In this document: piece by piece, positions 1-18,318 of the stretch
How the letters are laid out: each line of letters starts with the position of its first letter
Numbering within the stretch: the first letter of the stretch is position 1
From: Candidatus Eiseniibacteriota bacterium
Lineage (GTDB): Bacteria > Eisenbacteria > RBG-16-71-46 > DASYSL01
NCBI GenBank assembly: GCA_031431875.1
Contig: JANPEF010000021.1
Location: 1-18,318 of the forward strand
Direction of reading: 5' to 3'
DNA length: 18,318 nucleotides
Position numbers and translations under genes: made by a program
Notes under the pieces: generated by a model
What the model was told of the DNA's origin: nothing
The model's input: only the letters and a program-made list of their open reading frames with translations
The model's database searches: none

Positions 1-52
1 CACTTTCACCCCAATTGACTCGCACCAGTGCGATTAATTTGGGCTGAAAGTG
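1..52. repeat. AT-rich imperfect palindrome (REP/MITE-like or terminator hairpin) at window edge
   Basis: CACTTTCA (1-8) pairs with TGAAAGTG (45-52). Pairing continues inward (CCC/GGG, AATTGA/TTAATT, TCGCA/TGCGA) with one mismatch and two single-base bulges. It lies just downstream of the minus-strand GGCT stop at 60-62. Confidence 0.6.
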
Positions 53-59
53 GGCTGGC

Positions 60-542
60 TCAATCCGCCGTCGTCACCGTCGCCACCGTCGCCACTGCCG
101 CGATCGCCGCTGCCGCCAATCCGTGATGGCGCATGCCTGCCAGGATCGCATCCCGATAGCGCTGCGACGGAAGACCCGCGGGCTCGGCCTCGGGACTCAT
201 CGCGTACGTCTCGACGTCCCGGGTCCCGCCTCCCTCCATGTCCACGAACAGGGCGATGCGGTCGTACAGGTTCGACGCCTTGCCCGGGCCGTCGTATCCT
301 TCGTACGCGTCGAGCGACACGTAGTGCTCCCTGGTGATGGCGAAGACGACGCCGTGGACGACCGATCCATGACGCGGCTCGATCGTCGCCACCGCGCCGG
401 CCCAGTCGCGGCCGTAGCCGCGGAAGGCGAGCGTGTAGCCGGGCAGCGTCGCACGCCCGATCACGCGATGGCCGGGGCAACGCGCTTCCATCTGCACGGG
501 CTCGAGGTTCGAGCCGTAGGCGAAGTAGAGCGCCGGTTCCAT
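60..542 (-). CDS. gamma-glutamylcyclotransferase (GGCT/AIG2-like) family protein, copy 1, 160 aa
   Basis: N-terminal YFAYGSNL motif, VHGVVF strand, LDAYEG containing the putative catalytic Glu81, and PSxRY helix. Start taken at ATG 542 (MEPALYFAYGSN). Confidence 0.9.
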   Translation of the reverse strand: MEPALYFAYGSNLEPVQMEARCPGHRVIGRATLPGYTLAFRGYGRDWAGAVATIEPRHGSVVHGVVFAITREHYVSLDAYEGYDGPGKASNLYDRIALFVDMEGGGTRDVETYAMSPEAEPAGLPSQRYRDAILAGMRHHGLAAAAIAAVATVATVTTAD

Positions 543-589
543 TCGCGCAGACTGCACCTCCGGACCACCCTCACGCAAGAGGACCCGCC

Positions 590-994
590 ATGCACGGCCC
601 CGTCGTCACCACGACCCCGCCCGGAACGATGAAGCCCATCGGTCCTTATCACCACGTCGCGCGTGCCGGCTCGTTCGTGACGATCGGCGGCACGGCGGGG
701 ATCGATCCCGCGACCGGCACGCTCGCGGGGCCGGACGTCGCCGCGCAGACGACGCGCATCGTCGACTCCTTCCGTATCATGCTCGACTCCGTCGGCTCGG
801 ACCTGGCACACGTGCTGCACGTCAACGTGTTCCTGGTCGACGTTGCGGACTTCGCGGAGATGAACCGCGCCTACGCCGCGGCGATGGGGGAGCACCGGCC
901 GGCGCGGACGGCGATCGGCGTCGCGGCGCTGCCGCTTCCGGGGGCGCGCGTGACCATGAACTTGACCGCCGTGACGCGCGGCGACGAGCCGTAG
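590..994 (+). CDS. RidA/YjgF/YER057c/UK114 family protein, 134 aa
   Basis: KPIGPY, GTAGIDPATG, VNVFLVDVADFAEMNRAY and RPARTAIGVAALP (conserved Arg) motifs. GAGGA-type RBS upstream. Confidence 0.9.
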   Translation: MHGPVVTTTPPGTMKPIGPYHHVARAGSFVTIGGTAGIDPATGTLAGPDVAAQTTRIVDSFRIMLDSVGSDLAHVLHVNVFLVDVADFAEMNRAYAAAMGEHRPARTAIGVAALPLPGARVTMNLTAVTRGDEP

Positions 995-997
995 GCG

Positions 998-1480
998 CTA
1001 GTCGCACACCGGCGTCGCCTCGAGTGCGGCGATCACGGGGGCGGGCAGGCTGTGGCGGCGCATGCCCGTGAGCAGCGTCCAGCGGTAGCGGCGTGACGGC
1101 AGCCCCGTCGGGCGCGGGCGCATGAGGTAGGTCTCGACTTCGAGGGGTTCGTTGAGTTCGAGGACGACGGTGCGCCGCACGCGGTCGTACAGGTTCGCGG
1201 CGTGCTGGGGGCCGAGATAGGTCTGCACACGATCGAGTGACACGAAGTCCTCCGGCGTGAGCTCGTAGACGACGCCGTGCACCATCGAGCCCGGGGCGTG
1301 CTCGGCCGTCGCGACCGCGCCGCCCCACTCCCTGTCGCGCCCGCGGAAGACCAGCACGTGGTCGTGCAGGATCGCGCGACAGAGCAAGCGATACGCCGGG
1401 CAGCGCGCACGCATGACGTCCGGGTCGAGGTTCGAGCCGTAGGCGAAGTAGACCGGCAGCGGTGCGGCAGGCGAGGTCAT
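998..1480 (-). CDS. gamma-glutamylcyclotransferase family protein, copy 2, 160 aa (catalytic Glu replaced by Gln)
   Basis: YFAYGSNL, GAVAT, VHGVVY, NLYDR and GLPSRRYR are collinear with copy 1. It has LDRVQT where copy 1 has LDAYEG. Confidence 0.88.
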   Translation of the reverse strand: MTSPAAPLPVYFAYGSNLDPDVMRARCPAYRLLCRAILHDHVLVFRGRDREWGGAVATAEHAPGSMVHGVVYELTPEDFVSLDRVQTYLGPQHAANLYDRVRRTVVLELNEPLEVETYLMRPRPTGLPSRRYRWTLLTGMRRHSLPAPVIAALEATPVCD

Positions 1481-1651
1481 CGACGGTCTCCCATGCGCCC
1501 GACTCTAGCAGCCCTGACACGGACTTGCGCGGCCCGGCCAAAGCTGCGAAGCTTTCTCCGCCCCGGCAGCCCAGTGCACGATACGCGCGCCACCGGTCCG
1601 CCCGAACCGCGCGACTCGAACGCACACCCGCGCGGAACCCCGAGGGCCTGC

Positions 1652-2182
1652 ATGGACCAGCCGATCTACATCCGCCCCGCCAGCCAGTCCGATGCCACCG
1701 AGTTGCTCGATATCTATCGTCCGTTCGTCGAATCGACCGCAGTCTCGTTCGAATTCGAGCCGCCGACCGTCACGGAGTTCGCCGAGCGCATTGCGAAATC
1801 CATCGCCGACTGGCAGTGGCTGGTCGCCGAGCAGGACGAGCGTTGCATCGGCTATGCCTACGGCTCGTCGCACCGCGAGCGCGACGCCTACCGCTGGTCG
1901 GTCGAGGTCTCGGCGTACGTCCACCCCGGGCACCGGCGCCGTGGCGTGGGGCGCCTGCTCTACACGCAACTGGTCGACGACCTGGCGCGGCGCGGCTACC
2001 GCAACGCGTACGCGGGAATCGCCCTGCCCAACGAGGCGAGCATCGCGCTTCACCGGCGGGCCGGCTTCGAGTACATCGGCGTGTTCAAGGCGGTGGGCCG
2101 GAAGTTCGACCGCTGGCACGACGTGGCGTGGTACCAGCGCGCGCTGCCCAACGTCTCGGCCGACGAAACCGACGAACCCTGA
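1652..2182 (+). CDS. GNAT N-acetyltransferase, phosphinothricin/methionine-sulfoximine acetyltransferase (Pat/MnaT/ArsN1-like) family, 176 aa
   Basis: IRPAS start, SFEFEPPT, GYAY, RDAYRWSVEVSAYVHP, acetyl-CoA loop RRRGVGRLL, PNEASIALH and VGRKFDRWHDVAWYQ. Start taken at ATG 1652. Confidence 0.9.
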   Translation: MDQPIYIRPASQSDATELLDIYRPFVESTAVSFEFEPPTVTEFAERIAKSIADWQWLVAEQDERCIGYAYGSSHRERDAYRWSVEVSAYVHPGHRRRGVGRLLYTQLVDDLARRGYRNAYAGIALPNEASIALHRRAGFEYIGVFKAVGRKFDRWHDVAWYQRALPNVSADETDEP

Positions 2183-2202
2183 TCTCAGGACGGAGCCCGA
2201 GC

Positions 2203-3075
2203 ATGCAAGCCGACGATCTCTCTTCTGAACTTCTCGCGCTGTGGAACTTCGGCGACCCGGTCGAGTCCGAGCGACGCTTTCGCGCGCTTCTCCTGCGCGT
2301 GGAGGCCGAACCCGAAGCGGCTGCGATCGTGACCACGCAGATCGCCCGGGCGCAGGGCCTGCAGCGGCGCTTCGACGAAGCGCACGCCACCCTCGACGCC
2401 GTCACGGTCCAGCCGACCGCGCGCGGCGCGCGAGTTGCCGTGCGCCTGGCGCTCGAGCTTGGCCGCGTCTTGCGCTCGGCGGGTGATGTCACGGCCGCGC
2501 AGCCGTACTTTGCTTCTGCATTCGCGCGTGCCGGCGAGGCGGGGGAGGACGCGCTCGCAGTCGATGCCGCGCATATGCTCGCGATCGTCGAGTCCGATCC
2601 AGCGCTGCAGGCGACGTGGAACCAGCGCGCCCTGGCGCTGGCCGAGAGTTCCTCCGACCCGCTGGCCCGGCGCTGGCGCGCGTCGCTGCTCAACAACATG
2701 GGGTGGACTCGCCACGGCGAGGGTCGGTTCGACGAGGCGCTCGGACTGTTCGAGTGCGCGCTGGCGGCCCGCGAGGAGCTGGGCGACGCCGGCGCAATCC
2801 GCGTGGCGCGCTGGTGCGTGGCGCGCGTGCTCCGTTCGCTCGGTCGTGTCGACGAGGCACTTGCTGCGCAGCAAGTGCTCGACGACGCGATCAGCGAGGC
2901 CGGTGCGCCGGCCGACGGATTCGTGTGCGAGGAGATCGCCGAGTGCCTGCTCGCGCTCGGTCGCGCGGAGGAAGCACGGCCCTGGTTCGCGAAGGCACAT
3001 GCCGAGTTGGTGAAGGATCCGGGGTTCGTCGAGGCGGAGCCCGCGCGGCTCGCGCGGATGAAGGCGGTGGGCTAG
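2203..3075 (+). CDS. tetratricopeptide repeat protein, 290 aa
   Basis: Repeated helical TPR-like units (LLNNMGW...GRFDEALGLFECAL; LRSLGRVDEALA; LLALGRAEEARPWFAKA). AGGA/GGAG upstream of ATG 2203. Confidence 0.8.
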   Translation: MQADDLSSELLALWNFGDPVESERRFRALLLRVEAEPEAAAIVTTQIARAQGLQRRFDEAHATLDAVTVQPTARGARVAVRLALELGRVLRSAGDVTAAQPYFASAFARAGEAGEDALAVDAAHMLAIVESDPALQATWNQRALALAESSSDPLARRWRASLLNNMGWTRHGEGRFDEALGLFECALAAREELGDAGAIRVARWCVARVLRSLGRVDEALAAQQVLDDAISEAGAPADGFVCEEIAECLLALGRAEEARPWFAKAHAELVKDPGFVEAEPARLARMKAVG

Positions 3076-3237
3076 CGCAAGCCCTGCGCCACCGCCGAAA
3101 GCTCCTATCCCGTGGCGATCATCGGAGCTAGACTCCCGGGCGGTTGTGGCCCCCTCATCGGGGGACCTCGGACACACGGACCGCACGCTAGTTCTTGCGA
3201 AGGGAGCGCGGTTGGCACAGGCAACTCAGGAGTCGAA

Positions 3238-3879
3238 GTGATTCCCGCCCTCGACGCCCTCGACCTGCTGGTCGACGGCAACCGGCGGTTCGCCTCGGGC
3301 GTCCACGGTCGCGACGGGCTCGAGGATCGTGCACGCCGTCGTGAGCTGACGGACAAGCAGGAACCCTTCGCCATCATCCTGGGTTGTTCGGATTCACGCG
3401 TGCCGGCCGAGCTGGTCTTCGACCAGGGGCTGGGCGACCTGTTCGTCATCCGTGTCGCCGGCAACATCGTCGCTCCGTCCCAGGTCGGCAGCGTCGAGTT
3501 CGCGGCCTCCCGCTTCAGCACGAAGCTGGTCGTCGTGCTGGGTCACGCCGAGTGTGGCGCCGTGCTGGCCACGCTCGAGGAACTGGGGCGGCCGTCGGCC
3601 GACCAGTCGCGCAACCTGCGATCGATCGTCGATTGCATCCGCCCCTCGGTCGAGCCCCTGCTCACGTCGTCAACGCATCCGGGTCCGGAGTCGATCCTGC
3701 ACGAAGCCGTGCGGGCGAACATCCGCGCTTCGGCCGATCACCTGCGCCACGGATCGGAGGTGCTGGAGAGCCTCATCCACTCGGACGGACTCGTCGTCGT
3801 CGGAGCCGAGTACTCGCTGCAGACCGGAGTCGTGGAGTTCTTCGACGGGGTGCCGACACGGGCCCGCCAGGGAGGTTGA
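3238..3879 (+). CDS. beta-class carbonic anhydrase, 213 aa
   Basis: Zn-ligand motifs GCSDSR and GHAECGA, plus GDLFVIRVAGN and LVDGNRRF. GTG start at 3238 with CAGGAG upstream. Confidence 0.93.
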   Translation: MIPALDALDLLVDGNRRFASGVHGRDGLEDRARRRELTDKQEPFAIILGCSDSRVPAELVFDQGLGDLFVIRVAGNIVAPSQVGSVEFAASRFSTKLVVVLGHAECGAVLATLEELGRPSADQSRNLRSIVDCIRPSVEPLLTSSTHPGPESILHEAVRANIRASADHLRHGSEVLESLIHSDGLVVVGAEYSLQTGVVEFFDGVPTRARQGG

Positions 3880-3881
3880 GT

Positions 3882-4445
3882 ATGGGTCAGGGAATGATGG
3901 GACTGATCAAGGGCGTGTGGTGGATCTTCCTCGTGAAGGGGATCCTGGGGATCCTGTTCGGCCTGATGGCGTTGTTCATGCCCGGCGTAGCGATGGCCTC
4001 GCTGGTGATGGCGTTCGGGGCCTACGCCTTCGTCGACGGCGCCTCGACGCTGTGGGCCGCGATCAAGAACCGGAAGGCCGACGGCCAGTGGTGGCTGCTC
4101 GCGCTCGAGGGCCTGCTCGGTCTGGTGATCGGATGGATGGCGCTGAGCTCGCCGGGAACGGTGTCGCTCGCGTTCCTCATGTTCTATGCGATCTGGGCGA
4201 TCTTCGGCGGTGTGCTGCGGATCCTCACGGCCCTGCGCCTGCGCAAGGAGATCGAGGGCGAGTGGTTCATGATCGCCGGCGGCGTGATCTCGGTGCTGTT
4301 CGGCGGCTTCCTGCTGACCCAGCCCGTGGCCGGCCTGGTGAGCATCATGTGGATGATCGGCGCGTTCGCGCTCATCGTCGGGATCAGCCTGGTGATGCTG
4401 GCGATGAAGGCCCGCGGATTCGCCAAGAAGGTCACGGCCGCGTAG
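3882..4445 (+). CDS. HdeD/DUF308 family acid-resistance membrane protein, 187 aa
   Basis: About six hydrophobic segments, with WWIFLVKGILGILFGL...P, FGAYAFVDG and ALRLRKEIEGEW motifs. GGAGG RBS at 3871-3875. Confidence 0.88.
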   Translation: MGQGMMGLIKGVWWIFLVKGILGILFGLMALFMPGVAMASLVMAFGAYAFVDGASTLWAAIKNRKADGQWWLLALEGLLGLVIGWMALSSPGTVSLAFLMFYAIWAIFGGVLRILTALRLRKEIEGEWFMIAGGVISVLFGGFLLTQPVAGLVSIMWMIGAFALIVGISLVMLAMKARGFAKKVTAA

Positions 4446-4453
4446 CCGCGGAC

Positions 4454-4490
4454 ACGGGGGCTCGCCCGCCGTGGGCGAGCCCTCGTTCGT
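4454..4490 (+). terminator. GC-rich hairpin, probable intrinsic terminator after the HdeD-family gene
   Basis: 14-bp stem ACGGGGGCTCGCCC (4454-4467) / GGGCGAGCCCTCGT (4473-4486) with one G-U pair and a 5-nt loop. The T-tract is weak. Confidence 0.65.
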
Positions 4491-4514
4491 CAGGATCCGA
4501 CTGGGAGGTGCACC

Positions 4515-4799
4515 ATGACTTGCGCGACGGCACCGGATCCGACCGAGGCTTCCGAGTACTTCTTCAAGTACATCGATCTCGTCGCCCCAGGCGATATTTG
4601 CGACCGGCTCGACACACAGCGTGAAGCGGTCCTCGCACTCATCGAAGGCATTTCGGATGAGCGCTCGCAGTCGCGCTATGCGCCCGACAAGTGGAGCCTC
4701 CACAATCCGTTCACCGTGCGGGCGCTGGCGTGGATCACGGTGGGGCACGTGGCGCATCACGTGAAGGTCGTGCGGGAGCGCGATCTGCCCCTCCCTTGA
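4515..4799 (+). pseudogene. DinB/YfiT-family gene with an in-frame internal deletion (94 aa remnant)
   Basis: The N-terminal part (PDPTEASEYFFKYIDLV...RYAPDKWS) is joined directly to the C-terminal part (NPFTVRALAWITVGHVAHH). The middle of the fold, including the first metal-binding His, is missing. GGGAGG RBS upstream. Confidence 0.75.
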
Positions 4800-4824
4800 C
4801 ACCCCGCAGCACCCCTGCTAGCTT
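4796..4824 (+). promoter_or_regulatory. sigma70-type promoter for the sucC operon
   Basis: TTGACA (4796-4801), 17-nt spacer, TAGCTT (4819-4824) with extended -10 TG at 4816-4817. Confidence 0.75.
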
Positions 4825-4963
4825 CCGCTGTGACTTGAACTTGGCCGCGCGACGCTCGGGACCACGGCCCCGGTCGTGCGGCCATTCGCTTGCGCCCCGC
4901 AGTCCGACCGCAGCACCCGAAGAACCCGGCCCAGGCGTTCCTCGAACCAACTCAGGACGGACC

Positions 4964-6106
4964 ATGAACCTGCACGAGTACCAGGCCAAGGAACTGTTCC
5001 AGCGCGGCGGCATCGCCATCGTGCCGGGCATCGTCTGCGTGACACCGGCGGAAGTCCGCGCTGCGGCCGAGAAGATCGGCGGCGCCGTGATGGTGAAGGC
5101 GCAGGTGCACTCCGGCGGCCGCGGCAAGGCCGGTGGCGTGAAGTTCTGCCCCGACGCGCAGGCCGCCGAGGAGAAGTCGCGACCGATCTTCGCCCTCGTG
5201 ATCCAGGGACTGCCGGTGCACAAGGTGCTGGTCACGTCGGCCGTCGACATCGGCAGCGAGACCTACGCCGCGATCCTCGTCGACCGCGCGATCAAGCAGC
5301 CGATCCTCATGATCTCGGCGGCCGGCGGCGTCGAGATCGAGACGACGGCGCACGAGAACCCCGACGCGATCCGGAAGATTCCCATCGACCCGGTGATCGG
5401 CCTCATGCCGTACCAGGCGCGCTCCGTCGTCGTCGCGCTGGGCATGAGCGGCAAGCCGGCGCTGGCCATGGCCAATATGCTGGTCAAGCTGTGGTGGGTG
5501 TTCAAGGACAACGACGCGACGCTCGCCGAGATCAACCCGCTCGTCGTGACGAAGCAGGGTGACGTGGTCGCGCTCGACGCCAAGGTGTCGATCGACGACA
5601 GCGCGCTGTACCGCCACGACGACCTCGAGGCGATGCGCGACACCGCCGACGAGACGGCGGGCTCGATCCTGGCGCGCGAGCGCGGGCTCTCGTACGTGCC
5701 GCTCGAGGGCGACATCGGCTGCATCGTCAACGGCGCCGGCCTGGCGATGACGACCATGGACCTGGTCAAGCACTACGGCGGCGAGCCGGCGAACTTCCTC
5801 GACATCGGTGGCTCGTCGAATCCCGAGAAGGTCGTCGCCGCGCTGCAGATCATCACCGGCGACTCGACGGTGAAGGCGATCCTGTTCAACATCTTCGGCG
5901 GCATCACGCGCTGCGACGACGTGGCCCGCGGTATCCTCGCGGCGCTGGATCGACTCAAGATCGGTGTCCCGCTCGTCATTCGCCTCACCGGCACGAACGA
6001 GGAACTGGCCCGCGAGATCCTGGCCGAGCGCGGCCTCACCGCCACCACCTCGATGGACGAAGGCGTGAAGGCCGTGATCGCTGCGGCGAAGGGAGGGGCG
6101 CGATGA
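4964..6106 (+). CDS. sucC: succinyl-CoA synthetase beta subunit, 380 aa
   Basis: [54 protein letters not shown] and [10 protein letters not shown]. Confidence 0.97.
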
Positions 6107-7320
6107 GCGTCTGGGTCGGCAAGAACACGCGCGTCGTCGTCCAGGGCATGGGCCGCGACGGATCGTTCCACGCGAAGTCGATGAAGGAGTACGGCACGCA
6201 GGTCGTCGCGGGCGTCTCGCCGACGAAGGCCGGCGAGCGCATCGAGGGGATTCCGCTGTTCGCCACGCTCGCCGAGGCGGTGGCGAAGACCAAGGCGAAC
6301 ACGAGCATCATCTACGTGCCCGCACCCGGCTGCGCCGACGCCATCTACGAGGCGATCGACTCGGGCGTCGAGTTGATCATCGCCATCACCGAGGGCGTGC
6401 CTGTCGTCGACATGCTCGAAGTGTGGCAGTACCTCAAGGCCGCACAGGAGAAGCGCGGCGGCCTGCCGCGGCTGATCGGGCCCAACTGCCCGGGCCTCAT
6501 CTCGCCGGGGCTGTGCAAGGTCGGGATCATGCCGGGCCACATCCACCTGCCGGGTCGCATCGGGCTGGTGTCGCGCTCGGGCACGCTCACGTACGAAGTC
6601 GTGCACCTGCTGACGGCCGCGAAAATGGGCCAGTCGACCTGCATCGGCATCGGCGGTGACCCGATCAACGGCACGAACTTCATCGACGCGCTGGCCGCGT
6701 TCGAGGCCGACAAGGGCACCGACGGCATCGTGCTGATGGGCGAGATCGGCGGCACCGACGAGGACGCGGCGGCGGCGTTCATCAAGAAGCACGTGAAGAA
6801 GCCGGTCGTCGCGTTCATCGCCGGGCAGACGGCGCCCCCGGGCCAGCGCATGGGCCATGCCGGCGCAATCATTTCCGGCGGCGCCGGCACGGCGGCCGAG
6901 AAGATGCTGGCGCTGCGCAAGGCCGGCGTCATCGTCGCGCAGATCCCGTCGGAGATCCCGGGCCTCATGGCCGGGTTGCTCGCGAAGCGGAAGGGGAAGC
7001 CGGCCATGGCCACGACTGCCGCAGCGAAGTCGGCGCTGAAGCCCGCGCTGAAGCCCGCGCCGAAGAAGGCCGCGAAGAAGGCCCCGAAGCCGATTCCGAT
7101 CCCGATGAGCGCCGCCGCGAAGAAGGCCGCCGCGAAGCTGCGGCCGAACCCGAAGAAGGCCAACCTCACCGCCAAGTCGAAGAAGGCGAAGAAGGGGAAG
7201 CCCGACGCGAGCTCGGCGTCGCATCGCAAGGACGCGAAGTCGGCGCAGGCCGGCCTCGACCGCTCGCGCGCGAAGTTCCGGAAGACGCAGACGAAGACGA
7301 AGCTTGGCAAGCGCCGCTAG
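6103..7320 (+). CDS. sucD: succinyl-CoA synthetase alpha subunit with a C-terminal Lys/Ala/Pro-rich extension, 405 aa
   Basis: [27 protein letters not shown] and the phospho-His motif [12 protein letters not shown] overlap with sucC. About 110 extra basic residues follow the normal end. Confidence 0.96.
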
Positions 7321-7366
7321 CTAGCTCGCGATGCCGCACGCACCCCAACAGGAGTCCGTCATCCGC

Positions 7367-7783
7367 ATGTCGAATCGCACGCTGTTCATCGTCAAGCCCG
7401 ATGCCGTCGAACGAAACCTCACCGGCCGCATCCTCGCGCACGTCGAGGAAGCCGGCTTCCGCATGATCGCCGGCCGGCTCACCACGCTGGAGAGGTCCGT
7501 GGCCGAGGTGTTCTACGCCGAGCACAAGGAGCGCCCGTTCTTCGGCGAGCTCGTCGCCTTCATGACCTCGGGCCCGGTGTTCCTGACCACGCTCGAGGGC
7601 GAGGGCGGACCGCTCCGCCTGCGCGAGGTGGTGGGGGCGACCGACCCGGCCCAGGCGGCCGAGGGCACCATCCGCAAGCGCTTCGGCCTCGACAAGCAGC
7701 GCAACTCGGTCCATGCCTCGGACTCGGCCACCTCGGCCGACCGGGAGACCAAGCTCTTTTTTGGCAACGACTTGCCGGCCTAG
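7367..7783 (+). CDS. ndk: nucleoside diphosphate kinase, 138 aa
   Basis: RTLFIVKPDAV, FYAEHKERPFF, FMTSGP, GATDP...GTIR and NSVHASDS (catalytic His). Start taken at ATG 7367 after CAGGAG. Confidence 0.96.
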   Translation: MSNRTLFIVKPDAVERNLTGRILAHVEEAGFRMIAGRLTTLERSVAEVFYAEHKERPFFGELVAFMTSGPVFLTTLEGEGGPLRLREVVGATDPAQAAEGTIRKRFGLDKQRNSVHASDSATSADRETKLFFGNDLPA

Positions 7784-7789
7784 CAGGGG

Positions 7790-7853
7790 TTGTCGGGAGG
7801 GGCCGGCCCGCCGTACGTTCGGCGGTCCGCCCGGCCCGCTCCTGTGCTAGAGT
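7790..7853 (+). promoter_or_regulatory. candidate internal promoter(s) for yceD-rpmF-plsX-fab
   Basis: TTGTCG (7790-7795) with an 18-nt spacer to TACGTT (7814-7819). Alternatively an extended -10 TG-C-TAGAGT (7845-7853). Both lie in the 96-nt ndk-yceD gap. Confidence 0.4.
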
Positions 7854-7879
7854 CCCGCGATCGGGCCCGGAGTGCCCCC

Positions 7880-8362
7880 ATGGCGGCGTTACGCCTTGAA
7901 CTGTCGACCTTTAAGCCCGGTGTGAACCGGGTGGATCTGGTCGCCGCTCCGGACGCGCTCGAGTTGCCGTCCGAGACGTGGCCGACTCCGATTACCATCG
8001 TGGTCGAGACCGATCGGGTCGGCGAGCTGTTCAACATCACGGCCCGCGTCGCCACCGAGTCCGACGAGGAATGCGCCCGTTGCCTGAAGCGCGTCCGGTT
8101 GCCTCTCGAGTGCGTCGTCCACCTGTTCGCCGAGCGGACGGGGACGGGACGCCACCGCGACGACGACCTCGGGGAGGATGACACGCTCATCTTCCACGAC
8201 GGCCGGCATGTGGACCTCGATGCGGGCGTGCGCGAAGCCGCGATTCTCGCCCGACCGATGGTGCCCCTGTGCCGCCCCGACTGTCGGGGCCTGTGCACGA
8301 GTTGTGGCGCCGATCTGAACGAAGGGCCCTGTTCTCACGCTCCGGATTCCGGATCGCGCTGA
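7880..8362 (+). CDS. yceD: YceD/DUF177 family protein (large ribosomal subunit accumulation), 160 aa
   Basis: ECARCL, VDLDAGVREAAILARPMVPLCRPDCRGLCTSCGADLNEGPC. Canonical position upstream of rpmF, with GGAG RBS. Confidence 0.9.
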   Translation: MAALRLELSTFKPGVNRVDLVAAPDALELPSETWPTPITIVVETDRVGELFNITARVATESDEECARCLKRVRLPLECVVHLFAERTGTGRHRDDDLGEDDTLIFHDGRHVDLDAGVREAAILARPMVPLCRPDCRGLCTSCGADLNEGPCSHAPDSGSR

Positions 8363-8419
8363 GGCGGCGCCCGTGACCGGGACCCTGCGCTCGAGCGCAC
8401 GGCCCGAGGGAGATGCACG

Positions 8420-8602
8420 ATGGCAGTTCCGAAGCGACGACACTCCAGCACCCGCGGCAAGAAGCGGCGCACCAACTGGAAGCTCAAGACCATGGATGTC
8501 GGCCCCTGCGCCCATTGCGGACAGCCGCGCCTGCCGCATCGCATCTGCGCGAACTGCGGCCACTACGGCGGCGAAGAGGTTCTCGTTCCCCGTAACGCGT
8601 GA
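8420..8602 (+). CDS. rpmF: 50S ribosomal protein L32 (Zn-ribbon type)
   Basis: MAVPKRRHSSTRGKKRRT, CAHC...PHRICANCGHY. Confidence 0.97.
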   Translation: MAVPKRRHSSTRGKKRRTNWKLKTMDVGPCAHCGQPRLPHRICANCGHYGGEEVLVPRNA

Positions 8603-9651
8603 GCTCCGCTCCGGACACGAGTGCGGCGCGAGGCGGAATCCCGACCATCGGCGTGGATGCCATGGGCGGGGATTTCGGCGCGCCCGTCATCGTGCCCGGC
8701 GTGGTGATGGCGCTCCGGGAGTTCCCGGGGCGTTTCCGGATTGCGCTCCTGGGGGATCTCGACGCCATGCGGGCTGAAGTCGCCCGCGCCCGCGCGACCG
8801 ACCTGCCGATCGAACTGGTCCACGCGCCCGAACGGGTCGAGATGGACGATCAACCCTCCACGGTGCTCCGGCGCAAGCCGCAATCCTCGCTCGCCATCGC
8901 CACGACGATGCAGAAGGAACGGAAGCTCGACGCGTTCTTCAGCGCCGGCTCGACCGGCGCGGTCGTCGCCGTGTCGCTGCTCGGCCTCGGCCGCCTCGAC
9001 GGCGTGAGCCGGCCGGCGATCGCCTCGATCTTCCCCAACCGCGGCAAGGGTTGCGTGGTCCTCGACGTCGGTGCGACCTCCGATTGCAAGGCCCTGCACC
9101 TGGTCCAGTTCGCCGAGATGGGCTCGTGCTACGCGCACGATGTGCTGGGCATGGCGGCACCCCGGGTGGGGCTGCTGTCGATCGGTGAGGAGTCATCGAA
9201 GGGAGATGAACTGCGCCAGGAGACCAACGGGCTGCTGGCGCAGATCGCGAACCTCAACTTCATCGGCAACGTCGAAGGGCGCGACATCCTCAAGGGAGGC
9301 GTGGACGTGGTGGTGACCGACGGGTTCACCGGCAACATCGTCCTCAAGCTGGCCGAATCCGTGATCGGACACGTCGCCCGCAGCTTTCGCCAGGAGATCG
9401 GGCGCAACCTGCAGGCGAAACTCGGCGCGCTGCTGCTCAAGCCCGCGTTCGACCAGATGAAGCAGCAGTTCGACTACGCCGAGTACGGCGGGGCGCCCTT
9501 GCTGGGCGTTGACGGGGTGATCTTCATCGGCCATGGCAGCTCGTCCCCGCGCGCCATCCGCAGCGCGATCCGGTCGACCTGCACGTTCGTCGAGCAGCGC
9601 GTCAACGAACACATCCCGCAACTCCTGAGGAACGTCCATGCCGAAGCCTGA
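8599..9651 (+). CDS. plsX: phosphate acyltransferase PlsX
   Basis: VDAMGGDF, SAGSTGA, RPAI, GNVEGRD, VVTDGFTGN, YGGAPLLG and GHGSS. GTGA overlap with rpmF. Confidence 0.96.
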   Translation: MSSAPDTSAARGGIPTIGVDAMGGDFGAPVIVPGVVMALREFPGRFRIALLGDLDAMRAEVARARATDLPIELVHAPERVEMDDQPSTVLRRKPQSSLAIATTMQKERKLDAFFSAGSTGAVVAVSLLGLGRLDGVSRPAIASIFPNRGKGCVVLDVGATSDCKALHLVQFAEMGSCYAHDVLGMAAPRVGLLSIGEESSKGDELRQETNGLLAQIANLNFIGNVEGRDILKGGVDVVVTDGFTGNIVLKLAESVIGHVARSFRQEIGRNLQAKLGALLLKPAFDQMKQQFDYAEYGGAPLLGVDGVIFIGHGSSSPRAIRSAIRSTCTFVEQRVNEHIPQLLRNVHAEA

Positions 9652-10714
9652 TCGCCCGCGCGGCGCCGTCATCGCCGGCACCGGCCGGGCACTGCCCGAG
9701 CGGGTCCTGTCCAATGCCGATCTCGAGAAGATGGTCGAGACGTCGGACGAGTGGATCGTCTCGCGCACCGGGATCCGTGAACGGCGCATGGTCGCCCCGG
9801 GACAGGACAACTCGGACCTCGCGTCCGCAGCCGCGCGCCTTGCGCTCGAGGCCGCTGGGCTCTCGGCCGACGACGTCGATCACATCTTCGTCGCCACCGT
9901 CACGCCGGATCGCATCCTGCCGTCGATGGCCTGCACGGTGCAGCAGAAGCTGGGCGCCACGCACGCCGCCGCGCTCGACATCAACGCCGCGTGCTCGGGC
10001 TTCCTCTACGGCCTGCAGATCGCGCAGGCGCTCGTCACCTCCGGCGCGTCCGACACCGTGCTCGTGATCGGCTCCGAGACCCTGACGCGCATCGTCGATT
10101 TCGAGGATCGCAACACCTGCGTGCTGTTCGGCGACGGCGCCGGAGCGGCGGTCGTCCGCCCGTGCGAGGCCGGAGTCGGCGTGCTCGCGGTCAAGCTGGG
10201 CGCCGACGGCGGCCAGGGCGACATGCTCACCGTGCCGGCCGGTGGCTCGCAGAAGCCCGCGACGCACGAGACGGTCGCCGCGCGCGAGCACTTCATCAAG
10301 ATGCGCGGCAACGAGCTGTTCAAGTTCGCGGTGCGCGCCATGGAGTCGATCTCGCGCGACGCGCTGGTCGAGGCCGGCCGCGACGCCTCGGAGCTGACCG
10401 CACTGATCCCGCACCAGGCGAACCGTCGCATCATCGACGCGACGGCCGAGCGCCTGGGGATCGCCAGCGAGAAGGTGTTCATGAACCTCGACCGCTACGG
10501 CAACACGTCGGCGGCGTCGGTGCCGATCCTGCTCGACGAGGTCGTGCGCGACGGCCGCATCAAGCAGGGCGACCTGCTCGAGCTGGTCGCCTTCGGCGGC
10601 GGCGTGACGTGGGGCGCGGCGGTGACGACGTGGGATCCGGCGGCGGCGTGGCCCGTCGAGGCGCGCGAGGCGCGGACCTCGATCGCCGCGGTCAAGACCG
10701 GGGCGCCGGCGTGA
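9638..10714 (+). CDS. fabH: 3-oxoacyl-ACP synthase III
   Basis: ETSDEWIVSRTGIRERR, catalytic Cys (AACSGF), His (PHQAN) and Asn (YGNTSAAS), LFGDGAGA, FGGG. Confidence 0.97.
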   Translation: MPKPDRPRGAVIAGTGRALPERVLSNADLEKMVETSDEWIVSRTGIRERRMVAPGQDNSDLASAAARLALEAAGLSADDVDHIFVATVTPDRILPSMACTVQQKLGATHAAALDINAACSGFLYGLQIAQALVTSGASDTVLVIGSETLTRIVDFEDRNTCVLFGDGAGAAVVRPCEAGVGVLAVKLGADGGQGDMLTVPAGGSQKPATHETVAAREHFIKMRGNELFKFAVRAMESISRDALVEAGRDASELTALIPHQANRRIIDATAERLGIASEKVFMNLDRYGNTSAASVPILLDEVVRDGRIKQGDLLELVAFGGGVTWGAAVTTWDPAAAWPVEAREARTSIAAVKTGAPA

Positions 10715-11661
10715 CGATCGCATTCCTCTTCCCGGGGCAGGGCTCGCAGGTCGTCGGCATGGGCAAGGCCCTCGCCGACGCCTTCCCCGAGGCCAGGGCC
10801 GCCTTCGCCGAGGCCGACGACGCCCTCGGCTTCGCGCTGACCGAGGTGATGTGGAACGGTCCCGAGGACACGCTCAAGGCCACCGAGAACGCGCAGGTCG
10901 CGTTGCTCGCGCATTCGGTCGCCGCGTTGCGCGTCGTCACGGCGCGCGGCGTCACGCCGGTCGCGGCCGCGGGACACTCGCTCGGCGAGTACAGCGCGCA
11001 TGTCGCCGCGGGCTCGCTCGCGTTCGCCGACGCGATCCGCCTGGTGCGCCGGCGCGGTGAACTGATGGCCGAGGCGGGAAGAGTTCGACCGGGCGGGATG
11101 GCTGCCATCCTGGGCCTCCCGGGCGAAGCGGTCGAAACGGTGTGCGCCGGATTGACTGCCGACGGGAGAGGAACGGTTGCTCCCGCGAACTTCAACTCGC
11201 CGGGGCAGGTCGTGATCTCGGGCGAGATCGACGCGGTCGAGGCCGCGATGGTCGCCTGCAAGGAGGCCGGCGCCAGGCGCGCGCTCCGGCTGCCGGTTTC
11301 GGGCGCGTTCCACTCGCCGCTCATGGGCCCCGCTGCCGAGGGCCTGGTCGCGGCGCTCGCCGCGGTGACCGTGAACGACGCGCACTGCCCGGTGATCGCC
11401 AACGTCGATGCGCGGCCGGTCACCGCCGCGGCCGACATTCGCGACCGCCTGGGGCGCCAACTCCTCGGTGCCGTGCGCTGGGAGGAGTCGATGCGCCATC
11501 TCGTCCTTAGCGGCACGGGCGCGTTCGTCGAACTGGGGACGGGCAAGGTGCTGCGCGGGCTCCTGCGCCAGATCGCGCCCGAGGCGAAGAGTGCCAACGT
11601 CGACGACCCGGCGAGCCTCGACGAGGCGCTCGCCCTCGTGACCGAAGGGGCCACGTCGTGA
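10711..11661 (+). CDS. fabD: malonyl-CoA:ACP transacylase, 316 aa
   Basis: [40 protein letters not shown] and VRWEES. GTG start at 10711 overlapping the fabH stop. Confidence 0.97.
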
Positions 11662-12410
11662 GCGCGCGCGAGCTGGACGGGCAGGTGGCGATCGTCACCG
11701 GTGGGGCGACCGGCATCGGCCGCGCCATCGTCGATGTGCTGGCGCGCGATGGCGCGACCGTGGCCGTGATCGCCCGCAATCTCGAACGCGCCGAGGCTGC
11801 GTGCGCCGAGGTGCGCGCCCAGGGCGGCACTGCGCAGGCGTTCGCCGCCGACGTGGCCGACGCCGCGGCCGTGCAGGCCGCGTTCGATGCCGTGTTGAAG
11901 GACTTGTCGCGCATCGATATTCTGGTCAACAACTCGGGCGTGACCAGGGACGGACTCGTCCTGCGCATGACCGACGCCCAGTGGGGCGAAGTGCTGGCCA
12001 CCAACCTGACCGGCACCTTCCACTGCTGCCGCGCCGCGGCGCGCACGCTCCTCAAGCAGAAGAGCGGCCGCATCGTGAACATCGCGTCGGTGGTGGGGCA
12101 GATGGGCAACGCCGGCCAGGCCAACTACGTCGCCTCCCAGGCGGGCGTGATCGGCCTGACCAAGGCGCTGGCAAAGGAGTTCGCTCCGCGCGGTGTGACG
12201 GTGAACGCGGTGGCGCCGGGATTCATCCGTACGGCGATGACCGATGCGCTCACCGAGGTACAGCAGCAAGCGATGTTCGCGGCGATTCCTCTCGGACGAT
12301 TCGGCGAAGCCGCCGACGTCGCGGAGGCGGTCCGCTTCCTTGCCTCACCCCGCGCTGGCTACGTGACCGGACAGGTCTGGAACGTGGACGGCGGGATGGT
12401 GATGGCCTGA
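11658..12410 (+). CDS. fabG: 3-oxoacyl-ACP reductase (SDR) with an atypical YxxxQ active site
   Basis: [48 protein letters not shown] and [13 protein letters not shown]. Lies between fabD and acpP. Confidence 0.93.
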
Positions 12411-12471
12411 GTCGTACCCAAACCCGCGGGATGACCCCGCGGGATCCCTGCATCAGAAGGAGGTGAACGGA

Positions 12472-12708
12472 ATGGCTTATAGCGAAGAGAAGGCCAAGGA
12501 GATCATCGCCAAGAACCTCGAGGTCTCCGTCGACCAGCTCGCTCCCGAGGCCAAGTTCATCGAGGACCTCGGCGCCGATTCGCTCGACACCGTCGAGCTC
12601 GTCATGGCGCTCGAGGAGGAGTTCGGCCTGGACATCCACGACGAGGACGCAGACAAGTTCAAGACCGTGGGTGACGCCCTGAACTACCTGAAGGAACACG
12701 CGCAGTGA
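12472..12708 (+). CDS. acpP: acyl carrier protein, 78 aa
   Basis: [21 protein letters not shown] phosphopantetheine motif. Strong RBS AAGGAGGTGA at 12457-12466. Confidence 0.97.
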
Positions 12709-12759
12709 CGCGGGGCGGGGGAGGCCCGGACGCACCGCGATCCGGGTCCCCCTCCGCGT
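12708..12759 (+). terminator. imperfect GC-rich hairpin after acpP (partial terminator or 3' stabiliser)
   Basis: GCCCGGA (12724-12730)/TCCGGGT (12741-12747), GGGGG/CCCCC and ACGCGG/CCGCGT arms. No T-tract. Confidence 0.45.
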
Positions 12760-12800
12760 AGCAAACCCGGAGCAACCACCACCTCTTCGCAGGGACGATC

Positions 12801-14066
12801 GTGAACGCAGACCGCAAGGGAAAGATCGTGATCACCGGCATCGGCGTCGTGAGCCCCCTGGGCAACGACGTCGAGTCGATGTGGTCCGCCCTGGTCGCGG
12901 GCAGGAGCGGCGTGGGACCCATCACGCGCTTCGACGCCTCGACCGGCTACGCCACGCGCATCGCCGCGGAGGTGAAGGGCTTCGATCCCACCGTCTGGAT
13001 GGAGCGCAAGGACGCCAAGCGGAATGACCGCTTCGTCCAGCTCGGCGTGGCCGCCGCCGCACAGGCGGTGGAGTCCGCGCGCCTCGACATGAACACGGTC
13101 GACGCGAACCGCGTCGGCGTGATCATCGGTTCGGGCATCGGTGGGATCGGTACCTTCGAAGAGCAGCACACGAATCTCATCCAGAAGGGACCCGAACGGG
13201 TCTCGCCCTTCTTCATCCCGATGATGATCAGCAACATGGCCTCCGGCCAGATCTCGATCCACACCGGGGCGAAGGGACCGAACTTCACGACCGTGTCCGC
13301 CTGCACCTCATCGGCGAATGCGATCGGGGAGGCGCTGCGCTGTCTGCAGCACGACGACGCGGACGTGGTCATCACCGGAGGCACCGAAGCGACGGTCACG
13401 CCGATGGCGATCGCCGGCTTCAGCTCGATGAAGGCCATGTCCACAAGGAACGACGAACCAACCCGGGCCTCCAGGCCCTTCGACGCCGAACGTGACGGCT
13501 TCGTCATGGGCGAAGGCGCCGTGATGCTCGTGATCGAGAAGGAGGAGCACGCCATCAAGCGCGGCGCTCCGATCCTCTGCGAACTCGCGGGCTACGGAGC
13601 GTCCGGCGACGCGTATCACATCACCACCCCGATGCCTGACGGCGATGGCGCCGTGCGCGCCATGCGCCAGGCGTTGAATGACGCGGGAATGAAGCCCGAG
13701 GACGTGACGTACATCAACGCCCACGGCACTTCGACTCCCTACAACGACCGCACCGAGACGGTGGCGGTCAAGCGTCTGTTCGGGGAACACGCACGGAAGC
13801 TCATGCTGGCTTCGACGAAGTCCATGACCGGCCATCTCCTCGGCGCCGCGGGCGCCCTTGAGGCCGCGATCTGTGCATTGGTGATCACGCGTGGTGTCGT
13901 TCCGCCCACCATCAACTACGAGAACCCGGATCCCGAATGCGACCTAGACTGCGTACCGAATCAAGCCCGAACCGTCCCAGTGACGGCGGCACTCTCGAAC
14001 TCGATGGGGTTCGGCGGACACAACGGCAGCCTGGCGTTCCGGGCGATGCCGAAGCCGGCCGCCTGA
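12801..14066 (+). CDS. fabF: 3-oxoacyl-ACP synthase II
   Basis: [12 protein letters not shown], catalytic Cys (VSACTSS), [38 protein letters not shown] and GFGGHN. Confidence 0.97.
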
Positions 14067-16423
14067 ACGTCGAACGCACACGCCGCAGCCGCCGCGACGA
14101 TCGGGGCGACCGCCCCGACCGCGCGCCGCGTGGCGCCAGCTCCGATCGCGGAGAGCGCGGCGAACGAAGCGAGCGCACCTCGCGCCGCGAGCCGCGCGCC
14201 GAAGGCAGGAGCGAGTTCCGCACCGACCGAGGCGATCGTGCTGACCGCGGCGAGCGCAGCGAGCGTGCACCGCGCAGCGAACGCTCCGAACGCTCCGATC
14301 GCGGTGCACGCAGCGATCGCAGCGAGCGTGGCGAGCGTCGCGACCGCGGGGACCGCGGCGGGCGTTCCGATCGTGGCGGACGCGGTTATCGCGGCGGCAG
14401 CCGCGGCGACCGCCCGGCCACTGCCAGCAGCGGCTCGCGTCGCCCCGAGGCGGCGGCTCGCCAGGGCGGCGGATTCTTCAGCGGGCTGATCGCCTCGATC
14501 AAGAGCTTCTTCACCTCGAAGCCGGTCGGCACACGCACCGGAATCGCCGACGAGGCCAAGGCGATCGAGGAGTTCCAGCGACACCTGGGCATCACGTTCA
14601 ACGACACGGAGCTCCTGAAAACGTCGCTCACCCACCGGTCGTTCCTGCACATCGCCCGCGGCACGTCGAAGCAGTCGAACGAGCGGCTCGAGTTCCTGGG
14701 CGACTCGGTCCTCGGCGTCATCGTGTCCGAGCAGCTGTTCAAGAAGTTCCCCGACGAGCACGAGGGCCAGCTCACCAAGACCAAGTCGCTGCTGGTGAGC
14801 AAGGCGATCCTGTCGCGGCGGGCGCTGGCCATGGGCCTGGGCCGCTTCATGCTGATGTCGAACTCCGAGGTGGACTCCGGCGGACGGCAGCGCTTGTCGA
14901 TCCTCGCCGACGCGTTCGAGTCGGTTCTCGGCGCCATCTACCTCGACCAGGGACTCGATGCGGCGCGGACGTTCGTCGACACGTGGCTCCTGTCCGAGGC
15001 CAAGGGCATCGTCCAGGACAAGCGGCACACCAACTACAAGAGCCTGCTGCAGGAGTACGTGCAGAGCGCGTTCCACACCCACCCCGTGTACCGGATCCGC
15101 CACGAGCACGGTCCCGACCATTCGAAGCTGTTCACGGTCGAGGTCATGGTCAGCGGCAAGAACCTGGGCTCGGGCAAGGGCAAGAACAAGAAAGAGGCCG
15201 AGCAGTCGGCGGCGCGGGACGCACTCGACCGCGTGGCCGCCGAGTCCGGCGAGAAGCGTGCCGAGCGCAGCGAGCGGCCGGAGCGGGCCGAGCGCGCGGA
15301 GCGTGGGGATCGTCCGGAGCGTGCGGAACGTCCGGAGCGTAGCGACCGGCCGGAACGCAGCGAGCGAGGAGATCGTCCCCTGCGGGCCGATCGTGCAGAT
15401 CGTCCGGAGCGCGCCGACCGTCCGGAGCGCGCGGATCGCGAGGAGCGTCCGGACCGCGAAGAGCGTCCGGATCGTGGAGAGCGTGGCGAGCGCGGGGTCC
15501 GACGTGGTCGTGGCGATCGTCCGGAGCGCACACCGCGCGGGCTCGAGGCCGAGCCGATCGTCGCCGAGGATCTTGATTACCTCGTCGAGCGTCCGGCGCG
15601 CGTACCCCGCGAGGACCGGGCGCCCCGCGAGGAGCGAGCGCCGCGGATGGAACGTGCGATGCGCGAGGACCGCCCGCTGCGCGAGCCGCGTGAAGAGCGT
15701 GCGCCGCGCGAGATGGACGAGCCGCTGGGCGAGCGGGCGGAACGACCGGAGCGCGAGGCGCGTCCCGAGCGCGATCGCCCGGAGCGTCCGGATCGGGGCC
15801 GCGATCGCGGACCGCGTCCGGATCGCGAGCCGCGTGCGGAACGCGAGGCCCGTCCGGAGCGCGAAGCGCGTCCCGACCGCGAGCCGCGCGAAGAGCGTGC
15901 GCCACGCGAGGAGCGTCCGCCACGCGAACCACGTGAAGAGCGTGCGCCGCGTCCGGAACGCGAACCGCGTCCGGCCGTCGAGCGCCCGGCATTCGGTTCG
16001 GCGCCGCGTCGCAGTGACGAAGTTTTGGCAGCGCCGCGTCCGGCGGCGGCCTCGATCGACCTCTCGGGCGCGAGCCTGCAGTGGGAGACCGAGCCCTCGC
16101 GGCCGGCCGCGCGCGAAAGCAAGAGCTTCGGCCGGAGTGCGCCGGTCAAGTCGCGCACCGGTGGCGTCGCTCCGCCGCAGTCGGATCCGTCGCGCGTGCG
16201 CAGCGTCAGCGAGTCGCCGGCGTCCGCGCCGGTCGCCCCGTCGGCCTCGACCGTGACCCAGTCGTCCACGACGACGTACAAGGTCGATGCGCAGGTGCGC
16301 GAGGTGAAGGGCCCGTTGCCGGGCGTCGACGCGTCGCGCTACCGCGCCGCCGAAGCGCCGGCATCGGCCTTCTCCAGCGACACGCCGACGGCGTGGGACG
16401 AAGAGCCGAAGGAACACGAATGA
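14063..16423 (+). CDS. rnc: ribonuclease III with very long N- and C-terminal low-complexity extensions (786 aa from the proposed CTG start; 828 aa from ATG 13937)
   Basis: LTHRS, signature NERLEFLGDSVL (E at 14681), ADAFESVLGAIYLDQG, and dsRBD NYKSLLQE...GPDHSKLFTVEV...GKGKNKKEAEQSAARDAL. Follows fabF as is common for rnc. The start position is uncertain. Confidence 0.93.
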   Translation: MNVERTRRSRRDDRGDRPDRAPRGASSDRGERGERSERTSRREPRAEGRSEFRTDRGDRADRGERSERAPRSERSERSDRGARSDRSERGERRDRGDRGGRSDRGGRGYRGGSRGDRPATASSGSRRPEAAARQGGGFFSGLIASIKSFFTSKPVGTRTGIADEAKAIEEFQRHLGITFNDTELLKTSLTHRSFLHIARGTSKQSNERLEFLGDSVLGVIVSEQLFKKFPDEHEGQLTKTKSLLVSKAILSRRALAMGLGRFMLMSNSEVDSGGRQRLSILADAFESVLGAIYLDQGLDAARTFVDTWLLSEAKGIVQDKRHTNYKSLLQEYVQSAFHTHPVYRIRHEHGPDHSKLFTVEVMVSGKNLGSGKGKNKKEAEQSAARDALDRVAAESGEKRAERSERPERAERAERGDRPERAERPERSDRPERSERGDRPLRADRADRPERADRPERADREERPDREERPDRGERGERGVRRGRGDRPERTPRGLEAEPIVAEDLDYLVERPARVPREDRAPREERAPRMERAMREDRPLREPREERAPREMDEPLGERAERPEREARPERDRPERPDRGRDRGPRPDREPRAEREARPEREARPDREPREERAPREERPPREPREERAPRPEREPRPAVERPAFGSAPRRSDEVLAAPRPAAASIDLSGASLQWETEPSRPAARESKSFGRSAPVKSRTGGVAPPQSDPSRVRSVSESPASAPVAPSASTVTQSSTTTYKVDAQVREVKGPLPGVDASRYRAAEAPASAFSSDTPTAWDEEPKEHE
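14075..14461 (+). repeat. coding low-complexity (D/E)R(G/S/A/P) tripeptide repeats and RGG-like tract, N-terminal to the RNase III domain
   Basis: Translation DRGDRPDRAPR...ERSERSDRGARSDRSERGERRDRGDRGGRSDRGGRGYRGG. Degenerate 9-nt periodicity. Confidence 0.85.
15242..15985 (+). repeat. coding low-complexity (E/D)R(P/A) and PREERAPRE repeats, C-terminal to the dsRBD
   Basis: ERAERSERPERAERAERGDRPERAERPER...DREPRAEREARPEREARPDREPREERAPREERPPREPREERAPRPEREPR. Confidence 0.88.
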
Positions 16424-18057
16424 TCCGCGCCCGGCAGTCGCGTTCGCTGCTTCTCGCCGCCCTCGTCTTCGTCGCGCTGCCGGTCCTGTCCGGTTGCGCG
16501 AAGAAGCAGGCGGCCCCGGGCGGAGGCGGCGGTTCGGGTACGCCCGTCGCGGGCGGTGAGCTGGTGTTCGGGCGAGGCCACGATTCCGTGCGCCTCGACC
16601 CCGGGCACGAGACCGACGGCGAGTCGTTCAAGGTGATCGATAACCTCTACGAGAACCTGGTCACCTACGCCGACACTACGACCGAGATCGTCCCCGAGCT
16701 CGCCACTCGCTGGGAGATCTCGGAGGACGGGCTGCACTACACGTTCCACCTGCGACCGGGCGTGAAGTTCCACGACGGCACGTCGCTCGACGCCGCTGCG
16801 GTGCTGTTCTCGCTCGATCGCCAGCGCGCCATGACGCCGCCGCACCCGTTCCATTCAGTTGGCGGGCCGTACACCTACTGGCAGAGCATGGGCATGGACG
16901 ACATCCTCGCCGACCTCAAGGCGCCGGACGAGTCGACGGTCGTGTTCACGCTGGCGCGGCGCAACGCGCCGTTCCTCGCCAACCTGGCCATGGGCTTCGC
17001 GGCCATCGTGAGCCCCACGGCGGCTCAGAAGCACGGCGAGGACTTCTTCAAGTTCCCCACGGGCACCGGGCCGTTCCGCTTCGTCGAGTGGGTGAAGGAC
17101 GATCGCATCGTGCTCGAGCGCAACCCCGACTACTGGGGTGCCAAGCCTTATCTCGACAAGGTCGTGTTCCGCTCGATCCCCGAGAATACCGTGCGCCTGC
17201 TCGCGCTCGAGAGCGGCGAGATCGCCGGCATGGACGGCATCAACGCCGAGCTGGCCAAGCGCCTCGAGACCAACGCCGGCTTCACGCTCCTGAAGCAGCC
17301 GGGCATGAATGTCGGCTACCTGGCGATGAACATGGACAAGCCGCCGTTCGACAAGCTCGAGGTGCGCCAGGCGCTCAATTACGCGGTGCAGCGCGAGGCG
17401 ATCGTCAAGGGGCTGTACGGCGGCTACGGCACGCCGGCGGTCAACCCGATGCCGCCGACGCTGTGGGGCTACAACCATTCGATCGTCGGCTACGCCTACG
17501 ACGTGGCGAAGGCGAAGGAGTTGCTCGCGGCCGCCGGATTCCCGAACGGCTTCAAGACCGAGCTGTGGGCCATGACCGGGCCGCGCCCGTACATGCCCGA
17601 TCCGCTCAAGGTCGCCGAGGCGATCCAGTCCGACCTCACGGCGGTGGGCGTCGACGCCACGCTCAAGACGCTCGAGTGGGGGACCTACCTCGACCAGGTG
17701 CAGGGTGGCAAGGCGCCGATGTGCCTGCTGGGCTGGACCGGCGACAACGGCGATCCCGACAACTTCCTCTACGTGCTGCTGGGCAAGTCCTCGACGCGCC
17801 TCCCGGCGCAGAACGTCGCGTTCTACCGCAGCGACGAGGTCGACGCGCTCCTGCGCAAGGCGCAGGAAGAGCCGGACGTCGTGAAGCGCACCGCGCTCTA
17901 TGAAGAGGCGCAGGCGCTCATCCACCGCGACGCCCCGTGGGTGCCCATCGCGCACATGACGCAGCTCGTCGGCTTCCGCCGCAACGTGCACGGCTACCCC
18001 ATGCACCCGACCGGCAAGGTCCGCTTCCGCTCCGTCTGGATCGAGCCGGGCGCCTAG
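16420..18057 (+). CDS. dppA: peptide/nickel ABC transporter substrate-binding lipoprotein (family 5, DppA-like), 545 aa
   Basis: Signal peptide with lipobox LSGC, PELATRWEISEDGLHYTFHLRPGVKFHDG, PTGTGPFRF, RPYMPDP and GWTGDNGDPDNF. ATGA overlap with the rnc stop. Confidence 0.92.
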   Translation: MIRARQSRSLLLAALVFVALPVLSGCAKKQAAPGGGGGSGTPVAGGELVFGRGHDSVRLDPGHETDGESFKVIDNLYENLVTYADTTTEIVPELATRWEISEDGLHYTFHLRPGVKFHDGTSLDAAAVLFSLDRQRAMTPPHPFHSVGGPYTYWQSMGMDDILADLKAPDESTVVFTLARRNAPFLANLAMGFAAIVSPTAAQKHGEDFFKFPTGTGPFRFVEWVKDDRIVLERNPDYWGAKPYLDKVVFRSIPENTVRLLALESGEIAGMDGINAELAKRLETNAGFTLLKQPGMNVGYLAMNMDKPPFDKLEVRQALNYAVQREAIVKGLYGGYGTPAVNPMPPTLWGYNHSIVGYAYDVAKAKELLAAAGFPNGFKTELWAMTGPRPYMPDPLKVAEAIQSDLTAVGVDATLKTLEWGTYLDQVQGGKAPMCLLGWTGDNGDPDNFLYVLLGKSSTRLPAQNVAFYRSDEVDALLRKAQEEPDVVKRTALYEEAQALIHRDAPWVPIAHMTQLVGFRRNVHGYPMHPTGKVRFRSVWIEPGA

Positions 18058-18069
18058 GCGCCCGGTTTT
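18046..18069 (+). terminator. intrinsic-terminator-like hairpin between dppA and dppB
   Basis: Perfect 20-bp palindrome CCGGGCGCCTAGGCGCCCGG (18046-18065) containing the dppA stop, followed by TTTT. Confidence 0.6.
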
Positions 18070-18075
18070 CCCTCC

Positions 18076-18318
18076 GTGTTCACCTACGTCCTGCGGCGTC
18101 TCGCCCTGCTCGTCCCGACGCTGCTCGGGCTTTCCATTCTCACGTTCTCGCTCGTTCACCTCGTGCCCGGCGATCCTGCCGCGGTCATGCTGGGCGAGCG
18201 CGCCACGCCCGAGGCGCTGACCGCACTGCGCGCCGAGCTGGGCCTCGATCGTCCGCTGCCCGAGCAGTATGGCCGCTTCCTCAGGGGATTGCTGTCGGGT
18301 GACCTGGGCCGCTCCCTG
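18076..18318 (+). CDS. dppB: peptide ABC transporter permease (DppB/OppB-like), 5' portion only
   Basis: Not in the supplied ORF track. Read by hand from GTG 18076: MFTYVLRRLALLVPTLLGLSILTFSLVHLVPGDPAAVMLGERATPEAL...LGLDRPLPEQY...GDLGRSL, open to the window end. Confidence 0.92.
   Translation, partial: MFTYVLRRLALLVPTLLGLSILTFSLVHLVPGDPAAVMLGERATPEALTALRAELGLDRPLPEQYGRFLRGLLSGDLGRSL

Follow-up and report, generated by a model that had tools for sequence, protein, structure and literature searches.

We analyzed a window of 18,318 nt from an uncultured soil and sediment bacterium, in which the rnc gene (13937..16423; all features given here are on the forward strand) specifies an RNase III of 828 aa, around three to four times as large as is typical. 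Upstream lies fabF (12801..14066, ending in TGA at 14064-14066), for a beta-ketoacyl-ACP synthase II identified by the Pfam profiles ketoacyl-synt (211 bits) and Ketoacyl-synt_C (139 bits). Downstream is a gene for an SBP_bac_5 solute-binding lipoprotein (16420..18057), with a signal peptide and an LSGC lipobox read straight from the sequence and an ATG (16420-16422) that overlaps the rnc stop codon (ATGA). The rnc gene is located in the yceD-plsX-fab cluster, which includes the rRNA-accumulation factor YceD; the fab-rnc order is widespread and also seen with RNase III of ordinary size.

The rnc frame contains no stop codon from 13862 up to the TGA at 16421-16423, and the ATG at 13937 is its only canonical start, with no further ATG, GTG or TTG in frame between this position and the catalytic domain. 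The initial annotation had started the ORF at 14063, but this codon is a CTG, a near-cognate alternative that overlaps the fabF stop (C-TGA) and would produce a protein of 786 aa. The ATG at 13937 is 130 nt inside the 3' end of fabF, and the putative N-terminus of the protein (aa 1-43, 13937..14065) would be encoded out of frame across it. In all 30 related loci, fabF is immediately 5' of rnc with identical relative phase, and an ATG or GTG occupies the site equivalent to 13937, at the Glu-Cys codons of fabF; this is the sole canonical start ahead of the domain in 13 of the 30. We infer that aa 1-43 are translated. One database relative, P0134, has a fused fabF/rnc reading that resembles a frameshift.

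The NCBIfam profile TIGR02191 (RNase III equivalog) matched aa 213-432 (nt 14573-15232), scoring 247.9 bits where the cut-off is 166.25. The catalytic domain (aa 223-353, 14603..14995; Ribonucleas_3_3 PF14622, 122 bits; PF00636, 81 bits) holds NERLEFLGDS (14678-14707) as its signature and ADAFES (14906-14923) as its second acidic cluster, with the catalytic signature residues of both invariant in 22 of 22 aligned sequences and variable flanks, and is followed by a dsRBD (aa 367-431, 15035..15229; PF00035 dsrm, 66.8 bits). The nearest solved relative of the core is 1o0w (1e-47), and Drosha chains were also among the matches to solved structures. Only one rnc match was found in the genome. By these profiles, the protein is the cell's single class-1 RNase III, with its catalytic residues intact; as a family, class-1 RNase III cores dimerize and cut double-stranded RNA. 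The initial annotation was thus right in placing an intact RNase III plus dsRBD core in one uninterrupted ORF, open to 16423, and its bounds for the core (ca. 14549-15238) were correct within 24 nt. It underestimated the N-terminal arm, given as ca. 130 aa, which measures 212 aa if counted from the ATG at 13937 and 170 aa if counted from 14063, and came close for the C-terminal low-complexity tail, given as ca. 390 aa and found to span 396 aa (aa 433-828), including the terminal Ser/Ala/Pro region that it described.

Low-complexity sequence of Arg, Asp, Glu, Ser and Gly makes up aa 44-176 of the N-arm (14066..14464), with 32% Arg, a charged fraction of 0.53 and a net charge of +0.11 per residue, and includes the RGG-like tract already noticed in the initial annotation (aa 138-158, 14348-14410); relatives have a shorter RRRGGRGRRRG patch in its place. 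Seven strain differences fall within the N-extension (14104-14554), six of them synonymous. Next to the arm, 19 aa ahead of the RNase III domain, is a helix motif that is both amphipathic and positively charged (aa 177-196, 14465..14524), with the core FFSGLIASIKSFFT (aa 180-193). Helix formation was gauged by hydrophobic moment only. The core has a mean hydrophobicity of 0.85, a net charge of +1 and a moment of 0.59, which was matched or exceeded by 0.3% of shuffles; the corresponding values for the E. coli RNase E membrane-targeting sequence (MTS), read from NC_000913, are a hydrophobicity of 0.77 and a moment of 0.63. The pattern F[WF]xWL[KR]xLFG occurs 14-36 aa before the domain in 29 of 30 relatives, and in three loci identity to the RNase E MTS core reaches 7 of 12 residues, a level that, among the 7.5 million six-frame 12-mers of the genome, just 7 attain; the moment exceeds 95% of shuffles in just 14 of the 30 loci. 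In these properties, the helix resembles a membrane-targeting sequence. The amphipathic motif is also present at the extreme N-terminus of ordinary-sized RNase III from Ignavibacteria, Zixibacteria and other Eisenbacteria; the motif is older than the giant form and could serve a different purpose, such as packing on the domain.

The first part of the C-tail (aa 433-690, 15233..16006) is an Arg/Glu/Asp/Pro polyampholyte of ERP, DRP, ERA and PREE units, with 29% Arg, no Lys, 16% Pro, a charged fraction of 0.60 and a net charge of 0.00. Tandem repeats in this region are degenerate, with periods that are all multiples of three (9, 18, 27, 30, 36 and 45). Its charges are finely mixed (kappa 0.035, z = -3.5 versus shuffles), the values for the window's tail ranging from 0.035 to 0.057, below shuffles, and mixing is more even than chance in four tails from the same family, f1 (z = -2.2 to -3.8). 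The tail of E. coli RNase E is blockier and less charged (kappa 0.21, charged fraction 0.30). In general polymer theory, finely mixed polyampholytes self-coacervate less readily than blocky ones. Tails of f1 are neutral and finely mixed (kappa 0.035-0.09), whereas most tails of the sister family f3 are net acidic and blocky (kappa 0.2-0.46), which argues against a single conserved physical mechanism. In a six-frame scan of the genome (3.75 Mb; 248 open frames scored) for mixed-charge windows, defined as 60 aa in which R/K and D/E each make up 25% or more, the rnc frame yielded 278 windows and the runner-up 51. The initial annotation had proposed disorder and phase-separation predictions for the tails. 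In charge-hydropathy terms, part 1 falls beyond the boundary to disorder, and from its composition the C-tail is probably disordered. Its maximum charged fraction of 0.68 is just short of the 0.70 required in the published definition of mixed-charge domains, with none of 769 windows passing; relatives L028 and L030 do pass.

The second part of the C-tail (aa 691-828, 16007..16420) is Ser/Ala/Pro-rich and contains conserved short motifs: IDLSGASLQWETEP (16055-16096), SFGRSAPVKSR (16124-16156), VSESPASAP (16205-16231) and a terminal stretch of 47 aa, KVDAQVREVKGPLPGVDASRYRAAEAPAS..WDEEPKEHE (16280-16420). Within the last 100 aa, 15 positions (G732, R733, V757, P761, P765, E789, G792, P795, G796, R801, Y802, R803, A805, E806 and P808) are invariant in all seven f1-type sequences, whose tails diverge elsewhere. 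No other site in the six-frame genome carries the RYR[AV]AE[AS], EVKGPLPG-like or WDEEPKE-like patterns, and neither the N-arm nor the C-tail had any match in Pfam, NCBIfam or PDB. Together, these alignments show that the helix and the tail motifs are conserved.

The region 13900-16450 is tiled by contigs of runs X2, X3 and X4, from three other samples, each piece showing 0-1 differences and none an indel, and strain X5 from a second study differs from the window by substitutions only. Strain differences in the tails are synonymous in 16 of 22 cases in the rnc frame, as compared with 3 of 22 in each other forward frame, and 15 of 22 are at third codon positions (binomial p = 9e-4); the antisense frame sharing these positions gives 15 of 22 synonymous, but is broken by stops. 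C-tails of 202-433 aa are present in all 26 related loci that are not truncated where a contig stops, from two families of the order Candidatus Eisenbacteria; RNase III open frames in f1 and f3 are of 450-1000 aa, and two f2 genomes with 253-aa frames lack tails. Together, these comparisons show that the protein is real, translated in the rnc frame, under purifying selection and conserved across the order, and by the same evidence the tails are not an artefact. Both the assembly check and the search for tails in relatives suggested in the initial annotation therefore came out in its favor. It had also known of no description of the architecture, and we found none in the literature searched, although public databases contain hundreds of such proteins, labelled only 'ribonuclease III'.

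The initial annotation had further asked if other RNases of this genome lack disordered regions. Its only RNase E/G homolog is RNase G-like, measures 515 aa and carries no tail. Neither RNase Y nor RNase J was found in the genome, which is 98.45% complete, and RNase Y was found in none of five other f1 genomes. However, 60 of 61 genomes from f3 contain RNase Y and their RNase III tails are long all the same, and the short RNase G type occurs phylum-wide, including families with a normal or modestly longer RNase III frame (255-544 aa), indicating that the tails are no simple substitute for a missing scaffold.

We tentatively favor, with a confidence somewhat below even, an RNase III with non-catalytic arms on the plan of RNase E, reached by convergence and not by homology, that forms a localized, multivalent assembly. 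The core dimer would cut double-stranded RNA, like all class-1 RNase IIIs, while the Arg-rich, RGG-containing N-arm of each subunit would bind RNA non-specifically and the amphipathic positive helix beside the catalytic domain would hold the dimer at the inner membrane or at some other anionic surface. The presumably disordered, Arg-based mixed-charge tail of ca. 400 aa could engage both RNA and itself in weak, multivalent contacts, and the conserved short motifs near its end could serve as docking sites for partner proteins. The outcome would be a localized, multivalent assembly for RNA processing or decay built around RNase III. The binding of RNA by the arms and of membranes by the helix is putative, as are the docking of partners and any condensation, and a scaffold or hub role for the giant RNase III is plausible, yet unproven. 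The RNase E-like build put forward in the initial annotation held in so far as the architecture is real and conserved, and the MTS-like helix and the tail motifs, which that annotation had not noticed, add two more RNase E-like traits; it did not hold for the charge pattern, finely mixed here and blockier in E. coli RNase E. The conserved amphipathic helix, the short motifs of the C-tail and the out-of-frame rnc/fabF overlap are novel here.

A rather unlikely, if serious, alternative is that the arms only tune the enzyme, as non-specific RNA-binding 'antennae' or as autoinhibitory or solubility appendages that alter its affinity or range of substrates, with no scaffold, condensate or tether. 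The finely mixed charges of f1 tails would suit an expanded, soluble coil, Arg-rich sequence and RGG tracts bind RNA in a generic way, and tail sequence and charge pattern are free to vary between families, with only length and composition persisting. Likewise, the disordered regions of mycobacterial RNase E mainly increase RNA binding in the sections of PMC12767347 consulted. RNA binding leaves the conserved amphipathic helix unexplained, however, and conserved tail-end motifs amid fast-evolving sequence point to specific ligands. These motifs also weigh against considering the tails as tolerated, largely neutral low-complexity expansions that arose through slippage in a genome of 70% G+C and lack a specific function. 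Degenerate tandem repeats of 9-45 nt, the wide range of tail lengths, the tailless f2 genomes and a composition that tracks GC-rich codons (Arg, Ala, Pro, Gly, Glu) agree with such an origin, but we consider it improbable, because the tails are kept in every uncut relative of two families, their strain differences are mostly synonymous, their charges are more evenly mixed than chance and nothing comparable exists in other proteins of the genome.

There is also a slim chance that the arms serve to link RNase III with ribosome biogenesis, holding the enzyme on nascent pre-rRNA or pre-ribosomes in the manner of the charged, Arg/Glu-rich extensions of nucleolar and ribosomal proteins. Processing of pre-rRNA is the main conserved task of RNase III, and rnc shares its cluster with yceD; in eukaryotes, nucleolar localization is set by charged disordered regions, as stated in an extract of PMC11938373. 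Nevertheless, a membrane-type amphipathic helix would draw the enzyme off the nucleoid, and the fab-rnc order is not particular to the giant form. Finally, mis-assembled repeats, a frameshift or faulty gene calling could have drawn a false long frame about an RNase III of normal length (230 aa), as might be feared from a metagenome-assembled genome with a repeat-rich region, no canonical start after fabF and the frameshifted look of P0134. This is highly improbable given the concordant, indel-free contigs, the in-frame tails of relatives and hundreds of database proteins, the coding pattern of substitutions and the far C-terminal conserved motifs that share the frame of the core.

Compared with other class-1 RNase IIIs (Rnc; TIGR02191; Thermotoga maritima 1o0w, Aquifex aeolicus 1yyk), the protein shares the single catalytic domain, the single dsRBD and the intact signature and acidic residues, but has arms and 828 (or 786) aa instead of ca. 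220-260. E. coli RNase II, which is anchored to the membrane by an amphipathic N-terminal helix (Lu and Taghbalout 2013, according to parts of PMC3997798 and PMC4274665), is likewise a soluble ribonuclease with such a short helix N-terminal to its catalytic part, although it is an exoribonuclease with the helix at the extreme N-terminus and no long disordered arms. Drosha, a class-2 RNase III of eukaryotes whose N-terminal domain is Pro-rich and disordered (PMC10270192, in excerpt), also extends an RNase III family core with long disordered Pro-/Arg-rich sequence, but has two RNase III domains per chain, acts with DGCR8 and is nuclear, whereas the present protein is a bacterial housekeeping enzyme with one domain. 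Arg-based mixed-charge domains condense, needing Arg and not Lys (Greig et al., bioRxiv 10.1101/771592, partial text); with those of eukaryotic nuclear-speckle proteins the tail shares near-neutral Arg-Asp/Glu alternation, Arg in place of Lys and an attached RNA-binding module, but it is bacterial, diluted by Pro and Ala, and just under their charge threshold.

The closest parallels are in RNase E. In mycobacteria, according to portions of PMC12767347, its N- and C-terminal disordered regions both bind RNA and the C-arm helps recruit PNPase; as predicted here, the core lies between two disordered arms in a high-G+C organism, although the enzyme family differs. In E. coli, the non-catalytic region of RNase E (aa 530-1061) combines the MTS, the Arg-rich, RNA-binding AR1/AR2 segments and partner-binding microdomains in a disordered scaffold (PMC4435900, in part), and a heterologous amphipathic helix can stand in for the MTS (passages of PMC13657362). 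There is no homology between the two proteins: the catalytic folds differ, RNase E acts on single-stranded and RNase III on double-stranded RNA, the helix and Arg-rich segment are C-terminal to the core there and N-terminal here, and its tail is blocky at half the charged fraction of the finely mixed one here. Both, however, join an endoribonuclease core to an adjoining amphipathic helix of matching hydrophobicity and moment, to Arg-rich segments and to a long tail, predicted to be disordered here, dotted with conserved short motifs, a layout described so far, in the literature searched, only for the unrelated RNase E.

The rnc reading frame is open on the forward strand from position 13862 to the TGA at 16421-16423, and its first canonical start, the ATG at 13937, gives a product of 828 aa. 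Amino acids 213-432 matched the NCBIfam RNase III equivalog TIGR02191 with 247.9 bits (cut-off 166.25), with a catalytic domain assigned by Pfam (aa 223-353) and, C-terminal to it, a single dsRBD (aa 367-431; PF00035, 66.8 bits). Both the catalytic signature NERLEFLGDS (aa 248-257) and the second acidic cluster ADAFES, of DxxE type (aa 324-329), are in place, and residues N248, E249, R250, E252, L254-S257, D325 and E328 are invariant in all 22 aligned sequences, with variable flanking positions. These residues show that rnc encodes an RNase III predicted to be catalytically intact, as the initial annotation had read the RNase III and dsRBD core. The equivalog score, the signature together with the acidic cluster, and the single dsRBD place the protein in class 1, and it exceeds the compact size of that class (about 220-260 aa, two domains only) by having 212 aa before the core and 396 aa after it. 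A class-2 (Drosha-type) enzyme was ruled out, because one RNase III stretch was matched and not two domains per chain, as was an RNase E/G homologue, because the core is that of RNase III and the only RNase E/G family matches lie on another contig of the genome (G000:C106). The flanks of the core had no match in Pfam, NCBIfam or PDB, an Rfam search of the whole window found no family, and the best ESM Atlas look-alike of aa 691-828 had a feature score of 0.77, under any useful level.

The initial annotation had also described a C-terminal tail of about 390 aa built from ERP/PREE-type units with a Ser/Ala/Pro-rich end, and an RGG-like tract. The tail indeed comprises 396 aa (aa 433-828) with ERP, DRP, ERA and PREE units and a Ser/Ala/Pro-rich terminal part (aa 691-828), and the RGG-like tract is found at aa 138-158. 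Two details have to be corrected: the start proposed at 14063 is non-canonical, a CTG that overlaps the stop of fabF, and the N-terminal arm, taken to be about 130 aa, is 170 aa long from 14063 or 212 aa long from the ATG at 13937.

To place the start, we compared 30 related rnc loci (L001-L030). The fabF gene (12801-14066 in the window) lies directly upstream of rnc in all of them, with a constant phase between the rnc frame and the fabF stop, and in 13 of the 30 the rnc frame offers no canonical start downstream of it. A 4-nt stop-start overlap was ruled out as the general rnc start, since the codon at the fabF stop is GTA in 25 of the 30 loci, CTG in four and ATG in one; the CTG at 14063, the alternative start in the window, is orthologous to the ATG of an ATGA overlap in locus L001 and database protein P0002. 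All 30 loci carry an ATG or GTG on the conserved Glu-Cys codons of fabF, 39-43 codons before its stop. As fabF supplies this codon 'for free', its conservation is no proof by itself; still, no other start is usable in every one of the 30 loci. Thus rnc appears to start inside fabF, in another frame and about 130 nt upstream of the fabF stop, which would mean a conserved long out-of-frame overlap of the two genes (window 13937-14066; L001-L030), a rare arrangement in bacteria. Separately, the 688-aa database protein P0134 begins in the fabF frame and continues in the rnc frame, either through a contig frameshift or as a gene-calling artefact.

An assembly artefact, which the initial annotation had named as a possible source of the repeats, is contradicted by independent sequencing runs. 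One study supplied contigs from three further samples (X2, X3 and X4); they tile positions 13900-16450, each piece showing 0-1 differences and none an indel. The N-arm repeats (13900-14794) are spanned by single contigs, and the whole C-tail (15194-16450) by one X2 contig. In a second study, a closely related strain (X5) departs from the window through substitutions only. Of 64 strain differences 40 were listed, and we set aside four at 14798-14803, on a contig of different depth, leaving 36. Among these 36, 22 fall in the tails, and 16 of these 22 are synonymous in the rnc frame as compared with 3/22 in each other forward frame; third codon positions hold 15 of the 22 (binomial p = 9e-4). The antisense frame that shares these third positions has 15/22 synonymous differences, but stops split it into ORFs of 103, 165 and 234 aa. 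An 818-aa antisense ORF (13961-16417) was ruled out as coding, with only 3/22 differences synonymous in its frame. Additionally, the tandem-repeat periods are all multiples of three, their copies being just 61-85% alike, and the rnc stop shares nucleotides with the start codon of the downstream gene (ATGA, 16420-16423), which encodes a lipoprotein of the SBP_bac_5 family. Together, these comparisons show that the arms are conserved and, as judged from the substitution pattern, translated and under selection. The window has further 4-nt overlaps, between sucC and sucD and between fabD and fabG, and at position 14104 it has G where all four runs X2-X5 have C, a synonymous change (CGG to CGC).

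We examined how widely the giant form is distributed. The named public genomes closest to that of the window are labelled Candidatus Eisenbacteria, and RNase III was found in 38 of 41 related genomes; the 30 loci fetched for comparison include L001, from unpublished genome G007, which is counted in the totals of 30, 29/30 and 26 and on which no conclusion rests by itself. Long tails are kept in these relatives, with C-tails of 202-433 aa in all 26 loci (of 30) uncut by a contig end. Across phylum genomes at least 85% complete, 149 of 153 contain RNase III, and its open frame, measured stop-to-stop, spans 693-988 aa in the window's own family (f1), about 450-1000 aa in family f3, 329-597 aa in f18 and 255-544 aa in other families, and is 253, 253 and 671 aa long in f2. 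A word-indexed search with the core retrieved 1764 long relatives (at least 386 aa, E <= 1e-10), the best 120 of which are 391-658 aa long and 70-85% identical, the named ones being called only 'ribonuclease III'. Among 1.84 billion representatives searched, matches of at least 54% identity are mostly 354-693 aa long and those of 52% or less mostly 230-290 aa. Likewise, among 80 named loci the C-extensions are 3-47 aa in more distant Spirochaetota, Ignavibacteria, Zixibacteria and other Eisenbacteria, and 103-140 aa in two loci (57-59% identity). This distribution of lengths across families and databases indicates that the giant RNase III is characteristic of part of one candidate phylum. Proteins P0202, P0140, P0141, P0143 and P0146 (46-59% identity) have shorter C-tails of 100-200 aa, rich in Arg, Asp, Glu and Gly, some with the patch RRRRRRGGRGRRG. 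Other large chains were also retrieved: P0135, P0151, P0159, P0177, P0209 and P0217 contain two complete RNase III plus dsRBD modules per chain, as prokaryote-like tandem 'pseudo-dimers', and P0166 is a protein of 2391 aa with an internal RNase III match.

The composition of the arms suggests disorder. By the charge-hydropathy boundary, which considers composition only, aa 44-176 and 433-690 fall on the disordered side and aa 691-828 are borderline. Segment 433-690 contains 29% Arg (0.29), no Lys (0.00) and 16% Pro, with a charged fraction of 0.60, a net charge of 0.00 and a kappa of 0.035, and thus combines the positive charge from Arg, not Lys, and near-zero net charge typical of mixed-charge domains. 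All four f1 tails tested are strong polyampholytes close to neutrality (charged fraction 0.44-0.49, Arg 0.20-0.23, Lys at most 0.02), and over their whole length the charges are mixed more evenly than chance (kappa 0.057-0.09, z = -2.2 to -3.8). Of the six f3 tails tested, five have a net acidic charge and a blocky pattern (kappa 0.21-0.46, z up to +13), and one is near random. In a six-frame scan of the genome, the rnc frame had 278 mixed-charge windows versus 51 for the next-best frame. In a preprint by Greig et al. (bioRxiv 10.1101/771592), Arg-enriched mixed-charge domains of nuclear-speckle proteins are described as condensing in a length- and Arg-dependent manner; the search criterion is a 60-aa window in which the charged fraction is 0.7 or more and positive and negative charges stand in a ratio of 1 +/- 0.3. 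None of the 769 windows of the rnc product reaches it, the maximum charged fraction being 0.68 as compared with 0.70, and 83 windows pass at a charged fraction of at least 0.65; two relatives pass the original criterion, L028 with 36 windows and L030 with 54.

The tails contain conserved short motifs, as does that of RNase E: 15 positions in the last 100 aa of the C-tail are invariant across all seven f1-type sequences, with patterns including [FY]GR, V..xP and E..G..PG....RYR.AE, and the three tail motif patterns searched are unique to the rnc product in the genome. The f3 tails keep other motifs, namely the Arg patch RRRRRGRRGGRGRR, an EEVGRPEGP..VDP island and a FGRRGRRR end. In the N-terminal arm, relatives carry RRRGGRGRRRG and the window the RGG-like tract.

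A second conserved element lies 14-36 aa before the catalytic domain, where 29/30 loci have the motif F[WF]xWL[KR]xLFG. The window form, FFSGLIASIKSFFT (aa 180-193), is preceded by an Arg-rich patch and is a putative amphipathic helix, with a mean hydrophobicity of 0.85, a hydrophobic moment of 0.59 (Fauchere-Pliska scale) and a net charge of +1; only 0.3% of shuffles matched its moment. These values come from a hydrophobicity-anchored scan; a moment scan on the Eisenberg scale picked periodic Arg tracts. For comparison, the membrane-targeting sequence (MTS) of E. coli RNase E, read from NC_000913, has a mean hydrophobicity of 0.77 and a hydrophobic moment of 0.63. Motifs of three relatives have 7/12 residues in common with the MTS core, a score reached by only 7 of the 7.5 million six-frame 12-mers of the genome. 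The window's own motif is only 4/12 identical to the E. coli MTS core, indicating that the likeness is physico-chemical and not sequence-based. RNase IIIs of ordinary size from Ignavibacteria, Zixibacteria, a Chitinophagales MAG and other Eisenbacteria begin with a similar short, basic amphipathic motif, such as MWLRLPTFLRRLFTRKG or VQFLRKLFGL, which is therefore older than the giant form; we found no published description of it in such enzymes. Carriers of the N-terminal motif are proteins P0138, P0141, P0143, P0153, P0157, P0158, P0161, P0169 and P0173 and loci L037-L047, L050, L056, L061, L062 and L110. Spirochaete homologues are without the N-terminal motif.

The remaining RNases of the genome, which is 98.45% complete, bear on the role of these arms. 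Its sole RNase E/G homologue (G000:C106) has 515 aa, ends with the small domain and is devoid of a tail, and neither RNase Y nor RNase J was found in this genome. This RNase G-like protein (L031, ORF 1465-3012) contains a small acidic, Gly/Arg-rich insert at about aa 80-105, near the S1 region. The short RNase G type occurs in 152/153 phylum genomes, mostly with frames of 500-620 aa, and about ten f3 genomes have RNase E/G open frames of 850-1460 aa that may be due to upstream read-through. The idea that the tails compensate for a lost RNase E tail was ruled out, because the short RNase G type is phylum-wide. RNase Y is present in 128/153 phylum genomes, including 60/61 of f3, 3/3 of f2 and 30/30 of f18, and was not found in the five f1 genomes searched or in the window's genome. 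Tails are longest (365-433 aa, n=5) and richest in Arg in family f1, which is without RNase Y, and f3 combines RNase Y with tails of 202-348 aa, which amounts to a single evolutionary contrast and not to a statistical one. RNase Y was also not found in f5, f8, f9, f11, f13 and half of f4. As to candidate partners, PNPase is of ordinary size (698 aa). A DEAD-box helicase (L121; G000:C40, ORF 832-2931), a plausible candidate partner in RNA decay, ends in an RGG-like tail of some 130 aa in which Gly, Arg and Ser abound and whose last stretch is Arg-rich. The genome also contains, besides a full-length rho, a second, partial Rho-like match (L129; G000:C26:45583-46410; model positions 138-413, 378 bits, below cut-off).

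In bacteria, RNA decay machines are known to be built around three scaffold nucleases, RNase E, RNase Y and RNase J, whose disordered regions and membrane anchors determine where and how RNA is degraded, and RNase III has so far been treated as a small, free dimer. The most economical mechanism for the giant form would be that a different nuclease has evolved non-catalytic parts arranged like those of RNase E: the Arg-rich segments would capture RNA, the putative helix would tether the enzyme to a surface, and the tail would provide multivalent contacts and docking motifs. Precedents reported include the microdomains of RNase E (PMC4435900), an unrelated amphipathic helix that can stand in for the MTS (PMC13657362), the anchor at the N-terminus of RNase II (PMC3997798, PMC4274665) and the two disordered, RNA-binding regions of mycobacterial RNase E (PMC12767347). 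In its fullest form, close to the scaffold role proposed initially, RNA decay in f1 would be organised around the giant RNase III, a membrane-tethered degradosome or BR-body analogue whose helix sets its location, whose arms and mixed-charge tail gather RNA and whose C-terminal motifs recruit exonucleases or helicases; we consider this reading unlikely. The coexistence of RNase Y and long tails in f3, the family-specific chemistry of the tails and the older origin of the helix are reasons for caution about regarding the giant form strictly as an 'RNase E substitute'.

If true, an RNase III-based degradosome would add a fourth, independently evolved scaffold endoribonuclease to RNase E, RNase Y and RNase J. 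A lineage-wide RNase III that joins Arg-rich segments, a helix resembling an anchor and a long, charged, disordered tail with docking-type motifs would mean that such a layout has evolved repeatedly as a general solution, and would also represent a natural bacterial Arg-based mixed-charge domain on a well-understood enzyme. A full-text literature search found no bacterial RNase III with such arms, in line with the initial view that the architecture had not been described, and the matches listed for Eisenbacteria contained nothing on RNA decay. The proteins themselves are already public, under a generic name only, and it is the architecture of the arms that is new to the searched literature.

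Compared with known systems, the putative helix of the window is, by mean hydrophobicity and moment, physically alike to the MTS of RNase E, and stands beside the catalytic domain. The Arg-rich tracts in the N-terminal arms and in the f3 tails may be set against AR1 and AR2 of RNase E, as putative RNA binders. With a charged fraction of 0.30 and a kappa of 0.21 (z = +2.2), the tail of E. coli RNase E is blocky to a moderate degree, whereas the f1 tail is evenly mixed and Arg-based, indicating that the latter is closer to the Arg-enriched mixed-charge domains of nuclear-speckle proteins than to the tail of E. coli RNase E.

Follow-up and report, generated by a model that had tools for sequence, protein, structure and literature searches.

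Bacterial cell biology currently takes an interest in how RNA decay is kept spatially apart from transcription. Separation by means of the membrane is so far known for RNase E and RNase II, which use amphipathic helices, and for RNase Y, which uses a transmembrane helix; RNase III is considered soluble. RNase E forms tetramers and class 1 RNase III enzymes form homodimers. In E. coli, membrane binding by RNase E and RNase II requires an intrinsic amphipathic helix (available part of PMC4274665), and the membrane-targeting role of the RNase E sequence is described in the accessible text of PMC13657362. According to the available part of PMC13537761, a tandem MinD helix gives far better membrane attachment of GFP than a single one. 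In the preliminary description of the present locus RNase III is, on the usual view, a cytoplasmic enzyme, which is roughly correct; a review cites an old report of inner-membrane enrichment of the E. coli enzyme that later imaging contradicted (section 5.3 of the accessible part of PMC8708148).

We analysed an 18,318-nucleotide stretch of DNA from a Candidatus Eiseniibacteriota bacterium (the window), in which a gene for RNase III (rnc) encodes a short amphipathic segment ahead of the nuclease domain. A literature search found no paper describing an amphipathic helix of this kind on RNase III. Directly 5' of rnc is fabF, with an identical frame offset in 79 of 79 cases (78 loci and the window). 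The rnc start lies inside fabF, the overlap being 118-130 nt; in the window the last 130 nt of fabF are the start of rnc in another frame. An ATG in the rnc frame occurs within the overlap in all 79. We found no in-frame ATG, GTG or TTG between positions 13937 and 14723 of the window rnc, and position 14723 falls within the catalytic domain. ATG 13937 is the sole canonical start that gives a complete catalytic domain. A canonical rnc start between the fabF stop and the motif is lacking in 68 of 79 sequences, and 48 of 79 lack any canonical start past the fabF stop that would retain the whole RNase III domain. The peptide MRPR...LELVRVR owes its conservation to that of the FabF C-terminus, of which it is a reading in another frame. 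Gene models are corrected here, as many database entries of this RNase III family begin inside or after the motif, unlike the start within fabF to which the DNA points.

Table 1. Features of the fabF-rnc region of the window (aa, residues of the rnc product; positions in nucleotides of the window).
Feature	Position	Strand	Basis or remark
fabF (beta-ketoacyl-ACP synthase II)	12801..14066	+	Pfam ketoacyl-synt and Ketoacyl-synt_C
rnc ORF, 828 aa	13937..16423	+	ORF, Pfam, NCBIfam; class 1 bacterial RNase III
rnc portion overlapping fabF, aa 1-43	13937..14066	+	Different reading frame
Disordered Arg/Gly/Ser/Asp/Glu-rich extension, aa 44-176	14067..14464	+	Composition, pLDDT <50
RGG-like stretch, about aa 131-165	14327-14431	+	Within N-terminal extension
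Hydrophobic segment GGGFFSGLIASIKSFFTSK, aa 177-195	14465..14521	+	Translated in frame of ORF 13937..16423
Core amphipathic helix FFSGLIASIKSFF, aa 180-192	14474..14512	+	AlphaFold2, moment, conservation; proposed in-plane anchor
Predicted flexible linker, aa 193-199	14513..14533	+	aa 194-199 pLDDT <50 (AlphaFold2)
RNase III catalytic (endonuclease) domain, aa 200-360	14534..15016	+	AlphaFold2, Pfam, NCBIfam
Double-stranded RNA-binding domain, aa 367-431	15035..15229	+	Pfam dsrm; alpha-beta-beta-beta-alpha fold in model
Disordered C-terminal extension, aa 442-828	15260..16420	+	Arg/Glu/Pro polyampholyte with repeats, then Ser/Ala/Pro-rich tail

The host protein is a class 1 bacterial RNase III (TIGR02191; PF14622/PF00636 plus PF00035). 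The NCBIfam equivalog TIGR02191 matches aa 213-432 at 247.9 bits (cut-off 166.25), Pfam Ribonucleas_3_3 (PF14622) matches aa 223-353 at 122.2 (cut-off 35) and Pfam dsrm (PF00035) matches aa 367-431 at 66.8 (cut-off 23; E 2.5e-18). The closest solved structure is 1o0w (E 1e-48). Pfam and AlphaFold2 give the same order, one nuclease domain and then one dsRNA-binding domain, with catalytic domain pLDDT mostly 80-95 (blocks 54-95) in the AlphaFold2 model. The signature NERLEFLGD is at aa 248-256 and a second acidic pair is D325/E328, positions that we take to be equivalent to the catalytic residues as numbered in E. coli RNase III. Alignment A2 (38 sequences) shows no variation at E249, E252, D256, D325 and E328.

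This core is flanked by an N-terminal extension (aa 1-199) and the C-terminal extension of the 828-aa protein. Residues 44-176 are rich in Arg (32%), Gly (14%) and Ser (13%), with a net charge of +15; of these 133 residues, only 3 are hydrophobic. This extension contains a period-36 tandem repeat at 14294-14397, and relatives have a conserved R-x-RRRGGRGRRR block there (mean top-residue frequency 0.77). On the other side, aa 442-700 are 30% Arg, 22% Glu and 16% Pro with a net charge of 0, tandem repeats of period 9, 18, 27, 30, 36 and 45 fall within 15255-15948, and nearly all of aa 460-828 have AlphaFold2 pLDDT below 50. G732 and R733 in the C-terminal extension are also invariant in alignment A2 (38 sequences). 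The linker that is predicted to join the helix flexibly to the nuclease domain has about 7 residues in the window; in relatives it has 10-35 residues (median 19), is often Pro-rich and has a conservation of 0.31.

Translation in the rnc frame agrees that nt 14465-14521 encode GGGFFSGLIASIKSFFTSK, as in the preliminary description. Its claims about the composition of this segment also hold. The segment is the sole hydrophobic island of the extension, given that the F/I/L/M/V/W/Y residues of aa 44-202 are V45, F94, Y151 and V197 plus the seven of the motif. Those seven (F180, F181, L184, I185, I188, F191 and F192) have i/i+3/i+4/i+7 spacing and occupy a 140-degree arc on a 100-degree wheel. The opposite face consists of S, G, A and T plus K189, and D and E are absent from GGGFFSGLIASIKSFFTSK. 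K195 would project into the middle of the hydrophobic arc were the helix that long, but the predicted helix stops at residue 192. The segment does lie just before the RNase III domain, the first domain helix of which begins at about aa 200 (AlphaFold2), with TIGR02191 beginning at aa 213 and Ribonucleas_3_3 at aa 223.

AlphaFold2 predicts the proposed amphipathic helix, downstream of the Arg/Gly-rich segment. In the full-length model it spans residues 180-192, with a pLDDT of 74 for block aa 181-190 and flanks below 50. In a shorter model it spans residues 182-189 with pLDDT blocks of 43-51, versus about 90 for the domain. The shorter model thus shows no confident packing of the helix onto the nuclease domain, in keeping with the anchor proposed earlier; the full-length model, with its block at 74, may allow for such packing. 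We rejected a transmembrane helix and a signal peptide. The former would need an unbroken apolar run of some 18 residues or more and the latter a signal sequence at the N-terminus, but the helix is only 13 residues long, one of them Lys and three Ser, and its distance from the N-terminus is 179 residues.

Hydrophobic moment (muH) and hydrophobicity (H) were calculated on the Fauchere-Pliska (HeliQuest) scale. The high moment expected of the segment is present in its core: the 14-mer GFFSGLIASIKSFF (aa 179-192; muH 0.60, H 0.83) is the highest 14-mer in the entire protein, and the 15-mer GFFSGLIASIKSFFT (from aa 179; muH 0.547, H 0.795) is reached by 0.6% of shuffles. The 19-mer GGGFFSGLIASIKSFFTSK as first delimited is only marginal (muH 0.38, reached by 6.5% of shuffles) and on the Eisenberg scale unremarkable (muH 0.22, 32% of shuffles). 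Moment and hydrophobicity of the 15-mer match those of the E. coli RNase E membrane-targeting sequence LLSRFFGALKALFSG, scored likewise (muH 0.594, H 0.714), in line with the similarity noted in the preliminary description. For 78 related 11-mers the median muH is 0.61 (range 0.48-0.81) and the median H 0.94. The motif exceeds all other windows of the N-terminal extension in muH in 78 of 79 sequences, and its muH is reached by at most 5% of shuffles in 72 of 79. The Wimley-White interfacial free energy has its minimum for the whole protein, -4.12 kcal/mol, in the 15-mer starting at aa 178; the value is -3.99 kcal/mol for GFFSGLIASIKSFFT at aa 179, with a median of -5.1 in relatives. For comparison, E. 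coli RNase E gives -3.21, and the values for MinD are -0.56 (10-mer, E. coli) and +0.26 (12-mer, B. subtilis).

The aligned amphipathic motif was found in 78 of 78 alignable related loci and also in locus L070, giving 79 of 79 informative Eisenbacteria loci; an 80th (L079) is cut at its 5' end and was left out of this count. The hydrophobic pattern is therefore conserved in orthologues, as the anchor proposal had anticipated. The typical motif of relatives is S/G-F-W-x-W-L-K/R-x-L-F. Mean top-residue frequency is 0.84 in the hydrophobic columns (W 71/79, L 71/79, L 73/79, F 72/79), 0.39 in the polar columns and 0.31-0.43 in the flanking linkers. Lys or Arg occurs at most five residues upstream of the motif in 65 of 79 sequences and on its polar face in 55 of 79. 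In the window copy both Trp are replaced and an extra SGLI adds four residues, about one turn, with the hydrophobic face still in phase, which argues for selection on amphipathicity and not on a docking sequence. What is conserved is the amphipathic pattern, not the exact sequence. The helix belongs to the translated RNase III. GC content by codon position is 0.35/0.55/0.95 in the motif versus 0.63/0.38/0.95 in the core, and in conserved Leu columns the codons vary synonymously (one column has 37 CTC and 31 CTG, another 56 CTG, 12 CTC and 4 TTG). The segment is not a chance feature, and conservation is a stronger argument for this than the shuffle statistics.

The pattern extends beyond these loci. 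In a sister lineage, which three named records label as Eisenbacteria, most of the 120 listed proteins have the motif at their very start, as M-[NK]-[FL]-[LI]-R-K-L-F-G-L. Among the best 150 representatives of 50%-identity clusters, 87 have at least 14 residues ahead of the domain, and 40 of those 87 hold an acid-free 11-mer with muH of at least 0.5 and H of at least 0.4 (shuffle expectation 5.9).

On balance, and from computation only, the helix (core aa 180-192) is probably a reversible in-plane membrane anchor that tethers the presumed RNase III dimer. The site of tethering would be the inner membrane, on its cytoplasmic side. Insertion into the lipid interface would be through the Phe/Leu/Ile face, which is Trp/Leu/Phe in relatives, and the flanking Lys/Arg and the upstream Arg/Gly-rich block may favour RNA, anionic lipids or both. 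Each enzyme would have two weak helices, as class 1 RNase III is homodimeric, and the pair could provide MinD-like avidity and reversible binding. Processing of dsRNA would then be concentrated at the membrane, as with membrane-tethered RNase E, RNase II and RNase Y. Several points count against an anchor, among them the marginal moment of the 19-mer given above. The W/L/L/F residues are about 90% conserved in the main clade, which is tighter than pure lipid binding needs and also fits a specific partner. The modelled pLDDT of 74 in the full-length protein and the short window linker may leave room for domain packing. The helix is short (9-13 residues), and a MinD-type helix binds weakly as a single copy. 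Finally, co-transcriptional processing of pre-rRNA, the function for which RNase III is best known, is nucleoid-associated in E. coli (available part of PMC8708148), a poor fit with permanent membrane anchoring.

A specific partner is central to the reading of the helix as a linear docking motif, either for another protein or for RNase III self-association, that occupies a hydrophobic groove and not lipid, comparable to the microdomains in RNase E's C-terminal half that recruit degradosome partners. This seems rather unlikely. Retention of each of W, L, L and F in 71-73 of 79 main-clade sequences does indicate conservation of identity and not of hydrophobicity alone, the motif is within a long disordered region that has further conserved islands, and the block at aa 181-190 reaches pLDDT 74 in the full-length model. 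However, the window has swapped both Trp and inserted a turn while keeping the amphipathic pattern alone, the sister lineage has F-L-R-K-L-F-G-L, distant RNase III have unrelated amphipathic N-terminal sequences, the polar face tolerates change (0.39), and the helix has no known candidate partner. We consider it improbable that the helix never meets the membrane and packs on its own nuclease or dsRNA-binding domain, as an extra structural helix or an autoinhibitory lid. The linker of 10-35 unconserved, often Pro-rich residues in relatives suits a tether over fixed packing, although the linker of about 7 residues in the window would permit the latter; the pLDDT of 74 in the full-length model is set against 43-51 for the helix and about 90 for the domain in the shorter one. 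Many related RNase III have a helix-prone N-terminal segment right before the first domain helix, but the matching solved RNase III chains cover aa 205 onward only and have no equivalent of the motif.

Both extensions are long, disordered and highly charged (N-terminal +15 with RGG-like repeats; C-terminal 30% Arg and 22% Glu, net 0), and the hydrophobic patch might act as a condensate "sticker" for them, forming an RNase III body without a membrane. The precedent is the BR-bodies, assembled through phase separation of RNase E (accessible part of PMC13657362). We give this slightly less credence again: a single short patch would be a weak sticker, strict helical periodicity and an acid-free, basic-flanked composition would be unnecessary, and the sister lineage and many RNase III of about 250 aa have the helix without long charged extensions. 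It is very improbable, and already contradicted by the results, that the peptide is not made, or that an open frame in GC-rich DNA yields it by chance. The window DNA is 69% GC and long spurious ORFs are common in it, including an 818-aa mirror ORF on the minus strand, and the first 43 codons overlap fabF, so that FabF explains their conservation. Against this, there is no other canonical start ahead of the catalytic domain, conservation is at the amino-acid level with synonymous codon changes and a core-like motif GC3 of 0.95, and the motif is in 79 of 79 informative loci.

If the membrane anchor is real, then together with the Arg-rich and disordered regions, which recall those of RNase E, it would mean that tethering of RNA processing to the membrane evolved repeatedly on unrelated nucleases, and would suggest a lineage in which dsRNA cleavage, not single-strand cleavage, is the localised step. 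A wider proposal, which we think quite unlikely to hold as a whole, gives RNase III, and not RNase E or RNase Y, the part of a membrane-tethered RNA-processing hub with disordered regions as its scaffold, in Eisenbacteria and perhaps also in candidate phyla that neighbour them. Through its MinD-like helix, its RNA-binding blocks rich in RGG/Arg and a polyampholyte tail (about 390 residues) that has conserved short motifs, the normally soluble dsRNA nuclease would become the organiser of a degradosome- or condensate-like assembly at the membrane, and the N-terminal helix would be old, unnoticed and spread over several uncultured lineages. The anchor hypothesis is cheaply testable in a heterologous host, though the source organisms are uncultured.

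The membrane-targeting sequence of RNase E ("segment A") is likewise a Phe/Leu-rich helix of about 15 residues with near-equal muH and H. It lies in a disordered, non-catalytic region after a Pro-rich stretch, ends in small residues, and has an Arg-rich segment nearby in an endoribonuclease (context from the translation of locus L082). It differs in position: the RNase E helix follows the catalytic domain and precedes the Arg-rich region, whereas the order in Eisenbacteria RNase III is Arg-rich, Pro or Gly, helix, catalytic domain. Membership in the RNase E/G family by common descent was rejected, as the host is an RNase III (Pfam, TIGR02191). The earlier label "RNase E-like" is thus apt for moment, hydrophobicity and the disordered, Arg-rich context, but not for membership; it is an analogy of working principle. 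The hosts are unrelated, and a peptide this short is not enough to establish homology. The primary paper on the RNase II N-terminal helix is reportedly that of Lu and Taghbalout in 2013. In RNase II, too, an amphipathic helix is N-terminal to the catalytic part of a ribonuclease and is required for membrane association (available part of PMC4274665); RNase II is an exoribonuclease of unrelated fold, likened here by description. Canonical class 1 RNase III (E. coli, Aquifex, Thermotoga) shares both domains and all catalytic acidic residues. Solved bacterial chains have 220-252 residues and start 1-23 residues ahead of the aligned region, whereas the Eisenbacteria enzyme has about 200 extra residues in front and about 390 behind.

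ALPS motifs have 20-40 residues and a Ser/Thr/Gly polar face with few charges. The window helix is similar in that its polar face is nearly all Ser/Gly/Ala/Thr, with two Lys only, opposite bulky Phe/Leu/Ile, but an ALPS assignment was rejected, as the helix has 13 residues and Lys or Arg is on the polar face in 55 of 79 relatives. Judged by sequence, the motif is closer to MinD anchors than to RNase E. IASIKSFFT of the window agrees at six of nine positions with MAKIKSFFG within B. subtilis MinD KGMMAKIKSFFG (as printed in the available part of PMC13537761), IKSFF being common to both. The E. coli MinD C-terminus KKGFLKRLFGG resembles GFLAWLKKLFGG of the relatives and MNFLRKLFGL of the sister lineage. 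The MinD-type pattern, [FL]-[LI]-[KR]-[KR]-L-F-G or K-I-K-S-F-F-G, recurs as IKSFF in the window, W-L-K-x-L-F-G in relatives and F-L-R-K-L-F-G-L in the sister lineage. Also in common are a short helix (9-13 residues) and basic flanks, and the MinD helix is weak singly with binding that grows with copy number (accessible text of PMC13537761). MinD, a MinD/ParA-type ATPase with ATP-switched dimerisation, has its helix at the extreme C-terminus, whereas that of the Eisenbacteria enzyme is N-terminal or internal, and the nuclease that bears it presumably dimerises constitutively. Convergence almost certainly explains the likeness to MinD.

The rnc ORF encodes, judging from its sequence, a class 1 bacterial RNase III. 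We identified the Pfam domains Ribonucleas_3_3 (aa 223-353) and dsrm (aa 367-431), and the protein scores 247.9 bits against the NCBIfam equivalog TIGR02191 (cut-off 166.25). Among solved structures, the chain 1o0w (Ribonuclease III by annotation, E 1e-48) is the closest, and it covers nothing before aa 205. The NERLEFLGD signature is located at aa 248-256 and is invariant in a 38-sequence alignment, as are E249, E252, D256, D325 and E328. Extensions of ~200 residues (N-terminal) and ~390 residues (C-terminal) enclose this catalytic core, and both are disordered in the AlphaFold2 prediction (pLDDT <50 at aa 3-179 and at nearly all of aa 460-828).

The window has a GC content of 69%. Its rnc gene is linked to genes for fatty acid biosynthesis, as listed in the table. 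Other bacteria also have rnc linked to fab/acp genes, so this arrangement does not by itself argue for a membrane role. Rfam gave no matches anywhere in the window, and this region thus has no known RNA family and no recognised RNA leader.

Features of the window and of its rnc gene (cells are empty where no value was recorded)
Feature	Coordinates	Strand	Remarks
TPR protein, beta-carbonic anhydrase, sucC, sucD, ndk, yceD, plsX, fabH, fabD, fabG, acpP, fabF, rnc, family-5 solute-binding protein			genes present in the window
Conserved lipid-synthesis cluster (yceD, plsX, fabH, fabD, fabG, acpP, fabF)	8599-14066		closed by rnc
acpP	12463-12708		
rnc ORF, 828 aa	13937..16423	+	predicted class 1 bacterial RNase III
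fabF-rnc overlap	13937-14066		fabF stop codon 130 nt after the rnc ATG
ORF of 818 aa	13961-16417	-	mirrors rnc; several more long ORFs overlap rnc in other frames
N-terminal extension from the fabF stop to the motif	14067-14464		
Tandem repeat in N-terminal extension	14294-14397		
Motif GGGFFSGLIASIKSFFTSK, aa 177-195	14465-14521	+	in frame within the rnc ORF
C-terminal extension	15260-16420		

We scanned a single genome per species and obtained 80 related loci. Most are labelled Eisenbacteria or Eiseniibacteriota, many simply 'uncultured bacterium' or 'bacterium', and five carry other phylum or class names. Those five (L009, L014, L016, L065 and L076, labelled Limnocylindria, Udaeobacter, Saccharimonadaceae, Verrucomicrobiia and Methylomirabilota) have the same fabF-rnc junction and ~64-71% identity to the core of the window protein; the labels seem more likely to be binning or labelling noise than a sign of presence in those phyla. 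Counts below refer to 79 sequences (78 loci and the window), leaving out L079, in which the 5' end is cut, and L070. The latter keeps the motif (SFWGWLRSLF) and an intact upstream frame, and has an in-frame stop at about nt 3990-4010 where others have Cys, in the first domain helix (EF-stop-HHFG). A pseudogene, a recoded codon or a sequencing error could each account for this stop.

The Glu and Cys codons in the PECDLD motif of FabF supply the rnc ATG, and the two genes overlap, in the window and in L001-L078 and L080. In 79/79 sequences fabF is directly upstream of rnc with the same frame offset, and an in-frame ATG is present within the overlap, which spans 130 nt in the window and 118 nt in 68/79. 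No in-frame ATG, GTG or TTG occurs in the window between 13937 and 14723, the latter falling within the catalytic domain. Among the 79, 68 are without a canonical start between the fabF stop and the motif, and 48 without any canonical start that leaves the domain complete. The absence of alternative start codons thus places the start of rnc inside fabF. Conservation of the first ~40 residues was rejected as proof of the start codon, as this peptide (MRPRFRS...LELVRVRG) arises from the same DNA as the conserved FabF C-terminus (PECDLD...FGFGGHN), in a different frame, and so is not independent evidence. The open rnc frame across the overlap was also set aside, since alternative frames in this GC-rich DNA are open as well, over upstream lengths of 134-558 codons.

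Translation of the motif is indicated by its core-like GC by codon position (0.35/0.55/0.95 in the motif and 0.63/0.38/0.95 in the core) and by synonymous codon variation in conserved Leu columns (CTC 37 and CTG 31 in one; CTG 56, CTC 12 and TTG 4 in another). On this sequence evidence we conclude that the motif is translated and that the gene starts inside fabF. Many database gene models begin inside or after the motif and are likely truncated calls. The minus-strand ORF and the other ORFs overlapping rnc do not resemble genes; GC-rich coding DNA with many repeats seems to have produced them incidentally.

Translation of the rnc frame gave the 19 residues reported in the preliminary description, which had claimed an RNase E-like amphipathic helix at this site. 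Its single hydrophobic face was recovered, with F180, F181, L184, I185, I188, F191 and F192 within a 140-degree arc. The opposite face had been described as Ser, Gly and Lys without acidic residues; Asp and Glu are indeed absent, and beyond the seven bulky residues the segment has Ser, Gly, Ala, Thr and two Lys. That the motif is the only hydrophobic island of the extension also holds, the other hydrophobic residues of aa 44-202 being only V45, F94, Y151 and V197.

Amphipathicity (muH, hydrophobic moment; H, hydrophobicity) and Wimley-White interfacial sums
Peptide	Scale	muH	H	Wimley-White (kcal/mol)	Remarks
Window 14-mer GFFSGLIASIKSFF	HeliQuest-type	0.60	0.83		top 14-mer of the protein
Window 15-mer GFFSGLIASIKSFFT	HeliQuest-type	0.547	0.795	-3.99	reached by 0.6% of shuffles
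Window 19-mer, as first delimited	HeliQuest-type	0.38	0.573		reached by 6.5% of shuffles
Window 19-mer, as first delimited	Eisenberg	0.22	0.387		reached by 32% of shuffles
11-mers of relatives, median		0.61 (range 0.48-0.81)	0.94	-5.1	
E. coli RNase E 15-mer		0.594	0.714	-3.21	
E. coli MinD 10-mer				-0.56	
B. subtilis MinD 12-mer				+0.26	

Both scores of the 19-mer count against the finding. The Eisenberg scale gives no amphipathicity signal for this peptide, probably in part due to the positive value that it assigns to Gly. The Eisenberg result is retained as contrary evidence, while our reading is based on conservation and the HeliQuest-type scale. A helix was predicted at aa 180-192 in the full-length AlphaFold2 model (pLDDT 74 for the block aa 181-190) and at aa 182-189 in the shorter model (pLDDT 43-51). 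Helices of the domain itself start at ~aa 200.

The motif is widely conserved. A first homologue search identified 554 long RNase III proteins; where named, they are mostly 'Candidatus Eisenbacteria'. Many have a GFWAWLKRLF- or SLWAWLKSLF-type motif before the domain. Motif statistics were obtained from the DNA-derived alignment of the 79 sequences. Position 1 is S (55) or G (19), position 2 F (52), L (18) or W (7), and position 3 W (57), L (10) or F (8); W (71), L (71), L (73) and F (72) dominate positions 5, 6, 9 and 10, position 7 is K (36) or R (19), and positions 4 and 8 are variable. The mean frequency of the top residue is 0.84 in the six hydrophobic columns and 0.39 in the three polar columns, compared to 0.43 in the often Pro-rich linker before the motif and 0.31 in the linker after it. 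The latter separates motif and domain by 10-35 residues (median 19). A Lys or Arg occurs within five residues upstream in 65/79, and an acidic residue within the motif in 10/79. The motif scores above every other stretch of the N-terminal extension in 78/79, and is reached by at most 5% of shuffles in 72/79.

Only the window and L031, among the 79, have a four-residue insertion in the motif (GFF-SGLI-ASIKSFF in the window vs GFF-AWLKSLF in relatives). The window copy has lost both Trp and gained about one helical turn, with the hydrophobic face still in phase. Selection on amphipathicity is thereby favoured; the variant is what such selection, and not selection on a sequence-specific docking motif, would predict.

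The helix reaches beyond the clade of the window. Cluster representatives numbering 1.84 billion were searched exhaustively with HMMER, and we examined the 150 best matches. The domain is preceded by 14 residues or more in 87 of them. Of these, 40 have an 11-mer that lacks acidic residues and reaches muH >= 0.5 and H >= 0.4, vs 5.9 expected from composition-preserving shuffles. N-terminal amphipathic segments are thus frequent in these nearest representatives. In a sister lineage (the P0144 family, P0266-P0383) with ~55% core identity to the window protein and three named records labelled Eisenbacteria, most of at least 120 proteins open with M-[NK]-[FL]-[LI]-R-K-L-F-G-L-D-[RK]-P, the rest being shorter gene models. 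P0491, a protein from Handelsmanbacteria, begins MGWLNALFRPWRR. A profile built from 27 short helix-bearing RNase III proteins found 116 new proteins; an extension is present in 110, and 49 of these contain an 11-mer within the same limits (acid-free, muH >= 0.5, H >= 0.4). Few distant helix-bearing relatives are named (Eisenbacteria, Handelsmanbacteria, Cloacimonas). Given this reach, the Arg-rich extension found before the helix in the clade of the window seems to be the younger of the two.

That N-terminal extension is ~65-110 residues longer in the window protein than in relatives. Its additional residues form Arg/Asp/Glu/Ser/Gly repeats (period 36 nt), among them an RGG-like stretch; in relatives a compact and conserved R-x-RRRGGRGRRR block takes their place, with a mean top-residue frequency of 0.77. 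The C-terminal extension is an Arg/Glu/Pro polyampholyte of net charge 0, with tandem repeats of periods 9, 18, 27, 30, 36 and 45. Family alignments of this variable tail reveal conserved islands, namely the RRRRGRRGGRGRR block, EE-x-GRPEGP...DPY and a C-terminal [FY]-G-R-[RK], the last of which reads SFGRS in the window (aa 730-734) and includes the invariant residues G732 and R733. Such islands may bind partners or RNA. GC3 is 0.76 in both extensions vs 0.95 in the catalytic core and motif, so codon usage of the repeat-rich extensions differs from that of the rest of rnc.

The window protein has a conserved, helix-prone, strongly amphipathic, acid-poor segment with basic flanks. A flexible linker connects it to an intact RNase III core, with an Arg/Gly-rich block upstream and long disordered charged regions around the core. 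We lean towards reversible tethering of RNase III to the membrane by this helix. The helix would sit in the membrane interface, and the two copies in an RNase III dimer would make binding reversible. This avidity argument draws on the finding that GFP is held at the membrane much better by a tandem than by a single MinD helix (PMC13537761, in excerpt). The Arg-rich block may add electrostatic affinity for anionic lipid, RNA or both, and cleavage of dsRNA would thereby be concentrated at the membrane.

A role of the helix in docking to a protein partner, or in self-association, is less probable, although the ~90% identity of W, L, L and F in the main clade is what such a motif might show; the variant in the window and the sequence diversity in other lineages argue against it. 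It is unlikely that the helix packs onto the enzyme's own domains, as the linkers are variable and often Pro-rich and pLDDT was 43-51 in the first model, even if the linker of the window protein is short and pLDDT reached 74. The long and highly charged disordered extensions could suit a condensate sticker, but the helix also occurs on short RNase III proteins without such extensions, and we regard this function as quite improbable. GC-rich DNA contains many spurious ORFs, and the motif might accordingly be untranslated or a chance product; the absence of alternative start codons, the codon-position GC and the synonymous Leu codons contradict this, and make it very improbable.

Membrane tethering would have precedents in other proteins. 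None of the titles and abstracts listed in our searches of openly accessible papers describes a membrane-targeting helix on RNase III, and the Eisenbacteria studies among the matches listed are mostly environmental or genome surveys, none on RNase III. For E. coli RNase III, the review PMC8708148 (in excerpt) offers just an old fractionation result, which later imaging contradicted. In Drosha the N-terminus is Pro-rich and Arg/Ser-rich (same excerpt), and the extension of the window protein loosely resembles it. An intrinsic amphipathic helix is required for membrane binding of RNase II and RNase E (PMC4274665, in excerpt), and the RNase E membrane-targeting sequence comprises ~15 residues (PMC13657362, in excerpt). 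In E. coli RNase E the sequence ...PAQPGLLSRFFGALKALFSGGEE... is followed by an Arg-rich stretch. On the Wimley-White scale, the 15-mer from aa 178, which overlaps the tabulated one, has the lowest sum anywhere in the window protein (-4.12 kcal/mol). E. coli MinD ends in ...EEEKKGFLKRLFGG, and its FLKRLFG is close to the FLRKLFG of the sister lineage. The B. subtilis MinD anchor is KGMMAKIKSFFG (PMC13537761, in excerpt), and 6/9 positions of its MAKIKSFFG are shared with IASIKSFFT of the window. We place the RNase III helix, as a candidate, with the amphipathic membrane-targeting helices of ribonucleases and MinD.
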